Shown: piece by piece, positions 1 to 64,000 of the stretch
Layout: every line of letters begins with the position of its first letter
Numbering within the stretch: position 1 is the stretch's first letter
Source: an uncultured Desulfocapsaceae bacterium
Lineage (GTDB): Bacteria > Desulfobacterota > Desulfobulbia > Desulfobulbales > Desulfocapsaceae
NCBI GenBank assembly: GCA_964565605.1
Contig: CAZMFP010000014.1
Coordinates: 9,700 to 73,699, forward strand
Reading direction: 5' to 3'
DNA: 64,000 bases
The notes under the pieces: model-generated
Database searches by the model: none
The model's input: the letters and a program-made list of their open reading frames with translations, nothing else
Told to the model about the DNA's origin: nothing
Made by a program: the position numbers and the translations under genes

Positions 1-1
1 G

Positions 2-226
2 CCTTTTGCTCCCGAGAGAGTTTTCTATGGACGACGCAAAGCCAGACAGATCCAGGACACCCAAGCAGAACTCGTTATTGCACCCTGCCACAACTGTCGC
101 GATCAGCTGATGAAATCGTTAAACAAGGAATATGATTTAAACATTGAAGTTAAATATTTATGGGAGCTTGTGGCCGACAGCCTGGTTGTTACAGAAAGCT
201 CTGATGAAGTGCCCGTAAAAGCCTAA
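2..226 (+). CDS. 3' end of a cysteine-rich CCG-domain protein (HdrB/HdrD-like), cut by the window edge
   Basis: Frame 2 is open from the window edge to TAA at 224-226. My translation is ...AELVIAPCHNCRDQLMKSLNKEYDLNIEVKYLWELVADSLVV... It lies directly upstream of hdrA. It is absent from the ORF track because there is no start codon in the window. Confidence 0.45.
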   Translation, partial: PFAPERVFYGRRKARQIQDTQAELVIAPCHNCRDQLMKSLNKEYDLNIEVKYLWELVADSLVVTESSDEVPVKA

Positions 227-305
227 AAAACAAATAATAACCCACTCAGTTGTATGATTTCAATCTGTACAGGTGAGTTGAAAGCGAATTTAGGAGACAG
301 ATATT

Positions 306-3300
306 ATGCCGGACACCAAAAAAATTGGATCAGTAATGATTGTTGGCGGCGGAATTACAGGCATGCAGACAGCACTGGATCTGGCCGATTCCGGATATTA
401 CGTTTATCTGGTGGAGAGGTCTGGAGCCATTGGCGGTGCCATGGCCCAGTTGGACAAGACCTTTCCCACAAATGACTGCTCGATGTGAATTATTGCGCCA
501 AAACTGGTTGAGTGCGGTCGGCACTTAAATATCGAGTTAATGACCCTGAGCGAAGTGACGGGAATAACAGGTGAAGCTGGGAATTTTCAAGTTCAGCTCA
601 AAGAACATCCACGCTATGTGGATATGGAAAAATGTATTGCCTGCGGCGAATGTGCAGCGAAATGTCCCAAAAAAGTGGACAGCGAATATGATGCGGCCAC
701 AGGTAAACGTAAAGCTATCTATGTCAAATATGCCCAGGCAGTTCCACTGAAGTATCAGATTGACAGTGATAGCTGCATCCGATTTAAAAAAGCAGGTGCC
801 TGCGGGTTTTGCGAGAAGGTATGCCCTGCCGGGGCTATCGATTTTGACCAGACCGAAAAAAACCATAACATTGAGGTTGGAGCCATTGTTCTGGCCCCCG
901 GCTTTGAACCATATGACCCTTCAGGAATAAACGGTTGGGGCTTTGGTCAATACCCCAATGTTGTAACCTCAATGCAGTTTGAGCGTCTACTTTCAGCTTC
1001 CGGGCCTACCGCAGGGCACCTGAACAGACCATCGGATGGCAAAGAAATTACCAAAGTCGCCTTTCTGCAATGTGTCGGCTCACGAGATGAGAACAAGTGC
1101 GGCAACGGATACTGCTCTTCAGTCTGCTGCATGTATGCCATCAAAGAAGCGGTGATGGCCAAAGAACATGTTTCTGGTCTTGGGACCACAATCTTCATGA
1201 TGGATATGCGGACCCACGGGAAAAACTTTGATCGATATTATCAGGAAGCCCGGGAAAAATCCGGCGTTCGTTTTATTCGTTGTCGTATTGGTGAAGTTGA
1301 GGAGCACGGTGAAAGCGGGGACTTACGGATTCATTACATTAACGATGAAGGCCGCCAGATAGAGGATTATTATGATATGGTGGTCCTGTCTGTAGGGATG
1401 CAGATACCGGAGCATGTCAAAAAGCTCAGCGATATGGCCGGAGTACGACTGACCCATGACGGATTTGCCTCAACTTCGGATTTTGCCCCGATCTCGACAT
1501 CCAAGGAAGGCATATACGCCTGTGGTGTTTTTGCGGGTCCAAAAGATATTCCCCAATCGGTGATGGAAGGTTCGGCTGCCGCGGCCGCTGTTGCTGACAA
1601 ATTGGCTCCTGCCCGTGGTACTCTCACCAAAGAGAAGACCTTTCCACCAGAACGAAATGTAGGCGAGGAAGAGCCAAATATCGGCATTTTTGTCTGTCAC
1701 TGCGGCTCAAATATAGCAGGTGTTGTCGACGTTGAAGACGTGGCTGATTATTCCAAGACACTTCCCAATGTCAGCCATGTTGAACGAAACCTGTTCAGTT
1801 GTTCACAGGATACTCAAGAACAACTTACACATACAATCAAAGAAAAGGGGCTGAATCGTGTAGTGATTGCCGCCTGCACCCCAAGGACCCACGAGCCGCT
1901 TTTTAGGGAAACGCTCAAAGCATCAGGACTCAACGAATACCTGATCGAAATGGCCAACATCAGAAATCAGAACTCCTGGGTTCACGCTGATACTCCCGCT
2001 GTTGCCACAACCAAGGCAAAAGATTTGATCCGGATGGCAGTTGCCAAAGTAGACAAACAGTCATCATTGCAGCGGGTTTCCGTACCGATTGACCAGGTTG
2101 GCCTGGTTGTCGGTGGTGGTGTCGCAGGGCTCACGGCTGCTTTAAATATGGCCCAACAGGGATTCAAGGTCCATCTTGTTGAAAAAAGCGATGTCTTAGG
2201 TGGCAATGCACTTTATCTTGGCCATACCTGGTCCGGGGAGTCGATTCAGAGCAAGACGGAGGCACTGATCGACGAAGTAACCAATAACGATAGAATCGTC
2301 ATCCATAAAAAGTCCAAAGTAACCGGTGCGGAAGGTTTTATCGGTAATTTTTCCACATCTATTTCAACCAAAAAGAAAAAATCACAAATAATCAATCACG
2401 GTATCGGCATCGTTGCCACCGGTGCCAGGGAATACAGGCCTGATGAATACGGCTACGGCAGGATTCCCTTTGTCGTTACCGGGCTAGAGTTTGACCGTCT
2501 GTTTGAGCTCAAAGAGCAGCATGTCGCTAAAGGCAAGTCCTTTGCTTTTATCCAGTGTGTTGGCTCCCGCGAGGGTGACAGAATGTACTGCTCAAAGGTC
2601 TGCTGCACTCATTCGATCCAGACGGCAATCAAACTCAAAGAAGAAGACCCGGGACGGAATATCTATATTCTTTATCGAGATATCCGAACCTATGGCCAAC
2701 GTGAAGCTCTCTACAAAAAGGCAAGATCCATAGGCATCATCTTCATTAACTATGAGTTACACGAAAAACCGAAAGTCGAGTATGAGAAAAAGCAGGTCAG
2801 AATAGAAGTGTGGGATCATGTTCTCCACCGCCCCTTACACATTCAAACCGACATGGTTATTCTGGCCTCTGCCATTGTTGCCAATCCGGATGCTGAAGAG
2901 CTGAACAAGCTCTACAAAGTCTCCCTTGACGGTGACGGCTTTTTCCAGGAAGCCCATGTCAAGCTGCGGCCAGTTGATTTTGCTACCGACGGCCTTTTTG
3001 TTGCCGGCCTGGCCCAGTACCCGAAACCGATGGAGGAATCGGTGGCTCAGGCATTGGCTGCCTCGGCCCGTGCCACAACACTGCTTTCCAGAAGCCACGT
3101 GAGCCTAGACGCTGTTAAGGCGGAACCGGATCTTGACAATTGTGACGGTTGCGCTCTTTGTCTTGATGTCTGTCCATTCAACGCCATCACTCTTGTTGAA
3201 CGTCAACCGGAAAACGAGGATGATGAAATTACAAAATACATAACCGTCAATAAGGCAAGCTGCAAAGGATGCGGTCTTTGCCAGGGAACATGCCCCAAAC

Positions 3301-3371
3301 GCGGCGTCCATATTCAGGGATTCACCATGGAGCAGATCAGCAGCCAGATCGAAGCGGCTCTCACTATCTGA
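306..3371 (+). CDS. hdrA: Large HdrA-like heterodisulfide reductase subunit A (two FAD/NAD-binding modules plus several 4Fe-4S motifs), a selenoprotein with Sec at TGA 486-488
   Basis: ORF-track pieces 306-488 and 540-3371 are in the same frame and are separated only by TGA 486-488 and an open stretch. Read-through gives ...[30 protein letters not shown]..., the conserved HdrA DCSxC(I/L)xxPK motif with Sec in place of Cys. Other motifs are GGGITG and GGGVAG dinucleotide folds and ferredoxin motifs [24 protein letters not shown] and [12 protein letters not shown]. An AGGAG RBS lies upstream of ATG 306. Confidence 0.85.
486..525 (+). promoter_or_regulatory. Sec-UGA plus SECIS-like hairpin of hdrA
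   Basis: TGA at 486-488 is followed by hairpin AGUGC-GGUCG-GCACU at 511-525. The GGUC-type apical loop is as in enterobacterial fdhF SECIS. Confidence 0.5.
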
Positions 3372-3407
3372 TATGAACGAAGACCTGAATAGATAAAGGA
3401 GTCTGAA

Positions 3408-3824
3408 ATGAGTTTTGAACCAAAAATAATAACCTTCTGTTGCAACTGGTGCTCATATGCGGCAGCCGATCTTGCCGGCACTGCCAGGATGCAATATCCA
3501 GCCAACGTCAGGATCATCCGGGTCATGTGCTCGGGCATGGTCCATCCTGAGTTCATTGTCGATGCCTTCCGGCAGGGGGCTGATGGCGTCATGGTCATGG
3601 GCTGACACCTGGGAGAATGCCATTACCTGGACGGTAATCATAAAGCCCTGGCCAGATCAAATATGATCGACGAACTCCTGGAAGATTTTGGTTTTGATAA
3701 CGAGAGGTTTTCAATTTCATGGGTCTCTTCCGCCGAACCTGACAAGTTCGTCCAGGCGGTAACAAAAATGACCGAACATGTCAGGAAACTGGGCCCGACA
3801 GACAACCAGGCCCAAGCTGCTTAA
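3408..3824 (+). CDS. mvhD: MvhD-like [2Fe-2S] hydrogenase/Hdr connector subunit, a selenoprotein with Sec at TGA 3603-3605
   Basis: The ORF track stops at 3605. Read-through in the same frame gives ...[58 protein letters not shown]... up to TAA 3822-3824. This matches the MvhD G-C-H-x-G-x-C-H-Y motif with Sec for the first Cys. Confidence 0.85.
3603..3638 (+). promoter_or_regulatory. Sec-UGA plus SECIS-like hairpin of mvhD
   Basis: TGA at 3603-3605 is followed by hairpin AUUACC-UGGAC-GGUAAU at 3622-3638. Confidence 0.5.
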
Positions 3825-3834
3825 AGGAGAAACT

Positions 3835-4782
3835 ATGGGAGTAACAACTGCATTAGAATGGCTGAGCTCATGTTCCGGCTGTGAAATTGCTGTCTTGAAT
3901 ATTGGTGAAGCCCTGGTTCCTATCCTCACCGAAAAGCTGGACATTGTCCATGCCCCGGTGATCATGGACCATAAATATTATGGACAATGCGGTGATGAAG
4001 GTGAAGAACTGCAAATTCCTGAAGCGGTCGTCGGTATTGTTACCGGCGGCGTTACCAATGAAGAACACCTTGAGGTTTTGCAGGAAATGCGCAAAAAGTG
4101 CAAAGTACTCATCGCCCTTGGTTCCTGTGCCACTCAAGGAGGCATCCCTGCCCTGATGAATGGCCAGGATTCCCAGGAAAGCTTTAAGGCAATTTATCAT
4201 ACCCCTTCCACTGACCCCGGCGCCTCACTGCCTGACCAGGTGGTCCCCAAACTCCTGGAGCGAACATACGCCCTCGATGAAAAGGTTGAGATCGACCTGC
4301 AGCTTGCCGGGTGCCCGCCCAATCCTGCTCATATTGCTGAAGTCATCATCTCCTTACTGGAAGACCGTGATCCGGTATTGCCGACCAAAAGCGTCTGCGA
4401 CACCTGCCCCACACTGCGTAAGGGAAAAGGTGAAGTACAGCAGGTTCGCCGCTTTGTTGAGAATGCCGACTTTGACCCGGAAAAGCCCATCAGTGAAATG
4501 CGATGCTTACTTGAACAGGGTTTTTTATGCATGGGACCGGTAACTGCTGCCGGTTGCCAAAAACGTGGTGTACCCACCTGCATCGAAGCCCGCGTTCCAT
4601 GTCGTGGCTGTTTCGGATCAGTCCGTCCCAAGGGGAGCCAACTGCTTGATATGATGAACGCTCTGGCCAGTAACGGAATAGATTACACATCCGTTGTCGA
4701 CAGAAAGTCGATCCAGAGGTTCTGTGGAGCCCACGGCAATCTGAGGCCAATTAAGAAAAAGATTGTGAAGGAGGAAAGCTAA
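3835..4782 (+). CDS. mvhG: [NiFe]-hydrogenase small subunit (MvhG type, no Tat signal)
   Basis: ATG 3835 follows an AAAGGAGA RBS. The sequence MGVTTALEWLSSCSGCEIAVLNIGE... carries the N-terminal CxGC cluster motif of hydrogenase small subunits and C-terminal Cys clusters. The gene lies between mvhD and the large subunit. The ORF-track start at 3778 overlaps mvhD and is unlikely. Confidence 0.85.
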   Translation: MGVTTALEWLSSCSGCEIAVLNIGEALVPILTEKLDIVHAPVIMDHKYYGQCGDEGEELQIPEAVVGIVTGGVTNEEHLEVLQEMRKKCKVLIALGSCATQGGIPALMNGQDSQESFKAIYHTPSTDPGASLPDQVVPKLLERTYALDEKVEIDLQLAGCPPNPAHIAEVIISLLEDRDPVLPTKSVCDTCPTLRKGKGEVQQVRRFVENADFDPEKPISEMRCLLEQGFLCMGPVTAAGCQKRGVPTCIEARVPCRGCFGSVRPKGSQLLDMMNALASNGIDYTSVVDRKSIQRFCGAHGNLRPIKKKIVKEES

Positions 4783-4783
4783 A

Positions 4784-6232
4784 ATGGGTAAGGTGTTAAA
4801 CATACAACCGGTAACCCGAATTGAGGGACACGCTCGTATCTCCATCCATCTTGACGATGACGGCAATGTAGACGAAGCTTATATGTCGCTGATGTCTCTG
4901 CGAGGATTTGAAAAATTTATCGAGGGCAGACCGGCCGAAGAAGTCCCTCGGATAGTAACCCGTATTTGCGGCATCTGTCCATGGATGCATCATACAGCCT
5001 CCAACAAGGCGGTTGATGGCTGTTTTGGCGTAACCCCCACTCCGACAGGTCACAGGCTCAGAGAACTTTTACAGGTAATGGCTCATATTAATGACAAGAT
5101 CCTCCACTTTTTCTTCCTGGCAGCACCTGACTTTGTCCTTGGGCCGGATGCCGATTATTCAGTTAGAAATGTTATTGGTGTAGTCAAAGCGGCTCCTGAA
5201 CTGGCGACCCAGGTTGTGAAAATGCGGCAGCTTGGCCAGATGATGCTGGACCGCTTTGCCGGCAAGGCCATCCATCCCATTGCCGCAGTGACCGGTGGTT
5301 TTTCCAAACCGATGCTGGAGTCCGAACGTGTTGAGCTTCTGAAAGACACAGAGACCTTACTTGACTTCAGTCGCTATGCTCTCGACTACGCAAAAGAAAA
5401 CGTCTTTAGTAAATATATCGACGTTATTGGAGAACTGGGTGTCATCAACACCGGTTTTTTAGGCACTGTTGACCGCGAGGATGGTTCATTCAGGATTTAT
5501 GACGGCATACAGCGGCTGATGAAACCGGATGGCAGCTATATCGATTTTGAGGGAGAGGAGTATCTTAACTACATTGGAGAACACGTAGAACCATGGAGTT
5601 ATGGCAAGATGCCGTATGCCAAATCATGGAACGAAGGATTTTCCCTTGACCTGGATTCCCCTAAAGGCATTTACAGGGCAAATACCCTAGCCCGTATCAA
5701 TGTTTGTGACCAGATGGCCACACCAAAGGCACAGGAAGCTCTTGAAGAATTTCGCGCGGCTTTCGGCCGTCCGGCACAGGCCACCCTGCTCTATCATTAT
5801 GCCCGCTTAATCGAGTTGGTTTATGCCTGCGAACGGACCATCGAACTGCTTAACTGGGACGGTATAACCGACACCAATGTCCGGGCCAAGGTTGAACCCA
5901 AGGCCGGTCGGGGTGTTGGAGTCGTCGAAGCCCCGAGGGGTACTCTTATTCACGATTACACAACAGATGAAAACGGCTGTATCAAGGATGCCAACCTGAT
6001 CGTGGGGACAACCCACAATATTGGGCCGATGAACATGAGTGTCAAGCAGGCGGCCAACCTGTTGATCAAAGACGGAAAATATGACGAGGCAATTTTAAAC
6101 AAGGTGGAGATGGCAGTCCGGGCCTACGACCCCTGAATGTCCTGCGCCACTCACCGCCTGGATGGCGGCATCCCCCTTGCTCTTGACATTGTTGATGCAA
6201 AAGGGAAACTGATTGAAACGTTATCAAACTGA
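4784..6232 (+). CDS. mvhA: [NiFeSe]-hydrogenase large subunit (MvhA type), Sec at TGA 6134-6136
   Basis: The N-terminal RIEGHARI and RICGICPWMHH motifs are present. The ORF track ends at ...VRAYDP followed by TGA. Read-through gives DP-U-MSCATHRLDGGIPLALDIVDAKGKLIETLSN and then TGA 6230-6232. DPUxxCxxH is the C-terminal Ni-binding motif with Sec as the Ni ligand. Confidence 0.9.
6134..6168 (+). promoter_or_regulatory. Sec-UGA plus SECIS-like hairpin of mvhA
   Basis: TGA at 6134-6136 is followed by hairpin CCGCC-UGGAU-GGCGG at 6154-6168. Confidence 0.45.
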
Positions 6233-6341
6233 CTCACCTTTTTCTCGCTCCTCTATTCCCCGGAGGTTACCCAAAACCATAGAGGGCGAGAGAAATGGTG
6301 GTCTATGCAAGCGCTGCCCAGCGCCAGATTGGAGTTGCTCT

Positions 6342-6593
6342 ATGTCACAGAAAAAACAACGATCAAACCGACCGACGGTTCGTGCCGAGAATCCTCGCGG
6401 AGCCTGCGGCAATATTGATCACATGACCATCGACGAATTGAAAGCACTCTCGGTTGGAGAGCATTTTGATGGCAGATGTCCCAGCTGTGGTCTCTTTCAT
6501 TTAAAACGATCAGACATTGAGCAGATTGAGTCACAAAAAATCAGTTCAACGTCCTACTATGCCGAAATGAAAGAACAAGCTGAAGAGAAGTGA
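6342..6593 (+). CDS. Hypothetical small protein with a CxxC motif
   Basis: ATG 6342 has GGAG about 7 nt upstream. The ORF-track start at 6213 would overlap the Sec extension of mvhA. I recognise no family. Confidence 0.35.
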   Translation: MSQKKQRSNRPTVRAENPRGACGNIDHMTIDELKALSVGEHFDGRCPSCGLFHLKRSDIEQIESQKISSTSYYAEMKEQAEEK

Positions 6594-6816
6594 GCGCCTT
6601 CAGCATGAAATAAGTAAACAGGAGGAGTATCCCCGGCCTATCCTGATCAAGTGAAATCCCCTTCTTTTTCACTTGTTCAGGATGGCTGGTGTAGGCAGGA
6701 GTTATGATTTTCTGCCCAAAGAGGAGGGCCGGGTTGCGAGTAAACAGAAATATTTTGTTCTAACGAAGATCCTTTAACAATCTACTTCACTATTTTAAGT
6801 ATTCTAAAAACAAATA

Positions 6817-6856
6817 AAGCCCCGACCGATTTCAAACCGGCCGGGGCTTTATCTAT
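6817..6856. terminator. Bidirectional intrinsic terminator
   Basis: The GC-rich stem aagccccgaccg / cggccggggctt has T-rich tracts on both strands. It sits between the convergent genes ending at 6593 (+) and 6885 (-). Confidence 0.6.
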
Positions 6857-6884
6857 TTGTATCTGATGAATATTTACGATGAAG

Positions 6885-7571
6885 TTATTTTTTCATTTTC
6901 ATCTTTTTCATCATCATCTTCCGTTTTTCCGCTCTTCTCTTTCGAATCATCATGGTATCCTTGGCCATTCCCAGATAAGATTCGGTTAAGGCTTCATCAA
7001 ATGTTGCTGTTTTTCCGCCATTGGCAGCCTGGGCAGCCTTTGCTTTTTCCGGTGACGCAAATGCCATTTTTGATTTTGCCGACATTGTGCCCGGAAGCTT
7101 TGAACCGACCAGGTAGGTCATTTTATCAACATTCGCCAGGGGCTTCATCTTGCCATCTGCACCAAAATCGGCAGCATAGATACCCTTTATTCCGCGATCA
7201 AGATTAAGAGAAAGACTAATTGCCAGACAGTGGATAGAGCACGTTCCATCTACCAGGTCATCACTGTAATGAACAAGGTGACGGCTATGGCTCCACATTT
7301 TTCTGACCATCCCGCAATAAGGACATCTCTTATATTTTGTCATGTCATCTTTCAAAGGATTAGCATCGGGAGCGGTTTTGGGAATAAACTGCAATGGTGT
7401 ACCGTCGCCATCACATCTCTCACCCTGCTTCATCCAACCCTTTCCAGGTAGCATGGCGCCAACACTTTTTGCAGCTGCATTTCTGCTATACAAGCCGACA
7501 AATCCGGCAGCAGAGGTCAAAGCCATAAATTTGAGAGCCATACGGCGAGTAATTGTATTATTTTCTTTCAT
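6885..7571 (-). CDS. NosL-family-like periplasmic metal-binding protein with a Tat-type signal and a Met/Lys-rich tail
   Basis: The N-terminus ITRRMALKFMALTSAAGF is a twin-arginine-like signal. The CPYCGM motif is typical of the NosL family. The C-terminal tail is RKRRAEKRKMMMKKMKMKK. Confidence 0.55.
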   Translation of the reverse strand: MKENNTITRRMALKFMALTSAAGFVGLYSRNAAAKSVGAMLPGKGWMKQGERCDGDGTPLQFIPKTAPDANPLKDDMTKYKRCPYCGMVRKMWSHSRHLVHYSDDLVDGTCSIHCLAISLSLNLDRGIKGIYAADFGADGKMKPLANVDKMTYLVGSKLPGTMSAKSKMAFASPEKAKAAQAANGGKTATFDEALTESYLGMAKDTMMIRKRRAEKRKMMMKKMKMKK

Positions 7572-8033
7572 AATAGTTCCCCAATAGTTTTAAAAGACCG
7601 GTTTCAAAGTGGAAAAATCAAACAACTCTGTAATGATAGAAGAAAAGATCAATATATTCCACTCTCCCTTATTAAACGAGTATCTATCTATAAATGAATT
7701 TTTCCCACATCAAGGCATAGAAAAAATCTTACCAGAACCATATTGCTGGTATCCCAAGGAGTTAATTTTCTCTACAACGAAGAGTTAGGAGTAAAAGGCC
7801 ATTTGCAGATATTCCTAACCACTATACCATACAACGCCTCATCCAGGGTGTGGCATTTTGTCGCACCTCTTTTACTCTCCCTGCTGGCATCAATTCATTC
7901 TGCAATGTTCTTTTTATTTCCAAGGGCAAAATTTGAGGGTTTATTGCCGACAAAGAAACTTTCAAGTAGTATTGGCGCAATTTTCCGTAATCCAGAAAGG
8001 TTACAAATGATTGAATAATACTAATTGAGCAAG

Positions 8034-9662
8034 ATGAAAAAATATATAATCGGTATTGATACAGGTGGAACATATACAGACGGTATTCTTATCAAGGCGA
8101 AAAATAATACTGTGATCAGCTCGGTGAAACAGCCGACAACTCACCACAACCTGGCAGTCGGCACGGCAAACACACTCAAGAGCCTTCTAAATAGGTCTTC
8201 TGTGAACAGCTATGAAATCTCCCACCTTGCTATTTCCACAACCCTTGCGACCAATGCAGTCGTTGAAAAGAAAGGGGCCAGGGTGGGTCTTTTTGTTATC
8301 GGTTATGTGAAACATTTTCGTCTACCTGTTGTTGCCAACATTTTTATCAAAGGCGGACACACAATTACAGGGGATGAGGAAGAACCCCTTGATATTGAAA
8401 ACATTGTTGATTCCGTCAACGGCTTAAAAGATGAGGTTGATGCCTATGCGATTTGCGGTGCCATGGCCATGGAGAATCCAAGCCATGAATTAGTGGCTGA
8501 AAAAGCTATTTCCATGCTTGACCCAAAGCCTGTTTTCTGCTCTCACCGGGTTTCCATTCATGCCGGTATGCAGGGAAGAGCTGCAACAGCAGCCCTGCAT
8601 GCCAAGCTGATGCCGCTCATGCAGGATTATATCGTCGGGATTCAAGCCGCCATGATACAAGAAGGTCTTTCCTGCCCAGTATCGATCATCAGTGGCAACG
8701 GAAAACCGGTTTCAACCCACGAAGCCATTGATCGTGCCGGAATAACAGTTGCCAGCGGGCCCGCCTGTACAGCATTTTTTGGCAGTATGCAGACTGAAAA
8801 TAGTGCCCTGGTCGTTGATGTTGGCGGCACCACCACGGACATTGCCATCATCAAAAACTCTCAGCCGGAGATGGCTCCGGACGGCTGCCGAATCGGTGAA
8901 TGGCAGACCCATGTGGAAGCTGTGAATATGATGACCGGTGGCATTGGCGGTGACAGTCTGGTACGTCTATTGACCGACGGGAATATGGAAATTGGGCCGG
9001 GCAGAGTAACGCCTCTGTCGATGAGTAAAAGTCTCACAGAAGCAGAAAAGTGGTTAGGCCGAGATGATACGGCAAAATCCATTCTTCTTTCTCCTGACAG
9101 TCAAACAGACGGTGAAAATCCTGATCCTATTCTTGACTATTTACACAAACACGGTTCAGCCACACTGGGCATGCTTCAAAAAGGTACGGGATTAAGTACA
9201 ATTCCGCTGGAGAAAAACCTGGAAAAGCTTGCGGGAAAACAGCTCATCGAGGAGATCGGTTTCACACCGACAGATGCTCTTCATGTTTTGGACCGCATCA
9301 GCTTGGGAGTTAAGGACCAGGCTGTTGCCGGTGCCCGTGTACTGGCTCAATTAGCTGGTATGAATGTCGAGCAGTTCTGCCGGCAAATCATTCAACAGAC
9401 AGAGGAAAAAATTGAAGATCTGATCATCGATTATATTATCCGCAGAAACTGGGGAAAGTCTCTCACCTCGTTTATCACCAGCCGAAATAACCATCCCGAA
9501 CTTGGTGTCAGTTTTTCCCTCAAAATACCCATTATCGGTATTGGGGCTGCGGCTTCCTCATTTCTTCCAGGGGTTGCCAGACAACTTGGAACAACTGTAA
9601 CCTTCCCTCCCCACTGTGAAGTCGGTAATGCTTTTGGAGCAGCAACTCGCTGTACTACGTAA
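8034..9662 (+). CDS. Hydantoinase/oxoprolinase (HyuA-like, ASKHA fold) family protein
   Basis: MKKYIIGIDTGGTYTDGILI... and the later VVDVGGTTTDIAII are the two phosphate-binding motifs of the hydantoinase A / acetone carboxylase-like family. ATG 8034 is preferred over TTG 8025. Confidence 0.7.
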   Translation: MKKYIIGIDTGGTYTDGILIKAKNNTVISSVKQPTTHHNLAVGTANTLKSLLNRSSVNSYEISHLAISTTLATNAVVEKKGARVGLFVIGYVKHFRLPVVANIFIKGGHTITGDEEEPLDIENIVDSVNGLKDEVDAYAICGAMAMENPSHELVAEKAISMLDPKPVFCSHRVSIHAGMQGRAATAALHAKLMPLMQDYIVGIQAAMIQEGLSCPVSIISGNGKPVSTHEAIDRAGITVASGPACTAFFGSMQTENSALVVDVGGTTTDIAIIKNSQPEMAPDGCRIGEWQTHVEAVNMMTGGIGGDSLVRLLTDGNMEIGPGRVTPLSMSKSLTEAEKWLGRDDTAKSILLSPDSQTDGENPDPILDYLHKHGSATLGMLQKGTGLSTIPLEKNLEKLAGKQLIEEIGFTPTDALHVLDRISLGVKDQAVAGARVLAQLAGMNVEQFCRQIIQQTEEKIEDLIIDYIIRRNWGKSLTSFITSRNNHPELGVSFSLKIPIIGIGAAASSFLPGVARQLGTTVTFPPHCEVGNAFGAATRCTT

Positions 9663-9666
9663 TTAT

Positions 9667-9729
9667 CTGATTATTAAGAAAGCTTTGATAACACTGGGTA
9701 TTGCCAAGGGAAGAATCATTGGTGATGAG
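9667..9729. repeat. Short form of the intergenic palindromic (MITE-like) element
   Basis: ctgattattaagaaagct..taacac.gggtattgccaa joined to ..gaagaatcattggtgatgag. This matches the two termini of the full elements at 50510-50727 and 53560-53775, with the centre missing. Confidence 0.45.
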
Positions 9730-9864
9730 AAATAATTGTTGCTATAGCCACAAACGTTCAACTATTCGATAACTCCAGTGGTCGGGTCGGATCAGCTAGA
9801 GTCAGAAATACCGGGTTGCAATAGTTTTTACCTGCAGTGATTTTTATTAACGGATAAAGCACTC

Positions 9865-11094
9865 CTATTGTCTTCTTATAAGGGGCATGGTGGGTTGGAT
9901 AATTTTCTTTTTCTTTTTTATCTTCTTCTGCTTCACCGGTTTGAGTGAGTTCTTTTCTATTTTTATCGTTGGCTTGATACGATTGAGTTTTTTGCCGGAC
10001 ACCTCGGCCCTGCTTTTTATTATATTAAGTTTTGGCCTATCTTTAGAACCGACCGAGAAGGTTCGCCACTTCCCCCAACTTGATCCCGTATGAGCCGACT
10101 TTAACCGTATCCTATAGACACCTTTCTTCTTCACACTGAGGCGTCCAACAATGGAATGGCTCCCCAACTGCGGTTGGTATGAAAAATGACTCCCTTGTTC
10201 CTTTTGAAAAGATTTCGAAGTAAAAGACTTCCACTCAACCTGATGGGCTATTTTGCCAGTTCCCGGAAAAACAGTGGCATGTATTTTCACTCTTTGAGGT
10301 TTTGCTATCTTCTGATTTTCCCTTGGCTGGATGATAACAGGCGGTGAGAAATTTTTTATTTCATGTATCGATACACTGCTTTGTTTGAAACGATTTTTTT
10401 GTATCGCCCCCTGGCTCATGGTCTGTACTTTCGAAACGACAAATCGTTTCATATCACTGTTCTGTAGATTCGGGCCGGTTTCCATAGTGGCCCGAACATG
10501 ATAATTGCCATTTTGGGGAAACTGTGAGCCAGGAATCGTTATCTCATATTGGCCTGAAAGTAGGGGCACAAGAGAAACTGACTGCTGCAGAGCTGTATCC
10601 GGCCACTGACCAGGCACACTCTCCGGGTACCAGACCCATTCAAGCTGGACCGGCGGTGAACCCGTTGTACAGAAAAGCCCTATCTGAAGGTGCAGGTCTC
10701 CATTAACAACCTGCTTGTCTGTTGGTGAGAGGATCTCGAGACTCGGAGAAGTACACTCTGGAGGACTGGTTGTGGTTTGTTGGGATATGGGATTTGAAGA
10801 AGGCTTGGCAAACAACGGTTTGCTTTGTGGTTGGATTGTAAATTGGGGATATTTGATTGTTGAGACAGATAGTTCCGCTCCAGGCTCAAGTCCATCAAAT
10901 TGAATCGTTGAGACCAGCAATTCAGAGCCTGCCGGCAGGCCATCAAACTCAATTGTTGAGACGGTGATTTCCTCAGGTAATTTCACAGGGATTTGCAGGT
11001 TTTCCAAACCCTTTTGTTTCTCATCCTGTTGAATACCCGGTGCTGCAGAAAAAGCTTGACCATAGAAAAAGATCGTTCCTGCGGTAACAATCAA
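9865..11094 (-). CDS. Hypothetical secreted protein with short tandem VSTIxFDGL repeats and a poly-Lys tail
   Basis: This is a 409-aa ORF. It contains VSTIEFDGLPAGSELL / VSTIQFDGLEPGAELS / VSTIKY repeats and the C-terminus KPVKQKKIKKKKKII. The start is uncertain (TTG; hydrophobic N-terminus). Confidence 0.45.
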   Translation of the reverse strand: MIVTAGTIFFYGQAFSAAPGIQQDEKQKGLENLQIPVKLPEEITVSTIEFDGLPAGSELLVSTIQFDGLEPGAELSVSTIKYPQFTIQPQSKPLFAKPSSNPISQQTTTSPPECTSPSLEILSPTDKQVVNGDLHLQIGLFCTTGSPPVQLEWVWYPESVPGQWPDTALQQSVSLVPLLSGQYEITIPGSQFPQNGNYHVRATMETGPNLQNSDMKRFVVSKVQTMSQGAIQKNRFKQSSVSIHEIKNFSPPVIIQPRENQKIAKPQRVKIHATVFPGTGKIAHQVEWKSFTSKSFQKEQGSHFSYQPQLGSHSIVGRLSVKKKGVYRIRLKSAHTGSSWGKWRTFSVGSKDRPKLNIIKSRAEVSGKKLNRIKPTIKIEKNSLKPVKQKKIKKKKKIIQPTMPLIRRQ

Positions 11095-11250
11095 GAAAGC
11101 AAGAAGAGCCTTTACTATTATTTGGTAATTTTATAATGATAAAACATGAAAGATTCGGCGCTCCTGAAAGGTGTTGAAAAAGAAGCAAGTGCCCTGCAAC
11201 CATTCCTCTAAGAATATAGCTATGGCATCTCCTCTTTGAAGGTGAAGGGA

Positions 11251-11820
11251 TTAAGGAGTTAAATGGTTTTTAATATCTTCGAGGAATGGAATTTCCGTAT
11301 ATAACTGTTCACATGGCAGTTGTATTCCTGATCCAATTTGCATATTGTCAAACCCATCTGTTGTTCCAATACCAACAAACATACACTCATCCCCTTTTTC
11401 CATGACAGCAAAAGCTAATCCCTCAAGAGTGCCGGAAGAAGTTAAAGCTCCTAACCCTTTGTCTAAGACGACATCAACAACCCCTAAATAGTCCCCTGTT
11501 TTAAACAGATCAACCTTCTCTGTCATACCAAAAGCATATCCAAAAGCATATCCACCGGGGGTGACTACCATACTGTAAATATTGACAGAACCATGCCGCC
11601 ATGCCACCGGCCAATTTTTGATATTAAATGGCACATGCATGGTCACGATCGGTACTTTGATCAATTTCGCCGGATCAATGTCAACCTTGAATTTTTGACT
11701 CAACTTCAACTTCGACAGATTATCACCGTATGCCTCAATGCAGCACATACCATTAAAAACGAGAAGAACAGAGACAACGACCAAAGAGAGCAATAGATTG
11801 TTTGAAATGATTTTCAGCAT
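11251..11820 (-). CDS. Hypothetical exported protein
   Basis: ATG at 11820 is preceded by AGGAG. The N-terminus MLKIISNNLLLSLVVVSVLLVF is signal-like. I recognise no family. Confidence 0.45.
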   Translation of the reverse strand: MLKIISNNLLLSLVVVSVLLVFNGMCCIEAYGDNLSKLKLSQKFKVDIDPAKLIKVPIVTMHVPFNIKNWPVAWRHGSVNIYSMVVTPGGYAFGYAFGMTEKVDLFKTGDYLGVVDVVLDKGLGALTSSGTLEGLAFAVMEKGDECMFVGIGTTDGFDNMQIGSGIQLPCEQLYTEIPFLEDIKNHLTP

Positions 11821-12017
11821 ATCTATCTCCTGAAAATAAAAATTAGACATCATGCACTCAAACTGACAATTTGAGATTGTTGGACTAAAAAACGATGCTA
11901 TCCTCCTTCATCTTATCACAAGAATAACGGCGAAAAACATCCTTTCTATTTCTTAGTGCTCATAATTGTGAAAAAGTTCAAAAAAATGTTGAAAAACTAT
12001 GTGCCTTCCTCGATTAG

Positions 12018-12090
12018 GAATAATCCTTGACCGAAGACCAGGCAACAAACTGACAACGCCTGGTGTTAGAGTGAGCTTTTTGATTATCAG
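12018..12090. repeat. Half copy (one arm) of the intergenic palindromic element
   Basis: aataatccttgaccgaagaccaggcaacaaactgacaacgcctggtgttagagtgagctttttgattatcag aligns with the right arm of 53560-53775 (gtgatccttgaccgaaggctagccagacaaattggcagcacctcgtgttaggctgagctttcttggtaatcag). Confidence 0.45.
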
Positions 12091-12337
12091 CACTCCACCC
12101 GGCTCATCAGCTCAGGGTTCAAACGAACATTTGCCTAAAAACTATCTGTTTTTTTTAGTTAAATGAAAAAAATAACACGGTTCTAGCTTCTATAATTGGG
12201 AATAATACTACTTGATATTGAATCTCAGGTTTTTCTTATATTGTCGACTTGTCCCAAAATGGACTATTCTTTCAATACAGTAGAATTGTTAAATGGTTAC
12301 TCTCCACACTGAAAAATCAGATTTAACGAGGTCTCTA

Positions 12338-12556
12338 ATGCAAGAAGAAATCGCTGTCTTTACCCCCTTTGACTTTAAACCCGGGCAAAAAATATTCATC
12401 AGTGCTGGTCCACGAAAGGGCGACTGGCTGGTTCTTGGCACCGATGATAAAAAGGTGACCCTGAAGTGCCCGGTGAGTAAAAGAGAATTTACCTGGAACC
12501 GATTCTGCTATCTGGCACAAGTTGAAACACGGCAATGGCCAATGGAAGAAGAATAA
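12338..12556 (+). CDS. Hypothetical small protein
   Basis: The ORF has ATG 12338 and GAGG upstream. I recognise no family. Confidence 0.3.
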   Translation: MQEEIAVFTPFDFKPGQKIFISAGPRKGDWLVLGTDDKKVTLKCPVSKREFTWNRFCYLAQVETRQWPMEEE

Positions 12557-12698
12557 CCAGCCGAATAATCACCTGTTGTCACAAGACAATAGGACTATTT
12601 GGGCAGCATGAAAAATGGTGTGTTATTAGGCTCTTTCGAATTAGGTCTGTACTCTAAGTCTGCTTGGCTTTGTATCAGTTTTCAGGAACTTTTCTGTT

Positions 12699-13076
12699 AT
12701 GTCTCTCAGGATCCGCTATGCAACCTACCTTTTGTTCATCCTTCTGCTGCTTGTCATTTTCACTTTTGGAATCGTTTATTGTATCAATGAAAAACGCTAC
12801 TTCTTTGTAGCAGCACTTTTCATTCTTCTCTACCTGACAACCTTTATTATTGGACGAAAATTCTCCACGATCTTTCTTTTGCTCTCCACCCTGAAATTTA
12901 TTCGGCAGAATAATGGTGTTGTCTCTGTTGATTCGTATAGGGCTTTTATCCAATCGACTATTCGGAAAAAAACAAAAAGTGAAAACGGCCAAAATATTGA
13001 TGATGTCATCCTGCAAAAGCTGCAAAGTGAAAATATCGTCGAACTCACAGACGATACTATTTATCTGATAAATTAA
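12699..13076 (+). CDS. Hypothetical membrane protein
   Basis: A 125-aa ORF with two or three hydrophobic helices in the N-terminal half. I recognise no family. Confidence 0.35.
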   Translation: MSLRIRYATYLLFILLLLVIFTFGIVYCINEKRYFFVAALFILLYLTTFIIGRKFSTIFLLLSTLKFIRQNNGVVSVDSYRAFIQSTIRKKTKSENGQNIDDVILQKLQSENIVELTDDTIYLIN

Positions 13077-13330
13077 ATCTTAGAGCTTGACAGCCATTAT
13101 TTTTGCAACTACTTGTGTGCATATGCTCGATTTGAGCGTCGGGCCAGGTCGCAGCAAAATATTAAATTTTACGGCTTAATTATCCAAAATAAAGTTAGCC
13201 GGATAAAGCCGACTCGTTGAATCAGGAGCTGCCGGCAGTTGATCTTAAACTGGCACGGGAATAGACAACAGAAAAACCACCGGATGTCTGCAATCTATCA
13301 CTTTAGAGTACGACCTATCGCCACCTATTC

Positions 13331-14353
13331 ATGATTGAGAACGCCGAAACATCAAGGAAACACACCATGTGGAAACTACTCATCTCCATAAATAAAAAGC
13401 TCGTTTATGCTATTCCGACCCTTATGATTTTAGGATTTATTTTCGGGATGACAGCCGACCCAACCATTGTAAAAAAGCTAAAAGCTCTCATCGTGCCGAT
13501 GACCTTCCTCATGGTCTACCCAATGATGGTTACCCTGAACATCAGGCATCTGCAACAGGGTCTGAAAAACGTCAAACTGCAACTGATAACCCAATTGATC
13601 AACTTTGCAATCATTCCATTTATCGCCTATGGCCTTGGCCTGGTTTTCTTCGCCAACCAGCCATATATGGCCCTCGGCCTTCTTCTTGCCGCCCTGCTGC
13701 CGACATCGGGAATGACCATCTCCTGGACCGGTTTTGCCAAAGGAAATATGGGGGCAGCAATTAACATGACCGTGATTGGGCTTACTATTGGTTCCCTGGC
13801 AACTCCCTTTTATATCAAAGCTCTCCTGGGGGCCACAGTTGATGTGAATATTGTTATGGTTATTAAACAGATTTCCATAATTGTCTTTATCCCGATGGTT
13901 CTAGGCTATCTCACTCGGCAGCTGTTATTGAAAAAATACACGATACCTAAATTTAAAAAGGACATCGCACCCCGCTTTCCTGCAATGTCAACCATTGGTG
14001 TCTTAGGGATAGTCTTTGTTGCCATGGCGCTGAAAGCACGAACAGTCATGGATAACCCAACTATTCTTGGATACATCTTCATCCCCCTTCTTATCATCTA
14101 CTTAGCCAACAATGTTCTCTCCACGTGTATCGGTAAAGCTCTGTTTGCTAGAGGAGACGCCATTGCCCTGGTGTATGGAACAGTACTGCGCAACCTCTCC
14201 ATTGCACTGGCCATTGCTATTAATGCTTTTGGTGAGGCCGGGACCAACGCAGCTCTCGTCATAGCCCTGTCCTATATTATCCAGGCACAATCTGCCGCCT
14301 GGTATGTCAAAATAACCAATACGGTCTTTGGACCACAACTCCAGGAAACTTAA
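13331..14353 (+). CDS. Bile acid:Na+ symporter / ACR3-type (BASS superfamily) transporter
   Basis: A 340-aa polytopic membrane protein of roughly 10 TM segments. Its length and helix pattern fit the BASS/arsenical-resistance-3 family. Confidence 0.6.
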   Translation: MIENAETSRKHTMWKLLISINKKLVYAIPTLMILGFIFGMTADPTIVKKLKALIVPMTFLMVYPMMVTLNIRHLQQGLKNVKLQLITQLINFAIIPFIAYGLGLVFFANQPYMALGLLLAALLPTSGMTISWTGFAKGNMGAAINMTVIGLTIGSLATPFYIKALLGATVDVNIVMVIKQISIIVFIPMVLGYLTRQLLLKKYTIPKFKKDIAPRFPAMSTIGVLGIVFVAMALKARTVMDNPTILGYIFIPLLIIYLANNVLSTCIGKALFARGDAIALVYGTVLRNLSIALAIAINAFGEAGTNAALVIALSYIIQAQSAAWYVKITNTVFGPQLQET

Positions 14354-14515
14354 TTACAAGAGAAACATCTATCAACCACCTCACAGTAAGACATTTCACC
14401 TGCAAACTTTGGAAAAGAATGAAAATCAGAATGAAATAACGTATCTTTTAAGCTCTAATGGTAGCTCTCTGTCGTACCTGTGAACAGTCTCATACCCGAC
14501 AACCTGGAATGGATT

Positions 14516-15763
14516 ATGGAATTTTCTGAATTTGGTGCTCGTTTTACCGGCGACTGCGGCATTCTTTCGCTGATGGATGATCTCGGCAACGCTCTGGCCG
14601 AAGGCAATATGATCATGATGGGGGGAGGCAATCCCGGCCATGTCCCTGAAGTGCAGGAGCTATTGCAGAAGCGGCTATTAGAACTAGCCTCAGACACCTC
14701 ATCTTTTCAAAAACTGATCGGTATTTACGATCCTCCCCAGGGTGACAAGGATTTTCTCAAAGCCCTTGCTGATCTGCTCAGAGAAGAATATGGCTGGGAA
14801 GTTGGCCCTGAAAACATCTGTCTAACCACCGGCTCCCAAGGCTCTTTTTTCTTTCTTTTTAACATGCTTGCTGGAGAATTCGGAGGAGGAGATAAGAAGA
14901 AAATACTCTTGCCCATGGCGCCTGAATATATCGGCTATGCTGACCTGGGACTGTGCGACGATTTTTTTATCACAGTTAAACCCCGAATTGAAAAACTTGA
15001 CCAACACACCTTTAAATATCGGGTTGACTTTGATTCCATCGAAATCACCGCCGATATTGGCGCCATTTGTGTTTCAAGACCAACAAATCCCACAGGCAAT
15101 GTACTGACCAATAATGAAATTATCGGCCTGGCAGAACTCGCTGAAAAAAACAATATCCCATTTATTATCGATAACGCCTATGGAGTTCCCTTTCCCGGGA
15201 TTATCTATACCGAAGCAACTCCAGTGTGGAATGATAATCTTATCGTCTGCATGAGCCTCTCTAAATTCGGTTTACCAGCAGCCAGAACAGGTATTGTGAT
15301 AGCAAATACCGAGATCATTCAAGCGCTGTCCGGTATCAATTCGATCTGTAATCTGGCCCCCGTGAGCTTTGGGGCTATGCTGGCAACAGACATTGTTGCC
15401 AGTGGTAAGATTCTGCAATTGAGCCGCAAGGTAATCAAGCCTTTTTATCAACACCGCATGAAAAACGCTGTGGCAGCATTGCATGAGTATTTTTCAGGAC
15501 TGGACTATATGATCCATATTCCCGAAGGTGCTATGTTCCTCTGGCTCTGGCTCAAGGATCTTCCCATCAGTTCTGCAGAACTCTATCAACGTTTGAAAAA
15601 AAGAGGTGTTCTTGTTGTTTCCGGTCACTATTTTTTCCCAGGGCTGAAACCGGGCTGGAAACATATGGATGAGTGTTTGCGTTTGACATACTCACAAGAT
15701 GAACATGATGTTCGCCAAGGGGTGAAAATCATCGCTGATGAAATCCGGCAGTTACAAACCTAA
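14516..15763 (+). CDS. avtA: Valine-pyruvate aminotransferase (AvtA-like, class I PLP aminotransferase)
   Basis: MEFSEFGARFTGDCGILSLMDDLGNALAEGNMIMMGGGNPGHVPEV parallels the E. coli AvtA N-terminus (remembered). SLSKFGLPAARTG contains the PLP lysine motif. Confidence 0.75.
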   Translation: MEFSEFGARFTGDCGILSLMDDLGNALAEGNMIMMGGGNPGHVPEVQELLQKRLLELASDTSSFQKLIGIYDPPQGDKDFLKALADLLREEYGWEVGPENICLTTGSQGSFFFLFNMLAGEFGGGDKKKILLPMAPEYIGYADLGLCDDFFITVKPRIEKLDQHTFKYRVDFDSIEITADIGAICVSRPTNPTGNVLTNNEIIGLAELAEKNNIPFIIDNAYGVPFPGIIYTEATPVWNDNLIVCMSLSKFGLPAARTGIVIANTEIIQALSGINSICNLAPVSFGAMLATDIVASGKILQLSRKVIKPFYQHRMKNAVAALHEYFSGLDYMIHIPEGAMFLWLWLKDLPISSAELYQRLKKRGVLVVSGHYFFPGLKPGWKHMDECLRLTYSQDEHDVRQGVKIIADEIRQLQT

Positions 15764-15998
15764 TAGCAGAAGAATACTCACTGATTTAAATTGAGTTTTT
15801 CACCTTTGGGAACTGATTGAAAAGCCTTGCTCCTATCTTATTTCCCGATTCAAACAAAACATCGCATCAGTATTAAGCCGATCGCTTATCTCTTCTCGGC
15901 CTGGTCAGAATCTACCTCCGCCCAGAGAAAAAGTTACAGGTGATGTGACAATTTCCACACCAATACTCGTAAACCGGCAACATTGAAAAGAACTTTAG

Positions 15999-16219
15999 CC
16001 CGGGTTTCTCACGAGTCGAGGCGGCTGCATATGCGCGAAACGATCCAATGAGCTATAGTTTCCTATGCTTATTGGATCAGTGACAAAGCAGATGTGGTCG
16101 TATCGGCTCGCCTTTGGTGAACAGTTTGTAAGCAACCAGCCGTCAACTGTGATTAAAAATAACCTGGCGCAATCAACATGTTATCGAGTTGCGCTCAAAC
16201 TGTTCATGAGAAATCCGGG
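15999..16219. other. Structured intergenic segment closed by a 17-nt inverted repeat (candidate ncRNA or decayed element)
   Basis: cccgggtttctcacgag (15999-16015) pairs with ctcatgagaaatccggg (16203-16219). There is an internal 12-bp hairpin gatccaatgagc...gcttattggatc, and gaacagtttg pairs with caaactgttc. No ORF is present. Confidence 0.25.
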
Positions 16220-16236
16220 TTAGTTGTTGGAAAACT

Positions 16237-16395
16237 CTATCTCCTCAAATGAATAATTCCAACGATGATAAGAATAAGGGGCCACCACTGTCTGAGTAGA
16301 GACTTGATATCTCCAAGGGGGAGAATATCAAGATTTGATAGAAGAAAGATAACCCCAAGCACAATGAGAATAATGGCTCCGTTTTTTGATCGCAT
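16237..16395 (-). CDS. Small two-helix membrane protein (LiaF/DUF5668-like TM domain)
   Basis: ATG 16395 is preceded by AAGGAG. The sequence is MRSKNGAIILIVLGVIFLLSNLDILPLGDIKSLLRQWWPLILIIVGIIHLRR. Confidence 0.45.
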   Translation of the reverse strand: MRSKNGAIILIVLGVIFLLSNLDILPLGDIKSLLRQWWPLILIIVGIIHLRR

Positions 16396-16561
16396 CAGCC
16401 GCTCCTTTTGGTAAAAATCATCATGTGAACTGATATGAATTTTCATAAATGGTAGCCGGATTATTTATGAAAAGCAATCACCTGTTGCTTTTCAACCATA
16501 TTGGTATTAATATGTATTACCATAATATTTCTTATTAATATCAGCATATTACGGCAACACC

Positions 16562-17452
16562 ATGAAAAAAATGTTTCTTATTTTTCCACTCCAATTGATT
16601 TCTATTCTTCTATTTGCTGGTGCCGCCCTGGGTGCACCGATTGATATTGTAGTCTCCATTGCTCCACAGAAGTGGCTGGTCAGCCAAGTTGGAGGAACTA
16701 TGATCTCAGTCAACACTCTCATTGGCAAGGGTCAGGATCCACACTCTTTTCAACCCACACCGAGACAGATCGCCCATCTCTCAAAAGCCCGATTCTATTT
16801 TACCATTGATATGGCTTTTGAAAAAACCATATCAAACAGAATCAAGCACCTGAAAACAGGACCTCAAGTAGTTGATATTTCACAAAACATCCACAAGATC
16901 CAAATGGATCGACATACTCATCTTGAAGAAGATCACCACCATGCTGACCATAAAGCTCTTCAGCCCCTTGACCCGCATATCTGGCTTTCACCCGTCATCC
17001 TCAAACAGATAGCAACCACAATCTCTGATGTACTCATCGAAGAAGATCCGGACAACCGTGAACAGTATAAAAACAACCTGAAAAAACTCAGTAACAAGCT
17101 TGAGAATATCCATGCAGCAATAAAAAAGAAGCTTGCCCCTTTTACTGGTTCATCTTTTTATGTCTTTCATCCATCATTTGGTTATTTTGCCCAAACCTAT
17201 CACCTCCACCAGGAAGCAATTGAAGTGGAGGGGAAGTCACCACCCCCAAGGCAACTGCAACGACTTATTAAAAAAGCAAAAGATCAAGGAGCCAAAATCA
17301 TTTTCATCCAACCCCAATTTGACCCAAAAAGTGCAACAGCCATAGCCTCAGCCATTGATGGCCATGTTATTCCACTGGACCCACTTGCTGAAGATATTGA
17401 AAATAATCTCCTGTTGATGGCGGATAAAATCGCAGGAGCACTCAGCAAGTAG
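16562..17452 (+). CDS. znuA: Zinc/manganese ABC transporter substrate-binding protein (ZnuA/TroA cluster 9) with a His-rich loop
   Basis: A signal peptide is present, along with the DPHxW motif (LDPHIWLSP), the His-rich loop DRHTHLEEDHHHADH and FHPSFGYF. No znuBC genes are adjacent. Confidence 0.75.
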   Translation: MKKMFLIFPLQLISILLFAGAALGAPIDIVVSIAPQKWLVSQVGGTMISVNTLIGKGQDPHSFQPTPRQIAHLSKARFYFTIDMAFEKTISNRIKHLKTGPQVVDISQNIHKIQMDRHTHLEEDHHHADHKALQPLDPHIWLSPVILKQIATTISDVLIEEDPDNREQYKNNLKKLSNKLENIHAAIKKKLAPFTGSSFYVFHPSFGYFAQTYHLHQEAIEVEGKSPPPRQLQRLIKKAKDQGAKIIFIQPQFDPKSATAIASAIDGHVIPLDPLAEDIENNLLLMADKIAGALSK

Positions 17453-17480
17453 TCGCTTTTCACATATCACAAATCCGCTA

Positions 17481-17810
17481 TCACATGATATCGCCATGGG
17501 GTTCCTGCAGGAGACGAACAGTTTGTAGAACAACACCATTTCTTTGAAGAACAGTTAAAAGCTGTTCGAGACCTGTCTGGTCATCATCAAATGTAATCAC
17601 GAGACGTTTTCGACCAAGATCCGGATAGACGTCAACAACCCCTTCCAACAGCTGAACAGCCTTTTCAATTTCAGGCAACAAGGTATCGCTTAATGCCGGA
17701 ATATGGAAAGAGTAGACATACTCACCGGCAATTACAGGTAATTTTGTACAATTTATTATGACGATGAGCAGGCAGATCAACAGGATATTTTTTCCGCCTC
17801 GTCCCATCAT
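17481..17810 (-). CDS. Hypothetical exported protein (HMA-like beta-alpha-beta fold guess, no CxxC)
   Basis: A 109-aa ORF with a signal-like N-terminus. I recognise no family. Confidence 0.35.
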   Translation of the reverse strand: MMGRGGKNILLICLLIVIINCTKLPVIAGEYVYSFHIPALSDTLLPEIEKAVQLLEGVVDVYPDLGRKRLVITFDDDQTGLEQLLTVLQRNGVVLQTVRLLQEPHGDIM

Positions 17811-17834
17811 TTTGTAGTTTTTTTATTTGCCGGA

Positions 17835-17900
17835 AAGCCCAGCCAAAGAGGAGCTGTTGTAAGTAATTTCATCCGGGCTGAGGATTATCGATAATCAAGC
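17835..17900. repeat. Possible short or degenerate copy of the intergenic palindromic element
   Basis: cccagccaaagaggagctgttgta...gggctgaggattatcgataatcaag resembles ctcagcc..aaaagaggtgttgtc and gctgagaatcattggtgatcaag of the full copies. Confidence 0.3.
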
Positions 17901-18118
17901 TACTGTTTGTGGTTCGCATCAGAGCTACTGGCATGAAGTAATGTGCAATACCTACGAAATACTATTAATTTCAGACAGTATCACAATTTAATAACAGATT
18001 CATTCTCTTCTCTATTTCCCTTGACACACCCTTGGGTAATGTCCTAGAAGTAAGGCATAATAGCAGTCTAATTTTGTTTGAGGTCGAAGTAATCTGTTCA
18101 CATTCTACGGAGGCAAAG

Positions 18119-18532
18119 ATGACAAAAAAAGAGTTAAAGAAGTTTCTTGCCGGCCTAAGCGTCGCAAGCCTGCTCAGCGTTGGCGGAGTCGGTATGCACG
18201 GCGCCCAAGCCGGTCCCAGTGGATGAGGTGACAAACCCGGCACAGGTGGTGCCGACTCAAAAAAAGAAGCTTCAGGCAGTGGCTGAGGCGGTGGATCCGG
18301 TGCAGGTGGCACCGACCAACCGACCAGCGAAGAAGAGGCCAAGAAAAAAGATCCCGGAACAAGTGGCTGAGGTGGTGGATCCGGTGCAGGTAGCACCGAT
18401 CAACCAACCAGTGAAGAAGAGGCCAAGAAAAAAGATCCCGGAACAAGTGGCTGAGGCGGCGGATCCGGTGCAGGTAGCACCGATTCTAAAAAGTCTGAGG
18501 ACGACAAGTCCGGGAAAAGTGGCTGAAGCTGA
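18119..18532 (+). CDS. Poly-selenocysteine, tandem-core SbtA-like RiPP precursor (137 aa if all five in-frame UGA are read as Sec)
   Basis: ATG 18119 has a GGAGG RBS. The signal-like leader is MTKKELKKFLAGLSVASLLSVGGVGMHGAQA. Five in-frame TGAs follow at 18224, 18284, 18368, 18452 and 18524, all in an S-G-U-G(G) context. My translation is GPSG-U-GDKPGTGGADSKKEASGSG-U-GGGSGAGGTDQPTSEEEAKKKDPGTSG-U-GGGSGAGSTDQPTSEEEAKKKDPGTSG-U-GGGSGAGSTDSKKSEDDKSGKSG-U-S-stop (TGA 18530-18532). Each UGA has a SECIS-type hairpin 11 nt downstream. Six of 7 substitutions between repeat units are synonymous in this frame. The ORF track shows only 18032-18226. Confidence 0.75.
18224..18254 (+). promoter_or_regulatory. 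Sec-UGA 1 plus SECIS-like hairpin
   Basis: TGA 18224-18226 is followed by an 11-nt spacer and then CGGCAC-AGGUG-GUGCCG at 18238-18254. Confidence 0.65.
18284..18314 (+). promoter_or_regulatory. Sec-UGA 2 plus SECIS-like hairpin
   Basis: TGA 18284-18286 is followed by an 11-nt spacer and then CGGUGC-AGGUG-GCACCG at 18298-18314. Confidence 0.65.
18368..18398 (+). promoter_or_regulatory. Sec-UGA 3 plus SECIS-like hairpin
   Basis: TGA 18368-18370 is followed by an 11-nt spacer and then CGGUGC-AGGUA-GCACCG at 18382-18398. Confidence 0.65.
18452..18482 (+). promoter_or_regulatory. Sec-UGA 4 plus SECIS-like hairpin
   Basis: TGA 18452-18454 is followed by an 11-nt spacer and then CGGUGC-AGGUA-GCACCG at 18466-18482. 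Confidence 0.65.
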
Positions 18533-18554
18533 TTTTCCCGTGCAGTTTGCACGA
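18524..18554 (+). promoter_or_regulatory. Sec-UGA 5 plus SECIS-like hairpin (hairpin lies past the stop codon)
   Basis: TGA 18524-18526 is followed by an 11-nt spacer (which includes the terminal AGC TGA) and then CGUGC-AGUUU-GCACG at 18539-18553. The register is the same as for the other four. Confidence 0.5.
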
Positions 18555-18568
18555 TATTTGTAATTCAT

Positions 18569-18606
18569 AAAAGCCGATGGTTAAAAGACCATCGGCTTTT
18601 ATTTTT
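18569..18606 (+). terminator. Intrinsic terminator/attenuator between the precursor and the maturase gene
   Basis: aaagccgatgg-ttaaaaga-ccatcggcttt is followed by tattttt. Confidence 0.75.
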
Positions 18607-18623
18607 CCCTTTCAGCCGATCCT

Positions 18624-20213
18624 ATGAATCATTCTAAGAAAACATCGCAAGGCCACAATTTTCAAACAAGATTTCCATCCTCCTGGAGTCTTGTTCAGCA
18701 GGTTAATAACGACCTGGCAGACTTGGTGACAACCAAAGAAGAGTTTCACCAACTGTGTCGAGACAACCCTTCAGTCGTCGATACATTTCCTTTTCTTCCT
18801 GAGTTGTTTTCAGTTGAACAATCCATTCACAAGCTTCAATCAACAACACCTGGAATAGAGATACCGACTTCAGAAATCATCGTCAATCCTCAGCTTGAAC
18901 TCATCACTGTTCAATATTCCGGCCTGGCAAACCTGCTCAATGATAAGCCATGCGTCCCGACCAGGAAGTTGTCTCATATCTGCATTTTTCGAACTCCTGG
19001 TGAAAAGGATATACAGGTTGTTGAAGCTCACCCCCATGATCTTCTTGCTCTTAAAATTGTCTCAGAAAGTCTCGACTACAGGCAAGTTTCCAGGGAGGCC
19101 GGAACCACCCTTGGCCAGATCGATGATATTGTTTACAACGCCATTCAAAAAGGGATTTTGATCAGTCCCTCTTCACGAATTAGAAGACCAGAAGAATTTA
19201 AAGCGGGTTGTGTTACCGACAGAAGTTTTTTCTCATCCAGAGTCTTTACCCTGCAATGGCACATTACCCAGCAGTGTGACCTGCACTGCCGCCACTGTTA
19301 TGACAGGAGTAAGAGACAGGAAATGACTCTTGAGCAGGGAACACATGTACTCGATGAGTTGTATGACTTCTGCCTGAAACAGTTTGTCTACGGTCAGGTG
19401 ACTTTCACCGGCGGGAACCCGCTTCTCTACCCTGATTTTCTAGAATTATATCGCCAGGCTACAGACCGGGGCTTTCTCACAGCCATTCTCGGCAACCCTA
19501 CCTCACGTGCTCAACTTGAAGAAATCCTCCATATACAAAAACCGCAATACTACCAGGTCAGCCTGGAAGGGATGGAGAGTCATAATGATTATATCAGGGG
19601 AAAAAATCATTTTAACAGGGTGATTAAGTTCTTACAGCTGCTCAAAGAACTCGATATCTACTCAATGGTGATGCTGACCTTGACAAGAGATAATCAGGAT
19701 CAGGTCCTGGAGTTGGCCGAGTTCCTAAGGGATAAAGTCGATCGATTTAATTTTAACCGGCTCTCAATGGTCGGTGAAGGGGCGGCCCTTACCTCTGTTG
19801 ATGTTGATGGATATTCTAACTTTTTAAGAAACTACAAAAAAGCTGCTGAAAACAACCCTGCCATGGGTCTGAAAGACAATTTTTTCAACCTGCTCCAGTA
19901 TCAGGACAATGCAACCCAATTTTATGGCGGTTGTGCCGGTCACGGTTGCGGTGCTGCCTTCAATTTTGTTTCACTCCTACCCGATGGTCGAGTGGATGCC
20001 TGCCGCAAATTTGACTCCCCCATGGGCAACATCTTCAAGGAGGATTTCTTAAAAATTTATCACGGTAAACAGGGTGAGCTATACCGAAATGGACCATCGA
20101 ACTGTAACGATTGCGATATTCGTCCAGTTTGCCGAGGATGCATGGCTGTTTCTTTCGGTATGGGAAAAGATGTTTTCAAAGAGATAGACCCGTATTGTTT
20201 TATGAAGAAGTGA
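18624..20213 (+). CDS. Radical SAM/SPASM peptide maturase, SbtM-like (thio/selenooxazole-forming family candidate)
   Basis: A 529-aa ORF. An N-terminal domain of about 200 aa could be a peptide-recognition domain. The radical SAM motif is QQCDLHCRHCY. The C-terminal SPASM-like Cys cluster reads CAGHGCGAAFNFVSLLPDGRVDACRKF...CNDCDIRPVCRGCMAV. It lies immediately downstream of the Sec-rich precursor. Confidence 0.8.
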   Translation: MNHSKKTSQGHNFQTRFPSSWSLVQQVNNDLADLVTTKEEFHQLCRDNPSVVDTFPFLPELFSVEQSIHKLQSTTPGIEIPTSEIIVNPQLELITVQYSGLANLLNDKPCVPTRKLSHICIFRTPGEKDIQVVEAHPHDLLALKIVSESLDYRQVSREAGTTLGQIDDIVYNAIQKGILISPSSRIRRPEEFKAGCVTDRSFFSSRVFTLQWHITQQCDLHCRHCYDRSKRQEMTLEQGTHVLDELYDFCLKQFVYGQVTFTGGNPLLYPDFLELYRQATDRGFLTAILGNPTSRAQLEEILHIQKPQYYQVSLEGMESHNDYIRGKNHFNRVIKFLQLLKELDIYSMVMLTLTRDNQDQVLELAEFLRDKVDRFNFNRLSMVGEGAALTSVDVDGYSNFLRNYKKAAENNPAMGLKDNFFNLLQYQDNATQFYGGCAGHGCGAAFNFVSLLPDGRVDACRKFDSPMGNIFKEDFLKIYHGKQGELYRNGPSNCNDCDIRPVCRGCMAVSFGMGKDVFKEIDPYCFMKK

Positions 20214-20255
20214 AACAGAACGGTCCGTATTGGATAGAAGTAACTCTATAATGAT

Positions 20256-20723
20256 TTATTGAGAAGAAGCCCGAACGGCTTTAACATGGCCCTTATACGC
20301 TGGTGTAAATTCACGGATGATGCAACAGCCACCACTGGCATCATCCCACGATCCAACGACAATCTCTCCGAGTTGGTTACGTACCCAGAATTTACCGCTT
20401 AGATTAAAAGCTGATTTTTTGCGGCTTTTCTCTCCAAAATCAAAAGTGAAATAGACATTATGAAATTCAGCAAGAGTTGGTAGCCGCCAACCGCTGTTCC
20501 CGGAAAGGTTAAGTTTGTTTATATATTTTTGGGCCTCATCCGCACTGTAAACAAGCCTGCTTTTATGCTGCTGCCAGACAAGGTTCTGGGCGGTATCAAG
20601 AAAAGAGGCGTCTCCTGTGACAATGAGTCTGGTTGTAGAGTTGGTGGAACAACCAGATGTTAGGGCAAAGGAGAATATGAAAAGAAGACAGTATGAAAAA
20701 CGCATTGAGAATAGAAATGCCAT
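20256..20723 (-). CDS. DUF1566 (Lcl C-terminal-like) lipoprotein
   Basis: The lipobox is FALTSGC. The GWRLPTLAEF motif is characteristic of DUF1566. Confidence 0.55.
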   Translation of the reverse strand: MAFLFSMRFSYCLLFIFSFALTSGCSTNSTTRLIVTGDASFLDTAQNLVWQQHKSRLVYSADEAQKYINKLNLSGNSGWRLPTLAEFHNVYFTFDFGEKSRKKSAFNLSGKFWVRNQLGEIVVGSWDDASGGCCIIREFTPAYKGHVKAVRASSQ

Positions 20724-21003
20724 ATGGTTGTTCCACCGTTACAGATAGAAGGAGTCTAACTGCACTTACATAGTACCACATTGTGGTGACAATGCAACAA
20801 AAAAAGAAGAATGATTATTAAAAAGATCGTTTTCCCCTGTTATTTCAACCCAAACAACACGATTTCTTACTACATTTAATCCTTCTTGTGTGGTAATCCT
20901 TGTGGTAGAGGAACACATACAAAGCCTCAGAACGATACTGACAGCAAGTCACTATTAACCAACAGAACAACAAGACAGATTATTCACACCAGCTCTTATA
21001 TAA

Positions 21004-22662
21004 ATGGACTTTTGGCGCAACTATAAAAAACTGTTCGGTGACGTTACTCCTCCCGTATTGACACTTATGATCATTGCGGCTCTTATGGTCATGGAGACGG
21101 CTATTTCACTTGTCTCACCCTGGATTGCCGGTCGATTTACCGAGACGCTTTTATCCCCCTCACCGTCTTTATCTTTTTCATCTCAACAGCTTCTTATGAT
21201 CTGGCTGGTTATTTTAGCAATTAAAGGAATCTTGAACTTTTTTAACAGTTATTATACCGGAAAGATCTCCCAGAAAATGCTGACAGACATGCGGATAAAA
21301 CTCTACAATCATCTGCAGATGCTGCCGATAAGTTACTACCATGATAAGAAACATGGTAAAATACTGGCTTTTCTCACCAATGACGCAGCTATTATCTCCA
21401 CATTTATTACCGGCACCCTGGTCAGGCTGATTCCAATTATCATCACGATCTGCGGCGCTCTTATCTGTATCTATTTTATTTCTCCAATGGCCACTCTGTT
21501 TGCGGCTTTACTCATTCCTGTCTTTTATATCATCACCAAGCTTCTCGGACGCTCTATCCGGGGCCTGTCGCAATCGATGATTGAAGAATATTCCAAAACT
21601 CTTGCCATTGCCGATGAAAACCTGTCAACTCTGCCTCTTATCAAATCGTATACCAGAGAAAATCAAGAATCACTGAAATTTTCCAGGAGCAGTCATCGGC
21701 TCTTGAGGCAGACCATCAAATATCTAAAAATACAATCCTTTCTTGCACCGCTTACAAAATTTCTAGCAACAGTTATCATATTCATCATTCTCTGGTTTCT
21801 CTCCAACCAACTAGTCGAAGGAGTGATCAGCTCGGCTGACATGGTCTCCCTGATCCTGTATGGAATGCTGATTACCCAACCGATCAGCGGTCTCGCCAGC
21901 CTGTATGGACAACTTCAACATACCATTGGCGCCTCTAAGCGGCTCTATCAACTTTTCTCTATCATTCCGGAAAACAAATATAGTGGAGCGACCCTGGAAC
22001 ACGTCCGCGGAGATATAGAATTTTGCAATATCAATTTCAGCTATCCCGGTCGAGACGCTATATTTTCACAACTTAATTTAAAAATTACCGCTGGAGAAAC
22101 CATCGCCATAACCGGTAAAAACGGAGCCGGAAAATCAACTCTGGTCCATCTACTCATGCGATTCATCAATCCCGGTAGCGGTCGGATACTCATTGACAAG
22201 GAAAATATCCGTAAGTGTTCTATCTTGAGCCTTAGGCAGCAGATCGGCATGGTTCAACAGCAGGTTTTTTTGCAAAATTCAACTGTTAAGGAAAATATTC
22301 TTTTTGGTAAACCAACGGCTACTACTGAGGAAATCGAGGAAGCTGCCAGAAGAGCTCATGCCAGTGATTTTATTAATAAACTGCCGGATGGCTATGATAC
22401 ATTAATCGGAGACCAGGGAATCAAACTGTCCGGTGGCCAGAAACAGCGACTGGCTCTTGCCCGAGTCATGCTCAAAGATCCACCAGTGATGATACTTGAT
22501 GAAGCTACCGCCATGTTTGACCCGACAGGAGAAACAGAATTTATCCAAGAATGCAAAAAGCTGTTGAAAGGTAAAACCGTCATCCTCATCACCCACAGAC
22601 CAGGAAGTCTAGCTTTGGCCGATACAGTCTATACGCTTGAAAACGGCCGGCTTAGAAAATAA
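21004..22662 (+). CDS. ABC exporter, fused permease/ATPase (MsbA/ABCB type)
   Basis: The N-terminal domain has 6 TM segments. Motifs present are Walker A GKNGAGKST, signature LSGGQKQR and Walker B MILDEAT. Confidence 0.85.
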   Translation: MDFWRNYKKLFGDVTPPVLTLMIIAALMVMETAISLVSPWIAGRFTETLLSPSPSLSFSSQQLLMIWLVILAIKGILNFFNSYYTGKISQKMLTDMRIKLYNHLQMLPISYYHDKKHGKILAFLTNDAAIISTFITGTLVRLIPIIITICGALICIYFISPMATLFAALLIPVFYIITKLLGRSIRGLSQSMIEEYSKTLAIADENLSTLPLIKSYTRENQESLKFSRSSHRLLRQTIKYLKIQSFLAPLTKFLATVIIFIILWFLSNQLVEGVISSADMVSLILYGMLITQPISGLASLYGQLQHTIGASKRLYQLFSIIPENKYSGATLEHVRGDIEFCNINFSYPGRDAIFSQLNLKITAGETIAITGKNGAGKSTLVHLLMRFINPGSGRILIDKENIRKCSILSLRQQIGMVQQQVFLQNSTVKENILFGKPTATTEEIEEAARRAHASDFINKLPDGYDTLIGDQGIKLSGGQKQRLALARVMLKDPPVMILDEATAMFDPTGETEFIQECKKLLKGKTVILITHRPGSLALADTVYTLENGRLRK

Positions 22663-22797
22663 CCTTCATATTTCTGTTGTGGGAGTTAAACTCATGCACG
22701 GCTATTTTTCCTTTCCATTTTCCCGTTATTTTAATATCGTATAAACTTAATCACGACGGGCTGTTATAATCGCAAAAAACACTACAATTTCAGACAG

Positions 22798-23835
22798 ATG
22801 ACCAAAAAACAATCTCTTGCCGTTGTTCTACTCGGTGCTGGTAAAGGGACCAGAATGAAATCGAGCAAAGCAAAAGTGCTCCATGAACTTTTCCACGCCC
22901 CGATGATCTGCCACGTTCTCAAACGGATTGAATCTCTTTCTCCCGAACAGACTGTTGTCATTGTTGGCCATCAGCACCAGGAAGTCATGGCTGCTGTAGA
23001 TACGTTTGGTGTAGACTTTGCCTACCAGAAAGAACAGCTTGGCACCGGCCATGCCGTTTTATGCGCCGAAGATCATATTCAAAATGATATTACAACCGTT
23101 ATGATCCTCTGTGGTGATACTCCGCTTATCCGTACCGAATCCCTTGCCGAAATGATCCGGCAGCACAAGGAAAGCACGGCAACTGTTACTGTCATGACTA
23201 CCAGACTTGACAATCCTACTCATTATGGCCGCATTCTTTGTGATTCATCCGGGAAAGTGCAAGCCATAGTTGAAGAAAAAGATGCGACCACTGAGCAGAA
23301 GAAAATAGATGAAATCAACACCGGGATTTATTGTGTGAACAGAGAATTTCTCTTTAACACCCTTAAAAACATAGGAACCGACAATTCTCAGGGAGAAGTC
23401 TATCTAACCGACATTGTTTCCCTGGCTGTTGCAGGCTCATATACGGTTGAAAAATTTAATAATCTATTCGCAGCTGATGTCCTCGGTGTCAATTCACGGG
23501 TGGAAATGGCCCAGGCCCATGGTGAGCTGCAAATGCGACACAATACAAACCTGATGCTCGATGGTGTAACGATGATATCACCTGAAACCATCAGTGTTGA
23601 CCCCCAGGCTGCAGTCGGCCGAGATACAACGATCCTACCGAGTGTCCATATCCGCGGAGCAACCACGATAGGTGAAGGCTGTCTGCTGGACAACAACGTT
23701 GTTCTTGACAATTGCAACATAGGCAATAATGTTCAAATCGGTCCAAACAGTTACCTTAACGGGGCAACCATTTCGGATGACACTACCCTGGAGCCGTACA
23801 CAACCACCAGGCACAGGAAATCATTCTCCAATTAG
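22798..23835 (+). CDS. glmU: GlmU-like UDP-GlcNAc pyrophosphorylase with a truncated left-handed beta-helix (345 aa)
   Basis: The uridyltransferase motif LGAGKGTRMKS is present, followed by QKEQLGTGHAV and the start of the hexapeptide repeats. The ORF ends about 110 aa earlier than canonical GlmU (about 456 aa in E. coli, remembered). Confidence 0.65.
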   Translation: MTKKQSLAVVLLGAGKGTRMKSSKAKVLHELFHAPMICHVLKRIESLSPEQTVVIVGHQHQEVMAAVDTFGVDFAYQKEQLGTGHAVLCAEDHIQNDITTVMILCGDTPLIRTESLAEMIRQHKESTATVTVMTTRLDNPTHYGRILCDSSGKVQAIVEEKDATTEQKKIDEINTGIYCVNREFLFNTLKNIGTDNSQGEVYLTDIVSLAVAGSYTVEKFNNLFAADVLGVNSRVEMAQAHGELQMRHNTNLMLDGVTMISPETISVDPQAAVGRDTTILPSVHIRGATTIGEGCLLDNNVVLDNCNIGNNVQIGPNSYLNGATISDDTTLEPYTTTRHRKSFSN

Positions 23836-23923
23836 ATTGATTCATCTTCTATCAGATAATCCTTCTCCCGTTGACCAGGCCATAATTATCCCTTGAGATT
23901 AAGAAAAAATACAGTACTGTGAC

Positions 23924-24124
23924 ATGCTCGTTCAAATAAATGGGAAACAAGAAAAAATTTCAGCCGGCACCACAGTAAGCGATCTGCTTGATCAGCTGCA
24001 ATTGGCTCCCGGCTCCGTTGTCGTTGAGTTAAACAGGGCCATTCTCAGCCCAGACGATTTAACCGATTATATAATACAAGAAGGTGATGCTCTCGAGTTG
24101 ATTCGTTTTGTAGGAGGAGGATGA
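23924..24124 (+). CDS. thiS: Thiamine biosynthesis sulfur carrier ThiS
   Basis: A 66-aa protein with a ubiquitin-like fold pattern, ending in ...RFVGGG (C-terminal GG). It lies directly upstream of thiG. Confidence 0.85.
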
Positions 24125-24125
24125 T

Positions 24126-24908
24126 ATGTTGACAATAGCTGGGAAAGAATTCAGCTCAAGGCTGTTTTTAGGTACCGGAAAATTTTCATCGTCTGCGGTA
24201 ATGAAAGAGGCCATTGAGGCCTCCGGAACCGAAATGGTCACCGTCGCTCTTCGGCGGGTGGATCTGGAAAATCCGCAGGATGATATAATGTCCTCCCTCG
24301 ACCGAAGCAGATACACCTTTTTGCCAAACACATCCGGTGCTCGGGATGCCGCAGAAGCTATTCGATTGGCCCATCTGGCCCGTACCGCTTCCGGCTCAAA
24401 CTGGCTTAAACTTGAAGTAACCCCTGACCCGAGAACACTTCTGCCTGATCCGGCAGAAACCCTCGAGGCCACCAGGCAGCTTGTCCAGGACGGTTTTATT
24501 GTTCTTCCTTATATGAATGCCGATCCGATTCTTGCCTTACGTCTGCAGGATGTTGGCGCTGCTGCTGTTATGCCGCTCGGTGCCCCCATAGGAACCAATC
24601 AGGGTTTAATTACCCGATACCAGATAGAGATCATCATCGAACAGGCCAGTGTTCCGGTTGTCGTCGATGCCGGAATCGGCGCACCCTCACATGCGGCGCT
24701 TGCCATGGAAATAGGTGCTGACGCCGCCTTAGTAAATACAGCCATCTCCGTTGCCAGGGATCCGGTGAAAATGGCTGCTGCTTTTGCCCAGGGCGTTGAG
24801 GCAGGCCGTACAGCTTTTGAGGCCGGGCTGGGTGCCCAGCAGTTACGAGCCAGCGCCTCCTCACCCGAAGAAGGCCAATTGACTGAAGATCTTGGTTTTT
24901 TAAGTTGA
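24126..24908 (+). CDS. thiG: Thiazole synthase ThiG
   Basis: The sequence contains [21 protein letters not shown] and VMPLGAPIG(T)NQG motifs. Confidence 0.9.
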
Positions 24909-24911
24909 GTT

Positions 24912-26015
24912 ATGATACATATTCCACCTTTTTCAGAGCTCAGCTCAACAATTCACTCGGCAACCAGCAGGGATGTTGAGGCAGCGCTTACCTCTTCCAA
25001 GTGTAATATTAACCACTACAGCGCTCTTATCTCACCAGCTGCAGAGCCCTATCTTTCCCAGATGGCCGCCCGATCTAAACAGATCACTCTTGAACGGTTC
25101 GGAAAGACGACCCAGCTCTACGGACCAATCTATCTTTCCAACTACTGCACCAACCGCTGCCTGTATTGCGGTTTTTCAGCCGACAACAGAATTGCAAGAC
25201 GATGTCTATCCATTGATGAGGCGGTGCAGGAAGCAGACATCCTCCTGGAGCGTGGTTTCCAGCACATTCTCCTTGTTTCCGGAGAATCGGAAAAAATCCT
25301 CGGTGTTGACTATCTCGAAGAGATCGCTTTACGGTTGCGAGACTCTTTTGCCTCCATCTCCATTGAAGTTCAGCCCCTGTCAATTGATGAGTACAGGCGT
25401 CTTTTTCAAGCTGGAATCACAGGTGTAGCCGTTTACCAGGAAACTTACGACCGATCGCTATACGACAAGCTGCACCCTGCCGGCAAAAAAAAGGATTATG
25501 ACTACCGACTGGATACGCCCAATCGTGTTGGTGGCGCAGGGATGAGGGAAATCGGCATCGGGGCCTTACTCGGTCTCTCGGACTGGCGTTGTGAAGGTTT
25601 GGCTCTGGGGCTTCATTTGAGCTGGCTGCGGAAAAAATTCTGGCGTACCGGCCTTACTGTTTCCTTCCCAAGAATCCGGCCCGCTGCCGGTGAATTTGAT
25701 CCTTTTGTTCATGTCAGTGAGAAAAACTTGAGCCAGCTCATCTTCGCGCTCAGGATTTTTGACCACGATGTTGGCCTGGTCCTGTCAACCCGTGAGGAAG
25801 AACGATACAGAAATGGAATGCTGGGTCTTGGACCGACACGTTTTTCAGCCGGCTCCTGTACTGTTCCCGGAGGGTATGCAAACCCGGAACTTGAAGGTGA
25901 GCAATTCAGTGTCGGTGACCACAGATCCATCAAGGAAGTAAGTGAAATGATACGACAGAATGGATTCGACCCTGTTTATAAAGACTGGGACAGAGAATTT
26001 CAATTAACAACCTGA
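24912..26015 (+). CDS. thiH: 2-iminoacetate synthase ThiH (radical SAM)
   Basis: The CxxxCxxC motif appears as YLSNYCTNRCLYCGF. The length of about 367 aa fits, and the gene follows thiSG. Confidence 0.85.
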   Translation: MIHIPPFSELSSTIHSATSRDVEAALTSSKCNINHYSALISPAAEPYLSQMAARSKQITLERFGKTTQLYGPIYLSNYCTNRCLYCGFSADNRIARRCLSIDEAVQEADILLERGFQHILLVSGESEKILGVDYLEEIALRLRDSFASISIEVQPLSIDEYRRLFQAGITGVAVYQETYDRSLYDKLHPAGKKKDYDYRLDTPNRVGGAGMREIGIGALLGLSDWRCEGLALGLHLSWLRKKFWRTGLTVSFPRIRPAAGEFDPFVHVSEKNLSQLIFALRIFDHDVGLVLSTREEERYRNGMLGLGPTRFSAGSCTVPGGYANPELEGEQFSVGDHRSIKEVSEMIRQNGFDPVYKDWDREFQLTT

Positions 26016-26132
26016 CAGTAAAATAAGGGGATACAGATTTTTAAAGTAACCCCTCAAGATAGTTAGTCTTGAAGAGACGCTTGAATGACATAGAAAACGG
26101 TTTGATGAAAAAATTTCCGAACGGGGTATGAA

Positions 26133-27422
26133 ATGAGTGACATTAAAAAGATGTACAGTACAATTCTTGGCGATCAATTTCCCATGGAGATGACCATTTC
26201 TTTTGGTGATCAGACGCTTGTTTACCGAAAAAAAACCTGGAAAATTACCATGGAAGACGGCTCTGTTGATGAGCGCGGGGTTCGATACGGTGAGAATCCG
26301 GATCAAGAAGCGGCCCTTTACGAGTTGGTTAATGGCAACCTTACCCTTGGTGACTGTTCCTATATCGAGCCTGGAAATGGTCTCGTGTCCGCCATCACGG
26401 CTGAAGACATGCTGCAGGTTGGAAAACATCCTGGAAAGATCAATCTTACTGATGTGGATAATGGCCTAAATATTATAAAATATATGGTGGACAGACCGGC
26501 TGCTGTCATCCTCAAACATAACAATCCATGCGGCGCCGCAGTTGGTGAAACCATGGCCGATGCTTACAACAAAGCCAACAGGACTGACAGGATTGCCGCT
26601 TTCGGTGGAGCAGTTATCACCAGCCAGACCATTGACAATGATACGGCCAAGCTGATGGCGGAGAACTACCTCGAAGTAGTCTGCGCGCCCGATTTTGAGG
26701 ATGGAAGTCTTGAAATACTCGCTACCAGAAAGAACCTGCGAGTCATCCGAATGGCTGCAATAGACCGTTTAGCAGATTTTGAAAAATACCGATTTGTAGA
26801 CTTCAAAAGCCTTATCGATGGTGGTGTAATCATTCAACAATCCGCTGTTAACTCCATTCGTTCAATCAATGATTTAAAACCGGCTACTGCCACCTTCAAA
26901 GGTGAAGAATACAGCTGTGACCGTGAGCCGACCCAGCGTGAAATTGATGACATGATCTTCGGCTGGGCGGTTGAACATGGTGTCACCTCCAACTCAGTGC
27001 TCTATATTAAAGATGGCTGCACCGTTGGTATAGGTACTGGTGAACAAGACCGAGTCGGCGTTGCTGAGATTGCCGTTCATAAAGCCTATATCAAATACGC
27101 CGACATCCTCTGTTTTGATAAGTACGGAATTCCCTATGCTGATATGGCCCTTGAGATTGCCAAAGGTACACGCAACAAATCAGATAAGGAAGAAATAGAC
27201 GCCCAGGTCGTTGCAGACCGTGCCGGTCTGCCCGGTTCAGTTATGATTTCCGATGCTTTCTTCCCCTTCAGAGACGGGGCCGATGTCGGTATCAACCAGG
27301 GGGTCACGGCGATCCTGCAGGCAGGTGGCTCCATGAAGGATTTTGCGACGATCCAGGCCTGTAACGAGGCCGATCCGAAAGTGGCCATGATGTTTACCGG
27401 CCAGCGATCGTTTAAGCATTAA
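26133..27422 (+). CDS. purH: AICAR transformylase domain protein (PurH-like, without the MGS-like IMP cyclohydrolase domain)
   Basis: VRYGENPDQEAALY and the C-terminal DAFFPFRDG...ILQAGGSMKD...MMFTGQRSFKH match the PurH AICARFT domain signatures. Confidence 0.75.
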   Translation: MSDIKKMYSTILGDQFPMEMTISFGDQTLVYRKKTWKITMEDGSVDERGVRYGENPDQEAALYELVNGNLTLGDCSYIEPGNGLVSAITAEDMLQVGKHPGKINLTDVDNGLNIIKYMVDRPAAVILKHNNPCGAAVGETMADAYNKANRTDRIAAFGGAVITSQTIDNDTAKLMAENYLEVVCAPDFEDGSLEILATRKNLRVIRMAAIDRLADFEKYRFVDFKSLIDGGVIIQQSAVNSIRSINDLKPATATFKGEEYSCDREPTQREIDDMIFGWAVEHGVTSNSVLYIKDGCTVGIGTGEQDRVGVAEIAVHKAYIKYADILCFDKYGIPYADMALEIAKGTRNKSDKEEIDAQVVADRAGLPGSVMISDAFFPFRDGADVGINQGVTAILQAGGSMKDFATIQACNEADPKVAMMFTGQRSFKH

Positions 27423-27432
27423 ATTCACTTTG

Positions 27433-27480
27433 AAAAGAGCACAGGAAATGATCAATACCATATTCTGTGCTCTTTTCTTC
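27433..27480 (+). terminator. Probable intrinsic terminator after the purH-like gene
   Basis: A 12-bp stem aaaagagcacag / ctgtgctctttt is followed by a T-rich tract. Confidence 0.55.
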
Positions 27481-27481
27481 T

Positions 27482-27556
27482 CCTGATGGCCAATTATTCT
27501 CAGCCCTGACAGTAATAGAGGTGTTGCCGGTTTGGCTGAGCTTTCCTGGCAACCAG
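27482..27556. repeat. Short form of the intergenic palindromic element
   Basis: ctgatggccaattattctcagccctgacagtaatagaggtgttgccggtttggc is joined directly to tgagctttcctggcaaccag. Both termini resemble those of the full copies. Confidence 0.45.
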
Positions 27557-27658
27557 ATTTCTTTTTACTCTCTATATTCTCTCAAATCGGCACTAATTAG
27601 AATCAAAACCGCACTATTGCCATAGCAAAACCTTCCCAAATTTTCGCTTGGCATCCAA

Positions 27659-27687
27659 TTGACTACCAACATATAGTTGGTTATATT
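27659..27687 (+). promoter_or_regulatory. Candidate sigma70 promoter of the RiPP cassette, with a palindromic spacer
   Basis: TTGACT (27659-27664), a 17-nt spacer, then TATATT (27682-27687), about 65 nt upstream of ATG 27752. The spacer contains the palindrome ccaacatatagttgg. Confidence 0.4.
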
Positions 27688-27751
27688 TACTTTATACTCC
27701 AATTAACAATCATTATTGATTTAGCAATACATTATCCTTGTAAACTGAAAG

Positions 27752-28054
27752 ATGAAACTTTCTGCCGTGCCCATTAAAAACCCGGCAGTCCTTGGGCAAA
27801 AGATTGTCGCTGATGAAATGATATTAATGAACGCCGACACAGCTGCTTCCCTGGCTCTAACAAACCAAACAGCTCTCACAGTCTGGGAGATGATTGACGG
27901 CAAACGATCAATACAAGGCATCATCAATGGATTAATTGATTACTTCCAGGACATTCCTGACACTGTTGCTGATGATGTATTGGGTCTACTGGAGTTATTA
28001 TCAAAAGATGGCTTTATTGGCTTTGAGTACAAACCGGAACATTCCAACTTATGA
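27752..28054 (+). CDS. PqqD-family (RRE) peptide chaperone, copy 1 (ScmD-like)
   Basis: A 100-aa protein. The pattern ...MNADTAASLALTNQTALTVWEMIDGKRSIQGIINGLIDYF...VADDVLGLLELLSKDGFI is typical of the PqqD/RRE winged helix. Confidence 0.65.
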   Translation: MKLSAVPIKNPAVLGQKIVADEMILMNADTAASLALTNQTALTVWEMIDGKRSIQGIINGLIDYFQDIPDTVADDVLGLLELLSKDGFIGFEYKPEHSNL

Positions 28055-28326
28055 GCAAAGAAATAGCATACCAGGTCAATCCCGTTGTTTCGTGTGGTGA
28101 AGAGGAAGATGGTGCCATTCTCTACAACCCCGACACCAATGATAGTTCGATCATCAATTTAAGCGGCTTAGAGTTATGGAAGCTCTTTAACACGCCACGG
28201 ACTGTAATAGAAGCAGCTCAACATCTCGTAGAGAATTACAGCAAGGTCACTATTCAGCAGGCTACTGAGGATGTCCAGCTATTCGTCGAGACCTTGACAC
28301 CTGATTTTCTTATTGAAACCAAATGA
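28051..28326 (+). CDS. PqqD-family (RRE) peptide chaperone, copy 2
   Basis: A 91-aa protein with ...GAILYNPDTNDSSIINLSGLELWKLFNTPRTVIEAAQHLVENY...VQLFVETLTPDFLI. An ATGA overlap links it to the upstream gene. Confidence 0.6.
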   Translation: MSKEIAYQVNPVVSCGEEEDGAILYNPDTNDSSIINLSGLELWKLFNTPRTVIEAAQHLVENYSKVTIQQATEDVQLFVETLTPDFLIETK

Positions 28327-28329
28327 ATT

Positions 28330-29466
28330 ATGGCCCAAGAGCAAATGATACCGGATCCAGTTGTACCTCCTCCGGAAGTGCCAAGTCGACCTAGAACTAT
28401 CGACATTTCACTTACAGGTCGATGTAATCTCAGATGCCAATACTGTTTTTACAATAATGAGATGATTGCCCTTGAAGACCTGTCTACTGAAGACTGGTTC
28501 TCCTTCTTCCAGGAGATTGGCTCACTTGCTGTACGCCATGTTACTCTTAGTGGTGGTGAAGTCTTTACTCGACCAGACTTTTTTGATTTAATTGACGGGG
28601 TAATCGAAAACAGAATGCGCTATTCGATTCTGACCAACGGTACCCTGATTACCGAAGAGACTCTCTTGGCTTTTGAAAAAGGCAAACGTCGACTTCGGCT
28701 CGACTCTATTCAAGTTTCCATAGATGGGTCCTGCGCAGACATCCATAACAAGAGCAGACCACCCAACAGTTTTGACAGAGCTATACAAAGCGTAAAACTA
28801 TTAAAACAAGCCAATTTTCCCGTTACGGTTCGAGTAACAATAAATCGACACAACATAAATGATCTCGATAATATTGCGGAATTACTCTTATCTCAGATAG
28901 GGTTATCCAGTTTCAGCACTAACGAAGCTGAACAGATGGGCACTGCCCGCTGCAATGGCCAAGACGTGGCCTTGACAGATGAAGAACGCATTTATGCCCG
29001 CTCTGCCCTCTCGAACCTAAACAAGCGGCATGATAATTGCATCTCTGCAGATGCGGGCCCACTTGCTTTTGAACGCCACTTAGAGGAAATAGAAAAGTCT
29101 ATGGCTGAAGGAAAAACAGCACTACCAGGACGAGGAACCTTAAGTTCATGTGGTGGTGTTTACAACAAAATGGCGGTTCTCCATGACGGAACTATGGTCC
29201 CATGCAACATGCTGCCGGCATTGACAATGGGTAAAATCGGTACAACACCTCTAAAGGAAGCATGGTTGCACCATCCATCAATTAATGTGGTTCGCCAACG
29301 TATGCTGATCCCCTTGCAATCGCTGGCCACCTGCAGCGACTGCAATTACACCGGTTTCTGCTCCGGCGGGTGCCCGGCCAATGCAATGGCAAAATTTAAC
29401 AGACTCAATGAAATTGACCCTACTTTCTGTTACCGACTTCAAAAGAGGAAAGGAGCCCATCAATGA
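28330..29466 (+). CDS. Radical SAM/SPASM peptide-modifying enzyme 1 (PqqE-like; ScmE/ScmF-type)
   Basis: The radical SAM motif is GRCNLRCQYCF. The SPASM region reads SSCGGVYNKMAVLHDGTMVPC...CSDCNYTGFCSGGCPANA. Confidence 0.85.
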   Translation: MAQEQMIPDPVVPPPEVPSRPRTIDISLTGRCNLRCQYCFYNNEMIALEDLSTEDWFSFFQEIGSLAVRHVTLSGGEVFTRPDFFDLIDGVIENRMRYSILTNGTLITEETLLAFEKGKRRLRLDSIQVSIDGSCADIHNKSRPPNSFDRAIQSVKLLKQANFPVTVRVTINRHNINDLDNIAELLLSQIGLSSFSTNEAEQMGTARCNGQDVALTDEERIYARSALSNLNKRHDNCISADAGPLAFERHLEEIEKSMAEGKTALPGRGTLSSCGGVYNKMAVLHDGTMVPCNMLPALTMGKIGTTPLKEAWLHHPSINVVRQRMLIPLQSLATCSDCNYTGFCSGGCPANAMAKFNRLNEIDPTFCYRLQKRKGAHQ

Positions 29467-30656
29467 ACGGTTGTAACTACCAGGAACCCGAGGGCAACAT
29501 TGATAAAAAGCTTGACTTGCCGGAAGGAGTTCCACCGCTCCGAGCGTTCTACCTCTACCTTTCCAACAGCTGTAACCTTGCCTGCCGTCACTGCTGGATT
29601 ACAACCTCTCTAGTCAGTGGCACACCGGACACGGAAGATGTAATTGACACAGAACTCTTAAGAGGTGCCATTAAAGAAGCCAAGCCAATGGGTTTGAGCA
29701 ATATCAAACTCACTGGCGGAGAACCTTTGCTTCACCCAAAATTTCAAGAAATTGTTGAGATGCTCACCAAAGAAGGTCTCAACCTGGATTTGGAGACCAA
29801 CGGAACTCTCATTACTGCTGAACTAGCTCATTTTCTGAAGAACAAGTCTGCTGTCAGCTTCATATCGATCTCCCTGGATGGCAGCAACCCTCAAGACCAT
29901 GACCGTTTCCGAGGCGTGAAAGGCGCTTTTCAATCAGCTCTTCATGGCCTCGACCACTTAGTCGCTGCCGGCTATGACAATATCCAGGTCATTATGTCTG
30001 TTCATCATGAAAACCAGAGGCAGATTGAAGATGTCGTCCGCCTGGCCGCTGACCATGGCGCCTCCTCTGTCAAGTTTAACCCCATAATTAAAAGCGGTCG
30101 AGGAATTGGCATGAGCCAACGAGGTGAAACCCTTGATATTCACCAGCGAATTGCCTTAAATCATTTTATATATGATGAACTTCAACCAAAGCTGACCAAA
30201 GAAGGCGTCGATATCGACTTATACATCTACAGCCCGCCAGCCCTGACACCTATTCAGGAACTCTTTACTGGTAAAAGGTGTGATTTTAACTGCGAAGTGT
30301 TAAGCATCCTTGGGATACTCGGAGGTGGGGAAATAGCCCTCTGCGGTATCGGTAGAAACATCCCCGAACTCGTTTATGGCAACCTGGAGAAGGATTCTAT
30401 TCGAAAGATCTGGTTATCCCATCCAACTATCTTACAATTACGAAAGGACCTGGACAATACTGCTGAATATCCAGGAATTTGCGGCAAGTGCTTAGCAGCG
30501 AAATTATGTCGAACCGGCTGTATTGCTCAAAATTTTCTTGAAAGCAAACAGATGATCTGGCCAAATTTTCTCTGCGAAAAAGCCGAAAAGCACAACCTCT
30601 TCCCTAAAACCAGAAAAAAACCAGCAGCACTTGCTACCAGCACGACTAGTGGCTGA
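29463..30656 (+). CDS. Radical SAM/SPASM peptide-modifying enzyme 2 (PqqE-like; ScmE/ScmF-type)
   Basis: The radical SAM motif is NSCNLACRHCW. The C-terminal auxiliary-cluster cysteines read CDFNCEV...ALCGIG...CGKCLAAKLCRTGC. An ATGA overlap links it to enzyme 1. Confidence 0.85.
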   Translation: MNGCNYQEPEGNIDKKLDLPEGVPPLRAFYLYLSNSCNLACRHCWITTSLVSGTPDTEDVIDTELLRGAIKEAKPMGLSNIKLTGGEPLLHPKFQEIVEMLTKEGLNLDLETNGTLITAELAHFLKNKSAVSFISISLDGSNPQDHDRFRGVKGAFQSALHGLDHLVAAGYDNIQVIMSVHHENQRQIEDVVRLAADHGASSVKFNPIIKSGRGIGMSQRGETLDIHQRIALNHFIYDELQPKLTKEGVDIDLYIYSPPALTPIQELFTGKRCDFNCEVLSILGILGGGEIALCGIGRNIPELVYGNLEKDSIRKIWLSHPTILQLRKDLDNTAEYPGICGKCLAAKLCRTGCIAQNFLESKQMIWPNFLCEKAEKHNLFPKTRKKPAALATSTTSG

Positions 30657-30682
30657 AAATAATTATTACACAGGAGTAAACA

Positions 30683-30886
30683 ATGAAAAAAAATGAAAAA
30701 AAGACCTCAAGCGACCCCCGACCCGCATATGTTCCTCCTCAGGTTTCTAAATTAGATGACATGCACGCCGGCGCTGGATATGGTTGTGTCCCTGGAAGCG
30801 GCGGATCATTAAACTGTTCAAACAGTGGCAGTAACGCAACTAATTGCATAGGATCAGGCAGCTCCGCAGACAACTCTATTGGGTAA
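30683..30886 (+). CDS. Candidate RiPP precursor peptide (67 aa, Gly/Ser/Asn-rich core with three Cys)
   Basis: AGGAG lies 7 nt upstream of ATG 30683. The sequence is MKKNEKKTSSDPRPAYVPPQVSKLDDMHAGAGYGCVPGSGGSLNCSNSGSNATNCIGSGSSADNSIG. It has a charged leader and a low-complexity core, and it sits between the maturases and the peptidase-fusion gene. Confidence 0.6.
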   Translation: MKKNEKKTSSDPRPAYVPPQVSKLDDMHAGAGYGCVPGSGGSLNCSNSGSNATNCIGSGSSADNSIG

Positions 30887-30901
30887 GACCTGACTCGTTA
30901 G

Positions 30902-30954
30902 CAGCTGGATCTACCAATTTCCTGTTAACAAAACATGGAAATGGTATCCAGCTG
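30902..30954 (+). other. Long hairpin immediately 3' of the precursor ORF (transcript stabiliser or partial terminator)
   Basis: cagctggatctaccaatttcc - 14-nt loop - ggaaatggtatccagctg. About 17 bp pair, with two bulges. No T-run follows. Confidence 0.5.
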
Positions 30955-30976
30955 TAAGTGATCACTGCATCTTTTC

Positions 30977-32677
30977 TTGCCATCGGCATACTCTCCTTTA
31001 CTGAATATGTTATACAGTGATCATAGATCTGCTTTCCCGCAATACATCCTGCAATTGACGGGACAGCAATGGGCTATACAGGCCGGTAACACGGAAGCTA
31101 TCAACATCGTTAACGACTTTGCAAATGCCATGTCGTTATCCCTCGTCAACCAGGCAACTGATACGAAAGTACCTGAAGAAGCAACTTGGAGCAATTTAGT
31201 CGTTTTCATAAACCCTGCCGGCAAACGACTAACCGTTAATATTCATCAGTCCAAACCTCATATCTGCGTTCTTCCTTCACCAGACGATAATGAACTCTAT
31301 GCACTAGCCATGTCACATATTGGCCTGAGCATACTTCCTGTTGAATTAGAAAGAGGCGGAGTTCTGGTACATGGCGCCTTAGCTGAAGTCCCTGCTCATT
31401 ATGGTGGCGGAGGCATTTTACTTGCTGGCCCCGGCACTGTCGGAAAGACGACTGCCAGCAATAGACTACCTCCTCCCTGGAAATCATTGAGCGATGACGC
31501 TTCCCTGATATCGCCAGGTGATGACGGTCAATACTGGGTACACCCATGGCCCACCTGGAGCCGATTCAACGACTTACCTGATGGAACTCCTGGCTCTGGC
31601 GGCATCTGGGACACTCAATACAGGCTTCCGCTTCGAGCTGTTTTTTTTCTATCACAGGCAGAAGAAGATCGAATCAGCCCCATCACCCCAACATCCGCAA
31701 CTTCTTGCCTGATGGAAACAATCCAACATGTTTCAAAGCTTCTCACCCGCCAACTTCCTCTTGTGGATGCACAGCCTATTCACGAGAAAGAGCTCCTCAA
31801 CGCCTCAGAAATTATGCGTGTCACCCCTTCCTACAGGTTTGACATCAGCCGATCCAGGCCATTCTGGAAAAAGATAGAAGAACTATTCCGCACAACCCCA
31901 CCAACCATTCCTCATCAACCAAAACGTACCATACCCCTCACATCTTCATTGACAACAAAGAGCCAATTTTCTCAAAAACCTCTTTTTCGAGACGATACAA
32001 TAATAGTCAACTATTTTGGCAATAGTATGAGCCCGACACTGAACCACCCTGATTTACTCATTGTCTCATCTTATAAAGGACAAACCCTGAATGTTGGTGA
32101 TGTTATCTATTACCAGCCACCAGCAATCGAACCTAAAACCGTACATCGGATTATCGCCTCAATACCTGAAGGATTTGTTACCCGTGGTGATGGTAATAAC
32201 GCAAACGATGCCTACATACTGAACCGAAACGATATAATCGGCATTGTTACCGCTGCCAGGAGCTACAACAAACATCGTGTTGTTGCCGGGGGCAAGAAGG
32301 GACTCTTGATTGCTTATCGCTGCAGGTTTGCCAAATGGTTACATCACCAGCTCTCCTTTCTTCTGGGCGGAACTTACCGGCGACTTGTCTCTTCGGGCTT
32401 TTTTTATAATCGACTACCAGCATGGCTAAAACCGCAAATATTCGAATTTAAACGACAATTTTTACCTCCTATTCTCAAATTGATCATCAAAGGATATGTT
32501 ATCGGCCAATTCAATCCTCAGCAGAAAAATTGGCAACTCAATCGACTCTGGAAATTGCTCATTGACACATCAACTCTTCCTATTGCAAGAGACCTATCAT
32601 TCTTTTTCATTTCGTACCAGGATCTTGATCGCCATATCCTCAACCATTCATCGCCCCCACATGTGCCATATAAATAA
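30977..32677 (+). CDS. HPr-kinase-like (ScmC-like) P-loop domain fused to an S26B (SipW/archaeal-type) signal peptidase I domain
   Basis: The N-terminal half has GVLVHGALAE...GGGGILLAGPGTVGKTTAS, an HprK C-domain-like P-loop. The C-terminal half has FGNSMSPTLNHPDLLIV (Ser nucleophile box), VHRII (His box) and TRGDGNNANDAY (GDNN box). The start is either TTG 30977 or ATG 31007. Confidence 0.7.
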   Translation: MPSAYSPLLNMLYSDHRSAFPQYILQLTGQQWAIQAGNTEAINIVNDFANAMSLSLVNQATDTKVPEEATWSNLVVFINPAGKRLTVNIHQSKPHICVLPSPDDNELYALAMSHIGLSILPVELERGGVLVHGALAEVPAHYGGGGILLAGPGTVGKTTASNRLPPPWKSLSDDASLISPGDDGQYWVHPWPTWSRFNDLPDGTPGSGGIWDTQYRLPLRAVFFLSQAEEDRISPITPTSATSCLMETIQHVSKLLTRQLPLVDAQPIHEKELLNASEIMRVTPSYRFDISRSRPFWKKIEELFRTTPPTIPHQPKRTIPLTSSLTTKSQFSQKPLFRDDTIIVNYFGNSMSPTLNHPDLLIVSSYKGQTLNVGDVIYYQPPAIEPKTVHRIIASIPEGFVTRGDGNNANDAYILNRNDIIGIVTAARSYNKHRVVAGGKKGLLIAYRCRFAKWLHHQLSFLLGGTYRRLVSSGFFYNRLPAWLKPQIFEFKRQFLPPILKLIIKGYVIGQFNPQQKNWQLNRLWKLLIDTSTLPIARDLSFFFISYQDLDRHILNHSSPPHVPYK

Positions 32678-32952
32678 CCTAGAAGCACTTTTTGAACAGC
32701 AGCATCTCTCCTCCGATGGAGATGAAATTTTTTCCGGAAAAATGAAACGCTTTTCCGGAAATTTGAAATTGCGGTGCTTCACTCCTCAATCATCAAGACC
32801 AATCTATACAATATCAACCTGTTACCAACCAACAATCAAATCTATGGTTTGGCACGCATGTTGCAAAGAAAACAGTAAATACTTATATTCACATATACAG
32901 AATACGATATTTGCTCAATAGAAATACAAAAAGTGCAGAAGAGGAGATTGTT

Positions 32953-33870
32953 ATGAAATTAAAAATCAGATTGTTTTTCTTGCTGGCTAGTATAATGCTT
33001 TTCAGCGCAACAAATGTGTTAGCAGCCAGTTTTGTCATTAATGACAGATGGGATGAGGACGGTATCTATTGGGGTGGTCAAAATTATGATTTTGGAGGCA
33101 CTGGTTATAATCTGCCCTCAGGAGAAGATCTTGTTGGCCAGCCTGATGAGTTTGAAATTTCCCAAGTAAATGTAGACATCACAAACACGGAATTAGAAAT
33201 TGATGTGCACTCCGTCTTCATGAACTATATGGCAACTCACGATACCCCCGTTGAGTTTGGAGACATATTCCTTAGCAATGATGGCTGGAATCCAAACACA
33301 GCCGGTGTAAACTATCAGTATGATGTTCAAGGTTTTGGCGGAGAAGACTGGGAATATGTTTTGGTTTTTGATGACCATTCCCCAACCACCACTACCGGGA
33401 CATTTAACCTCTATGAAGTTGATGAAAGTAGAATCATTTACCCAGAGGACATCGCTGCTCTAGATCCTAGCTCAGTGCGCCATGGCCAAGAAGTTCTCTA
33501 TGATGCAACCGGGCAGGAAGTATTAAATCAAGGCTGGTACAGGGACTCCAATGGTAATTGGCAAAATGGCATTCTCTCGGGTACATGGGAATGGTTTAAT
33601 TGGGATACTCCAGATGCCAGTGACGATTTTGTAACCTTAACCATGAATTTGAATTTTTGGGTTCGTGACAGTAATTATCGGTGGAACAATGTTACTTGGG
33701 GTAACTTAGGACTCGTTGATGACATGGGTATACACATGGCGATGACATGCGCCAATGATGTTGTTGAAGGTGGCGATGAAATTCCCGAGCCAGCGACCAT
33801 GATGCTCTTTGGAACCGGACTTGCAGGACTAGCTGGCAGCGCCATTCGCAGAAGGAAAAAAAATAAGTAA
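32953..33870 (+). CDS. PEP-CTERM sorting-domain secreted protein
   Basis: A GAGGAG RBS precedes the start. The signal peptide is MKLKIRLFFLLASIMLFSATNVLAA. The C-terminus IPEPATMMLFGTGLAGLAGSAIRRRKKNK shows the PEP motif, a TM helix and an Arg-rich tail. Confidence 0.8.
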   Translation: MKLKIRLFFLLASIMLFSATNVLAASFVINDRWDEDGIYWGGQNYDFGGTGYNLPSGEDLVGQPDEFEISQVNVDITNTELEIDVHSVFMNYMATHDTPVEFGDIFLSNDGWNPNTAGVNYQYDVQGFGGEDWEYVLVFDDHSPTTTTGTFNLYEVDESRIIYPEDIAALDPSSVRHGQEVLYDATGQEVLNQGWYRDSNGNWQNGILSGTWEWFNWDTPDASDDFVTLTMNLNFWVRDSNYRWNNVTWGNLGLVDDMGIHMAMTCANDVVEGGDEIPEPATMMLFGTGLAGLAGSAIRRRKKNK

Positions 33871-33903
33871 CAGCTACACCTAGACAACTCTCCTCACTAA
33901 TGA

Positions 33904-33943
33904 AAAAGGAGACACTGGTTTAAAACCAGTGTCTCCTTTTTTT
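33904..33943 (+). terminator. Strong intrinsic terminator
   Basis: aaggagacactgg-tttaaaa-ccagtgtctcctt is followed by tttttt. Confidence 0.85.
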
Positions 33944-34174
33944 ATGGTTATCCAATTACAATAATAGAATTATCTATCAGGATATTCAATCCACCGATTA
34001 CTGCACCATTGCCTCCTGTTATCACTCCAATAAAGAGTTCACGATCAAACCATAATCACCATAGCCTTCTGTGGTTTTCAACAGAGTTATCTTCCCTGAT
34101 ACTTCATTGTTTTAGAGCCCAATCTCATCATTTACTACCGACCGTACCGGCTTACGATGCTTCAGTAAAAAAGA

Positions 34175-34390
34175 TGTTCCCCAATGATCCTCAGCCTCAA
34201 TGACAAAAGAGCTATTGTCAGTTTAGTGGCGTGTTTCAACGACCAAGGATTAGGGCTTAAATGTATCTAGAGGTTAAGAAATATGGGAAATTTTATGTAT
34301 TATCCTTCCCAAAGATGTGATCCTTAAGCGAAAACTGGCAGCCCAATTGATAACACCTCGCATCAGGCTGAGATTTCAAAATAATTGGCA
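34175..34390. repeat. Full-length, diverged copy of the intergenic palindromic element
   Basis: The left arm is ccaatgatcctcagcctcaatgacaaaagagctattgtcagtttagtggcgtgtttcaa..caaggat. An AT-rich centre follows. The right arm is gtgatccttaagcgaaaactggcagcccaattgataacacctcgcatcaggctgagatttc. The orientation matches the 53560 copy. Confidence 0.5.
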
Positions 34391-34418
34391 AAAGATGGAA
34401 TCAGCAAAGCTGGTTATT

Positions 34419-35342
34419 TCATTGAAGCAATTGTGTGATATCAACAACATCCACAGAGGAAGTCAGCTCTTTGCCGCACCCTTTTAGCGCGAGAAGCGTT
34501 ACCTTGCTTGGATGACCTATACCTATGGCACTGCCTTGCAGCTCAGCCAATTGAACAAGTTTTTTCAATTGATTGCACACTTGTTCCTCTGTAAGGACAT
34601 TGTCTAGGAAAACGTTGCGCCTGGCTGTTTTAATCCCTACTTTGCGGGCAACAAGGTAGCCGATACTTTTTGATGTGGTGAACGAATCTATGTAGAAAAG
34701 CTCTTTTTCCTTAACCAGTCCAAGCAAAGTAGTCATCGCCTGTCGATCTTCTGTATACAGGGAACCCATATGATTGTTGACTCCGGTAGCATGAGGGACA
34801 CGGTCAAAATTTCTCTCAAACAATTCCCTTACCTTTTGTGCCCCATCGCCAATATAGAGCGCTCCAGGCCCGGGATCCCACTCCTTGCTTCTGGGCTGCA
34901 AAGGAAGATGCAGCAGTACAGCCCTGCCATCTTTATAAGAAATGCTTTCAAGCTCCTGGGTAAATGGGGCAAAAGGTAGAAATGAAAAAGACAGATTCAT
35001 TTCAAGAGACAGGAATCTGTAACCAAGCTCCCTATCGTGCCCCATATCATCAATAATGATCGCAACTTTTGGACGCCCTTTGTCCGACTCTGTCTTCTTT
35101 TTTACGATCCCAGCAACTTCTGGGGGCACAGGAGCAAAAGGCTCTTCAAAAATAATTGAGTTTTGTTTTTTAGTCTCAATCTCACCGGCAAGCACCGTGC
35201 GAAAAAAGATTACGTAACTGGCCACCAATAGAGTAAAAAGAAAAAAGCAGATGACTGCAAAGGTTGTCAGCCCTCGTTTAAAGATCCTGACATTGGGTCC
35301 TTTAGATCTCTTACGTGAAAGTTTATTTTTTTTTCCTGCCAT
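34419..35342 (-). CDS. Divergent polysaccharide deacetylase family protein (YibQ-like)
   Basis: An N-terminal TM anchor is present. The motifs VAIIIDDMGHD, GVNNHMGS and IGIGHP are typical of the YibQ/DUF610 family. Confidence 0.7.
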   Translation of the reverse strand: MAGKKNKLSRKRSKGPNVRIFKRGLTTFAVICFFLFTLLVASYVIFFRTVLAGEIETKKQNSIIFEEPFAPVPPEVAGIVKKKTESDKGRPKVAIIIDDMGHDRELGYRFLSLEMNLSFSFLPFAPFTQELESISYKDGRAVLLHLPLQPRSKEWDPGPGALYIGDGAQKVRELFERNFDRVPHATGVNNHMGSLYTEDRQAMTTLLGLVKEKELFYIDSFTTSKSIGYLVARKVGIKTARRNVFLDNVLTEEQVCNQLKKLVQLAELQGSAIGIGHPSKVTLLALKGCGKELTSSVDVVDITQLLQ

Positions 35343-35563
35343 TTATCTGCCCTTTCTCAACACTCCAAACCCTCAACAGAATTCATCGGTATCGTATCTG
35401 GAATCTTGATACAATCCGGAAAAAATGTCCTCGTTGTTTTTCGTAAATAGTGACCCATCCTTTTGAACATTGAAAGGCTTGATAGAGAATTTCTTATAAC
35501 AGCTCTTGGATTCAGACCATTGCCAAGAAACTTCCAAAGGGATGAGATGCAGGTAAGGAGAAA

Positions 35564-36553
35564 TTATTTATTCCTGGTTAAAACATAATGAGCCAGTTCC
35601 TCTAAAATAACAAACGGATGTCCGTCACCATGTTCTTTATATGGCTTGAGGTGGTGCAGAGCCTCATCTATCAGATTCTGCGCCTTTTTCCTGCTGTCAG
35701 CAAAACCGCTGTGAGACTGAATAAAGTCATAAACTTGATTAAAAGACCGTATCCGTTCCTCTTTCGAGGTCAATATCTCAAGAAATCGTTTCTTATCACT
35801 CCTCTCAGACCTGTTCATCGCATAAATAAGAGGAAGGGTCATTTTTCCTTCAGCCAGGTCATTACCTTTAGACTTTCCGGTCTTGGCCTCATCGCCTTGA
35901 TAATCCAGGAGGTCATCAATTATCTGGAATGCGCAGCCCAAATTGATTCCATAGAGGCTCAATGCCTTTCTATCCAGACTGTTTCCACCACCGAAACAAC
36001 AGCCAATTTCAGTGGCTGCTCCTATCAATAAAGCTGTCTTACCGATAATTCCATCAAAATATTGATCAGCGGATTGGTTATAATTGGTTGCATTTCTTAG
36101 CTGTACAAATTCACCATCGACCATGCCGTGGGTGGCTTTACAAAAAATATCAAGAAGTTGTTTATTGCCATATGTCCCGATCAGCCACATCGACCTGGAG
36201 TGGAGAAAATCACCCGCAAGTATTGCCGGAATCATCCCATATTGACAATGTACAGTGGCCTTGCCACGCCTTGTCTCTCCATTATCAATCACATCATCAT
36301 GAAGAAGAGTGGCAACGTGCAGGTACTCAAATGCTATGGCCAATTTGTATAAGTCGTGCTCATCCTTTGTGCCGAACAGACGGGCAGATAGAACCATCAG
36401 CAACGGCCTGAACCTCTTACCACCACCAAACAGGGAATACTCAAGAACTTCTTGTAATAGACCATCCACATCTGCAGTAACCCCATCAAGGTCTGCGCGC
36501 ATGACTGAATCGATCTTTTTTGATTCGGGAATAATCAGGTCAAACAGTTTCAT
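35564..36553 (-). CDS. ispB: Long-chain polyprenyl diphosphate synthase (IspB-like)
   Basis: The first DDxxD motif is LLHDDVIDNGETRRGK and the second is FQIIDDLLDY. Confidence 0.85.
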   Translation of the reverse strand: MKLFDLIIPESKKIDSVMRADLDGVTADVDGLLQEVLEYSLFGGGKRFRPLLMVLSARLFGTKDEHDLYKLAIAFEYLHVATLLHDDVIDNGETRRGKATVHCQYGMIPAILAGDFLHSRSMWLIGTYGNKQLLDIFCKATHGMVDGEFVQLRNATNYNQSADQYFDGIIGKTALLIGAATEIGCCFGGGNSLDRKALSLYGINLGCAFQIIDDLLDYQGDEAKTGKSKGNDLAEGKMTLPLIYAMNRSERSDKKRFLEILTSKEERIRSFNQVYDFIQSHSGFADSRKKAQNLIDEALHHLKPYKEHGDGHPFVILEELAHYVLTRNK

Positions 36554-36736
36554 GATAACGTAATTATATAGGATTGAGTTTTCCTTTTCCTTTTAACATA
36601 GTTACGAAAATAATCCAAAAACTCCCGCATGGGAATAGAGTCGTTACTCATAATTATTACCTCTAAACAGCAAATTCACGATAACGACCTGTAGCCTGTT
36701 GCTCTTTCAGCTTGAACGAGTCCCCTGCTGAGATGA

Positions 36737-36808
36737 TGATTACCAGGAAAGCTCAGCCCAATACGATCTATTGTCAGTTCTTCCGGCTAGTTTTCGGATA
36801 GGAATCTT
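36737..36808. repeat. Half copy (one arm) of the intergenic palindromic element
   Basis: gattaccaggaaagctcagcccaatacgatctattgtcagttcttccggctagttttcggataggaatc aligns with the left arm of 50510-50727. Confidence 0.4.
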
Positions 36809-36966
36809 CCTCAAAAAACAAACCTTCACCTGGGTCACAAAAAGATCACATCATTTCCGGGTTACAACTTCAATAAATATAGAACTTAGAAAATAGCTGC
36901 CAGGTGTCTGGCAGTCGACTCGTTTTCGACAGTAGCCCGAGCCCCTGAAGTAAGCGAAAAAAAGAG

Positions 36967-38931
36967 CTACTCTTCAAAGAATGCAGTAACAGCGTCCAGA
37001 TCCCTCACAATTGGTGAATCGGGCAGGCTGCTTAAGAAAACTCGCCCATACCCTTTGGAAAAAAGACGAACATCCATAACAGCCAGCACACCTCGATCTG
37101 TTGTCGTTCTCATAAGCCTGCCGACCCCCTGTTTCAACGACAGAACCGCTCGGGGAATCTGGAAGTCAAAAAACGAGCGACCTCCCGAGCTGTTAATCTC
37201 ATCAATACGGGCTCGCACTACCGGATCATCAGGCACCTCAAAAGGCAATTTATCTATAATCAGACAACTCAGTGATTCACCTGCCACATCAACACCTTCC
37301 CAAAAGCTGGCTACAGCCAGCAAAACCGACTCATTTGCTCTACTGAACTGTTCGAGCAGGCTCCGTCTGGACGCTTCCCCCTGAACCAGTACCGGGTACG
37401 GCAGTTTGTCCGATAAATACCCAGCAACAGTATCCATCGCCTTAAATGAAGTAAAAAGGACCAGAGCTCTGCCCTTCGAGGCAAGAATCAGCTTATAAAT
37501 CCGTTTACTGACCTGATCAGGATAGCTGCTGTTTCCTGGTTCTGGAAAACTGTTTTCCGGGACATACAAAAGTGTTCGGCTTTGATAATCGAAAGGAGAT
37601 TGAAGCCGCATAGCTTTAACATTCTCTTCAAGACCAAGCCGCTCACGAACATATGAGAAACTACCCGCCGTAGTAAGAGTCGCTGAAGTAAATACTGAAG
37701 CACCGATAACCGGATAAAGAAACTCACGTAATTCTTCCGCTACTTTTATAGGAGTTGCAGAAATAACAACTGATCGCTTCCTTCTCTCATACCAGTGCAC
37801 ATATCGGTTAACATCAGCCACTTTATCCTCTTGCGTTGGCATTAAAGCCACATCCAACAAGGTCTCACTTAAACCTATACAGCGCTCCTGAAGCTTATGC
37901 CATCCTTCACTCTTGCGGCCAAATTTTCCTAGCTTTTTGCCAAATTCGCTAAAACCACCTGCGACCTCTTCAACCTGATCAGTCCAACCTTTTCTTCCGT
38001 CGACAAAACGGTTCAATGGGTATCTGCCTAAATGTGGCGGAAAAAGAGACATAAAGCCCTCCAGCCTCTTTTTAAGACCTCTTCCCATACCCATGACCCA
38101 ATCAAACTCATCTGCTTCTAAATCTTGTTCAGCCAGTCTCTCTATATCCGCCAGAAGATCAACAAACTGATATTGGCTGAAACTTTTTCCGAAAAAAAGA
38201 GTGGCCACCCGTTCAAGGTGGTGAGCCTCATCAAATATTGCTACTTCGTATCTTGGAAGAATTTCTCCAAACCCGGTCTTTTTCAGGGCCAGGTCGGAGA
38301 AGAAAAGGTGATGATTAACTATGATACAATTGGAAGATCCAGCCTGCCTGCGAACCCTGTTGACATAACAAAAAGAACCATCCGGACAATCACTGCCAAG
38401 GCACTGACTGGAATTAGCAGAAATCTTGGCCCACAGTGGTGAATACTCCGGTAGCCAGTCAAGCTCGGCACGATCGCCTGTCAGTGTCGTTTCGAGCCAG
38501 TCAGCTATCCTTTCTGAGCGATCATCTTCAACAAGGCTGAGCTGCAAAGAGCTTCGATACTGATTCCATCGATATAAACACAAATAGTTTTGTCGGCCTT
38601 TCACACAGACTGCACCGAGATCCTTTTCGAAAATCTTCTCTATAAGCGGAATTTCCTTTCGTAAAATTTGATCCTGCAGGTTTATAGTAGCTGTTGAAAC
38701 CACGACCCTCCTGCCGGAAAGAATCGCAGGAATGAGATAACCAAGAGTTTTACCGATACCGGTCTCCGCCTCCACCAGTAATAAATTTTCATGCATTCCA
38801 AGCATCCCTGGAGCGGATGGTTGCTGCAATAGTTCGTCAACGGCCTCGGCCATCTGCAATTGCCCTGCACGAAAATCAAACTCCGACAAAGCCTTTTCCA
38901 GCAAGCCACCTTTTGCAAATATTTTTTTCAT
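36967..38931 (-). CDS. dinG: ATP-dependent DNA helicase, DinG/XPD (Rad3) family
   Basis: Walker A is ETGIGKTLGYLIP. The DEAH box is FDEAHHL. The four Cys (CxxxxxCxxxxC... in CLGSDCPDGSFC) suggest an Fe-S domain. C-terminal helicase motifs are present. Confidence 0.8.
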   Translation of the reverse strand: MKKIFAKGGLLEKALSEFDFRAGQLQMAEAVDELLQQPSAPGMLGMHENLLLVEAETGIGKTLGYLIPAILSGRRVVVSTATINLQDQILRKEIPLIEKIFEKDLGAVCVKGRQNYLCLYRWNQYRSSLQLSLVEDDRSERIADWLETTLTGDRAELDWLPEYSPLWAKISANSSQCLGSDCPDGSFCYVNRVRRQAGSSNCIIVNHHLFFSDLALKKTGFGEILPRYEVAIFDEAHHLERVATLFFGKSFSQYQFVDLLADIERLAEQDLEADEFDWVMGMGRGLKKRLEGFMSLFPPHLGRYPLNRFVDGRKGWTDQVEEVAGGFSEFGKKLGKFGRKSEGWHKLQERCIGLSETLLDVALMPTQEDKVADVNRYVHWYERRKRSVVISATPIKVAEELREFLYPVIGASVFTSATLTTAGSFSYVRERLGLEENVKAMRLQSPFDYQSRTLLYVPENSFPEPGNSSYPDQVSKRIYKLILASKGRALVLFTSFKAMDTVAGYLSDKLPYPVLVQGEASRRSLLEQFSRANESVLLAVASFWEGVDVAGESLSCLIIDKLPFEVPDDPVVRARIDEINSSGGRSFFDFQIPRAVLSLKQGVGRLMRTTTDRGVLAVMDVRLFSKGYGRVFLSSLPDSPIVRDLDAVTAFFEE

Positions 38932-38949
38932 CTATAGGTTTGGAGTTTT

Positions 38950-40356
38950 TTAGCGGAAAAAAGAGAGCAAGGTCCCGGTCAAAGAGAGAGCTGCTGCGAC
39001 AATAAAACTAATATGCAGTGATCGAAGAAAAGCAGAAACATGATGCGGTTCAAATCCATTCAAACTCGCACCTTGTGAAAAATAATAAAACGAAGAACTA
39101 AAAACAATCCCGGCCAGGGACACGCCAAAGAGCATACCAATATTTCTGGATGTCGCCAATAAACTCGATGTTATCCCGGTATATTTTTCTTCAACTCCTG
39201 ATAATACAGAGGCGGAATTTGGAGAAAGGAAAATCGATTGACCCATTCCTAATAGAGCCAGACCCCACATCACCTGCCCTGTAGAAGTGTCTGCCTGCGT
39301 GAAAATAAAAGATATGACACTTATTGTGCAGATCAAAAGACCGATTGTGGTCAATTTTCTAGCACCCAGATAATCATATAATCTGCCGGCTATCGGTGAG
39401 ACAACCGACAAGGTAACTGGCAGTGCCATCATAACAGTCCCAATCTCAATAGTTGACAGATTCAATAGAAAAGTCAGATAAAATGGGATGAGAATAATCA
39501 CAATGAACAGAACCGAAAATGACAGAATCGAGGTCAACATCCCTATAGTAAAATATTTATGACCAATCAGTTCTCTGGGGACAAGTGGAACTTCAGCTTT
39601 ACGCTCACTATAGATCAGCAGGAAAAACAAAAAGAAAAGAAAGGGGATTTGCCAACCAATTGTTGTGTTCGCCATATTCTTGACGGATGCTGTGAATATA
39701 ATGACACCAGCGACAAAGAGTGACCAACAAACAAAAGAAGGCCAGCCAAACGGTATGGCTGGTGATTTTTTTCCCGTTTTGATTTTTGGAAGTATAAAAA
39801 ACCAACCGGCGATAAAGGTGAAAACACCAAAAGGTATTGTGGCAAAAAATATATAACGCCAGGAAAAATGGTGAAGCAGGAACCCCGATACTACCGGACC
39901 ACTCATCAGCCCGGCAGAAGTTGCAACACCGATGAACCCCAAGGCCTTTCCTAAATGCCCGACTGGAGAGATGTGAGCAATAATAGCCGGACCACATGCC
40001 ATCATCATTGCTGCCCCAACAGCCTGGGTAAAACGGAAAAAAATAACACTTCCAAGAGTGAGTGACAAACCGCTTCCCCCAGAGCCGAAGACAAACAGTA
40101 ACATGCCCAACACATACAGTCTGGCCATTCCAAACCGATCGGAAATATGCCCCCAGAGAGGTAAAGTGATCGTAATGGTCAACAGGTAGACCTGGACAAC
40201 CCATTGACACTGGAAAAATGTGCAGCCGAAATGGCGCATGATGGATGGCAGGGCAACATTGATCATGCTTGAGTCCATTGTTGCCAGAAAAACCCCCGTG
40301 GCAACAACCAAAAAACCATACCTTCTCTGGACTCTGTTTAAAGAATTGGTCTTCAC
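38950..40356 (-). CDS. MFS transporter, 14-TMS DHA2 (EmrB/QacA-like) drug:H+ antiporter family
   Basis: A 468-aa protein with about 14 hydrophobic segments. MDSSMINVALPSI is a DHA2-type motif near the N-terminus. Confidence 0.75.
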   Translation of the reverse strand: MKTNSLNRVQRRYGFLVVATGVFLATMDSSMINVALPSIMRHFGCTFFQCQWVVQVYLLTITITLPLWGHISDRFGMARLYVLGMLLFVFGSGGSGLSLTLGSVIFFRFTQAVGAAMMMACGPAIIAHISPVGHLGKALGFIGVATSAGLMSGPVVSGFLLHHFSWRYIFFATIPFGVFTFIAGWFFILPKIKTGKKSPAIPFGWPSFVCWSLFVAGVIIFTASVKNMANTTIGWQIPFLFFLFFLLIYSERKAEVPLVPRELIGHKYFTIGMLTSILSFSVLFIVIILIPFYLTFLLNLSTIEIGTVMMALPVTLSVVSPIAGRLYDYLGARKLTTIGLLICTISVISFIFTQADTSTGQVMWGLALLGMGQSIFLSPNSASVLSGVEEKYTGITSSLLATSRNIGMLFGVSLAGIVFSSSFYYFSQGASLNGFEPHHVSAFLRSLHISFIVAAALSLTGTLLSFFR

Positions 40357-40403
40357 CTACTGGGGCCCCAGGTTTTTACAAAAACCGTATTTCTATAGCT
40401 GAA

Positions 40404-40443
40404 TAAAAAAAGGGCGGGTTCGAAGTTACTCGAACCCGCCCTT
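40404..40443 (-). terminator. Intrinsic terminator downstream of the porin gene
   Basis: On the minus strand, gggcgggttcga-gtaact-tcgaacccgccc is followed by ttttttt. Confidence 0.8.
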
Positions 40444-40478
40444 TCAAGATTTAAGAGTAATCTTTAACGACTTACTTC

Positions 40479-41687
40479 TTAGTACTTGACCTCAAGCTTC
40501 ATGTATGCACCGTAAGCGGTATCATCATAACCACCCAGGCCACCTTCGTCGGAAGGCAGAACTGCACCAGCTGCGAAGGTCAGAGCAGCACCGTCAGAGA
40601 TGGTGTACTTACCGCCACCAGAAACTTCGATGAGGTTAGCATAACCGTCAACAGAAGCGTAGGTCAGGTAAGCGTTGAGTGCCAAGTTGGCAGCAGGACT
40701 GAAACCAAGAGCAGCTACACCAAATACGGTATCGCCACCAGCACCAATCTGAGATACCCAGGTAATCGGGGAGTTGTTACCATTACCGATCATGTGAGTA
40801 CCGAAGTCGTTATCAGCCAAGAAACCATCTTTGGTCATACCAACAATACCGGTAACAGAAACGGCACCAAAAGAGGTGGAAACAGAACCGAATGCACCAA
40901 ACTGGGTGTCATCAGCAGCGTCAGCCTTCTTGAAAGAACCTTCAACTGCAACGGCAACTGGACCAGCTTTACCGGTGAGGTTTACAGAACCTAAAACAAC
41001 ATTGTTAGATGTAGGAGTCTCGTCCTGGAGATAAATACCAATAGCTTTGGCCATCCAGTCACCAAACTTCTGCTTCACAACAACACCGTAACCGTTCTTA
41101 TCATTATCAGAAGTCCAGTCTGTGGACGCATAACCGACAATCGGTGCACCTGTTACAGTATAGGTTCCAACAACACCAGTAGCGGTATTGGTTGCAGGCC
41201 AGCTAACTGTAGCAGTACCTTTATCGGTGAGTTCGGCATTCTTATCGTAGAACGCAGCAACGGTGGTACCAGCAGCCTTCCAAACAACTTTCAGACGATC
41301 TTTACGACCATCCCAAGCAAACCACTTGGAGAAGTTGGTTACCTGACGTCCGGCAGAGACGGTAACTGGTCCCATTGGAACTCCGATGTATGCATAATCA
41401 ACATAGATATTCTTGGAATCAGCGGCATTACCGGTAGCACCTTGTCCGCCGTCCCACATGCCGTCAGCCATTCTGATTCTGGCTTTTGCGAAGGCACCGC
41501 CTTTAGCTTTAGCATTAACTTTCAGACGTACACGGGAATCGATCTTGGTTACAGAGCGACCATCTTTGTAAGCCTCTTGCATAATAGCACGAGCACGAGC
41601 AGAACCACCGAAGGTTACCTCAGCCATAGCGGAAGAGGCCATACCGACCATTGCAAGGCCCGCGGCAACAGCAATAAATTTTTTCAT
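40479..41687 (-). CDS. Outer-membrane beta-barrel porin
   Basis: The signal peptide is MKKFIAVAAGLAMVGMASSAMA. The protein shows an alternating amphipathic beta-strand pattern rich in Gly/Ala/Thr/Tyr and has an aromatic C-terminus ...MKLEVKY. Confidence 0.65.
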   Translation of the reverse strand: MKKFIAVAAGLAMVGMASSAMAEVTFGGSARARAIMQEAYKDGRSVTKIDSRVRLKVNAKAKGGAFAKARIRMADGMWDGGQGATGNAADSKNIYVDYAYIGVPMGPVTVSAGRQVTNFSKWFAWDGRKDRLKVVWKAAGTTVAAFYDKNAELTDKGTATVSWPATNTATGVVGTYTVTGAPIVGYASTDWTSDNDKNGYGVVVKQKFGDWMAKAIGIYLQDETPTSNNVVLGSVNLTGKAGPVAVAVEGSFKKADAADDTQFGAFGSVSTSFGAVSVTGIVGMTKDGFLADNDFGTHMIGNGNNSPITWVSQIGAGGDTVFGVAALGFSPAANLALNAYLTYASVDGYANLIEVSGGGKYTISDGAALTFAAGAVLPSDEGGLGGYDDTAYGAYMKLEVKY

Positions 41688-41877
41688 TTTAATCTCTCCT
41701 TAAAAGGTTTTTGGTCTCTTCTATTGAGACCATTTATATTCCTTTTCCAGCGCATCCGGCTTAATCAAATTCACAAGCACAGGAAAGCGTAGAAAGGACT
41801 TTCTGGCTGAGATTATATACAGTGGCTAACAGTCATGTCAAGTTTTTTTTACCTGAGTATAAAAATTTATACCTCCC

Positions 41878-43614
41878 CTATTTGCCTGACGTTGCTGCCT
41901 GCTTTTTCGGGAATTCCAGCTGATATTCCTGCAGCCGACTTCCACTCTTTTCCGACGAAAAGATATCGAGCAAACCACTCTCATTGATCTTACCGACCCA
42001 TAGTCTGGCGCCAACCGGCTCTGACGCTGCCGCATCACTATCCAGCCTGAAACGATAATCGGTTATATATCCTTTCATCATGCTTGTACGCCACAGTTCA
42101 TCCATCGATGTGCCATTCCAGGTCAAGGCCGAGAGAAAGCCGGATTCATAACTTCTTGAGTTGGGAAGAAACCTGTACTCAGATACCTTTGATGGTCTAT
42201 TCCTGCCGATGAGTATTTCCGGTTTATTGTCACGATTGGAATCGGTCACAATAATTCTGGTCGGGATATAGACAAGGAGTCGCTCTACTCCAGCGCTATC
42301 AGTTATCAGTGGTGGACCAAAATAATTTATACTGCCGCCAAATTCCTCGCTCGATACCCAGAGCAGTTTATTATCATGGGAATAAACCCTTAACTTTTCT
42401 TTGTCATCAATCACAATCAACTCTGAGACCTTATCATCATCCAGATCTACATAAGCAAAATCAAAAAGGTTCACTTTCTCTGGAACATTCAGCTTGCTGC
42501 CGCTTTCAAGTGTGGATCCTTTCAGGTCCAGGTAGAACAGGCCCGGCTCAACGACTTCCTTCTCTTCGGCTATGTCTGTGGTGCCTCGTTGACCAACCAG
42601 TACCGCAGCTTTTCCCTGGCCCATTTTTACTGGACGAAGATAAAAAGGTATATTTTTCAACCGATAAGCAAAAGCCCCATTTCCATTATATTCCACAACG
42701 GCTGAAGCCGGCTGATACTTCCGTGATGCACTAAGGACAAGAGATTTGCTGTTATTTCCATCAAGATCTGCGAGATTTACCGCATGGATTTTCACGTCAC
42801 CCGGCAAGTCAAACTGCCCGATTTGCTTAAATTCTTCTCCTATAAATTGGTGCAGCCTTATCTGGTTTCTTGAACAGAGAATCAACTCAACCTGACCATC
42901 ACCATCCAAATCGGCCACTTCAAAGGTGACTAAATCAATGGGCAACCGAGGACTCTGCCTGATATTCTTTGACGTGACAAGTGTTCCTGCACGTATTCCA
43001 AGAAGTGATGACGAATAGATACCTTTTTTGAAAATCCGTTCAGGGTGGGCTGTTTCAAAGCCGCTCAAGCCATCACTATCTCTCCCTTCAGGCTGGCCTG
43101 AGAGGATTTTTTTCACCCCATATACCTTCTCTGCCACCTCCTCGGCAACTCCGTCAAGCGCGGTAAAGATCGCTTGAGGCTCCTTTGCGTCAGCAATAAA
43201 CTTTTCGATATCTCTTTCTTTGGAAGCAGGATAAAAAGCCAGCTCCAGCCGTAAGCTCTTATGGAGGGAGTAAAGCGTTCCTGAAACAAGATAGTCAACC
43301 TGCAACTTCCTGAGAAGTGTTCCAACCTGCTCTTTCGACGGCGCCGTGCCCAGTCTTTTCAGTTCACTCTCAAACAGTGAATAGTCCAACTCAACAGCTG
43401 GGGTACTTGTGACCAATCGCCCGGCCAGCATCGCTCTCAATCCGTCCCGCACATAATCAAATTGACCTGAAGCGCCTATTTCAAAAGGCAGTATTACGAT
43501 TTTAGATGAATCGCCGCCCTCTCTCGCCTGGCCGTTTACGGGCCAAAGAAGTACCAGAGAGAGAAGAAAGACACAGCAGACACTCTCCCATGTCCGTTTC
43601 CTAACTGTTTGCAT
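41878..43614 (-). CDS. Exported FG-GAP/VCBS-repeat protein
   Basis: ATG 43614 gives the signal MQTVRKRTWESVCCVFLLSLVLLWPVNGQA. Repeated Ca-binding-like motifs ADLDGDGQVELI, ADLDGNNSKSLV and VDLDDDKVSELI are present. The ORF-track start at 43710 is less likely. Confidence 0.55.
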   Translation of the reverse strand: MQTVRKRTWESVCCVFLLSLVLLWPVNGQAREGGDSSKIVILPFEIGASGQFDYVRDGLRAMLAGRLVTSTPAVELDYSLFESELKRLGTAPSKEQVGTLLRKLQVDYLVSGTLYSLHKSLRLELAFYPASKERDIEKFIADAKEPQAIFTALDGVAEEVAEKVYGVKKILSGQPEGRDSDGLSGFETAHPERIFKKGIYSSSLLGIRAGTLVTSKNIRQSPRLPIDLVTFEVADLDGDGQVELILCSRNQIRLHQFIGEEFKQIGQFDLPGDVKIHAVNLADLDGNNSKSLVLSASRKYQPASAVVEYNGNGAFAYRLKNIPFYLRPVKMGQGKAAVLVGQRGTTDIAEEKEVVEPGLFYLDLKGSTLESGSKLNVPEKVNLFDFAYVDLDDDKVSELIVIDDKEKLRVYSHDNKLLWVSSEEFGGSINYFGPPLITDSAGVERLLVYIPTRIIVTDSNRDNKPEILIGRNRPSKVSEYRFLPNSRSYESGFLSALTWNGTSMDELWRTSMMKGYITDYRFRLDSDAAASEPVGARLWVGKINESGLLDIFSSEKSGSRLQEYQLEFPKKQAATSGK

Positions 43615-44213
43615 ATTGCATACCCTTAAAAAAAATATGGTTTTAGATCGGTAAAAGATTACACATTCACCGTCTGCAGACTGTGGATCAAGTTTAAACA
43701 TATAGCGCACTTTTCCCCTTGTTGCAAGAAACTGTAATCTGGTGCAATCATATTATACTGTTCGCATCTTGATCTTAAAAACAAACTGGAATCTGGTTGT
43801 TGAAGGAAAGTCCATGTTGTTGACAAACAGGTACACCCAGACCCGGATCATCAAAGCCTAAAATGAGCAAGGACATTTGACACGTACAGCAATTTACCTG
43901 TTACTTCTACTAGTTAACAGGTGCGGTAGTGGAACTCCGGCTTCCGAACTCGAAAGGAAACCGGGAAACAAGCCAATCAGGTCAATGATTTCCCCCTAAG
44001 TTTTACATACTTAACCAATCTTTTTCTTGACTTTTTTGCGAATCATATGCATAGGTTATATAGAGGGTTAAAATTTTTGTACTCTGCGTTCAGCTATTAA
44101 ACAATCACGACTCAACCCTTTAGACCGTTCATGAACATATCAAGGCTTACTCCCATTGCCGGTTTTTGGTCGCTTTTGAAAGCGGCCTGCCCAGGCAAAT
44201 CACAGAAGAAGTT

Positions 44214-45296
44214 ATGAAAGAGCTGCTGTCAATCATTTCCGTTTGCTTGATTTCAATGAGCGCACCCTCTGTCTGCGCTTCTGAAAACAGTGACAGCTCA
44301 CTGCTCTCGAACAGATCCAGCAACTCTATCTCTTCGTTTGACCCATGGACGGATCCGCAGCCGGTTGCCTGGGAAAATGCGTTTATCAACCAAAACAGTA
44401 CCACGGCAACGAAGGTGCCATTCTATTCGAACAAGCTGTTTGGCCAGCGGTTTGACGTAAGCACTCTGTTTAAACGAGAAATTCTGCCAAAACTCGACGA
44501 CCCAATTACCGGCATCAATTATTTTGAAATCGACAGTCGAATCAAAGGAGACTGGGGCGATATCACCCTTTCATTTGAGAACAGCCATCTCGGCACTGAG
44601 CAACCTGACCTGTTATCCACCCCCATCCCTTCTGACCAGCAATTCGCTTCACCCACTAAAGAGTTTGCCATTAGAACAAATGGACACGGACGTCTTCGAT
44701 TGTCAGATCGCTTCAGCCTGGAAATCGAGTTGGAATACCTGGCAGGTGACAGCTTCGGCCCCGACGGTCCCCACCTCGAACTGCCAACACTTGCGTATTC
44801 CGCCGACCTTAATTCCAAGTTCGGCAATTTGAATACACGGACCGTCTACTTTCATATGGATAGAAATCACGATTTCAGTCGATATGGTGACTACTCCTTT
44901 TCCAGAGAAAAGGAACGGGGCTTCAGGCCACTCTATATTCTAACCGGAACCCAAGCTGACATTTTTTCTGACGATATTGGTGACTCCTCCTTTTCCAGCC
45001 AGACAAAGAGCGCCGGAATAGACGGCATAGCCTTTATAGCCGATTATAAAGCATCACCAAGGATTAAGCTGCATACAGCCATTGGAGCAGCCAATGCCGA
45101 CAAAACGCCCCTTGACAGTAACAATTATTTTGGGTGGGAAGCAAATATCGGCCTTGGATATAAAATCCTGGACAATCTGACCTATGAGCTCCATTTAGGA
45201 TATATGGCCACGGGCGATTTTTTCAAGAGCAATGACGTCGATGTCGAAACAGAGGACATGGCCATTATTACCCAGCACTTGACGTTAAAATTCTAG
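44214..45296 (+). CDS. Putative outer-membrane beta-barrel protein
   Basis: The signal is MKELLSIISVCLISMSAPSVCA. The protein is rich in beta strands and ends in ...HLTLKF (terminal Phe, an OMP signature). Confidence 0.5.
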   Translation: MKELLSIISVCLISMSAPSVCASENSDSSLLSNRSSNSISSFDPWTDPQPVAWENAFINQNSTTATKVPFYSNKLFGQRFDVSTLFKREILPKLDDPITGINYFEIDSRIKGDWGDITLSFENSHLGTEQPDLLSTPIPSDQQFASPTKEFAIRTNGHGRLRLSDRFSLEIELEYLAGDSFGPDGPHLELPTLAYSADLNSKFGNLNTRTVYFHMDRNHDFSRYGDYSFSREKERGFRPLYILTGTQADIFSDDIGDSSFSSQTKSAGIDGIAFIADYKASPRIKLHTAIGAANADKTPLDSNNYFGWEANIGLGYKILDNLTYELHLGYMATGDFFKSNDVDVETEDMAIITQHLTLKF

Positions 45297-45323
45297 CGGC
45301 AGCCGCTTGCCCTCCGTTTGTGC

Positions 45324-46097
45324 TTACAGGCTTTGGTTTTTATTTAACCTTCTGCTGATAGCCTGCAAATCCAACCAGGTCACCTTCTTCATTTCCTCAT
45401 TTTTCAAAAGATAGGACGGATGATATGTCGGCATAACTGGAATAGACTGCTCATCTGCCCCGGAATAGTTATGAAACCGCCCTCTGAGCTGGGACAAGGA
45501 TTGTCTGTTTTGTAACAGCAACTGAGTAACAACTGGGCCCATCGTGCAGATAACTTGCGGCTGAACAAGACCAATCTGGCGGTGGAGATAGGGCAAACAA
45601 GACTGAAAGCTACCTGGCGAAGGTGGTGTTGTCGAATCGAGACCACATTTAATCAAGTTGGTAACAAAGACATCCTCCTCTCTTAAATTGATTGCCGCAA
45701 CCATCCGAGACAACATGGCATCTTCTTCATGGCCAAAAAGAAGGGTGCTGTTTTCCTCTCCATCAGCAGGCAGAGCCAGCCATTCACCTACCACGAACAA
45801 CTTTGCCCGCCGACTGCCTCGGCCAACCACACTTATTATCCTTCGCTTTGCCAATTCACAGATATGACAATTTGCAATTTCATTACAAATGTCAGCAAGT
45901 GTACCTTCACATGATTGCAAACATTGACGACCTACAGTCCTTTGACTACTCTTTGGGGTCGATATTGAAGAAAATCTCTCCCCCCTGATGAAGTTGTTGG
46001 TTTCATCATTTCTGCAATACCCGCCAAGACCGATACTTCGGTGATACCGGATCAGGGAACGAACATCTTTAATCAAATCTATTTCGTACGGCTCCAT
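45324..46097 (-). CDS. Uracil-DNA glycosylase superfamily protein (family 4/5-like)
   Basis: KLFVVGEWLALP occupies the position of the GEAPG motif. The C-terminal region PTYHPSYLLKN corresponds to the HPS motif. Confidence 0.6.
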   Translation of the reverse strand: MEPYEIDLIKDVRSLIRYHRSIGLGGYCRNDETNNFIRGERFSSISTPKSSQRTVGRQCLQSCEGTLADICNEIANCHICELAKRRIISVVGRGSRRAKLFVVGEWLALPADGEENSTLLFGHEEDAMLSRMVAAINLREEDVFVTNLIKCGLDSTTPPSPGSFQSCLPYLHRQIGLVQPQVICTMGPVVTQLLLQNRQSLSQLRGRFHNYSGADEQSIPVMPTYHPSYLLKNEEMKKVTWLDLQAISRRLNKNQSL

Positions 46098-46302
46098 CTT
46101 TCACTCTCTCTTGGCTCTTCAACCTGCACCAAAAATGAAAACTTTTTTCTGAATAAAGACAATGATACCCACATTTGGCCTAAGATGCCAACGAGATAAT
46201 ATTTTGGAAAAACAGCAAGCAATTTAACCAATTCCTGGTAATATAGGCTACAAGGTAGTATAGCAGATTAACTTAAAAACAGTCATCGACACGAGGCGCT
46301 CT

Positions 46303-46671
46303 TTGGATAAAGCTGAATTTTCACAAGCCCGAAAGAAACTCGGAAAAACACAAAAAGTACTGGCTGAGCTCCTCGGAGTATCCTTGAAGACGATACATAG
46401 TTACGAGCAAGGCTGGCGGACGATACCTTCCCATATTGAGCGGCAGCTTTATTTTCTGCTTGCCAATCAGAAAAGAAAAATACCAATTCGTCCATGTTGG
46501 GAAGTAAAAAACTGCGACTTGAAGGAAAAATGCCCTGCCTGGGAATTTCAGAGTGGCCATCTCTGTTGGTTTCTTTGCGGTACGCTCTGCTCATGTGGCG
46601 AATACTCCAGCTGTAAAGAAAAAATCGAGATTTGCCGAACCTGCAAAATCTTCCAATCACTGATGAAATAA
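46303..46671 (+). CDS. XRE-type HTH domain fused to a Cys-rich two-CW-like domain
   Basis: The N-terminus ...ARKKLGKTQKVLAELLGVSLKTIHSYEQG is an HTH_3 pattern. The C-terminus is PCWEVKNCDLKEKCPAWEFQSGHLCWFLCGTLCSCGEYSSCKEKIEICRTCK, with two CW dipeptides and 12 Cys. The start codon is TTG. Confidence 0.55.
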   Translation: MDKAEFSQARKKLGKTQKVLAELLGVSLKTIHSYEQGWRTIPSHIERQLYFLLANQKRKIPIRPCWEVKNCDLKEKCPAWEFQSGHLCWFLCGTLCSCGEYSSCKEKIEICRTCKIFQSLMK

Positions 46672-46794
46672 TTCTCACCTTCCCCTTGAATTGATTACAA
46701 TTCTGATTATTGTCTCTTTGAATTTAACGATATTATTAAATTGATTGTTGGCTGGAATTCCTGGCAACAGCAAACGAATATATGAGGATCAGTA

Positions 46795-47007
46795 ATGCCT
46801 ATTTACGAATATACCTGTAACAGCTGTGGCTCAAATTTTGAGACACTTGTCATGTCAAGTGGTGGGGAAAATGATATTAGATGTGTAAAATGTGACAGCC
46901 CAAACATCCGCAAACGGATATCGGCATCAAGTTACAGGACAAGCAAAGGTTCTTCCATACCTGCAGGCGCACTTTCCGGCTGTTCATCAAAGTCAGGTTT
47001 TTCCTGA
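46795..47007 (+). CDS. FmdB-family zinc-ribbon putative regulatory protein
   Basis: MPIYEYTCNSCGSNFE...IRCVKCDS matches the CxxC_CxxC_SSSS signature. Confidence 0.75.
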   Translation: MPIYEYTCNSCGSNFETLVMSSGGENDIRCVKCDSPNIRKRISASSYRTSKGSSIPAGALSGCSSKSGFS

Positions 47008-47260
47008 GCCTAGTCCTTGCAACCCGTGAGGTTGAAACACATTTGGATAGTTTTACTAAAAAGGCAAACAGCTTTTAAAAAACAGCTTCAGCATCAGCTG
47101 CCGTAACAGTTTAAAGAGGTGCGTGAAAAGGTGTGGGTCTGTAGCCGATCAAGCAAGATAACAAAAGATCACAACGCTACTTTTTCTATGGTTTGTGACC
47201 CAGAGTCAAAAGACAGGACCCGTTTCTTATCGGTGGTACTGTAAATCCCACATCAAAGCT

Positions 47261-47596
47261 CTATTTTTTCTTCTCTTTTTGAGTTGGCTTCCCGGAAAAA
47301 TCGAGGATAACCTCATTTTCCTTTAACATATTTATCTTCCGGGCTTCCTCTTCAAGGAATTTCGGGTTGGTTGTAATCTGCTTCACATCTTCTTGCAGTT
47401 TGCTGTTCTCCTGGATTAACTCCTCTCTTTCCTTCTCCATCCGTTCTAAATGTCTCTGTTTTTTAATAATGGACAGTAATGACTGATCACCAAAAAAAGT
47501 GAGATAACCAAGGGCCACTGCCATTAAACAAAAAAGGATGCGTAGCAGTCGTTTTCGTTGCGGCTGCTGCAGAGATACTGTACGCTTTTTCTTCAT
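47261..47596 (-). CDS. ftsB: Septum formation initiator (FtsB/DivIC-like)
   Basis: A single N-terminal TM helix is followed by the coiled-coil LERMEKEREELIQENSKLQEDVKQI. The protein is 111 aa. Confidence 0.55.
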   Translation of the reverse strand: MKKKRTVSLQQPQRKRLLRILFCLMAVALGYLTFFGDQSLLSIIKKQRHLERMEKEREELIQENSKLQEDVKQITTNPKFLEEEARKINMLKENEVILDFSGKPTQKEKKK

Positions 47597-47707
47597 TGAT
47601 ATGTATATCTTCTTAAAATATTTTAAAACGAATCAGCCTTCTGGTGTTACTGCCAATAACCCGGCTTCAGGTGTTATCAGCAAGGTCGCCGCCAAACATC
47701 TCAGATC

Positions 47708-48127
47708 ATGAACTCTCAAAAGTCCCCATTGTACCTTGTAAGCAGTTGTCTTGTGGGCCTATGCACTCGGTATGATGCTTGCGTTAAACCAAGCGCCCCA
47801 TGCTTAGAGAGACTCCAGGGGAAAAATTGGATTCCGGTATGCCCCGAACAGCTCGGAGGCCTTCCTACTCCCAGACCGGCAGCCGGTATTGTTGACGGCA
47901 CAGCCCAGGATGTCTTAGAAAAAAGAGCCAAAGTCATAACCAGAAACGGTGATGATGTGACTGCCCAGTTTCTCAGTGGTGCCCACCAGGTTCTCAGTAT
48001 TGCCCAATCGCAGCCTATTCAAGCTGTTTTTTTAAAAGCAAACAGCCCGTCCTGTGGTGTCAACAGTCCTCAAGGTGTAACAGCCGCCCTGCTATCCAAC
48101 AACGGTTTTTCCCTGCATGAATTCTAG
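47708..48127 (+). CDS. DUF523 family protein (TudS-like 2-thiouracil desulfurase family)
   Basis: LVSSCLVGLCTRYD...PVCPEQLGGLPTPRP is the DUF523 Cys signature. Confidence 0.65.
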   Translation: MNSQKSPLYLVSSCLVGLCTRYDACVKPSAPCLERLQGKNWIPVCPEQLGGLPTPRPAAGIVDGTAQDVLEKRAKVITRNGDDVTAQFLSGAHQVLSIAQSQPIQAVFLKANSPSCGVNSPQGVTAALLSNNGFSLHEF

Positions 48128-48159
48128 AAGCCTGTCGCATCCAAATCCGCAATAACCTG

Positions 48160-48885
48160 TCAGCGGATCTTCATTGCCATTATAATCAGGATTCCGGCCT
48201 CATAAAGAAGATAGAGGGGGCCTGCCATAAGCATCATATTAAATATATCAGGCGTCGGTGTAAGCAGTGCTGCAATAATCGCTATAATCAGCAGGGCGTA
48301 CCGTCGATTACGCTCAAAAAAACCTCTGGTGCAAATCCCGACTTTTGATGAAAAAACCATAAATATCGGTAGCTCAAAAATGATACCGAATGCAAGGATA
48401 AACAGCGTTGTGAAATTGACAAACCGACCAATTGAAATAACGGGCTTGAGCTGCTCAGAGCCAAACCCCAACAGAAACTCAATACCATAGGGTAATGTAA
48501 TCATATAGCAGAACAAGGTGCCGATATAAAAAAGCAGACTTGTAAAAAAAACAAAACCGAAAAGCTGAGTCTTGGTCACTTTAAACGGCTTACCTATGGC
48601 TCTCCATAAAACACTCATAACCCAGGGCATCAGACCATAAAGAGCTAGAAACAGCGCCAGCTTGACATGGGCCAGAAAAGGACCTGCCACCGAGAAAAAG
48701 TAGAGTTTCTGAGCGCTATATTCTTCAATATCCAAGCGAGCTGCTAAATGTGATTGAATCAATCCAAGAAAATCTGAAGAGAAGAAAAAGGCGACAAGAG
48801 TCAAGCCGGCTACCCCAAGTATCAAATACTTGATTGTCTTTCTCAGCTCATCAACAAATACAATCAATGTGTTATGCCACAACAT
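48160..48885 (-). CDS. tatC: Twin-arginine translocase subunit TatC
   Basis: The protein has 6 TM segments. Motifs ELRKT, FELPIFMVF and LLTPTPD align with E. coli TatC (remembered). Confidence 0.8.
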   Translation of the reverse strand: MLWHNTLIVFVDELRKTIKYLILGVAGLTLVAFFFSSDFLGLIQSHLAARLDIEEYSAQKLYFFSVAGPFLAHVKLALFLALYGLMPWVMSVLWRAIGKPFKVTKTQLFGFVFFTSLLFYIGTLFCYMITLPYGIEFLLGFGSEQLKPVISIGRFVNFTTLFILAFGIIFELPIFMVFSSKVGICTRGFFERNRRYALLIIAIIAALLTPTPDIFNMMLMAGPLYLLYEAGILIIMAMKIR

Positions 48886-49133
48886 ACAACCTCATTTCTT
48901 CTTTGGGGCCCAAAATCTACTGTACCTCTTTTACCCATTTTAAAAAAACTATCCGGCTGATACAAAGTTTCGACAACAAGACACTTTTGAGGGTTGCCCT
49001 ATCCGGAGACACAGTTTATAACTCGCTGAATAATAAAAAACTGACTGATCTTCAACCCATTCAATCAGTGAAACAACAGCAGCCTGCTCAATTTCAGCAC
49101 CTTCGGCTGTGTATAGAATCAGGGAAATAAACC

Positions 49134-50411
49134 ATGCTTGAACTCAGATTTATACGTGAAAACCTGGAACTTGTAAAAGAAAAAACGGCCAAAAGAGGCC
49201 TTGATGTTTCTATTGTCGATGAATTTGCTGCTGTTGACAAAAAGCGGCTGACACTTTTGACAGAAACAGAACAGTTAAAAAACAAACGAAATCAGGCTTC
49301 CAGAGAAATCGCCGTCTTAAAAAAAGGCAATGAGAGTGATCAGGCCAAAGCCGAACCTTTAATTGCCGCCATGAGAAAAACCTCGGAGCGCATCAAAGAA
49401 CTCGACTCACAACTGGGCACCATACAATCACAGTTGAAAGATATCGTTCTCACCATACCAAATATTTGTCACGATTCCGTACCTGTCGGCCAAGACGACA
49501 GTGACAATGTCGAGGTGAGAAAGTGGGGTGAAAAACCTCAGTTTTCCTTTTCACCAAAGGCCCATTGGGAGATCGGTGAGGAGCAAAATTATCTTGACTT
49601 CGAACGTGCAGCCAAACTCTCCGGTGCCCGTTTTGCCCTGCTTACCGGTTTTGCCTCCAAACTGGAAAGGGCACTTATCAACTTCATGATGGACCTGCAC
49701 ACCCAAAGACATCAATACCAGGAAGTTCTGCCACCATTTCTGGTCAATTCCGCTTCAATGACTGCAACAGGTCAGCTTCCTAAATTTGAAGAAGACCTTT
49801 TTAAAATTAAGGATTGGGATCTCTACCTGATTCCCACAGCAGAGGTACCGGTTACAAATATTTTTCGTGACGAAACCATAAGCGAGAACAGACTGCCTGT
49901 AAAATTTGTCAGCTACACCCCCTGCTTTCGTTCTGAAGCTGGATCATACGGTCGAGACACAAGAGGATTAATCCGGCAACATCAGTTCGATAAAGTGGAG
50001 CTTGTAAAGTTCACCACTCCGGAGACTTCCAATAAAGAACTGGAGTCACTCCTTGCCGATGCCGAGGAGGTATTACAGCTCCTGGGGCTGCACTATCGGG
50101 TTGTCACCCTCTGTTCCGGCGATTTGGGTTTTTCAGCAACCAAAACCTTTGATATTGAGGTCTGGCTACCCGGACAGGACACTTATCGGGAGATATCGTC
50201 CTGCTCTAACTTCCTTGATTTCCAGGCAAGGCGAGGATCCATTCGCTATCGCCCTGAAAGTGAGAACAAAAGCAAGCTTGTCCATACATTAAATGGATCA
50301 GGGCTTGCGGTAGGCAGGACATTGTTGGCTATATTGGAGAATTACCAGCAGGAGGATGGAACGGTTACAATACCGGAAGTTCTTGCTCCCTATTTTGAAC
50401 AGCGGTTTTAA
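49134..50411 (+). CDS. serS: Seryl-tRNA synthetase
   Basis: [14 protein letters not shown] marks the N-terminal coiled-coil arm. Class II motifs [25 protein letters not shown] and [21 protein letters not shown] are present. Confidence 0.95.
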
Positions 50412-50427
50412 AACAGCAACACTCACA

Positions 50428-50466
50428 CCGCATGGTTTTACCACCCGGCAAAACCATGCGGTTTAA
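50428..50466 (+). terminator. Probable intrinsic terminator after serS
   Basis: A 12-13 bp stem ccgcatggtttt / aaaaccatgcgg is followed by tttaat. The U-tract is short. Confidence 0.55.
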
Positions 50467-50509
50467 TCCTTCCCTGAACGTATAAACTCTAATTGGCTTA
50501 TAGTTTTAT

Positions 50510-50727
50510 CTGATTACCCATAAAGCTCAGCCTAACACGAGGTGTTGTCAATTTGTCTTGCTAGCCTTCGGTCAAGGATCACTCCTTGCTGAGAACAATA
50601 TAGATATTTTTCAATATTTCTTTACCGTTAGATACATTTCAACAATAATCTGTGATCCTTGAAATACGCCAGCCAAACTGACAACACCTCTTTTACCATC
50701 AAAGCTGAGAATCATTGGTGATCAAGT
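50510..50727 (+). repeat. Full-length intergenic palindromic (MITE-like) element, reference copy
   Basis: The left arm is ctgattacccataaagctcagcctaacacgaggtgttgtcaatttgtcttgctagccttcggtcaaggatcac. An AT-rich centre of about 70 bp follows. The right arm is gtgatccttgaaatacgccagccaaactgacaacacctcttttaccatcaaagctgagaatcattggtgatcaag. The arms are imperfect inverted repeats of each other. The element is flanked on both sides by tagttttat. Confidence 0.7.
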
Positions 50728-50766
50728 AGTTTTATATTCAGCTTATGCTTCTGTTAACCCGCTGAT

Positions 50767-51702
50767 TTAATCAATTGCCTGTTGAATAAGCAGATCAATA
50801 AGCGCTCCAAATCCCAACCCATGTTCAGCCGCTGCCTGTGGAAGCAAACTGGTTGGTGTCATGCCGGGAATAGTATTGGTCTCGAGCAGGGCTATTTCAC
50901 CATCATCTGTGACAATCATGTCTGTTCGTGAGTAACCCTGAAGGTGCAGACAGCGATGGGCCTCAACGCCGTATTGCTGAGCTCTGCTGCTCACGTCATC
51001 ATCAAGCTTTGCCGGGCAAATCTCTTTTGAAGCTCCTGGAACATATTTTGCCGTGTAATCAAAGAATTCAAATTCCTCACCAGGGATAATTTCAACAATC
51101 GGCAGTGGTTGCAGTATTTCTACACCAATGACACCGACGGTTATTTCTCTTCCTTTGATAAACCTCTCCAGCATGACCTCGGAGTCGTGTTCAAATGCCT
51201 TTTTTATTCCAGCTTGAAGCCCATCCACATCGCCAGCGATGGTCATCCCCAGACTTGAGCCCTCTCGAACAGGTTTTACCACAATAGGCAAACCAAGAGA
51301 GTCAACACATTCTTTTAAATCTACAGGTTCTCCTTCCAACAGCATCAACCAGTCGGCTACAGGCAAGCCGGCCAGCCTGTACATGAGCTTCGCCACATTT
51401 TTATCCATGGCCATGGCACTGCCTAAAACGCCTGAGCACTGATATGGAATGTCAAGCAGATCCAACAGGCCCTGAACACTCCCATCTTCACCCCATAGAC
51501 CATGGAGCAGAACAAAGGCAACATCAATATCCGCTGCATCGGCTACCAGACGACCCAGATCAACTGCCGGATCATATCGCTGGACAATATATTTTTTAAA
51601 ATCAATAACTTTTTCAACTTCGGCCGCTCCCTTCAGCGAGACTTCGCGTTCACCTGATTTTCCACCAGCTATCAAAGCAACCGTTTTCTTTGCTGTCTCC
51701 AT
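50767..51702 (-). CDS. ddl: D-alanine--D-alanine ligase
   Basis: The sequence has ALIAGGKSGEREVSL, the HG..GEDG motif (LHGLWGEDGSVQGLL), an ATP-grasp body, and EINTIPGMT as LETNTIPGMTPTSL. Confidence 0.9.
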   Translation of the reverse strand: METAKKTVALIAGGKSGEREVSLKGAAEVEKVIDFKKYIVQRYDPAVDLGRLVADAADIDVAFVLLHGLWGEDGSVQGLLDLLDIPYQCSGVLGSAMAMDKNVAKLMYRLAGLPVADWLMLLEGEPVDLKECVDSLGLPIVVKPVREGSSLGMTIAGDVDGLQAGIKKAFEHDSEVMLERFIKGREITVGVIGVEILQPLPIVEIIPGEEFEFFDYTAKYVPGASKEICPAKLDDDVSSRAQQYGVEAHRCLHLQGYSRTDMIVTDDGEIALLETNTIPGMTPTSLLPQAAAEHGLGFGALIDLLIQQAID

Positions 51703-52219
51703 TTACCCACTCCATGTTTATTTATCTGCTCTTTGCTGTATATCTCTCTCAATGAGACAATATTATTCGATATTTTCAAACAAGGGTATCTCTATTACAG
51801 TATGGAAAAAAAATTATTTGAGTAAATATCGATATGGCAAGAGTGAAATAATACACCACCCGGCAGAAATATTTCCATTCTTCTTCCGATCACTTTTCAG
51901 TCGGTGTCTTACAAAATGGTTTGAATCCGGTTACTATTCTGTACCATAGATCGCTTAACAAGCATGCCCATTAGCTTGGATATCATTTTTTAATCTCAAC
52001 AGTAGCGCATCTGAAGAATTGAAAAAGGGTTATGAACCAATAAGCTGCCAACAAGATATTCATTGACAATGCGAGAAGATATTCTTATAAAGGTATGTTT
52101 ATTGTTTGGTAAATGAGCTTCTCACTTGGCCGGAACATGCCACCGTAAGAGACGAACGGAACGGGCGTTATTTTGAAGTGAGTGGGAAATTAAGATTTGT
52201 TTTGATAACGGAGTAAAAG

Positions 52220-52414
52220 ATGATCGAAGTAGAAGTTCGGGGAGATCTCGAATATGCCATCAGACAGCTGAAGAAAAAGCTGCAGATTGACGGTATCAAG
52301 CGTGAGCTTAAAAGACGTGAGTATTACGAAAAACCGTCTATTAAGAAACGGAGAAAGCAGGCCGAAGCCCGTAGAAAACTCCGCAAGTTTAACCGAATGA
52401 GAAAATCGTTCTAG
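52220..52414 (+). CDS. rpsU: 30S ribosomal protein S21
   Basis: A 64-aa basic protein: MIEVEVRGDLEYAIRQLKKKLQIDGIKRELKRREYYEKPSIKKRRK... Confidence 0.9.
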   Translation: MIEVEVRGDLEYAIRQLKKKLQIDGIKRELKRREYYEKPSIKKRRKQAEARRKLRKFNRMRKSF

Positions 52415-52559
52415 GTTATCAGGAAAATACGGAAAAATTGCTACGAATAGATCCAAGGGTATTTAGCCCTGGAGAAGATTTTTCCGTTTTCCCTCTCCCG
52501 TTACACACTGTACAATCCGCATCTGAACTTCAGGCATCCTCCTTGTAAAGGACGCCCTA

Positions 52560-53486
52560 TTGACGAAAGAAGCCAGGGACAAACAACTATCCGACCACTT
52601 CCTCAGCTGCCGAGAGCTGTTTCTGCACTATATCATTTCCGAGCGGCAGCTCCTGGAAAACAGTATTAAGGCCTACGAGGCCGATATCAGTTTTTTTCTT
52701 CACTTTCTCTGTCAAAGTCGAACCACCAATCTCAACGATGTAACCGTTGAAATTATCCATCGTTTTCTCAACAGTTGTAAAAAGAAAAACATCTCCCACC
52801 GCTCTAATGCAAGGAGAATCTCTGCGCTGAAACTGTTTTTTAGTTTTCTGGCAACAGAGAACCTCATCAACCACAATCCTTTTCATTCCATTGATTTACC
52901 CAAAAGCGGACATACTCTTCCAAAAGCGCTGACACTTGATGAAGTGAGTCGTCTGCTGGAACTTCCGAAAGTACATACACCCCTTATTATCCGCAACTAT
53001 GCCATGCTTCATCTGCTGTACAGCTCCGGGCTGCGGGTCTCGGAGTTAGTAGGGTTGCCTCTTGCCGGCTGTAATATGACCTCTGGTTTCGTGCGAATCA
53101 TTGGAAAAGGAAACAAAGAACGGCTTGTCCCTTTTGGAGAAAGGGCGAAAGAAATGCTGACAACCTATCTTGAGCAAAGCCGTCCGGCCATCCTCAAGGG
53201 CAAACGTTCAAGCAGCCTCTTTGTCACCGGGCGCGCTCGTTCCATGACACGACTCAGGTTCTGGCAGATCATAAAAGAGGCCGGCCGGGCTGCTGGAATC
53301 AAAAAACAGATCAGCCCTCATATGCTTCGTCATTCATTTGCAACCCACCTTTTGGCCCATGGCGCAGATCTTCGTGCCGTTCAATTGATGCTGGGGCACT
53401 CGGACATTGCCACAACTCAGATTTATACCCATATTGATCAGGACCGACTAAAAACTATTCACAAGAAATTTCACCCCCGTGGCTGA
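52560..53486 (+). CDS. xerD: Tyrosine site-specific recombinase XerD (XerC/D family)
   Basis: ...SPHMLRHSFATHLLAHGADLRAVQLMLGHSDIATTQIYTH carries the catalytic RHRY signature. An N-terminal SAM-like domain is present. The start codon is TTG. The XerD versus XerC assignment is tentative. Confidence 0.7.
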   Translation: MTKEARDKQLSDHFLSCRELFLHYIISERQLLENSIKAYEADISFFLHFLCQSRTTNLNDVTVEIIHRFLNSCKKKNISHRSNARRISALKLFFSFLATENLINHNPFHSIDLPKSGHTLPKALTLDEVSRLLELPKVHTPLIIRNYAMLHLLYSSGLRVSELVGLPLAGCNMTSGFVRIIGKGNKERLVPFGERAKEMLTTYLEQSRPAILKGKRSSSLFVTGRARSMTRLRFWQIIKEAGRAAGIKKQISPHMLRHSFATHLLAHGADLRAVQLMLGHSDIATTQIYTHIDQDRLKTIHKKFHPRG

Positions 53487-53559
53487 GAAAATCTCCCTAT
53501 CAATCACCTGGCTGGTATGAGAAGCTTCTCAAACGGATATCAGCTTTTCTTAGTTTTTC

Positions 53560-53775
53560 CTGATTACCAATGATTCTCAGCCATAACGGTAAAAGAGGTG
53601 TTGTCTGTTTGGCTGGCGTATTTCAAGGATCACAAACTCTTGCTGGACTGGGTCTAAAGGTAAAGAAAAGTTAAAAAATAGATGTATTGACCTCAATTAG
53701 AAGTGATCCTTGACCGAAGGCTAGCCAGACAAATTGGCAGCACCTCGTGTTAGGCTGAGCTTTCTTGGTAATCAG
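53560..53775 (-). repeat. Full-length intergenic palindromic (MITE-like) element, inverted relative to 50510-50727
   Basis: The reverse complement aligns arm for arm and centre for centre with 50510-50727 at roughly 90 percent identity in the arms (by eye). It has 11-bp perfect terminal inverted repeats ctgattaccaa / ttggtaatcag and is flanked by tagttttt on both sides. Confidence 0.7.
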
Positions 53776-53902
53776 ATAGTTTTTTTTAACAACCGAACTC
53801 CTTCTGAAATTATCCGAAAAAACTGGTGCGTCATATCAGAAGAAATGTGGGCTAAATAGTGCAAGGGATTGCAAAAATTATGTGGAATGATAGACTTATC
53901 TC

Positions 53903-56572
53903 ATGCAGATCATTACCTCTCACCTGAATACCGACTTCGACGGTCTCGCCTCAATGATAGCCGCCCACAAACTGTACCCTGATGGTTTGCTCGTTTTCCC
54001 CGGCTCTCAGGAGAAGATCGTAAGAGATTTTATTTCTCAAGTCCTGCTCTATCGATATGAGTTTCATAAGCTGAAAAATATTGATCTTGAACAGGTCAAC
54101 AGCATGGTTGTTGTCGATACCCGCGACGCTAAAAGGCTTGGGCCTCTGTCCGACTGCTTGAACAACCCCGGGCTTTCACTTCATCTGTACGACCACCATC
54201 CATCGACAGAAGGGGCCATGCAAGGTTCATACGAAGTGCTCAAGGATGTTGGCTCCACCATGACCATCTTTGCTCAGATTTTCCAGGAAAAACAGATCCC
54301 GGTCAGTGGTGAGGAAGCAACTGTTTTCGCCCTGGGAATATACCAGGACACAGGTTCTCTGACCCACTCGACCACAACTGCTGAAGATCTTAAAGCCGCT
54401 GCCTGGCTCCTGGAGCAGGGAGCAAATCTGGAAATCATCTCCCAATTCATCAGCCACGACCTCACCAGCCGACAGGTTGAACTGCTTCATGATCTGATGA
54501 TGTCGGCTACACGATACACCATTGCTGATATCCCCATAGCTGTGGCCACACTTATATTGCCACGATATGTTGATGATTTTGCGGTCATTGTTCAGCGCTT
54601 TATGAATATGGAAAACCTCGATACCATTTTTGTGCTGGTTTCAATGGCCGGACGAATCTACCTGATTGGCCGCAGCCGCATCCCTGAAGTCAACGCTGGC
54701 CATATCGCTCGAGATCTTGGAGGCGGTGGCCATGCCACAGCTGCTTCTGCAACAATCAGAGACACAACGATAACTGAAGCGGAAGAAAAACTGGTATTTA
54801 CTCTGCACAAACATGTTCGGCCACAGGCTATTGCAAAAGAGATGATGTCCAGCCCGGCACTCTCCATATCTGCCGACACCCCCATCTGGCAAGCCCATGA
54901 AATTCTGACTCGCTATAATGTTACAGCAATCCCCATACTTCAATCAAAAAACAAGAACAGCGCCTCCAAACTGGATCCGTTAATCGTCGGTACCATATCG
55001 CGACGCGTGGTTGAAAAAGCCATCCATCATAATCTTGGCCATCTTCCTGTAAGTGATTACATGACAACCGACTTTGAGGTACTCTCCCTCAATGCCACTT
55101 TGGCTGACATCCAGGAGCTGATCATTGAACACCGACAACGGCTGGTCCCCATTATCCATGACCGCAAATTGCGGGGTATCATTACTCGAACAGATCTGCT
55201 CAACAGACTGGTAAATGACCCTGCCCACTTCCCTAAAAATCTGCTGCATGAATCGGAACATCCCTCTTTGACGAGAACCAGAAATCTCAGCACACTGCTT
55301 GTCGATATGCTGGATGGCAAAATCATCCGTATGCTGAAACAGGTCGGCGAAGTTGCCGACAGTCTGGGGTATAATGCCTTTGTTGTCGGTGGTTTTGTCC
55401 GAGACCTTCTACTCAAACAGGCTAACCTTGACATTGACATTGTCATTGAAGGAAACGGTATCACCTTCGCCAGAAAATTTGCCGAAGCAGTTGGTGGCAG
55501 AGTTACCACCCATGAACGGTTCATCACAGCCAAAGTCCTTCTCCCTGACAATTTTCATATCGATATTGCCACAGCCCGTTTGGAATATTACGATTATCCG
55601 GCTGCCCTTCCCACCGTCGAGCTATCATCCATCAAACTCGATCTGTACAGACGCGATTTCACCATCAATGCCATGGCAATCCAGCTGAATCCGGCCCATT
55701 TTGGCAATCTGCTGGATTTCTTTAACTGTCAGAATGACTTAAAGCATCGGGCAATCAGGGTATTACATAACCTCAGCTTTGTTGAAGACCCTACCCGGAT
55801 ATTCAGGGCCATCCGCTTTGAAAAACGAATGGATTTTATAATCGTCGCTCATACTAAACGGCTTATCCGTAATGCCGTTAAAATGAAGCTTTTTAATAAA
55901 GGTGACGACCATCGTTTTTTTACCGAACTCAAACTTATTTTCTCCGAAGAGAACCCCATTCCCGCCATCTATCGCCTGGAAGAATACGGTCTTTTCCCAT
56001 TTCTATGGCCTGATCTTAAGCCGCACCTGAAAATCGACCGACGCTTAGCCCTTACGATCAACCAGGCACAGAGCGCGCTGGCCTGGTGGAAAATGCTCTA
56101 TCTTGACGAGGAATGTCGCAGCTGGCAAGTGTATCTGTTGACAATTATGGGCCGCTCCACAACCAGGGAACTGAGTGCATTCTGCAGCCGTTTTTCTTTG
56201 TCACCAAAGACGACTGACCACCTGATTCGCCAGAAAGAGTTAGGCGACAAGGCAGCACGAAGAATGTATCATCGGAAAAAACTGAAAAACAGTGAAATTT
56301 TTGAGCTTCTTCACCATATGTCCAACGAAGGTTTGCTGTATCTTTCAGCTATTGCAAGAAAGAATGATATCCGAAAAGGTGTCTCCCATTTTGTGACCAA
56401 TATGAAAAAGGTTAAAACTGAATTAAACGGCAACGACCTTAAGACAATGGGATACCGAGAAGGGTACCAGTTTAAAAAAATACTGACTCGCTTAAGAACA
56501 GCACGGTTGGACGAGGAGGTTTCAAATAGAGAGGAAGAAAAAGCATTCATCCTCAAACATTTTGAGCGCTAA
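53903..56572 (+). CDS. Multidomain DHH/DHHA1 phosphoesterase - CBS pair - poly(A) polymerase/CCA-adding nucleotidyltransferase fusion
   Basis: The N-terminus HLNTDFDGLASM plus DHH (LYDHHPS) plus GGGHATAAS forms a DHH/DHHA1 module. CBS-like repeats lie around residues 310-440. VVGGFVRDLLL...DIDIV...RRDFTINAMA are the head-domain motifs of the CCA/polyA polymerase family. Confidence 0.75.
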   Translation: MQIITSHLNTDFDGLASMIAAHKLYPDGLLVFPGSQEKIVRDFISQVLLYRYEFHKLKNIDLEQVNSMVVVDTRDAKRLGPLSDCLNNPGLSLHLYDHHPSTEGAMQGSYEVLKDVGSTMTIFAQIFQEKQIPVSGEEATVFALGIYQDTGSLTHSTTTAEDLKAAAWLLEQGANLEIISQFISHDLTSRQVELLHDLMMSATRYTIADIPIAVATLILPRYVDDFAVIVQRFMNMENLDTIFVLVSMAGRIYLIGRSRIPEVNAGHIARDLGGGGHATAASATIRDTTITEAEEKLVFTLHKHVRPQAIAKEMMSSPALSISADTPIWQAHEILTRYNVTAIPILQSKNKNSASKLDPLIVGTISRRVVEKAIHHNLGHLPVSDYMTTDFEVLSLNATLADIQELIIEHRQRLVPIIHDRKLRGIITRTDLLNRLVNDPAHFPKNLLHESEHPSLTRTRNLSTLLVDMLDGKIIRMLKQVGEVADSLGYNAFVVGGFVRDLLLKQANLDIDIVIEGNGITFARKFAEAVGGRVTTHERFITAKVLLPDNFHIDIATARLEYYDYPAALPTVELSSIKLDLYRRDFTINAMAIQLNPAHFGNLLDFFNCQNDLKHRAIRVLHNLSFVEDPTRIFRAIRFEKRMDFIIVAHTKRLIRNAVKMKLFNKGDDHRFFTELKLIFSEENPIPAIYRLEEYGLFPFLWPDLKPHLKIDRRLALTINQAQSALAWWKMLYLDEECRSWQVYLLTIMGRSTTRELSAFCSRFSLSPKTTDHLIRQKELGDKAARRMYHRKKLKNSEIFELLHHMSNEGLLYLSAIARKNDIRKGVSHFVTNMKKVKTELNGNDLKTMGYREGYQFKKILTRLRTARLDEEVSNREEEKAFILKHFER

Positions 56573-56854
56573 GCCTTGCCCGTGAGCATACCAGTGCTTA
56601 TCAATGCTAAGAGAAACGATGTTATCCAGTTCTCTTTGTTCTATCTTTCAGGTTTAAATGAGTACTCTTGTACTCTGCAAAGATAGTATCGATTTCTGTC
56701 AATGAACAAAACTGTTTACTACTGTACTCAGACAATATCAAGGAAGAGGAATGCTTAACAGGCCTGCCAAGCTGCTTACCCCTCTTCTTTGGCTGAGCTT
56801 CAGAAGTAATTTAATTAATTAACAAAAACCGCCTGAAAATATTTACTTTCTCAG

Positions 56855-57502
56855 GTGAACAAACAGAATATGGACCAATTCATTATAGAAATTATCATTT
56901 TGGCACCGCCGCTCCTGCTGGCCTTGACCTTTCATGAATTTTCCCACGGCTTTGTCGCCTATAGCCTGGGTGATCCTACCGCTAAAATGATGGGCAGATT
57001 ATCGATGAACCCTATACGTCATCTCGATCCCATCGGTACCATTGCCTTTTTCTTTATTAAATTCGGTTGGGCTAAACCGGTTCCGGTCAACCCGGTTCAT
57101 TTTAAAAATCCACGAAAAGATATGTTGTGGGTTGCGCTTGCCGGACCAGCCTCCAATCTTTTTCTGGCGATTGTCAGCGCAATTCTGACAAAAGCTGTCT
57201 GGCTGCTGGCATCGATTGTTCCCTATTCAAAGCTGATGGAGGCCGTTTTAGTGCCATTTCACCAGATGCTGATCGCATCGGTTTGGATCAATCTTGTACT
57301 GGCAATCTTCAATTTCCTGCCGATCCCACCGTTGGATGGCAGCAGAATATTAAGCGGCCTTCTACCCGAAGAAATGGCCAGATCCTACGCTTCCATCGAG
57401 CGCTATGGCTTTATCATCATCCTTCTGCTCGCTTTTTCAGGCATACTCGGCAAACTGATCCTTCCTATCATCAGCTTTGCCAACAGTCTTCTTCTGGCCT
57501 GA
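56855..57502 (+). CDS. Site-2 protease family (M50) membrane metalloprotease
   Basis: The HExxH motif is in a TM helix (FHEFSHGFVA). The NxxPxxxLDG motif appears as NFLPIPPLDGSRIL. The start is GTG 56855 or ATG 56870. Confidence 0.75.
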   Translation: MNKQNMDQFIIEIIILAPPLLLALTFHEFSHGFVAYSLGDPTAKMMGRLSMNPIRHLDPIGTIAFFFIKFGWAKPVPVNPVHFKNPRKDMLWVALAGPASNLFLAIVSAILTKAVWLLASIVPYSKLMEAVLVPFHQMLIASVWINLVLAIFNFLPIPPLDGSRILSGLLPEEMARSYASIERYGFIIILLLAFSGILGKLILPIISFANSLLLA

Positions 57503-57614
57503 TATTGTGTTTCATATCAGAACAGAGACTCCGGGAGCATGGTCTGGCGACAATTGATATTCCTCAAAAGTGCCACGATAAGGTAATAAAGGCAGAAAGC
57601 TACTACCGCTGTTG

Positions 57615-59324
57615 TCAGCTGATCATTTTGTGAGCGTCATAGAGATATCGTTTGATCTTATGGGTAACTGTTTTCATAAAGGGTTCCCGTCGTTCAAAGA
57701 TATCCTTGATATGCTGGCTTGCCGGGAGCTGGCTGTTGATCTCCTGATGTAGTTTTTCGATAAGTGTTTCGATATACTTGTGGCGATCCGACTGGGTCTG
57801 ACCGGCGGTTTTTTCATCAATCAATTCATAATCCGGATAGACCCATCCTTCCAGTTGGCCATTGTTTTCCACAATGAGCGTTTCTATGACCCAGTGGCAG
57901 TTATTCATCATCTGCTCTATCATTTCTGGAGACACTGTCGTGCCATCCTGCAAACTGATTACATTTTTTTTGCGGCCATAAACATGAAGGTTTCCATTTT
58001 CATCAACTAAACCGAGATCCCCTGTTGAGAGCCAGCCGTCTTCCGAAACCACCAAATCCGTTGCCTGCTCATCATTGTAATATCCCTTCATGATATTGGG
58101 TCCGCTGACATGAATCTCTCCAATCCCCGTTTGCGGATCCGGATCATCAATTTTCACACTTACATTTGGAATGGGCTTGCCGCATGACCCGATCGTAATG
58201 GTTTTATCACCAACCGGTCCACCTGAGATAAGCGGTGACGTTTCAGTGAGACCATAGCCCACAATGTATGGAAACTCCGCCTCCACCAGAAACTGTTCTA
58301 CCTCTCTATTCAAGCTTGCTCCACCTATCCCCATCATTTGTAACTTACCGCCGAAGAAGTCCAGCAGCTCATTGCCGAGTTTCTTGTAAATCAGTTTACG
58401 GCCAAAGGTTGTCCTGCAGGCAAAAGATAACGATTTACTCTTGTTGATCCTTGGCAGAATCCGTTTTTTGTATATTTTCTCTAAAATAAGGGGGACAACG
58501 AAGATAGCAAAAGGCTTTTCCTTCTTGCAGAGTTTCTGCAGGATAACTGGCGTTGGTGTTTTGCCGGCATAAACAATCCGCCCTCCTTTAATCAATGGAA
58601 GAAGAAAACCGCAGGTAAATTCATAAATATGAGAAATGGGAAGGATGGATAGAAAAACCGCCCCTGGTTGCATATCTGCAAGTCCTGTTGATGAAAACAC
58701 ATTCGCTGTCAGGTTCTTATGGGATAACATAACCGCTTTCGGGTAACCGGCAGTACCTGAGGTGTAGATAATGGATGCCAGATCATCTTCATCAATCTCG
58801 TCAAAAGGTTGACCTCCCTTTTGCCGATCGTGGCCCATTTTATCCATGGCTTTTGTCAGATACTCTGAAAAGGTATTGGTGTTAATTACTCCGAGGATAC
58901 AGTTGTAATCATCTAAGGTAATAACTTTATTCAGATAGCTTTTACGAAGTTCGTATACTTTTTCAATCTGACGCTGGGTCGTAAAAAGGATCGCCACCTG
59001 CATTTCGAGCAGGATATGGTGCACATCGACTTCTGAGAGATCAGGCAATATGGGAACCACAACGGCACCAAGCCGTACAGCCGCAAAATATACCGTTCCC
59101 CAATTGTGGGAGTTTTCGGCTAAAATTGCAATGCGGTCGCCTTTCTTCACACCGTCCCGTTGCAGCATCCCGGCAAGTGCGATGATCCGATCATGCAGCG
59201 CTTCATAGGTCAGTGGTTTCGTAAGAGCCATGCCCATGGCCGGAAGATCTCCATACTGGGCTCGGCTGGAATCGATAACATAATTCAGCGTCATTCCCAC
59301 TTTGGTCATTTCTGACATGTACAC
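57615..59324 (-). CDS. Long-chain-fatty-acid--CoA ligase (AMP-binding superfamily)
   Basis: The AMP-binding motif is IIYTSGTAGYPKAVMLSH. GYGLTETS and a later GDLG...DENG..HVYGRKK are also present. Confidence 0.8.
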   Translation of the reverse strand: MYMSEMTKVGMTLNYVIDSSRAQYGDLPAMGMALTKPLTYEALHDRIIALAGMLQRDGVKKGDRIAILAENSHNWGTVYFAAVRLGAVVVPILPDLSEVDVHHILLEMQVAILFTTQRQIEKVYELRKSYLNKVITLDDYNCILGVINTNTFSEYLTKAMDKMGHDRQKGGQPFDEIDEDDLASIIYTSGTAGYPKAVMLSHKNLTANVFSSTGLADMQPGAVFLSILPISHIYEFTCGFLLPLIKGGRIVYAGKTPTPVILQKLCKKEKPFAIFVVPLILEKIYKKRILPRINKSKSLSFACRTTFGRKLIYKKLGNELLDFFGGKLQMMGIGGASLNREVEQFLVEAEFPYIVGYGLTETSPLISGGPVGDKTITIGSCGKPIPNVSVKIDDPDPQTGIGEIHVSGPNIMKGYYNDEQATDLVVSEDGWLSTGDLGLVDENGNLHVYGRKKNVISLQDGTTVSPEMIEQMMNNCHWVIETLIVENNGQLEGWVYPDYELIDEKTAGQTQSDRHKYIETLIEKLHQEINSQLPASQHIKDIFERREPFMKTVTHKIKRYLYDAHKMIS

Positions 59325-59727
59325 ACTCCTTATTTATCGCCGTTTGTTTTCATCAATTCGGATGATAGTGACTTGTGTCTACTTCCCTACCCACAGAGCG
59401 AGAACAGAGTAAACACCCTTTCTTTTTATCTGTTAATGTATGAATATTTTTCTTCAAGATCAAGGGATGAGAATAACCCAATATATATTTTCTTGAAACT
59501 TAAACAGATTTTTTTTAGTTTAGTTGATCAATACATCGTTAACTTTATGTTACAGTGAAAAAGTAACGGTCTCTTTTTAATCGATGCCCTTTATCTACCG
59601 ATTTTGCTCGTGATATCCTTCTGTTTTCCGATGGAAATTGGCTTGACACGGAAGGCAATATAATGTAAGGATATCAAGGAGTAAAGAGGCAAACGATCAC
59701 CCTGAACTCATTGAATGCCTGATACAA

Positions 59728-60756
59728 ATGAAATGGTTTCCATCCATCATTATTGTTGTTTTCGTAACCGTTCTTGCTGTATTCTCGTCCCCTTCTCGCT
59801 CTTTAGCCGTCCCCGTACTAAAAGAGCAAGGGAAAACAGCCCTGTCCGCCAAAAAACGCCATTACTCCTCTAAACCGGTAATTCTCGGAAAATATAGAGA
59901 TATTTCAAAATACAAATACCGCTCCTCGAAAACTGCGCTCCTGCTGAAAAACAAAAAAATTAAGAAGCAGCTATCTGCAAAAAGCGCAATAATCATTGAT
60001 GCAAGAAGTGGAAAGACAATTTTTTCGCTTTCTCCAGATATACCCCGCCAACCTGCCTCAACAATCAAAGTGATTACAGGGATGATTGCACTCAAATCCT
60101 TGTCGGTCAATACCAAAATCCCGGTCAGCAAAAAGGCGGCCAGACAACCCCGGTCCAAGATATATCTTAACCGGCAAAAAACGTACCGGGCAAATGATCT
60201 TATCAATGCGGTTCTGTTGGCCTCAGCCAATGATGCAAGTGTTGCCCTTGCTGAAAAGATTGCCGGCTCCGAACAATCATTTGCCCAGATGATGACGGTC
60301 AGAGCAAAAATCTGGGGTGCCAGAAAAACTGTCTGTAAAACCGCAACCGGCCTCACGGCACGAGGCCAGAGAAGTACAGCAAGGGATCTTGCAACAATAT
60401 TCAGGCATATTATGCAGGATGATGATTTCGTTAAACGGATAGGACGAACAAAAGTCCGGACCTCTTACGGTTCAACCTTACGCAACCACAACAAGGCGTT
60501 ATGGCAGGTCAAAGGCACTGTTGGCGGAAAAACCGGGTATACGCGGGCCGCAAAGCAGACCTATGTGGGTAAATTCAAGCGAGGTAAACAAGAAATTATT
60601 ATTGCCTTAATGGCAAGTAATAAAATGTGGAATGATGTGAAGAAACTGGTCAATCACGGTTTTTTTGCTATGAAACACACACGTGCTGCCTCAACAAATA
60701 CAACTCCAAAAGCGATAGCAGCCGCAAAGCAGCCTTCTCTGGGCAATCGGCTCTAA
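59728..60756 (+). CDS. D-alanyl-D-alanine carboxypeptidase (S11, PBP5/6-like)
   Basis: A signal peptide is present. The motifs are SxxK as ASTIKV, SxN as SAND and KTG as KTGYT. Confidence 0.8.
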   Translation: MKWFPSIIIVVFVTVLAVFSSPSRSLAVPVLKEQGKTALSAKKRHYSSKPVILGKYRDISKYKYRSSKTALLLKNKKIKKQLSAKSAIIIDARSGKTIFSLSPDIPRQPASTIKVITGMIALKSLSVNTKIPVSKKAARQPRSKIYLNRQKTYRANDLINAVLLASANDASVALAEKIAGSEQSFAQMMTVRAKIWGARKTVCKTATGLTARGQRSTARDLATIFRHIMQDDDFVKRIGRTKVRTSYGSTLRNHNKALWQVKGTVGGKTGYTRAAKQTYVGKFKRGKQEIIIALMASNKMWNDVKKLVNHGFFAMKHTRAASTNTTPKAIAAAKQPSLGNRL

Positions 60757-60811
60757 GAAGAATGCATCGCCTCAAACTGCATGGGTAAAAGGTGAACACT
60801 TTTTCCCTTCG

Positions 60812-61180
60812 CTAACCAATAAGCCTGCCGACCGTTGAAGTTATTTCTTCCCGACTGAACGGTTTTGAAATGGTTTGTACGTTCCCTAAAAGTGATGCCA
60901 CGGTCAAATATCGTTCTTTCGGAATAATCCTTCCACCACCTGAAATAGCTATAACGGGCTGATCGGGTGCTTCCTCCATCACTTCTGAAATCATTTTCAG
61001 ACCATCTTTTTCCGGCATAACCATATCTACAATCAGAAGATCAAAACGACCCTCATTAAAGAGCTGCATTCCTTCTTCACCGTTTGTAGCCTCAACAACT
61101 TCATACCCTTCATTCTCAAGAATAGTCCTGAGAAAAAGCAAGATTGGCTGCTCATCATCTATGATCAGAATTCGTTTCAC
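60812..61180 (-). CDS. Single-domain response regulator (CheY-like receiver)
   Basis: MKRILIIDDE...DLLIVDMVMPEKDG...AISG matches the receiver-domain Asp pocket. The protein is 122 aa. Confidence 0.8.
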   Translation of the reverse strand: MKRILIIDDEQPILLFLRTILENEGYEVVEATNGEEGMQLFNEGRFDLLIVDMVMPEKDGLKMISEVMEEAPDQPVIAISGGGRIIPKERYLTVASLLGNVQTISKPFSREEITSTVGRLIG

Positions 61181-61336
61181 GTCTACTCTTTTGGTTGAAT
61201 TGTCTCCATTCTCGAACCAGAAAAAAACACCCCTAGTTGATTAGGAAATGCTACCACTTATCCATTCATTTGAAAATGTTTTTTATAAAAACCCTATTCT
61301 TGCTCAAGATGAATAGTTCGCACAACCCCTCCATGC

Positions 61337-61552
61337 CTGATTACTGCCGGCCCCCACCCTGCACGACAAAAGAGGTGCCGTCAGTTTAGCTTCAGTATTT
61401 CAGGAATCATCTATTGTGGTTTAAATGCTCTCAAGGTGAGGAAGATATTAAAAAAGATTAGGAGTGTCACCCATGAAGCAATGGTTCTTACTTGCAGGCC
61501 AGATGGAAAAATTGCAGTACCTCATGTGTGGCAGAGCTTTCAGGGTCATCAG
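61337..61552. repeat. Full-length but strongly diverged copy of the intergenic palindromic element
   Basis: ctgattactgcc...cacgacaaaagaggtgccgtcagtttagcttcagtatttcaggaatca ... cagtacctcatgtgtggcagagctttcagggtcatcag. The architecture and key blocks are the same as in the 53560 copy. Confidence 0.4.
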
Positions 61553-61666
61553 AATCCTATATCATAAAATGGTGATATTTTGCAAAATGGTTTTATTCCT
61601 TTCTTCACCCAAATGACAGAAATCGATACCGGTTGAAAATAGCTGTCACATCAAAAACTCAATTTC

Positions 61667-64000
61667 TCATTTTAATAATTGCACAGACGCAACCGTCAAG
61701 GTCAATGCACCATAGTCCTCGTCCACTTTTCCCGACAGCAGATACGGCCTTCCTGAGGAAAGCTGATAGGCATAGCGTTTATATATCTTGGGAAAAAATG
61801 TTGTTTCCACGACTCCTGTCTCATCTTCAAAGGTCAAAAACTCCATAACCTCTCCCGTTCGGGTCGACACCAGCTTTCCTGTAACCAACCATCCGGCAAA
61901 CCGGACAGTTTTTCCAATAAAACGATGCAACTCAACACCTTTTACCCATCCGACCCCAGCACCATTCTTTGTGAAAAATCGGATGGGGTGTTCATCACAC
62001 AAAAAACCCAACACCCGGTACTGATTCCTCATGTTCTCCCGGCTGCTCTGCTGCGGTAGATCAGGTGGTGGCGGCAGCCTGACAGGAAAGAGCGGCAGAC
62101 TGCCCCGTCCCTCTGCAATCCGCTGAAAACAGGAAAATTGATACAACAAAGCAGGACGGCTTGGCGGTTGGATCAGTGTATCGAGCGCGCCCGCATGAAT
62201 AAGAGCAACCGCCTCGTCCTCATCCGGTCTTGTTTGCCGAAAAAAATCCTCACAGTTTAGATAGTGTCGTTTCCGTCGGCAGTGGATAATCCTCTCCATG
62301 AGCCTATTGCTCAGCCCTTTGACTGACTGCAACCCTACCCGTATCATCCCATTTCCACCTTTCCACCGAACAGACGAACGATTGACATCCGGAGGTTGTA
62401 CTTTCAACCCCATCCTCTTCGCCTCAGACACATAGGCAAAGGTCGAATAATATCCACCCTGGTTTGAAATAACCGCCGCCATAAATTCCGCAGGAAAATG
62501 TGTTTTGAGGTAGGCTGCCTGGTACGACACCATGGCATAGGACGCGGAATGCGGTTTGCAAAACGAATAACCGTCGAAACTCATCATCATCTGCCAGAGA
62601 GCCTCGATCTGTTCCATAGAAAGGTTGTTTTTTTTACACCCTTGATAAAATTCCTCCTTGTAGTCCGGCAGCCTCAAGTTTCTGTCTTTCTTTGACAGCA
62701 CTTTCCGCAAGCCATCGGCCCGACCATGAGAAAATCCAGCGAGAGCGACCGCCACTTTGGAGACGTCTTCCTGATAAACCATCAGGCCAAAAGTCTCAAC
62801 AAGAACGTCCTCTACCTTTTCGTGCAGCGGTTGATAGTCACCTCCGTGAAGGCGCCGCACATATTCTCTTACAAATTCATTGGCCGCTGGACGAATGATT
62901 GACGATTGCAGCACCAGCTGTTCAAACTCACCGCTGGCAGCCTTTTTCTGCAGGAGCCGCATGGCTGGACTCTCGATGTAAAAACAGCCCATGGTCCTCC
63001 CACCAGCTACATTGGCCTTCGTCAAGCCATCTTCCTCCGGCTGCCATCCGATTTCGTCCAGACCTGTTCCTTTTTCCTGTATCGCCTGCAGACAATCCCG
63101 GATCACTCCAAGGCTCCTGTTACCGAGCAGATCAATCTTGACAAGGCCGGCCTCCTCAGTAGAATCTTTTTCCCACTGAATAATTCTCACCCCTTTACTT
63201 GCCCTCTCCACCGGAACATAGTTGCAAATCGGCTCCGGTGTAATGACAACACCTCCCGGATGGACTGAGAGATATCGCGGCAGACCGATTAATCTTGCGC
63301 TCAAACGCAGCACTTCCGGCCAGGGCTCTGTAAAATCCTGGTCTTTTAACACCGGAAGCCGCCTGAGTTGATCTGCCAGATCCTCCCCCTTGGTTCTGTA
63401 CAACCAGGGAATTCTCTTGGTCATTGTTCGAATCTCACTATCGGGCAAGCCGAACACCTTTGCCGTCTCCCGAATAGCCATCCGCGGTTTAAAACAGACA
63501 TGATTACTCACCATGGCTACATGGTCACCATACTTTTCAAAAACATCTGCCAATACGTTATCCCGTTCATCCCAGGCAAAATCTATATCGATATCCGGAG
63601 GATCCGATCGCTCCGGATTCAAGAATCGCTCAAAGTAGAGGTTATGCTTCACCGGACAGACATTGGTTATCTCAAGGCAATAAGCTACAAGGGAGGCTGC
63701 CCCTGAACCACGTCCGCAGATCCTTCGCTTTCTGCAACCACCCCGACCACGATGGACAATATCTCGGACGACCAGAAAATAGGAAGAGAAGTTCATCATA
63801 CCGATGATTTGCAACTCATGCTCCAGGCGCTCGACAACCGACTCTGGCAAATCCTCCCCATATCTCAGTTGCGCCCCTCTATAAGCATCATCATGCAGAA
63901 CGTCCTCAGCGCGCTTCCCATCACTCTGCCATGGCGGCATAATAATTTTGTGCTCGGGTCCGCTGTATAGACACTTGGCATGAATCTCTTCGGTGGCATC
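61667..64000 (-). CDS. dnaE2: DNA polymerase III alpha-subunit family, probably the error-prone DnaE2 (ImuC) type; N-terminus lies outside the window
   Basis: The frame stays open to the window edge (…DATEEIHAKCLYSGPEHKIIMPPWQ…). The catalytic PPDIDIDF motif, finger/thumb motifs and the OB-fold end VRFAGWLVTGKLVSTRTGEVMEFLTFEDETG are present. The protein stops about 50 aa after the OB fold with no tau-binding tail, which favours DnaE2 over replicative DnaE. Confidence 0.7.
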   Translation of the reverse strand, partial: DATEEIHAKCLYSGPEHKIIMPPWQSDGKRAEDVLHDDAYRGAQLRYGEDLPESVVERLEHELQIIGMMNFSSYFLVVRDIVHRGRGGCRKRRICGRGSGAASLVAYCLEITNVCPVKHNLYFERFLNPERSDPPDIDIDFAWDERDNVLADVFEKYGDHVAMVSNHVCFKPRMAIRETAKVFGLPDSEIRTMTKRIPWLYRTKGEDLADQLRRLPVLKDQDFTEPWPEVLRLSARLIGLPRYLSVHPGGVVITPEPICNYVPVERASKGVRIIQWEKDSTEEAGLVKIDLLGNRSLGVIRDCLQAIQEKGTGLDEIGWQPEEDGLTKANVAGGRTMGCFYIESPAMRLLQKKAASGEFEQLVLQSSIIRPAANEFVREYVRRLHGGDYQPLHEKVEDVLVETFGLMVYQEDVSKVAVALAGFSHGRADGLRKVLSKKDRNLRLPDYKEEFYQGCKKNNLSMEQIEALWQMMMSFDGYSFCKPHSASYAMVSYQAAYLKTHFPAEFMAAVISNQGGYYSTFAYVSEAKRMGLKVQPPDVNRSSVRWKGGNGMIRVGLQSVKGLSNRLMERIIHCRRKRHYLNCEDFFRQTRPDEDEAVALIHAGALDTLIQPPSRPALLYQFSCFQRIAEGRGSLPLFPVRLPPPPDLPQQSSRENMRNQYRVLGFLCDEHPIRFFTKNGAGVGWVKGVELHRFIGKTVRFAGWLVTGKLVSTRTGEVMEFLTFEDETGVVETTFFPKIYKRYAYQLSSGRPYLLSGKVDEDYGALTLTVASVQLLK

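Follow-up and report, generated by a model that had tools for sequence, protein, structure and literature searches.

The open reading frame at 30683-30886 on the forward strand of the window, the whole 64,000-nucleotide stretch from an uncultured Desulfocapsaceae bacterium that was analysed here, very probably codes for a precursor peptide that is a divergent form of the ScmA type and belongs to a SynChlorMet (SCM)-like RiPP cassette, the best explanation of the data taken whole. The SCM cassette was predicted bioinformatically over a decade ago, in the TIGRFAMs era, and the family has been defined bioinformatically only; no publication on the cassette or its product was found in the literature, reviews and compendia. 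As judged from its profile matches, the gene block around the peptide is a relative of this named system (NCBIfam TIGR04248-TIGR04252). The peptide is thus a divergent member of a known, experimentally uncharacterised kind of precursor, and not a new kind of system.

The frame opens with an ATG and encodes 67 amino acids (MKKNEKKTSSDPRPAYVPPQVSKLDDMHAGAGYGCVPGSGGSLNCSNSGSNATNCIGSGSSADNSIG), exactly as first described. The strong AGGAG ribosome-binding site of the original prediction is also present, with a spacer of 6 nt instead of the 7 nt given there, and the closest relative of the locus (L086, see below) carries AGGAG at a comparable position ahead of its peptide gene. Three Cys residues had been reported at intervals of 11 and 10; all three are there (Cys35, Cys45 and Cys55, codons 30785-87, 30815-17 and 30845-47) and are followed by V, S and I, respectively, and the intervals are 10 and 10. 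The boundary between leader and core would lie near residue 32/33 (Table 1). The core is of low complexity and rich in G, S and N, and the peptide represents a short, three-repeat member of its family, with a 12-residue tail after the last Cys. Gene callers have predicted this frame on 9-10 independent contigs. A Sec signal peptide at the N-terminus was considered and rejected, as the translation, when read, lacks a hydrophobic h-region; a Sec reading is also opposed by the S26 peptidase domain encoded downstream, which is fused to a soluble domain and, by eye, has no apparent hydrophobic membrane anchor.

The region that follows the stop codon (30887-30976) folds into a strong RNA hairpin (MFE -31.4 kcal/mol, z = -6.1; 0/200 shuffles as stable), possibly an attenuator or a transcript stabiliser. 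Comparable post-gene hairpins occur in some relatives only (L006, L077); the hairpin is not conserved across relatives and was rejected as a feature of the family.

Table 1. Positions within the window of the precursor gene, its signals and the neighbouring cassette genes.
Feature	Position	Strand	Details
ScmD-like PqqD-family RRE, copy 1 (ScmD1), 100 aa	27752-28054	+	Pfam PqqD 37.4 bits
ScmD-like PqqD-family RRE, copy 2 (ScmD2), 91 aa	28051-28326	+	Pfam PqqD 36.4 bits
ScmE-like radical SAM/SPASM enzyme, 378 aa	28330-29466	+	TIGR04250 378.5 bits vs cutoff 400
ScmF-like radical SAM/SPASM enzyme, 397 aa	29463-30656	+	TIGR04251 335 bits vs cutoff 400
Shine-Dalgarno AGGAG	30672-30676	+	6 nt spacer to ATG; read from sequence
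Predicted leader, residues 1-32	30683-30778	+	Y16-V-P-P19-Q-V-S-K-L24, then G30-A-G32 before the core
Predicted core, residues 33-67 plus stop	30779-30886	+	Three 10-residue C-x2-4-G repeats (Cys35, Cys45, Cys55)
RNA hairpin	30900-30956	+	Just 3' of the precursor stop codon; strong fold
ScmC, 556 aa from ATG 31007	31007-32677	+	ORF opens at TTG 30977; TIGR04249 132.7 bits vs cutoff 125 (residues 87-302)
ScmC SEC11/SipW-type S26 peptidase domain	about 32006-32260	+	SMSPT / HRI / RGDGNNAND motifs

The peptide gene lies within a co-directional, tightly packed block that reads ScmD, ScmD, ScmE, ScmF, peptide, ScmC-S26 fusion. ScmC alone scores above its NCBIfam equivalog cutoff, the SCM models being the best matches of ScmD, ScmE and ScmF yet below cutoff in each case. 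For ScmD1, which has orthologues at the same position in the related loci L001-L016, the best NCBIfam match is TIGR04248 ScmD (34 bits against a cutoff of 100); ScmD2 reaches 31 bits against the same model and cutoff, and its next-best NCBIfam matches are lasso-peptide PqqD chaperones. The two radical SAM/SPASM enzymes both contain CX3CX2C and a complete set of seven SPASM Cys, which appear in the translation of ScmE as CNLRCQYC and the full 7-Cys SPASM motif, and in that of ScmF as CNLACRHC and CX2CX5CX3C. ScmF has 1898 homologues at E<=1e-30, many of them named ScmF by JGI. The nearest solved relatives are SkfB, PqqE, SuiB and CteB for ScmE, and SkfB and CteB for ScmF, and against the PapB, AlbA, SkfB and StsB models the two enzymes score only 65-106 bits, with cutoffs of 300-850. 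An N-terminal RRE domain is absent from the translations of both enzymes. A dedicated exporter was not found adjoining the cassette in the window, the nearest one lying 5 kb upstream beside the SbtM locus. That locus, at 18119, is a separate SbtA/SbtM selenopeptide system with its own SG-U-G precursor beside SbtM; the echo of its cores that the original prediction saw in the peptide is superficial and compositional only. In the vicinity of the cassette, 31 of the 80 related loci described below carry MsbA-like ABC exporters, and because such an exporter follows the cassette in many relatives, export of the product is suggested.

Conservation of the small frame was followed across 80 genome loci fetched via ScmF alignment. 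Their source MAGs belong to Desulfobulbus, Methanoregula, WOR-3, Chloroflexota, Aminicenantes, Syntrophales, Lentisphaerota and others, the cassette occurring mainly in strict anaerobes, methanogens included; a metagenome scan with ScmF as the single query gave one locus only. When the window proteins were mapped onto these loci, the order found was ScmD (in one or two copies), ScmE, ScmF and ScmC with or without S26, and the arrangement ScmD-ScmE-ScmF-small ORF-ScmC recurs in MAGs of the first six groups named above and in others. Small ORFs 3' of ScmF encode one type of peptide again and again: an RBS precedes the gene, the N-terminus is basic, a Y-x-x-P motif is present, and the repetitive tail is rich in Cys, Gly, Ser, Ala and Thr. 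A peptide HMM was built from 16 such ORFs, that of the window among the seeds, and searched against 10,231 ORFs of 25-200 aa from the 80 loci and the window. It recovered 75 ORFs at E<1e-3 (the one in the window and 74 in the loci) from 57 of the 81 sources; most matches with E between 1e-3 and 0.1 are look-alike peptides of weaker score, and ORFs that are clearly unrelated first turn up above about 1. The frame at 30683, itself a seed of the model, scores 57 bits and is the only match within the window. The original prediction looked to related cassettes for homologous small ORFs, and they are there: among the 72 informative loci, defined as those with at least 600 bp after ScmF, 41 hold a family ORF directly after ScmF (same strand, <=700 bp) and 54 hold one anywhere in the locus, while the HMM detects none in 18. 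Several loci hold 2-5 different precursor copies.

Searches that started from the window peptide alone gave a second view of the family. A word-indexed protein search returned only the peptide itself, on 9 contigs, and no homologue. When 1.84 billion representative proteins were scanned in full with HMMER (phmmer), 30 reached E<=1e-3, namely the query, 27 peptides of 63-117 aa and two long proteins (790 and 1144 aa). Of these 27 peptides, 24 were read, and all carry the same leader/Cys pattern, D-x-R-P-x-Y-x-x-P-x-V-x-R-L-x-D-x-H-x-G-x-G...C-x-P-G-S-G...C...G-N-x-A...C. Being obtained with a single query, this recovery of 27 subfamily peptides is support independent of the seeded HMM. The Cys conservation on which the original prediction turned is borne out by the alignments: across 25 subfamily representatives (A6), Y16, P19, G38, C45, G49, C55 and G59 never vary, and conservation is at least 90 % for P14, L24, G30, G32 and S39. 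C35 is likewise invariant in the family alignment of 68 sequences (A2) and in one of 15 sequences (A4), the first Cys drifting by 1-2 columns in A6.

The closest cassette, L086, has a ScmF 63 % identical to that of the window and the same downstream PEP-CTERM and polysaccharide-deacetylase neighbours. Its peptide, MSTNKKDSKAKDTRPVYTPPQVVHLDDMHTGTAACAAGSAAQLDCGIPGNGASGSCAPQGLNN, has a conserved leader and a variable core, with three Cys at 35/45/56. Over a 19-codon leader stretch, pS is 0.70 and pN 0.24 between the two genes, and this excess of synonymous change indicates that the leader is under purifying selection. On the comparative evidence the ORF at 30683-30886 is confirmed as a real, conserved gene, beyond chance expectation, and homologous ORFs beside ScmF together with Cys and leader conservation lend support to its predicted role as a RiPP precursor for the adjacent SPASM enzymes.

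The family leader follows the consensus K-x-K-Y-E-(K/P)-P-x-(L/A/V)-(V/I)-(D/R)-L, in which the Pro is invariant, the aromatic position is Tyr in 91 % and Trp in 7 % of peptides (Y/W 98 %), and Leu stands at +8 in 72 %. This is the [Y/W]xxPx[L/V/I/F/A] pattern to which discrete PqqD-like RREs bind in the lasso peptide and the linear polyphosphorylated peptide (LPP) systems (PMC13381572). The leader motif for PqqD/RRE proteins that had been anticipated can accordingly be placed on the conserved Y-x-x-P...L of the peptide, a putative recognition element of the kind bound by discrete RREs. From the Tyr to the first core Cys there are 17-21 residues (mode 18), 19 in the window peptide, and the stretch upstream of that Cys favors Gly at -2 (51 %) and Ala or Gly at -4 (58 %). 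The core is modular: family peptides contain 2-14 Cys (median 5) in tandem 10-11-residue C-x-x-G repeats, with 10 (129 cases) or 11 residues (85 cases) between consecutive Cys among 305 intervals, and usually end 6-9 residues after the last Cys. Within the repeats, Gly occupies Cys+3 in 83 % and Ala +6 in 36 %; a conserved acceptor such as Asp is absent from the family core repeats, Gly+3 being the only near-invariant residue besides Cys. The suggestion that two maturases and three Cys might mean two chemistries is not backed by this distribution, as the same two maturases accompany peptides with anything from 2 to 14 Cys.

The curated precursor model for the cassette is NCBIfam TIGR04252, 'SynChlorMet cassette protein ScmA' (49 positions, cutoff 35 bits). 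The assignment of the window peptide as a divergent member follows from its missing this model, with no match even at E<=10, and from the weak matches of its relatives, the best of which reaches about 21 bits (E 1.4e-5), below the cutoff; permissive thresholds bring out sub-threshold matches in 15/68 and 4/25 family members. The peptide has no family match in NCBIfam and no database name, it fails the curated sacti/ranthi precursor models including SCIFF, and Pfam scans of the peptide family gave noise only. What marks it as ScmA-type is its position between the ScmF-like and ScmC genes, together with the leader motif and Cys repeats that it shares with the family.

The protein encoded after the peptide combines two domains. 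The precomputed annotation assigns the gene at 31007-32677 to Pfam PF27840 ScmC, and the product's C-terminal part matches the archaeal-type signal peptidase I model TIGR02228 (55.7 bits against a cutoff of 51.85, residues 344-428). The ScmC family profile matches SEC11C (E 3e-13), and the SMSPT, HRI and RGDGNNAND motifs are kept in the family; the domain is of the archaeal signal peptidase type with Ser/His/Asp, and a predicted leader peptidase. AF2 models of ScmC have a pLDDT of 84 for the full length and 89 for the N-terminal domain. The N-terminal 300 residues adopt in the model a PEP-carboxykinase-like fold, and the top Foldseek matches are all PEP carboxykinases (E about 4e-8), with moderate TM (TMq 0.5-0.56). 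In its layout a first beta-strand leads into the P-loop GPGTVGKTT, a helix follows, and the next beta-strand ends in Asp-Asp; G146, K147, D163 and D164, i.e., Walker A and the beta2-Asp-Asp, are invariant in the family. In ECOD, HPr kinase is placed within the small PEPCK T-group, with the same beta1-P-loop-alpha1-beta2-Asp element (PMC7758060). The N-terminal domain has no sequence-level match to HprK families or to any family in the Pfam set searched, and its predicted link to HprK is one of fold and motif only. Two ScmC homologues (P0153 and P0160) are fused to a PqqD domain, which fits RRE-dependent action of ScmC on the peptide.

A maturation pathway can be proposed from these elements. 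The leader (about residues 1-32) would bind as a strand to the discrete ScmD1 and ScmD2 via Y16-x-x-P19...L24, by analogy with other discrete RREs, and the two proteins would present the core to the RRE-less ScmE and ScmF; since both enzymes lack their own RRE domain, delivery of the peptide is most likely the task of the ScmD proteins. ScmE and ScmF would then modify each Cys repeat (Cys35, Cys45 and Cys55). By analogy with SkfB, CteB and PapB, thioether formation is the most likely activity of the two enzymes, and the product would be an intramolecular Cys-S-to-carbon ring of the sactionine or ranthionine type, one per repeat; the thioether (sacti/ranthi) chemistry of the original prediction is to this extent plausible for the window core. 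The PEPCK/HprK-like P-loop domain of ScmC would add a nucleotide-dependent modification, most likely phosphorylation of core Ser, and its SEC11/SipW-type S26 domain (Ser-His-Asp) would cut off the leader close to the conserved G-x-G that immediately precedes Cys35. The mature product would finally be exported, in relatives with an MsbA-like exporter after the cassette. Each chemical step, that is, the thioether, the phosphorylation and the cleavage site, we infer from homology and analogy.

Comparison with known systems places the window cassette nearest to SCM, with which it has the gene set and order in common (PqqD-like ScmD, ScmE, ScmF, small Cys-repeat peptide, ScmC). The clade of the window differs from curated SCM in having two ScmD genes and a longer leader, D-x-R-P-x-Y-x-P-P...L-D-D-M-H-x-G. 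The ranthi- and sactipeptides (freyrasin PapA/PapB, subtilosin/AlbA, SKF/SkfB, thermocellin/CteB) likewise have a leader and a periodic-Cys core beside RRE-dependent SPASM maturases, PapA containing six tandem Cys-X3-Asp motifs (PMC9413430). Unlike those systems, SCM has discrete RREs and always a pair of different SPASM enzymes, its repeats lack a conserved Asp/Glu acceptor and have Gly at +3 instead, and the candidate leader peptidase is of the S26 type; membership of the sacti- or ranthipeptides cannot be claimed for the window peptide from genes alone. Lasso peptides share with the SCM family the [Y/W]xxPx[L/V/I/F/A] leader and a discrete PqqD-like RRE, and a few family peptides match a lasso-leader model weakly; unlike lasso clusters, the window cassette lacks both a lasso cyclase and a B2 protease, and the peptide shows neither Thr at -2 nor a macrolactam acceptor pattern.

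The LPP system (LppA/LppB/LppK/LppS) resembles the window cassette in its YxxP leader (Y16-V-P-P19 here), its discrete RRE and its archaeal-type SpI. During LPP biosynthesis an HprK-like kinase phosphorylates core Ser, and removal of the leader by the archaeal-type SpI LppS (Ser/His/Asp) requires the presence of the RRE (PMC13381572); according to the same 2026 paper, SpI-like peptidases had previously been unknown in RiPP pathways. LPP clusters, which are found in Bacillota, contain no radical SAM enzymes and yield a linear product, whereas the SCM cassette has two conserved radical SAM/SPASM enzymes; LPP cores are not Cys-repeat peptides, and, unlike in LPP, the kinase-like and S26 domains of SCM are fused in one protein. 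A more far-reaching reading, which may be entertained tentatively and is held with less than even confidence, is that the SCM cassette, here in a two-RRE variant, makes a RiPP class of its own that joins ranthi/sactipeptide to polyphosphorylated-peptide logic. Such a class would be defined by tandem 10-11-residue C-x-x-G modules each closed by radical-SAM chemistry, by two obligatorily paired SPASM enzymes and by an LPP-like finish in which an HprK/PEPCK-fold kinase is fused to a cytoplasmic SEC11/SipW-type leader peptidase; it would extend across bacterial phyla and methanogenic archaea, with a chemistry unlike that of any characterised class.

Several other explanations have to be weighed against the pathway proposed above. 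The peptide could be a genuine precursor on which ScmE and ScmF make no thioethers, the alternatives being Cys-derived heterocycles, as attributed to SbtM, or C-C or C-O crosslinks or epimerisation elsewhere in the repeat, in which case the Cys would stay free thiols or metal ligands. This is unlikely, though it carries more weight than the other rivals: the two enzymes stand as near to PqqE, MftC, AhbD or NirJ-type enzymes as to thioether synthases, the C-C crosslinkers PqqE and SuiB are among their PDB neighbours, the repeats offer, besides Cys, only Gly+3 (83 %) as a near-invariant residue and no conserved acceptor such as Asp, and the neighbouring SbtM goes in NCBIfam under the name of a thio(seleno)oxazole-forming SPASM enzyme. 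Against it, the invariant element within each repeat is the Cys, and periodic Cys in a SPASM-associated core are a hallmark of sactipeptides and ranthipeptides, PapA being an example (PMC9413430). It is less probable still that the peptide gives rise to a cofactor or metal-binding molecule of peptide origin that stays inside the cell, in the manner of PQQ or mycofactocin, and not to an exported product. The maturases do resemble PqqE and MftC, and the RREs PqqD; the cassette of the window has no adjacent transporter, and strict anaerobes, including methanogens, are its main hosts. Hypervariable cores of 2-14 repeats speak against a cofactor, PqqA and MftA having fixed cores, as do the 2-5 different precursor copies of several loci and the exporters of the MsbA type in 31 of 80.

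The least favored explanation, that the frame is a chance one in a low-complexity intergenic spacer or a substrate of SbtM instead of ScmE/ScmF, is effectively refuted. It drew on the G/S/N-rich composition of the core, on the failure of the word-indexed search to find a homologue and on the SbtM maturase 10 kb upstream. The leader motif, the positions of the Cys and the place of the gene are nonetheless kept across phyla, an RBS is present, and the leader evolves under purifying selection; a link of the ORF to the SbtA/SbtM locus was rejected, SbtM having its own adjacent SG-U-G precursor. A divergent ScmA-type precursor modified by ScmE and ScmF, most likely through thioether rings, is hence the preferred reading.

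The precursor family extends far beyond what the curated ScmA model detects, and most of its members, the window peptide included, are unnamed in annotation. A testable architecture has been gained: the YxxP...L leader keeps a fixed spacing to the first Cys, the C-x-x-G repeats are modular, and G-x-G is a candidate site of cleavage. ScmC joins a predicted PEPCK/HprK-fold P-loop domain to an archaeal-type signal peptidase, a pairing first described experimentally in RiPPs in 2026, for the LPPs (PMC13381572). With its three repeats and 35-residue core, the window peptide would be a convenient minimal substrate for reconstitution, and the SCM system offers a way into the radical-SAM peptide chemistry of methanogens, syntrophs and Desulfobulbaceae. 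The window locus makes a useful, tractable representative of an uncharacterised RiPP class, which ScmC ties to the RRE/kinase/SpI maturation logic.

Two separate RiPP systems are present in the window, the SbtA-like/SbtM locus and the SynChlorMet-like cassette. In the selenopeptide precursor of the former, Lys/Glu-rich spacers separate five TGA codons that are in frame and all have an SG-U-G/S context; the gene for an SbtM maturase follows immediately. An MsbA-like exporter gene is flanked by this SbtM locus and housekeeping genes, and in 31 of the 80 related loci a comparable exporter is encoded close to the SCM cassette, frequently 3′ of ScmC. On the other side of the cassette, the order of genes is shared with the closest relative, L086: in both, a PEP-CTERM protein gene comes after ScmC, and next to it lies a gene for polysaccharide deacetylase-2 in divergent orientation.

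Coordinates of features in the window and in related loci (L-numbers)
Feature	Locus	Position	Strand	Remarks
SbtA-like selenopeptide precursor, MTKKELKKFLAGL...	window	18055-18460	+	reading frame of 17903
SbtM thio(seleno)oxazole radical SAM maturase	window	18624-20213		TIGR04082, 648 bits
MsbA-like ABC exporter	window	21004-22662		5 kb upstream of ScmD1
RNA hairpin, strong	window	30900-30956		directly 3′ of precursor stop codon; z = -6.1 vs shuffles
PEP-CTERM sorting-signal protein	window	32911-33870		after ScmC
PEP-CTERM sorting-signal protein	L086	6446-7291		after ScmC
ScmA-like precursors	L080	5305-6505		five in tandem
ScmA-like precursors	L057	8008-8319, 11043-11342, 12570-12752
ScmA-like precursor	L002	6447-6722	-	opposite ScmF
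ScmA-like precursors	L007	8178-8474, 8938-9504	-	opposite ScmF
ScmA-like precursor	L004	2255-2473	-	opposite ScmF

Several related cassettes carry three to five different ScmA-like precursor genes (L080, L057, L035, L032), and a second ScmE/ScmF pair is present in L057, L019, L022 and L035. In some Methanoregula-type loci (L002, L007, L004) the precursors are encoded on the strand opposite to that of ScmF, and the position of the precursor is therefore not fixed in archaeal cassettes.

The hairpin that follows the 67-aa precursor gene of the window has like counterparts after the precursors of L006 and L077, while most relatives among the compared loci have no comparable hairpin 3′ of the precursor. 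It may set the ratio of precursor to enzymes, either as an attenuator or as a stabiliser. Downstream of it, the ScmC ORF has two candidate starts, TTG 30977, with which the frame opens, and ATG 31007, the one chosen by gene callers (556 aa). In some ScmC homologues (P0153, 651 aa; P0160, 621 aa) a PqqD domain is fused to the protein (PF27840 + PF05402), and because of this domain architecture it is implied that the RRE-bound leader would be what ScmC acts on.

Follow-up and report, generated by a model that had tools for sequence, protein, structure and literature searches.

A putative soluble ScmC–S26B peptidase fusion protein encoded at the end of a SynChlorMet-type radical-SAM RiPP cassette

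In the window (the whole 64,000-nucleotide stretch of DNA analysed here), a radical-SAM RiPP cassette of the SynChlorMet type closes with a gene for a ScmC–S26B–tail fusion protein. This protein is probably a soluble bifunctional maturation enzyme of the Scm pathway, joining a leader peptidase to an HprK/PEPCK-type ATP module. This assignment draws on the identities of the domains, the conservation of their catalytic residues, the genomic coupling of the two modules, the lack of a membrane anchor and the conserved architecture of the precursor peptide (Table 1). Translation of the open reading frame gave an uninterrupted product. The gene caller's product (P0001) starts at the ATG and not at the upstream TTG; no clear Shine–Dalgarno sequence was found ahead of either codon, and the ATG is the more likely start. 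The hairpin downstream of the stop codon probably marks the end of the operon.

Table 1. Features of the cassette and domains of the fusion protein (coordinates are those of the window).
Feature	Coordinates	Strand	Evidence and remarks
Promoter-like sites upstream of cassette	27648..27687	+	Two overlapping −35/−10 matches, 10/12 each in consensus scan; pattern match only
PqqD/ScmD-like peptide chaperone 1	27752..28054	+	100 aa; Pfam PqqD 37.4 bits; top NCBIfam match TIGR04248 (ScmD), under its cut-off
PqqD/ScmD-like peptide chaperone 2	28051..28326	+	91 aa; Pfam PqqD 36.4 bits
ScmE-type radical SAM/SPASM maturase	28330..29466	+	378 aa; top match TIGR04250, 378.5 bits, just under cut-off of 400; Pfam Radical_SAM and SPASM
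ScmF-type radical SAM/SPASM maturase	29463..30656	+	397 aa; top match TIGR04251, 335.1 bits, under cut-off of 400
Precursor peptide	30683..30886	+	67 aa; leader ...AYVPPQVSKLDDMHAGAG, core YGCVPGSGGSLNCSNSGSNATNCIGSGSSADNSIG; Cys-repeat core
ScmC–S26B–tail fusion gene	30977..32677	+	566 aa from TTG 30977; 556 aa from ATG 31007
ScmC domain (HprK/PEPCK-type P-loop module)	31034..31891	+	aa 20–305; TIGR04249, invariant columns, AF2, Foldseek, HMM
Linker, variable and disordered	31892..31996	+	aa 306–340; pLDDT <50 at aa 316–337; unconserved and of varying length in alignment; hydropathy
S26B-type peptidase domain	31997..32269	+	aa 341–431; TIGR02228 above cut-off, SEC11C/SEC11A alignment, invariant columns
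Basic tail domain, conserved	32273..32584	+	aa 433–536; tail HMM; predicted long helix followed by small beta-sheet; invariant W519
Terminator-like hairpin and T-run	32703..32724	+	Pattern scan; 26 nt past stop codon of fusion gene

The N-terminal half of the protein matched the ScmC model TIGR04249 with 132.7 bits (cut-off, 125; E 1.6e-38; aa 87–302), in agreement with the whole-genome search, and carries the P-loop motif GGGGILLAGPGTVGKTTAS at aa 143–161. Its invariant residues comprise H132, the Walker A lysine K157, D173–D174 and an H189/P192-T193-W194-S195 motif; the Walker A lysine, the histidine and the Asp-Asp pair align with catalytic residues of HprK/P and were invariant over approximately 70 diverse sequences. 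A profile of this domain searched against the PDB matched solely HprK/P structures (1ko7, E 0.0023; 1jb1; 2qmh; 1knx), with the HprK/P catalytic core—His, GxGK(S/T) and Asp-Asp—aligned to 1ko7 and 1jb1 (E 0.0023–0.005). Pfam Hpr_kinase_C (PF07475) gave no match to the window protein and weakly matched 4 of 33 homologues (best E 0.016), and no genuine HprK scoring above the cut-off was found in the 21 related genomes in which one was sought for profile–profile comparison. The AF2 model of the ScmC domain (pLDDT 89.1, pTM 0.88) shows a PEP-carboxykinase-like P-loop fold. Its top 50 Foldseek matches were all PEPCK (E down to 5.5e-8; query-normalised TM approximately 0.5), and HprK was absent from the top 50 for the full-length and domain models alike. 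Because of this, the link to HprK depends on the profile–sequence match. That link is weak at the sequence level, and activity as a kinase of proteins or peptides is tentative.

The C-terminal half contains a predicted Ser/His-type peptidase. TIGR02228 (sigpep_I_arch) matched aa 344–428 with 55.7 bits (cut-off, 51.85) and Pfam Peptidase_S26 scored slightly under its threshold (20.2 versus 22.9), whereas split and reverse-order relatives reached only 35–44 bits with TIGR02228. A PDB profile search aligned the domain with human SEC11C (E 4.5e-14) and SEC11A (E 3.5e-12); the Ser, His and Asp boxes coincided. These boxes are GNSMSPTL (aa 348–355), VHRII (aa 389–393) and GDGNNANDAY (aa 404–413), and the invariant positions are the Ser350/His390/Asp411 triad, G374–D375 and G404–D405. 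Across 33 homologues with 33–44% identity, K157, D173, D174, S350, H390 and D411 did not vary. The basic tail (18 K/R versus 3 D/E at aa 433–540) always accompanies the peptidase domain: the tail HMM located it beside S26 in the fused forms, in those of reverse order and in the split ones. It matched no family, and NCBIfam has no dedicated model for the peptidase or tail, nor for the precursors. An earlier note on this DNA, made from the sequence alone, had proposed an HprK-type P-loop module fused to an S26B Ser/His peptidase and had called for domain scans; both modules scored above curated NCBIfam cut-offs, with the HprK/P core motifs and the SEC11 boxes aligned, and all four motifs quoted there are present.

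The PqqD, ScmE and ScmF genes are co-oriented and lie directly 5′ of the precursor and fusion genes, an order repeated at related loci, which bears out the RiPP context suggested previously. Given ScmE and ScmF scores below the 400-bit equivalog cut-offs, the cassette is a sister subgroup. Loci of the window's type usually encode two PqqD proteins and reverse-order loci encode one. No NCBIfam or Pfam model matched the 67-aa precursor; its leader carries the motif Y-x-P-P-x-x-x-R-L and closes with G-x-G immediately ahead of the first Cys. Related loci have this leader motif, together with a Cys-repeat core, in their ScmF-to-ScmC gap. The leader differs from that of the reverse-order clade. Precursors of both clades have a leader motif in fixed register and a G-x-G that finishes 1–2 residues ahead of the first Cys; for the reverse-order clade, 16 of 18 have G at −4 and 17 of 18 have G at −2. 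S26 peptidases prefer small residues at −3/−1, and the G-x-G junction fits this rule.

A genome scan placed relatives of the fusion gene in 161 species-level genomes, which span methanogens and many phyla of bacteria, and a profile search returned 936 ScmC cluster representatives at E ≤ 1e-30. In a census of the best 80 loci, which hold 74 ScmC-domain genes, the peptidase was fused or adjacent in 67: 35 genes had the window's order of ScmC–S26–tail, 18 were reverse-order fusions and 14 had the peptidase in an adjacent gene. At these 80 loci, which likewise cover methanogens and many phyla of bacteria, the fusion gene or its relatives almost always followed directly after ScmD–ScmE–ScmF. S26 and/or the tail was fused to ScmC in 47 of the best 150 cluster representatives, and triple fusions that include PqqD also occur among homologues. 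Three apparently complete ScmC genes (L043, L050 and L068) had no nearby peptidase, which indicates that the peptidase is not strictly obligatory. A ScmC tree from a quick IQ-TREE run placed the reverse and split forms in one clade (35 rows, 100% support) that also includes four rows with ScmC alone, of which three are truncated at contig ends. All homologues carry the precomputed Pfam tag PF27840, and many are publicly annotated as 'SynChlorMet cassette protein ScmC' or 'signal peptidase I'. The pairing of ScmC with the peptidase is the normal form of a widespread, database-named family, so that the fusion, described as unusual in the earlier note, is its standard architecture; the survey suggested there is the census above. 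Pairing of a kinase-like domain with S26 is seen again in at least one radical-SAM cassette that is more remote and has no name (L074), which may point to a general kinase-plus-S26 maturation module.

We propose the following for the substrate, the cleavage site, the ATP-dependent activity and the order of steps. Binding of the leader and cross-linking of the Cys-repeat core in the 67-aa precursor would fall to the two PqqD proteins, ScmE and ScmF, after which the last gene product would act in the cytoplasm on that peptide. Its Ser350/His390/Asp411 domain would cut off the leader, most likely at or beside the G-x-G before the first core Cys, a site derived solely from the position of this motif. 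The ScmC domain may spend ATP on the peptide, through either phosphotransfer to the Ser/Thr/Asn-rich core or ATP-gated substrate handling, and the tail of approximately 100 aa could serve as an accessory domain of the peptidase that possibly contacts the peptide, a partner or the periphery of the membrane. The role of leader-type peptidase, already envisaged from the sequence, is the best-supported function. A wider reading that we put forward only tentatively is that soluble S26B-type Ser/His/Asp peptidases with this basic tail form a separate class of RiPP leader peptidases, so far unrecognised and active in the cytoplasm, with an obligate HprK-like ATP partner (fused in either order, adjacent or together with PqqD). 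ATP, or phosphorylation of the cross-linked peptide, would then gate leader removal.

The proposal competes with a scheme in which a membrane-anchored SipW/archaeal-type signal peptidase joined to a kinase couples modification, leader cleavage and export. Such an enzyme would be in keeping with the S26B-type domain, the characterised members of which (SipW, Sec11 and archaeal SPase I) are membrane enzymes, and with the long tail helix of three Methanoregula homologues, which reaches Kyte–Doolittle values of 1.6–1.85 and would permit peripheral membrane association. In the window protein, however, the highest 19-residue Kyte–Doolittle mean is 1.2 and hydropathy revealed no transmembrane segment in the protein, its linker or its tail; among 71 homologues the median of the highest values was 0.99 and 3 reached the transmembrane threshold. 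A transmembrane tail or linker is ruled out by these data, and the tail that had been called hydrophobic is instead basic and conserved. Reverse-order and split forms begin directly at the Ser box without an N-terminal anchor. The ATP-binding domain places the entire fusion protein in the cytoplasm, and the linker (aa 306–340), which is hydrophilic and disordered and contains no hydrophobic segment, keeps the ATP domain and the peptidase on this same side. The precursor leader is hydrophilic and charged, lacks a hydrophobic core and does not resemble a signal peptide, and no transporter gene lies within the cassette. Whereas a signal peptidase has a membrane anchor, a trans-side active site and a Sec signal substrate, here there is no transmembrane segment and the leader is hydrophilic; the fusion protein is perhaps best described as an S26B protease by chemistry and not a signal peptidase by function. 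It looks soluble and not export-coupled, and the export scheme, including the coupling to export read into the fusion at first, is very improbable. An assembly or frameshift artefact that joined neighbouring genes, the outcome that had been named as refuting the fusion, has a negligible chance of being correct. Split pairs of S26–tail and ScmC genes do exist in other genomes, but their genes run in the opposite order and they fall in another clade; the same ScmC–S26–tail open frame occurs at 35 loci from unrelated assemblies, two genomes of the same genus have stop-free frames of 540 and 532 aa, and records of the identical 556-aa product exist for 5 contigs. We therefore rejected an artefact.

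Returning to a soluble leader peptidase with an ATP module, each half could also act differently. The S26-like domain might release single units from the repeat core, cleave the fusion protein itself within its linker or serve as a self-cleaving switch of the LexA/S24 kind, while an unlinked protease removes the leader. Several loci have multi-repeat cores, G-S-G-like and G-N-G triplets repeat inside cores, Peptidase_S24 weakly matched 26 of 33 homologues, and the split forms show that both halves are able to work as separate polypeptides. This alternative is nonetheless unlikely: the catalytic base is the invariant S26B-type His and not the Lys of S24/LexA and bacterial S26A enzymes, the unconserved linker has no fixed small-x-small site, the G-x-G at the leader–core junction is the sole position-fixed small-residue motif common to both precursor clades, and the cassette encodes no second protease besides the S26B domain of the fusion protein. 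Somewhat less doubtful, if still on the unlikely side, is that the ScmC domain is not a kinase but a nucleotide-dependent scaffold or recognition module, or a phosphorylase or other transferase, and would bring the peptide to the peptidase or the radical-SAM enzymes. Its fold matches PEPCK, which performs small-molecule phosphotransfer, and not protein kinases; the invariant HPWPTWS motif has no HprK counterpart; and HprK/P is itself a bifunctional kinase/phosphorylase. Against this, the invariance of the Walker A Lys, the His and the Asp-Asp pair points to catalysis and not mere binding, and in lasso-peptide clusters the HprK homologues are genuine kinases of the precursor.

The definition of the SynChlorMet cassette comes from comparative genomics. 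The ScmC family is large, with members distributed across methanogens and anaerobic bacteria. We found no paper that mentions SynChlorMet or ScmC, no known product of the cassette, and nothing relevant in the literature on S26 peptidases in RiPP pathways or on HPr kinase alongside SPASM proteins and precursor peptides; the SynChlorMet system is not mentioned in PMC10288494 or PMC13692751, and PMC4289311 mentions HPr kinase for lasso clusters only. The ScmC family thus seems to be known bioinformatically only. An S26B-type protease with an intact triad is a core, if unnamed, Scm component and looks soluble; together with the G-x-G junction common to all precursors, it provides a concrete maturation scheme that is testable with point mutants. 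If true, the scheme would extend the known RiPP leader peptidases by a new type of protease and assign ScmC a role. It leaves general principles as they are, and public databases already contain the architecture.

Compared with known systems, the window protein resembles ScmC (TIGR04249) in exceeding the equivalog cut-off, in following ScmD/ScmE/ScmF-type genes and in sharing a name given to many fused homologues by NCBI and JGI. It differs in that the 292-position model spans the N-terminal half only, the peptidase and tail lack any model or name specific to Scm, and the accompanying ScmE and ScmF fall slightly under their equivalog cut-offs. Relative to the reverse-order Scm clade, the window's clade has two PqqD proteins and another precursor leader. 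The HprK/P enzymes (PF07475, TIGR00679) and RiPP HprK-like kinases (lasso-peptide kinases and NCBIfam HprK-related kinases A/B) share with ScmC the H-G-x-L...G-x-G-K-(T/S)...D-D core, aligned to 1ko7/1jb1; ScmC weakly matches TIGR04352 and TIGR04355 and, like them, is paired with PqqD-type proteins. In contrast to them, ScmC lies under the Hpr_kinase_C gathering score, is nearer to PEPCK in its whole-domain fold and contains the unique invariant HPWPTWS. S26B signal peptidases (SEC11A/C, archaeal signal peptidase I and Bacillus SipW; TIGR02228 and NF046067) have the same GxSMxPT Ser box, VHR His box and GDNNxxxD box, and SEC11C and SEC11A are the best solved relatives. Unlike these enzymes, the window protein and its relatives lack a membrane anchor, have a fused or adjacent cytoplasmic ATP domain and an extra basic tail, and the likely substrate would be a hydrophilic RiPP leader instead of a Sec signal peptide. 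The nickel-SOD maturation protease SodX (TIGR02754) differs in substrate and context, and its match in the window protein is weak (E 2.4e-4; 21.5 bits versus a cut-off of 63.25) and stronger in the small S26 genes of two other loci (L074 and L008); the likeness is one of function, as SodX, a small and soluble member of the S26 family, trims an N-terminal extension within the cytoplasm, much as proposed for the enzyme here.

The last gene of the co-oriented Scm cassette (see table) is an uninterrupted ORF of 566 aa that encodes an ScmC domain (aa 20–305) and an S26B-type peptidase domain (aa 341–431) in one protein. The public gene call (P0001, the database record of this product) starts at the ATG at 31007 and gives 556 aa; a clear Shine–Dalgarno sequence is absent at both candidate starts (30977 and 31007), and conservation begins only at about residue 20. 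The motifs quoted in an earlier note were all found in the ORF, and its reading of two domains held, with the NCBIfam models for ScmC (TIGR04249; aa 87–302, 132.7 bits versus a cut-off of 125) and archaeal/ER-type signal peptidase I (TIGR02228; aa 344–428, 55.7 bits versus 51.85) both above their cut-offs; Pfam Peptidase_S26 was just sub-threshold. The fusion protein thus counts as a genuine member of the ScmC family. Downstream, the PEP-CTERM gene probably forms a separate unit outside the cassette's transcript, because a terminator-like hairpin directly follows the fusion gene.

Features of the cassette and its flanks in the window
Feature	Position	Strand	Remark
Promoter-like sites	27648-27687		upstream of cassette
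PqqD gene 1	27752-28054	+	overlaps PqqD gene 2
PqqD gene 2	28051-28326	+	overlaps PqqD gene 1
ScmE-type rSAM/SPASM gene	28330-29466	+	TIGR04250, 378.5 bits
ScmF-type rSAM/SPASM gene	29463-30656	+	TIGR04251, 335.1 bits
Gly/Ser/Asn/Cys-rich ORF, 67 aa	30683-30886	+	
Fusion gene	30977-32677	+	last gene of cassette
Terminator-like hairpin and T-run	32703-32724		26 nt past fusion-gene stop codon
Promoter-like site	32861-32889		precedes PEP-CTERM gene
PEP-CTERM gene	32911-33870		

Structure prediction for the ScmC domain (pLDDT 89.1, pTM 0.88) returned PEP carboxykinases (PEPCK) for all of the top 50 Foldseek matches (best E 5.5e-8, TM about 0.5), and the full-length model (pLDDT 81.3, pTM 0.70) gave an identical picture. 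For a 35-sequence ScmC profile, the sole meaningful matches in the PDB were HprK/P structures (E values: 1ko7, 0.0023; 1jb1 and 2qmh, 0.005; 1knx, 0.14), in an alignment of lHGaLa...GviLaapggvGKtTAs...rslcDD with [28 protein letters not shown]...HRLVADD. H132, K157, D173 and D174 are invariant in the domain, as is a family-specific HPWPTWS motif. Given that these motifs align and that HprK/P and PEPCK form one P-loop fold superfamily, the label 'HprK-like P-loop' is supported as far as motif and superfamily go. It does not extend to the HprK/P family, of which the ScmC domain is not a member (weak Pfam Hpr_kinase_C matches in 4 of 33 homologues). Its kinase activity is putative.

Among solved structures, the peptidase half resembles the eukaryotic enzymes most closely. 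A profile of A1, an alignment of the fusion protein with homologues, matched human SEC11C (7p2q; E 4.5e-14) and SEC11A (E 3.5e-12) across GxSMxPT, VHRV and TxGDNNxxxD; bacterial signal peptidases of the Lys type matched far more weakly (E 1e-4 at best). S350, M351, G374–D375, H390–R391, G404–D405 and D411 are invariant in 33 homologues, and D411 follows the GD Asp at +6, as D122 follows D116 in SEC11A; the S26B-type Ser/His/Asp triad, as read from these residues and this spacing, is therefore intact. Hydropathy revealed no membrane anchor in the fusion protein, for which the maximum 19-residue Kyte–Doolittle mean is 1.2. The same scan over 71 related genes, which covered the S26 domain and tail with 45 aa of preceding and 25 aa of following sequence, gave a median maximum of 0.99, and 1.6 was reached in only three Methanoregula sequences. 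The linker (aa 306–340) is hydrophilic, variable in length and disordered in the model, and proteins with an N-terminal peptidase start right at the Ser box. The P-loop domain depends on ATP from the cytoplasm, and with no membrane-spanning segment between the two halves the peptidase must act there as well. Coupled export, as previously proposed, is unsupported: the protein lacks an anchor and the operon a transporter gene; export, if any, is not encoded in the cassette.

The tail (aa 433–536), earlier described as hydrophobic, is instead strongly basic (18 K/R versus 3 D/E). It accompanies the S26 domain in every case among the ORFs of 80 loci, carries an invariant Trp519 and is predicted to form a long helix and then a four-stranded sheet. 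We found no family match for the tail, nor an NCBIfam model naming the peptidase/tail component; binding of a peptide or a partner, or peripheral attachment to the membrane, is a possible role.

A search of 5.8 billion proteins yielded 318 relatives, dozens of which are 500–585 aa long with >90% query coverage and 34–46% identity; several already carry the annotation 'SynChlorMet cassette protein ScmC' or 'signal peptidase I'. When each species was represented by one genome, relatives occurred in 161 genomes, and 80 loci were kept from Thermodesulfobacteriota, Chloroflexota, WOR-3, KSB1, Bacteroidota, Bacillota, Elusimicrobiota, Verrucomicrobiota, Lentisphaerota, Planctomycetota and Acidobacteriota, and from the methanogen families Methanoregulaceae and Methanotrichaceae. 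HMMs for ScmC, S26 and the tail, built from A1 and run over all ORFs of these loci, identified 74 ScmC-domain genes: 35 ScmC–S26–tail fusions in the window's order, 18 reverse-order S26–tail–ScmC fusions, 13 with an S26–tail gene directly upstream, 1 with it directly downstream and 7 with ScmC alone (4 cut by contig ends; L043, L050 and L068 look complete). The peptidase is thus fused to ScmC or encoded next to it (14/74 genes) in 67 of 74 cases, and the fusion, which the earlier note considered unusual, is not so for this family. Databases already contain and name this architecture in abundance. Among the best 150 of 936 cluster representatives matching the ScmC profile at E ≤ 1e-30 (1.84 billion searched), 41 were ScmC–S26–tail, 2 reverse-order, 2 with an added PqqD, 4 partial and 101 ScmC-only, many of these being fragments.

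When ScmC domains were compared in a quick maximum-likelihood tree, reverse-order and split forms made up a single clade (35 rows, SH-aLRT 100%) that includes 4 'alone' rows (3 truncated at contig ends); the remaining 39 rows were the 35 ScmC–S26 fusions and 4 'alone' genes. The window's ScmC domain grouped with those of a Desulfocapsaceae and a Desulfobulbus MAG. Within its lineage, the cassette is confined to the window's genus (3 of 31 related genomes). A frameshift artefact was excluded because the fusion genes of these three genomes are open frames of 532–571 aa without stops and the exact 556-aa product occurs on five contigs.

The reverse order, a circular permutation to S26–tail–ScmC, was seen at L037, L044, L048 (7812-9485), L051, L057, L061–L063, L066 and others, and in proteins P0052, P0061, P0065, P0088 and P0115; the reverse/split clade has one PqqD gene. 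P0039 (621 aa), P0145 (631 aa) and P0158 (674 aa) are ScmC–S26–tail–PqqD triple fusions, in which the leader-binding chaperone is physically joined to the kinase-like/peptidase protein. In WOR-3, one locus (L012:3553-9560) has two tandem ScmC–S26–tail genes, each with its own precursors ahead, and two others (L036:12264-13058, L040:12167-13030) have an extra stand-alone S26–tail gene ~3 kb downstream of a complete fusion; the L036 contig also bears L050, where ScmC stands alone and has precursors of its own.

Related genes also occur elsewhere. A second, more distant unnamed cassette (L074:4552-9729 (-), L019:3-3149 (-), L008:6293-9540) combines an HprK-like protein of ~331 aa, weakly matching ScmC, HPr(Ser) kinase and HprK-related kinase B, with two rSAM/SPASM enzymes and a tail-less S26B-like peptidase of 172–186 aa, which suggests that the HprK-like and S26B pairing recurs outside the Scm family. 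Two same-genus genomes carry a second weak ScmC/HprK-like ORF (G001:C4:8275-8547, 351 aa; G002:C31:17175-17453, 337 aa) ~4–5 kb from the fused gene; none was seen near the cassette in the window's own genome. There, outside the window, open frames of 325 and 164 aa (G000:C3:21209-21376, G000:C59:15790-15945) weakly match the P-loop portion of Hpr_kinase_C. Neither this genome nor 20 relatives yielded a genuine HprK above cut-off.

Window-type loci have 1–5 small ORFs lying between ScmF and the fusion gene, each with the leader motif Y-x-(P/A)-P-x-x-x-(R/K)-L, a first Cys 18–20 residues after the Tyr and a core of C-x-x-G-(S/N)-G-like repeats. Reverse-order precursors are encoded upstream of ScmD and read KYE-x-P-x-x-V-P-L-G-E-x-A-K-G-S-G-x-C, then C-(T/S)-A-G repeats. 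In both clades, G-x-G closes the leader 1–2 residues ahead of the first Cys (reverse-order clade: Gly at -4 in 16/18 and at -2 in 17/18; window's precursor: ...DDMH-AGAG-YG-C...). Classical S26 sites have small residues at -3 and -1. Because small residues sit where S26 enzymes prefer them, the peptidase may remove the leader at this junction, the position of G-x-G being the main, indirect argument. At a Methanothrix locus (L014:4997-7940), the precursor gene is present as five paralogues, and there is one additional ScmF-like gene.

We propose that the Y-x-P-P...R-L leader serves as the binding site for the PqqD proteins, that ScmE and ScmF introduce cross-links into the Cys-repeat core, and that, in the cytoplasm, the fusion protein's ATP module would work on the peptide after or alongside cross-linking and its peptidase would cut at the G-x-G junction. 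Fusion in both orders, adjacency in split forms and occasional PqqD fusion argue strongly that the two activities share one substrate in one complex. A literature search found no publication on the SynChlorMet/Scm system. The fusion protein belongs to a kind already known, defined bioinformatically, and yields a clear maturation hypothesis open to test. The N-terminal half is most akin to HprK-like kinases found in lasso and other PqqD-associated systems (weak TIGR04352 and TIGR04355 matches). With signal peptidases the protein shares the S26B-type catalytic domain, but it falls outside their functional definition, having neither anchor nor signal-peptide substrate; in contrast, SipW, Sec11 and the archaeal enzymes are membrane-anchored. 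In function, the closest analogue that we can name is a soluble protease of the S26 type, the NiSOD maturation protease, which matches weakly.

Follow-up and report, generated by a model that had tools for sequence, protein, structure and literature searches.

The spacer between serS and ddl in an uncultured Desulfocapsaceae bacterium holds an imperfect palindrome that recurs in other intergenic regions of the same genome, and the question raised by this locus is whether such repeats are mobile DNA or structured RNA modules that serve the host. We addressed this question in a 64-kb window, by which we mean the whole stretch of DNA analyzed (C14:9700-73699 of a 3.8-Mb assembly in 80 contigs), in the remainder of the genome, and in related genomes. 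The reading that we favor, at a probability of about 0.92, is that the repeats are non-autonomous MITEs that carry terminal repeats of the IS1595 family (ISEc70-like, with CCTGATTACC ends) and are moved in trans by a DDE transposase encoded in the same genome. A preliminary description of the sequence had already suggested a non-autonomous, MITE-like transposon, and the terminal repeats, 8-bp duplications, empty sites, and partner insertion sequence (IS) described below show this suggestion to be correct. The full form is ~218 bp long, and short forms measure about 60-76 bp. The family is undescribed, but it is an ordinary kind of bacterial mobile DNA.

The reference copy and its relatives in the genome

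An alignment of 67 genomic copies set the exact limits of the reference copy at T50509 and G50726. Members of the family start with (T/C)CTGATTACC and end with GGTAATCA(A/G)G, which constitute the terminal inverted repeats; the terminal base of the element is ambiguous, with T or C at the left end and G or A at the right end. The reference copy and its flanking repeats are as follows.

50501-50508, no strand: left copy of the 8-bp target-site duplication TAGTTTTA, 0 mismatches
50509-50726, plus strand: reference MITE copy of the young subfamily, 218 bp, starting TCTGATTACC and ending GGTGATCAAG (nhmmer E = 1.4e-71)
50727-50734, no strand: right copy of the duplication TAGTTTTA, 0 mismatches

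The two-armed imperfect inverted repeat that had been recognized at 50510-50727 resolves into three complementary blocks that enclose an AT-rich center: 50511-50531 with 50704-50724 (76% complementary), 50539-50561 with 50668-50690 (87%), and 50572-50582 with 50652-50662 (100%). No ORF of at least 60 aa was found within 50412-50766, and the element is short and non-coding. Immediately 3' of serS, at window positions 50428-50467, lies a strong hairpin (ACCGCATGGTTTT...AAAACCATGCGGT) that is probably the serS terminator and that has no counterpart in the much shorter intergenic region of the sister species G001.

Copies in the window were located with an nhmmer profile made from the genomic copies. 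Four are full length, two of them well preserved (50509 and 53559) and two decayed (34175 and 61336). Together with the partial and short forms, the copies other than the reference are the following.

9667-9729, plus strand: probable short form of ~63 bp, both termini seen by eye only, no nhmmer match
11954-12084, minus strand: truncated 131-bp copy covering model positions 8-140 (E = 8.3e-20)
17824-17898, plus strand: possible decayed short form (E = 1.4e-3 and 0.03)
27482-27556, minus strand: short form of ~75 bp, consisting of the left terminus (~24 nt) and the final ~52 nt of the right arm, with CAGCC microhomology (E = 2e-12)
34175-34390, minus strand: old degenerate full-length copy with decayed termini and without a recognizable duplication (E = 2.1e-47)
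36736-36806, plus strand: solo left arm, model positions 3-72 (E = 2.4e-12)
53559-53776, minus strand: well-preserved full-length copy (E = 9.6e-70) with the duplication TAGTTTTT at 53551-53558 and 53777-53784, 0 mismatches
56695-56810, minus strand: weak remnant (E = 2.5e-4)
61336-61553, minus strand: old degenerate full-length copy (E = 2.8e-39)

The profile supported all three of the additional full-length copies that the preliminary description had placed at 34175-34390, 53560-53775, and 61337-61552, and it also matched the short form given as 27482-27556 and the single arm given as 36737-36808, which is a left arm. A second supposed single arm (12018-12090) belongs to a real copy, but this copy is the 131-bp partial element rather than an arm by itself. 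At 9667-9729, the termini of a short form can be seen although the profile does not match there, whereas the probable short form at 17835-17900 and the possible remnant near 56770-56815 correspond to weak profile matches. A further possible remnant at 47632-47685 found no support in the profile search of the window.

The two well-preserved copies lie in inverted orientation and bracket (50509-53776) ddl (50767-51702, minus strand) and a XerC/D-type recombinase gene (52560-53486, plus strand). We considered a composite transposon at this position and rejected it, since these genes occur in identical order in G001, where neither element is present; the ddl and recombinase genes are therefore native.

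The claim that these copies represent a multi-copy family held genome-wide: blastn returned 67 alignments that were 180 bp or longer and 70-100% identical, and nhmmer identified 162 non-overlapping loci, of which 79 are full length and ~83 are partial or short. The family thus amounts to about 160 intergenic repeats and roughly 0.6-0.7% of the genome. About a dozen genomic copies share 90-98% identity with the reference. Rather than being confined to the window by a local duplication, the copies are dispersed across the genome, on more than 40 contigs. Genes were called crudely from ORFs of 110 aa or more, which were resolved greedily and together cover 84.5% of the genome. By these calls, 158 of the 162 loci fall in intergenic DNA, in a genome that is ~84.5% coding.

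A short form of ~76 bp, made up of ~24 nt from the left end and the final ~52 nt of the right arm, which meet at a shared CAGCC, is present at 12 or more genomic loci, and many of these short forms have target duplications of their own. A ~60-bp form with its junction at AACAC and intermediate forms of 111-134 bp also occur. The short forms are microhomology deletions, and the junction common to the ~76-bp loci suggests that this form has been amplified on its own as well. Near a contig end, at C53:19734-20262, at least four full or partial copies adjoin one another, an arrangement that could mark a hot spot for insertion or could have arisen by nested insertions.

Target-site duplications and empty sites

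Among the 79 full copies, the flanking 8-bp duplication was perfect in 19, carried one mismatch in 15, and carried two mismatches in 8. Duplications with no more than one mismatch were therefore present at 34 of 79 copies, against a chance expectation of ~5e-4 per copy, calculated from an intergenic base composition of 0.30 each for A and T and 0.20 each for G and C. The target logo of the 34 best copies is palindromic and AT-rich, with the octamer WAnnnnTW preceded by A (position -1, 26/34 sites) and followed by T (position +8, 27/34 sites); G or C was never found at duplication positions 0, 1, 6, and 7 in these 34 sites. The preference for WAnnnnTW explains why the repeats at the two best window copies, TAGTTTTA and TAGTTTTT, look alike, and the palindromic preference, which puts a T at +8, explains why the repeat appeared to be 9 bp long. 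The preliminary description had offered a target-site duplication at a preferred site as one explanation of this flanking repeat. That explanation stands, but the repeat is 8 bp rather than 9 bp, and the T that precedes CTGATTACC is part of the element.

Contig C33 of G001 is collinear with the window, and in it the spacers that correspond to three of the full-length copies are empty, with the flanking genes kept.

Empty site of the reference copy, serS-ddl: 382 bp in this genome, 70 bp in G001
Empty site of the 53559 copy: 381 bp in this genome, 69 bp in G001
Empty site of the 61336 copy: 385 bp in this genome, 22 bp in G001

At the reference locus, G001 has one ATAGTTT at the empty site; this comparison is with G001 only, since the corresponding region of the second sister species, G002 (L065, C147:2550-2900), is partly masked as N. 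The G002 region orthologous to 61336-61553 (L122, C63:8250-8650) holds a short-form remnant where G001 has nothing, which reflects either independent hits in one spacer or an old insertion that was lost in G001. Three metagenomes of the same species (SRR31802800, SRR24302411, and SRR8146440) carry the insertion downstream of serS on contigs that end 26-28 nt into the element. Since the insertion is present in 3/3 metagenome assemblies, the copy downstream of serS is fixed in the species. Given the clear duplications and the empty sites, the elements are insertions.

Pairing of the arms

Although the elements insert, they could in principle be primarily host-functional structured RNA modules (sRNAs, mRNA-stabilizing or RNase III-target hairpins, or terminators) whose transposon features are incidental. 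The stability of the fold and the conservation of the arms argue for such a function. The reference copy folds as one long hairpin, with a free energy of -64.9 kcal/mol and a z score of -7.2 as RNA (-4.6 as DNA), and its two arms are mutually homologous over ~75 nt. Between the clade consensus sequences, the arms are ~95% identical while the ~70-nt center has diverged, and the arm interiors of ~50 nt are far better conserved between clades than the center. Moreover, three clade-level changes are two-sided and compensatory (A-U to G-C at 42-172, U-A to A-U at 50-164, and C-G/U-A at 74-145), compared with one that is disruptive (pair 52-162).

RNAalifold found no consensus structure when applied to all 105 copies because decayed copies break pairs, and the pairing analysis was instead based on the fold of the consensus sequence. 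In a column-shuffle control, pairing exceeded the shuffle maximum by a small amount (0.873 versus 0.860), and the number of covarying pairs was not in excess of the shuffle mean (11 versus 8.8). Since covariation at the level of individual copies is weak, only the clade-level changes are informative.

The placement of the copies, however, is not that expected of RNA modules. The 41 tandem, 18 divergent, and 12 convergent intergenic regions occupied by full copies agree with the background intergenic length (61%, 24%, and 14%, respectively), such that no preference for a type of gene neighborhood was observed relative to this background. In tandem contexts, 20 copies have the same orientation as the flanking genes and 21 the opposite orientation, i.e., there is no bias. 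No terminator-like site was found, and an Rfam search of the window yielded no match at the gathering score, its sole sub-threshold hit being a chance match to MIR172 (E = 0.95). Three promoter-like matches occur in the region, one outside and two inside the element, a number near that obtained with shuffled sequence (mean, 1.4; SD, 1.1). In addition, singleton mutations are not rarer in the arms (0.63-1.0 per column) than in the center (0.42 per column), which implies that inserted copies appear to decay neutrally. Together with the duplications and empty sites that mark the elements as insertions, these observations make it very unlikely that the repeats are primarily RNA modules, and they speak against the sRNA or terminator module that the preliminary description had raised as an alternative. 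An RNA-level effect may nevertheless be a secondary role of the elements.

Returning to the MITE reading, we infer from the apparently neutral decay that the constraint is exerted on source copies, which continue to transpose, and not on the inserted copies. Short-patch correction within the hairpin could also mimic compensation. We tentatively raise, as a rather improbable extension of the MITE reading, that the arms (~50 nt past each 24-nt repeat) are selected for pairing in source copies and that the resulting hairpin or cruciform promotes mobilization by the IS1595 transposase, for example, by drawing the two ends close to each other. The conserved arms with their diverged center, the excess of two-sided over disruptive changes, and the uniform decay of inserted copies along the element are the observations in its favor. 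An alternative variant of this arm-selection proposal would have the hairpin act as RNA on neighboring transcripts at ~160 sites.

A partner insertion sequence and related elements

As had been noted, no transposase is encoded in the window, and the search for an IS with matching terminal inverted repeats that had been suggested led to an IS1595-family element elsewhere in the genome, present as one intact copy and as a series of contig-end stubs. The intact copy (C12:92212-93267, 1056 bp) extends from TCTGATTACC to GGTAATTAGA, is flanked by the 8-bp duplication AACTTGTT, and contains one uninterrupted ORF of 315 aa that matches NF033547 (IS1595 family transposase, 8e-60), PF12762 (2e-35), and the PF12760 zinc ribbon (1e-15). 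The C12 element accordingly has each of the IS1595-family features for which we tested, namely, an N-terminal zinc ribbon, a DDE_Tnp_IS1595 catalytic domain, a length of ~1 kb, and an 8-bp duplication. As for the stubs, eight contig ends break off ~50 nt inside an element whose end reads (T)CTGATTACCAATAAAGCTCAGCAATAAATTTTTTCATTGGGTGCTCACTCT (end A), and nine break off in (T)CTGATTACCAACATTCCTCAGCAAGCTTAAGTTGCTGATATGG... (end B). These recurring stubs indicate that ~8-9 near-identical copies of a longer repeat exist whose interior was lost from the assembly. The left end of the C12 element resembles end A, with GGGTGCTCACTCT common to both, and end B encodes the transposase C terminus QLKLAEECW, which is homologous to the C terminus ILKLAEKWW of C12 and is followed, as in C12, by a stop codon, here located in GGTAATCAG. 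Judging from the 50-nt stubs and the diverged but intact C12 copy, the multi-copy IS is presumably intact.

The termini of the MITE are identical to the ends of the partner IS at 18-22 of the 24 terminal nt, with the right end of the MITE matching end A at 19/24 and end B at 18/24 positions. A simple correspondence of the left MITE end with IRL and the right end with IRR was not supported by the identity matrix. In a local alignment, the MITE interior scored at the shuffle level against the C12 element; since similarity does not extend beyond ~24 nt, the MITE is not a simple internal-deletion derivative of the IS.

The end pattern of the multi-copy IS did not occur in 80 genomes belonging to the same family or in metagenome contigs. 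An element of the same kind, flanked by the duplication AATATTTA, is present in the complete genome of a member of another genus (G007). The nearest named relatives of the C12 transposase are ISEc70, ISPma1, and ISAeca5, at 50-56% amino acid identity (54% for ISEc70). ISEc70, as annotated by NCBI on an E. coli plasmid, has the ends CCTGATTACC...GGTAATCAGG and the 8-bp duplication ATCCCTTT. Ends of the CcTGATT type characterize this IS1595 subgroup (ISfinder), and the ends found here are of that type when judged against those annotated for ISEc70. The likeness to the three named IS extends to the CCTGATTACC...GGTAATCAGG ends, the 8-bp duplication, and the position of the TAA that ends the transposase gene, which falls within the right inverted repeat. 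In contrast, these IS are ~1.05 kb long and encode their own transposase, whereas the MITE shares ~24 nt per end with them and has no ORF.

Contig C70 (7,706 bp) stops at both ends in an outward-pointing end A of the multi-copy IS1595-type element, implying that a 7.7-kb segment is bracketed by two inverted IS copies; this segment may be a composite transposon. At C70:158-570 there is also a degraded fragment of an IS1595 transposase. Across the assembly, contig ends fall into more than 20 groups, each defined by an identical 25-mer, and several groups are offset versions of one repeat, which indicates that several multi-copy IS families had their interiors dropped from the assembly.

We also considered whether the MITEs belong to a different transposase family that makes 9-bp duplications (IS4/IS10-like or IS1-like), given that a 9-bp repeat can be read at most young copies, which have a T before CTGATTACC and a T after the right octamer, and that the ends of IS10 likewise begin with CTGA. 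However, the repeat is exactly 8 bp at the copies where C precedes CTGATTACC (C14:79931, C13:56800, C32:22516, and C28:30014), and the duplications of full insertion sequences that have these ends are unambiguously 8 bp long, on which grounds the IS4/IS10-like partner was dropped. The T at +8 is accounted for by the palindromic target preference, and the sole PF01609 (IS4-type) hit in the genome is one unrelated gene, leaving a 9-bp family hardly credible. Local segmental duplication, or REP/BIME palindromes spread by a RAYT transposase without target duplications, would also produce many intergenic, palindromic copies, but REPs are RAYT-associated, measure 20-40 nt, and lack target duplications, and the chance that either accounts for 218-bp elements with defined terminal inverted repeats and 8-bp duplications on so many contigs is negligible.

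The Correia elements of Neisseria and the ERIC/IRU elements of Enterobacteria are intergenic imperfect palindromes of ~100-200 bp that form long hairpins, exist in full-length and internally deleted size classes, and are confined to a genus or family. The Desulfocapsaceae element resembles them in being an intergenic palindrome with a long hairpin, two size classes, and a narrow host range. Nevertheless, Correia elements duplicate TA, and the 8-bp duplication observed here excludes membership in the Correia (CREE) group. We know of no partner transposase for Correia elements and of no defined partner for ERIC, whereas the Desulfocapsaceae element has an identifiable partner IS, and it shares no sequence similarity with either.

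An IS1595-derived MITE with an 8-bp duplication has already been published and is a precedent for the Desulfocapsaceae family, namely, the ISHwa6-related MITE of Haloquadratum walsbyi (165 bp, 7 copies, 25-bp inverted repeats, 8-bp direct repeats; Kamoun et al. 2013, PMC3852290 Table 4). Both are short, non-coding, and multi-copy and combine IS1595-family terminal repeats with 8-bp duplications. The family described here differs in that its host is a bacterial genus of Desulfocapsaceae, its copies are far more numerous (162 loci), and its arms are long (~75 nt), mutually complementary, and extend well past the ~24-nt repeat. It also includes a distinct short subfamily of ~76 bp, and the two MITEs have no sequence relationship outside the ends.

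Among 41 related genomes, the family is carried only by the three species of this genus, the sister genomes being uncultured Desulfocapsaceae MAGs. A scan of 185,579 species genomes for the arm motif recovered only the two sister MAGs and three extra hits, and a scan of metagenome contigs produced six hits; the element profile matches none of these nine additional sequences. The family is therefore confined to one genus, with clade-specific subfamilies: copies of this genome and of the sister species form separate clades, with a mean identity of ~0.75 within and 0.64-0.65 between clades. G001 and G002 share some orthologous insertions, the duplications of which have mostly decayed, and their IS1595 transposase is present as fragments only. 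While the sisters thus have transposase fragments, older copies, and decayed duplications, this genome has a multi-copy IS and young MITE copies with clean duplications. The element appears to be long established in the genus and to have been amplified anew, recently, in the species that holds the multi-copy IS. In another Desulfocapsaceae genus (G015, L033:1505-1700), a MITE of ~196 bp that is bounded by TCTGATTACCCATAAAGCTCAGCC...GATAATCAGA and flanked by the duplication TTTTTTTA/TTTTTTCA shares its terminal repeats with the 218-bp family but has an unrelated interior, indicating that these IS ends gave rise to MITEs more than once.

In the mechanism that we propose, the IS1595-family transposase encoded elsewhere in the genome would bind the ~24-nt ends of the MITE, make staggered 8-bp cuts in the target, and insert the element. 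The young subfamily, whose copies are up to 98% identical and have perfect duplications, would have been amplified recently in the species, and, as far as sequence can tell, the MITE family is probably recently active. Its restriction to intergenic DNA would reflect the AT-rich target preference combined with selection against gene disruption, and the long complementary arms would be kept as an aid to the transposition of source copies, not as a service of inserted copies to the host.

The MITE/IS pair is clean and apparently recently active, with a well-defined target consensus in a poorly studied transposase family. If a hairpin formed by the arms indeed promotes mobilization, it would be a structural requirement not described for the IS1595 family, and the conserved, compensating arms, set against a drifting center, are a small clue to what MITEs need beyond terminal repeats. 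For the Desulfocapsaceae genome itself, the family and the insertion sequences account for many assembly breaks, and the MITE copies are usable as strain or species markers in the genus.
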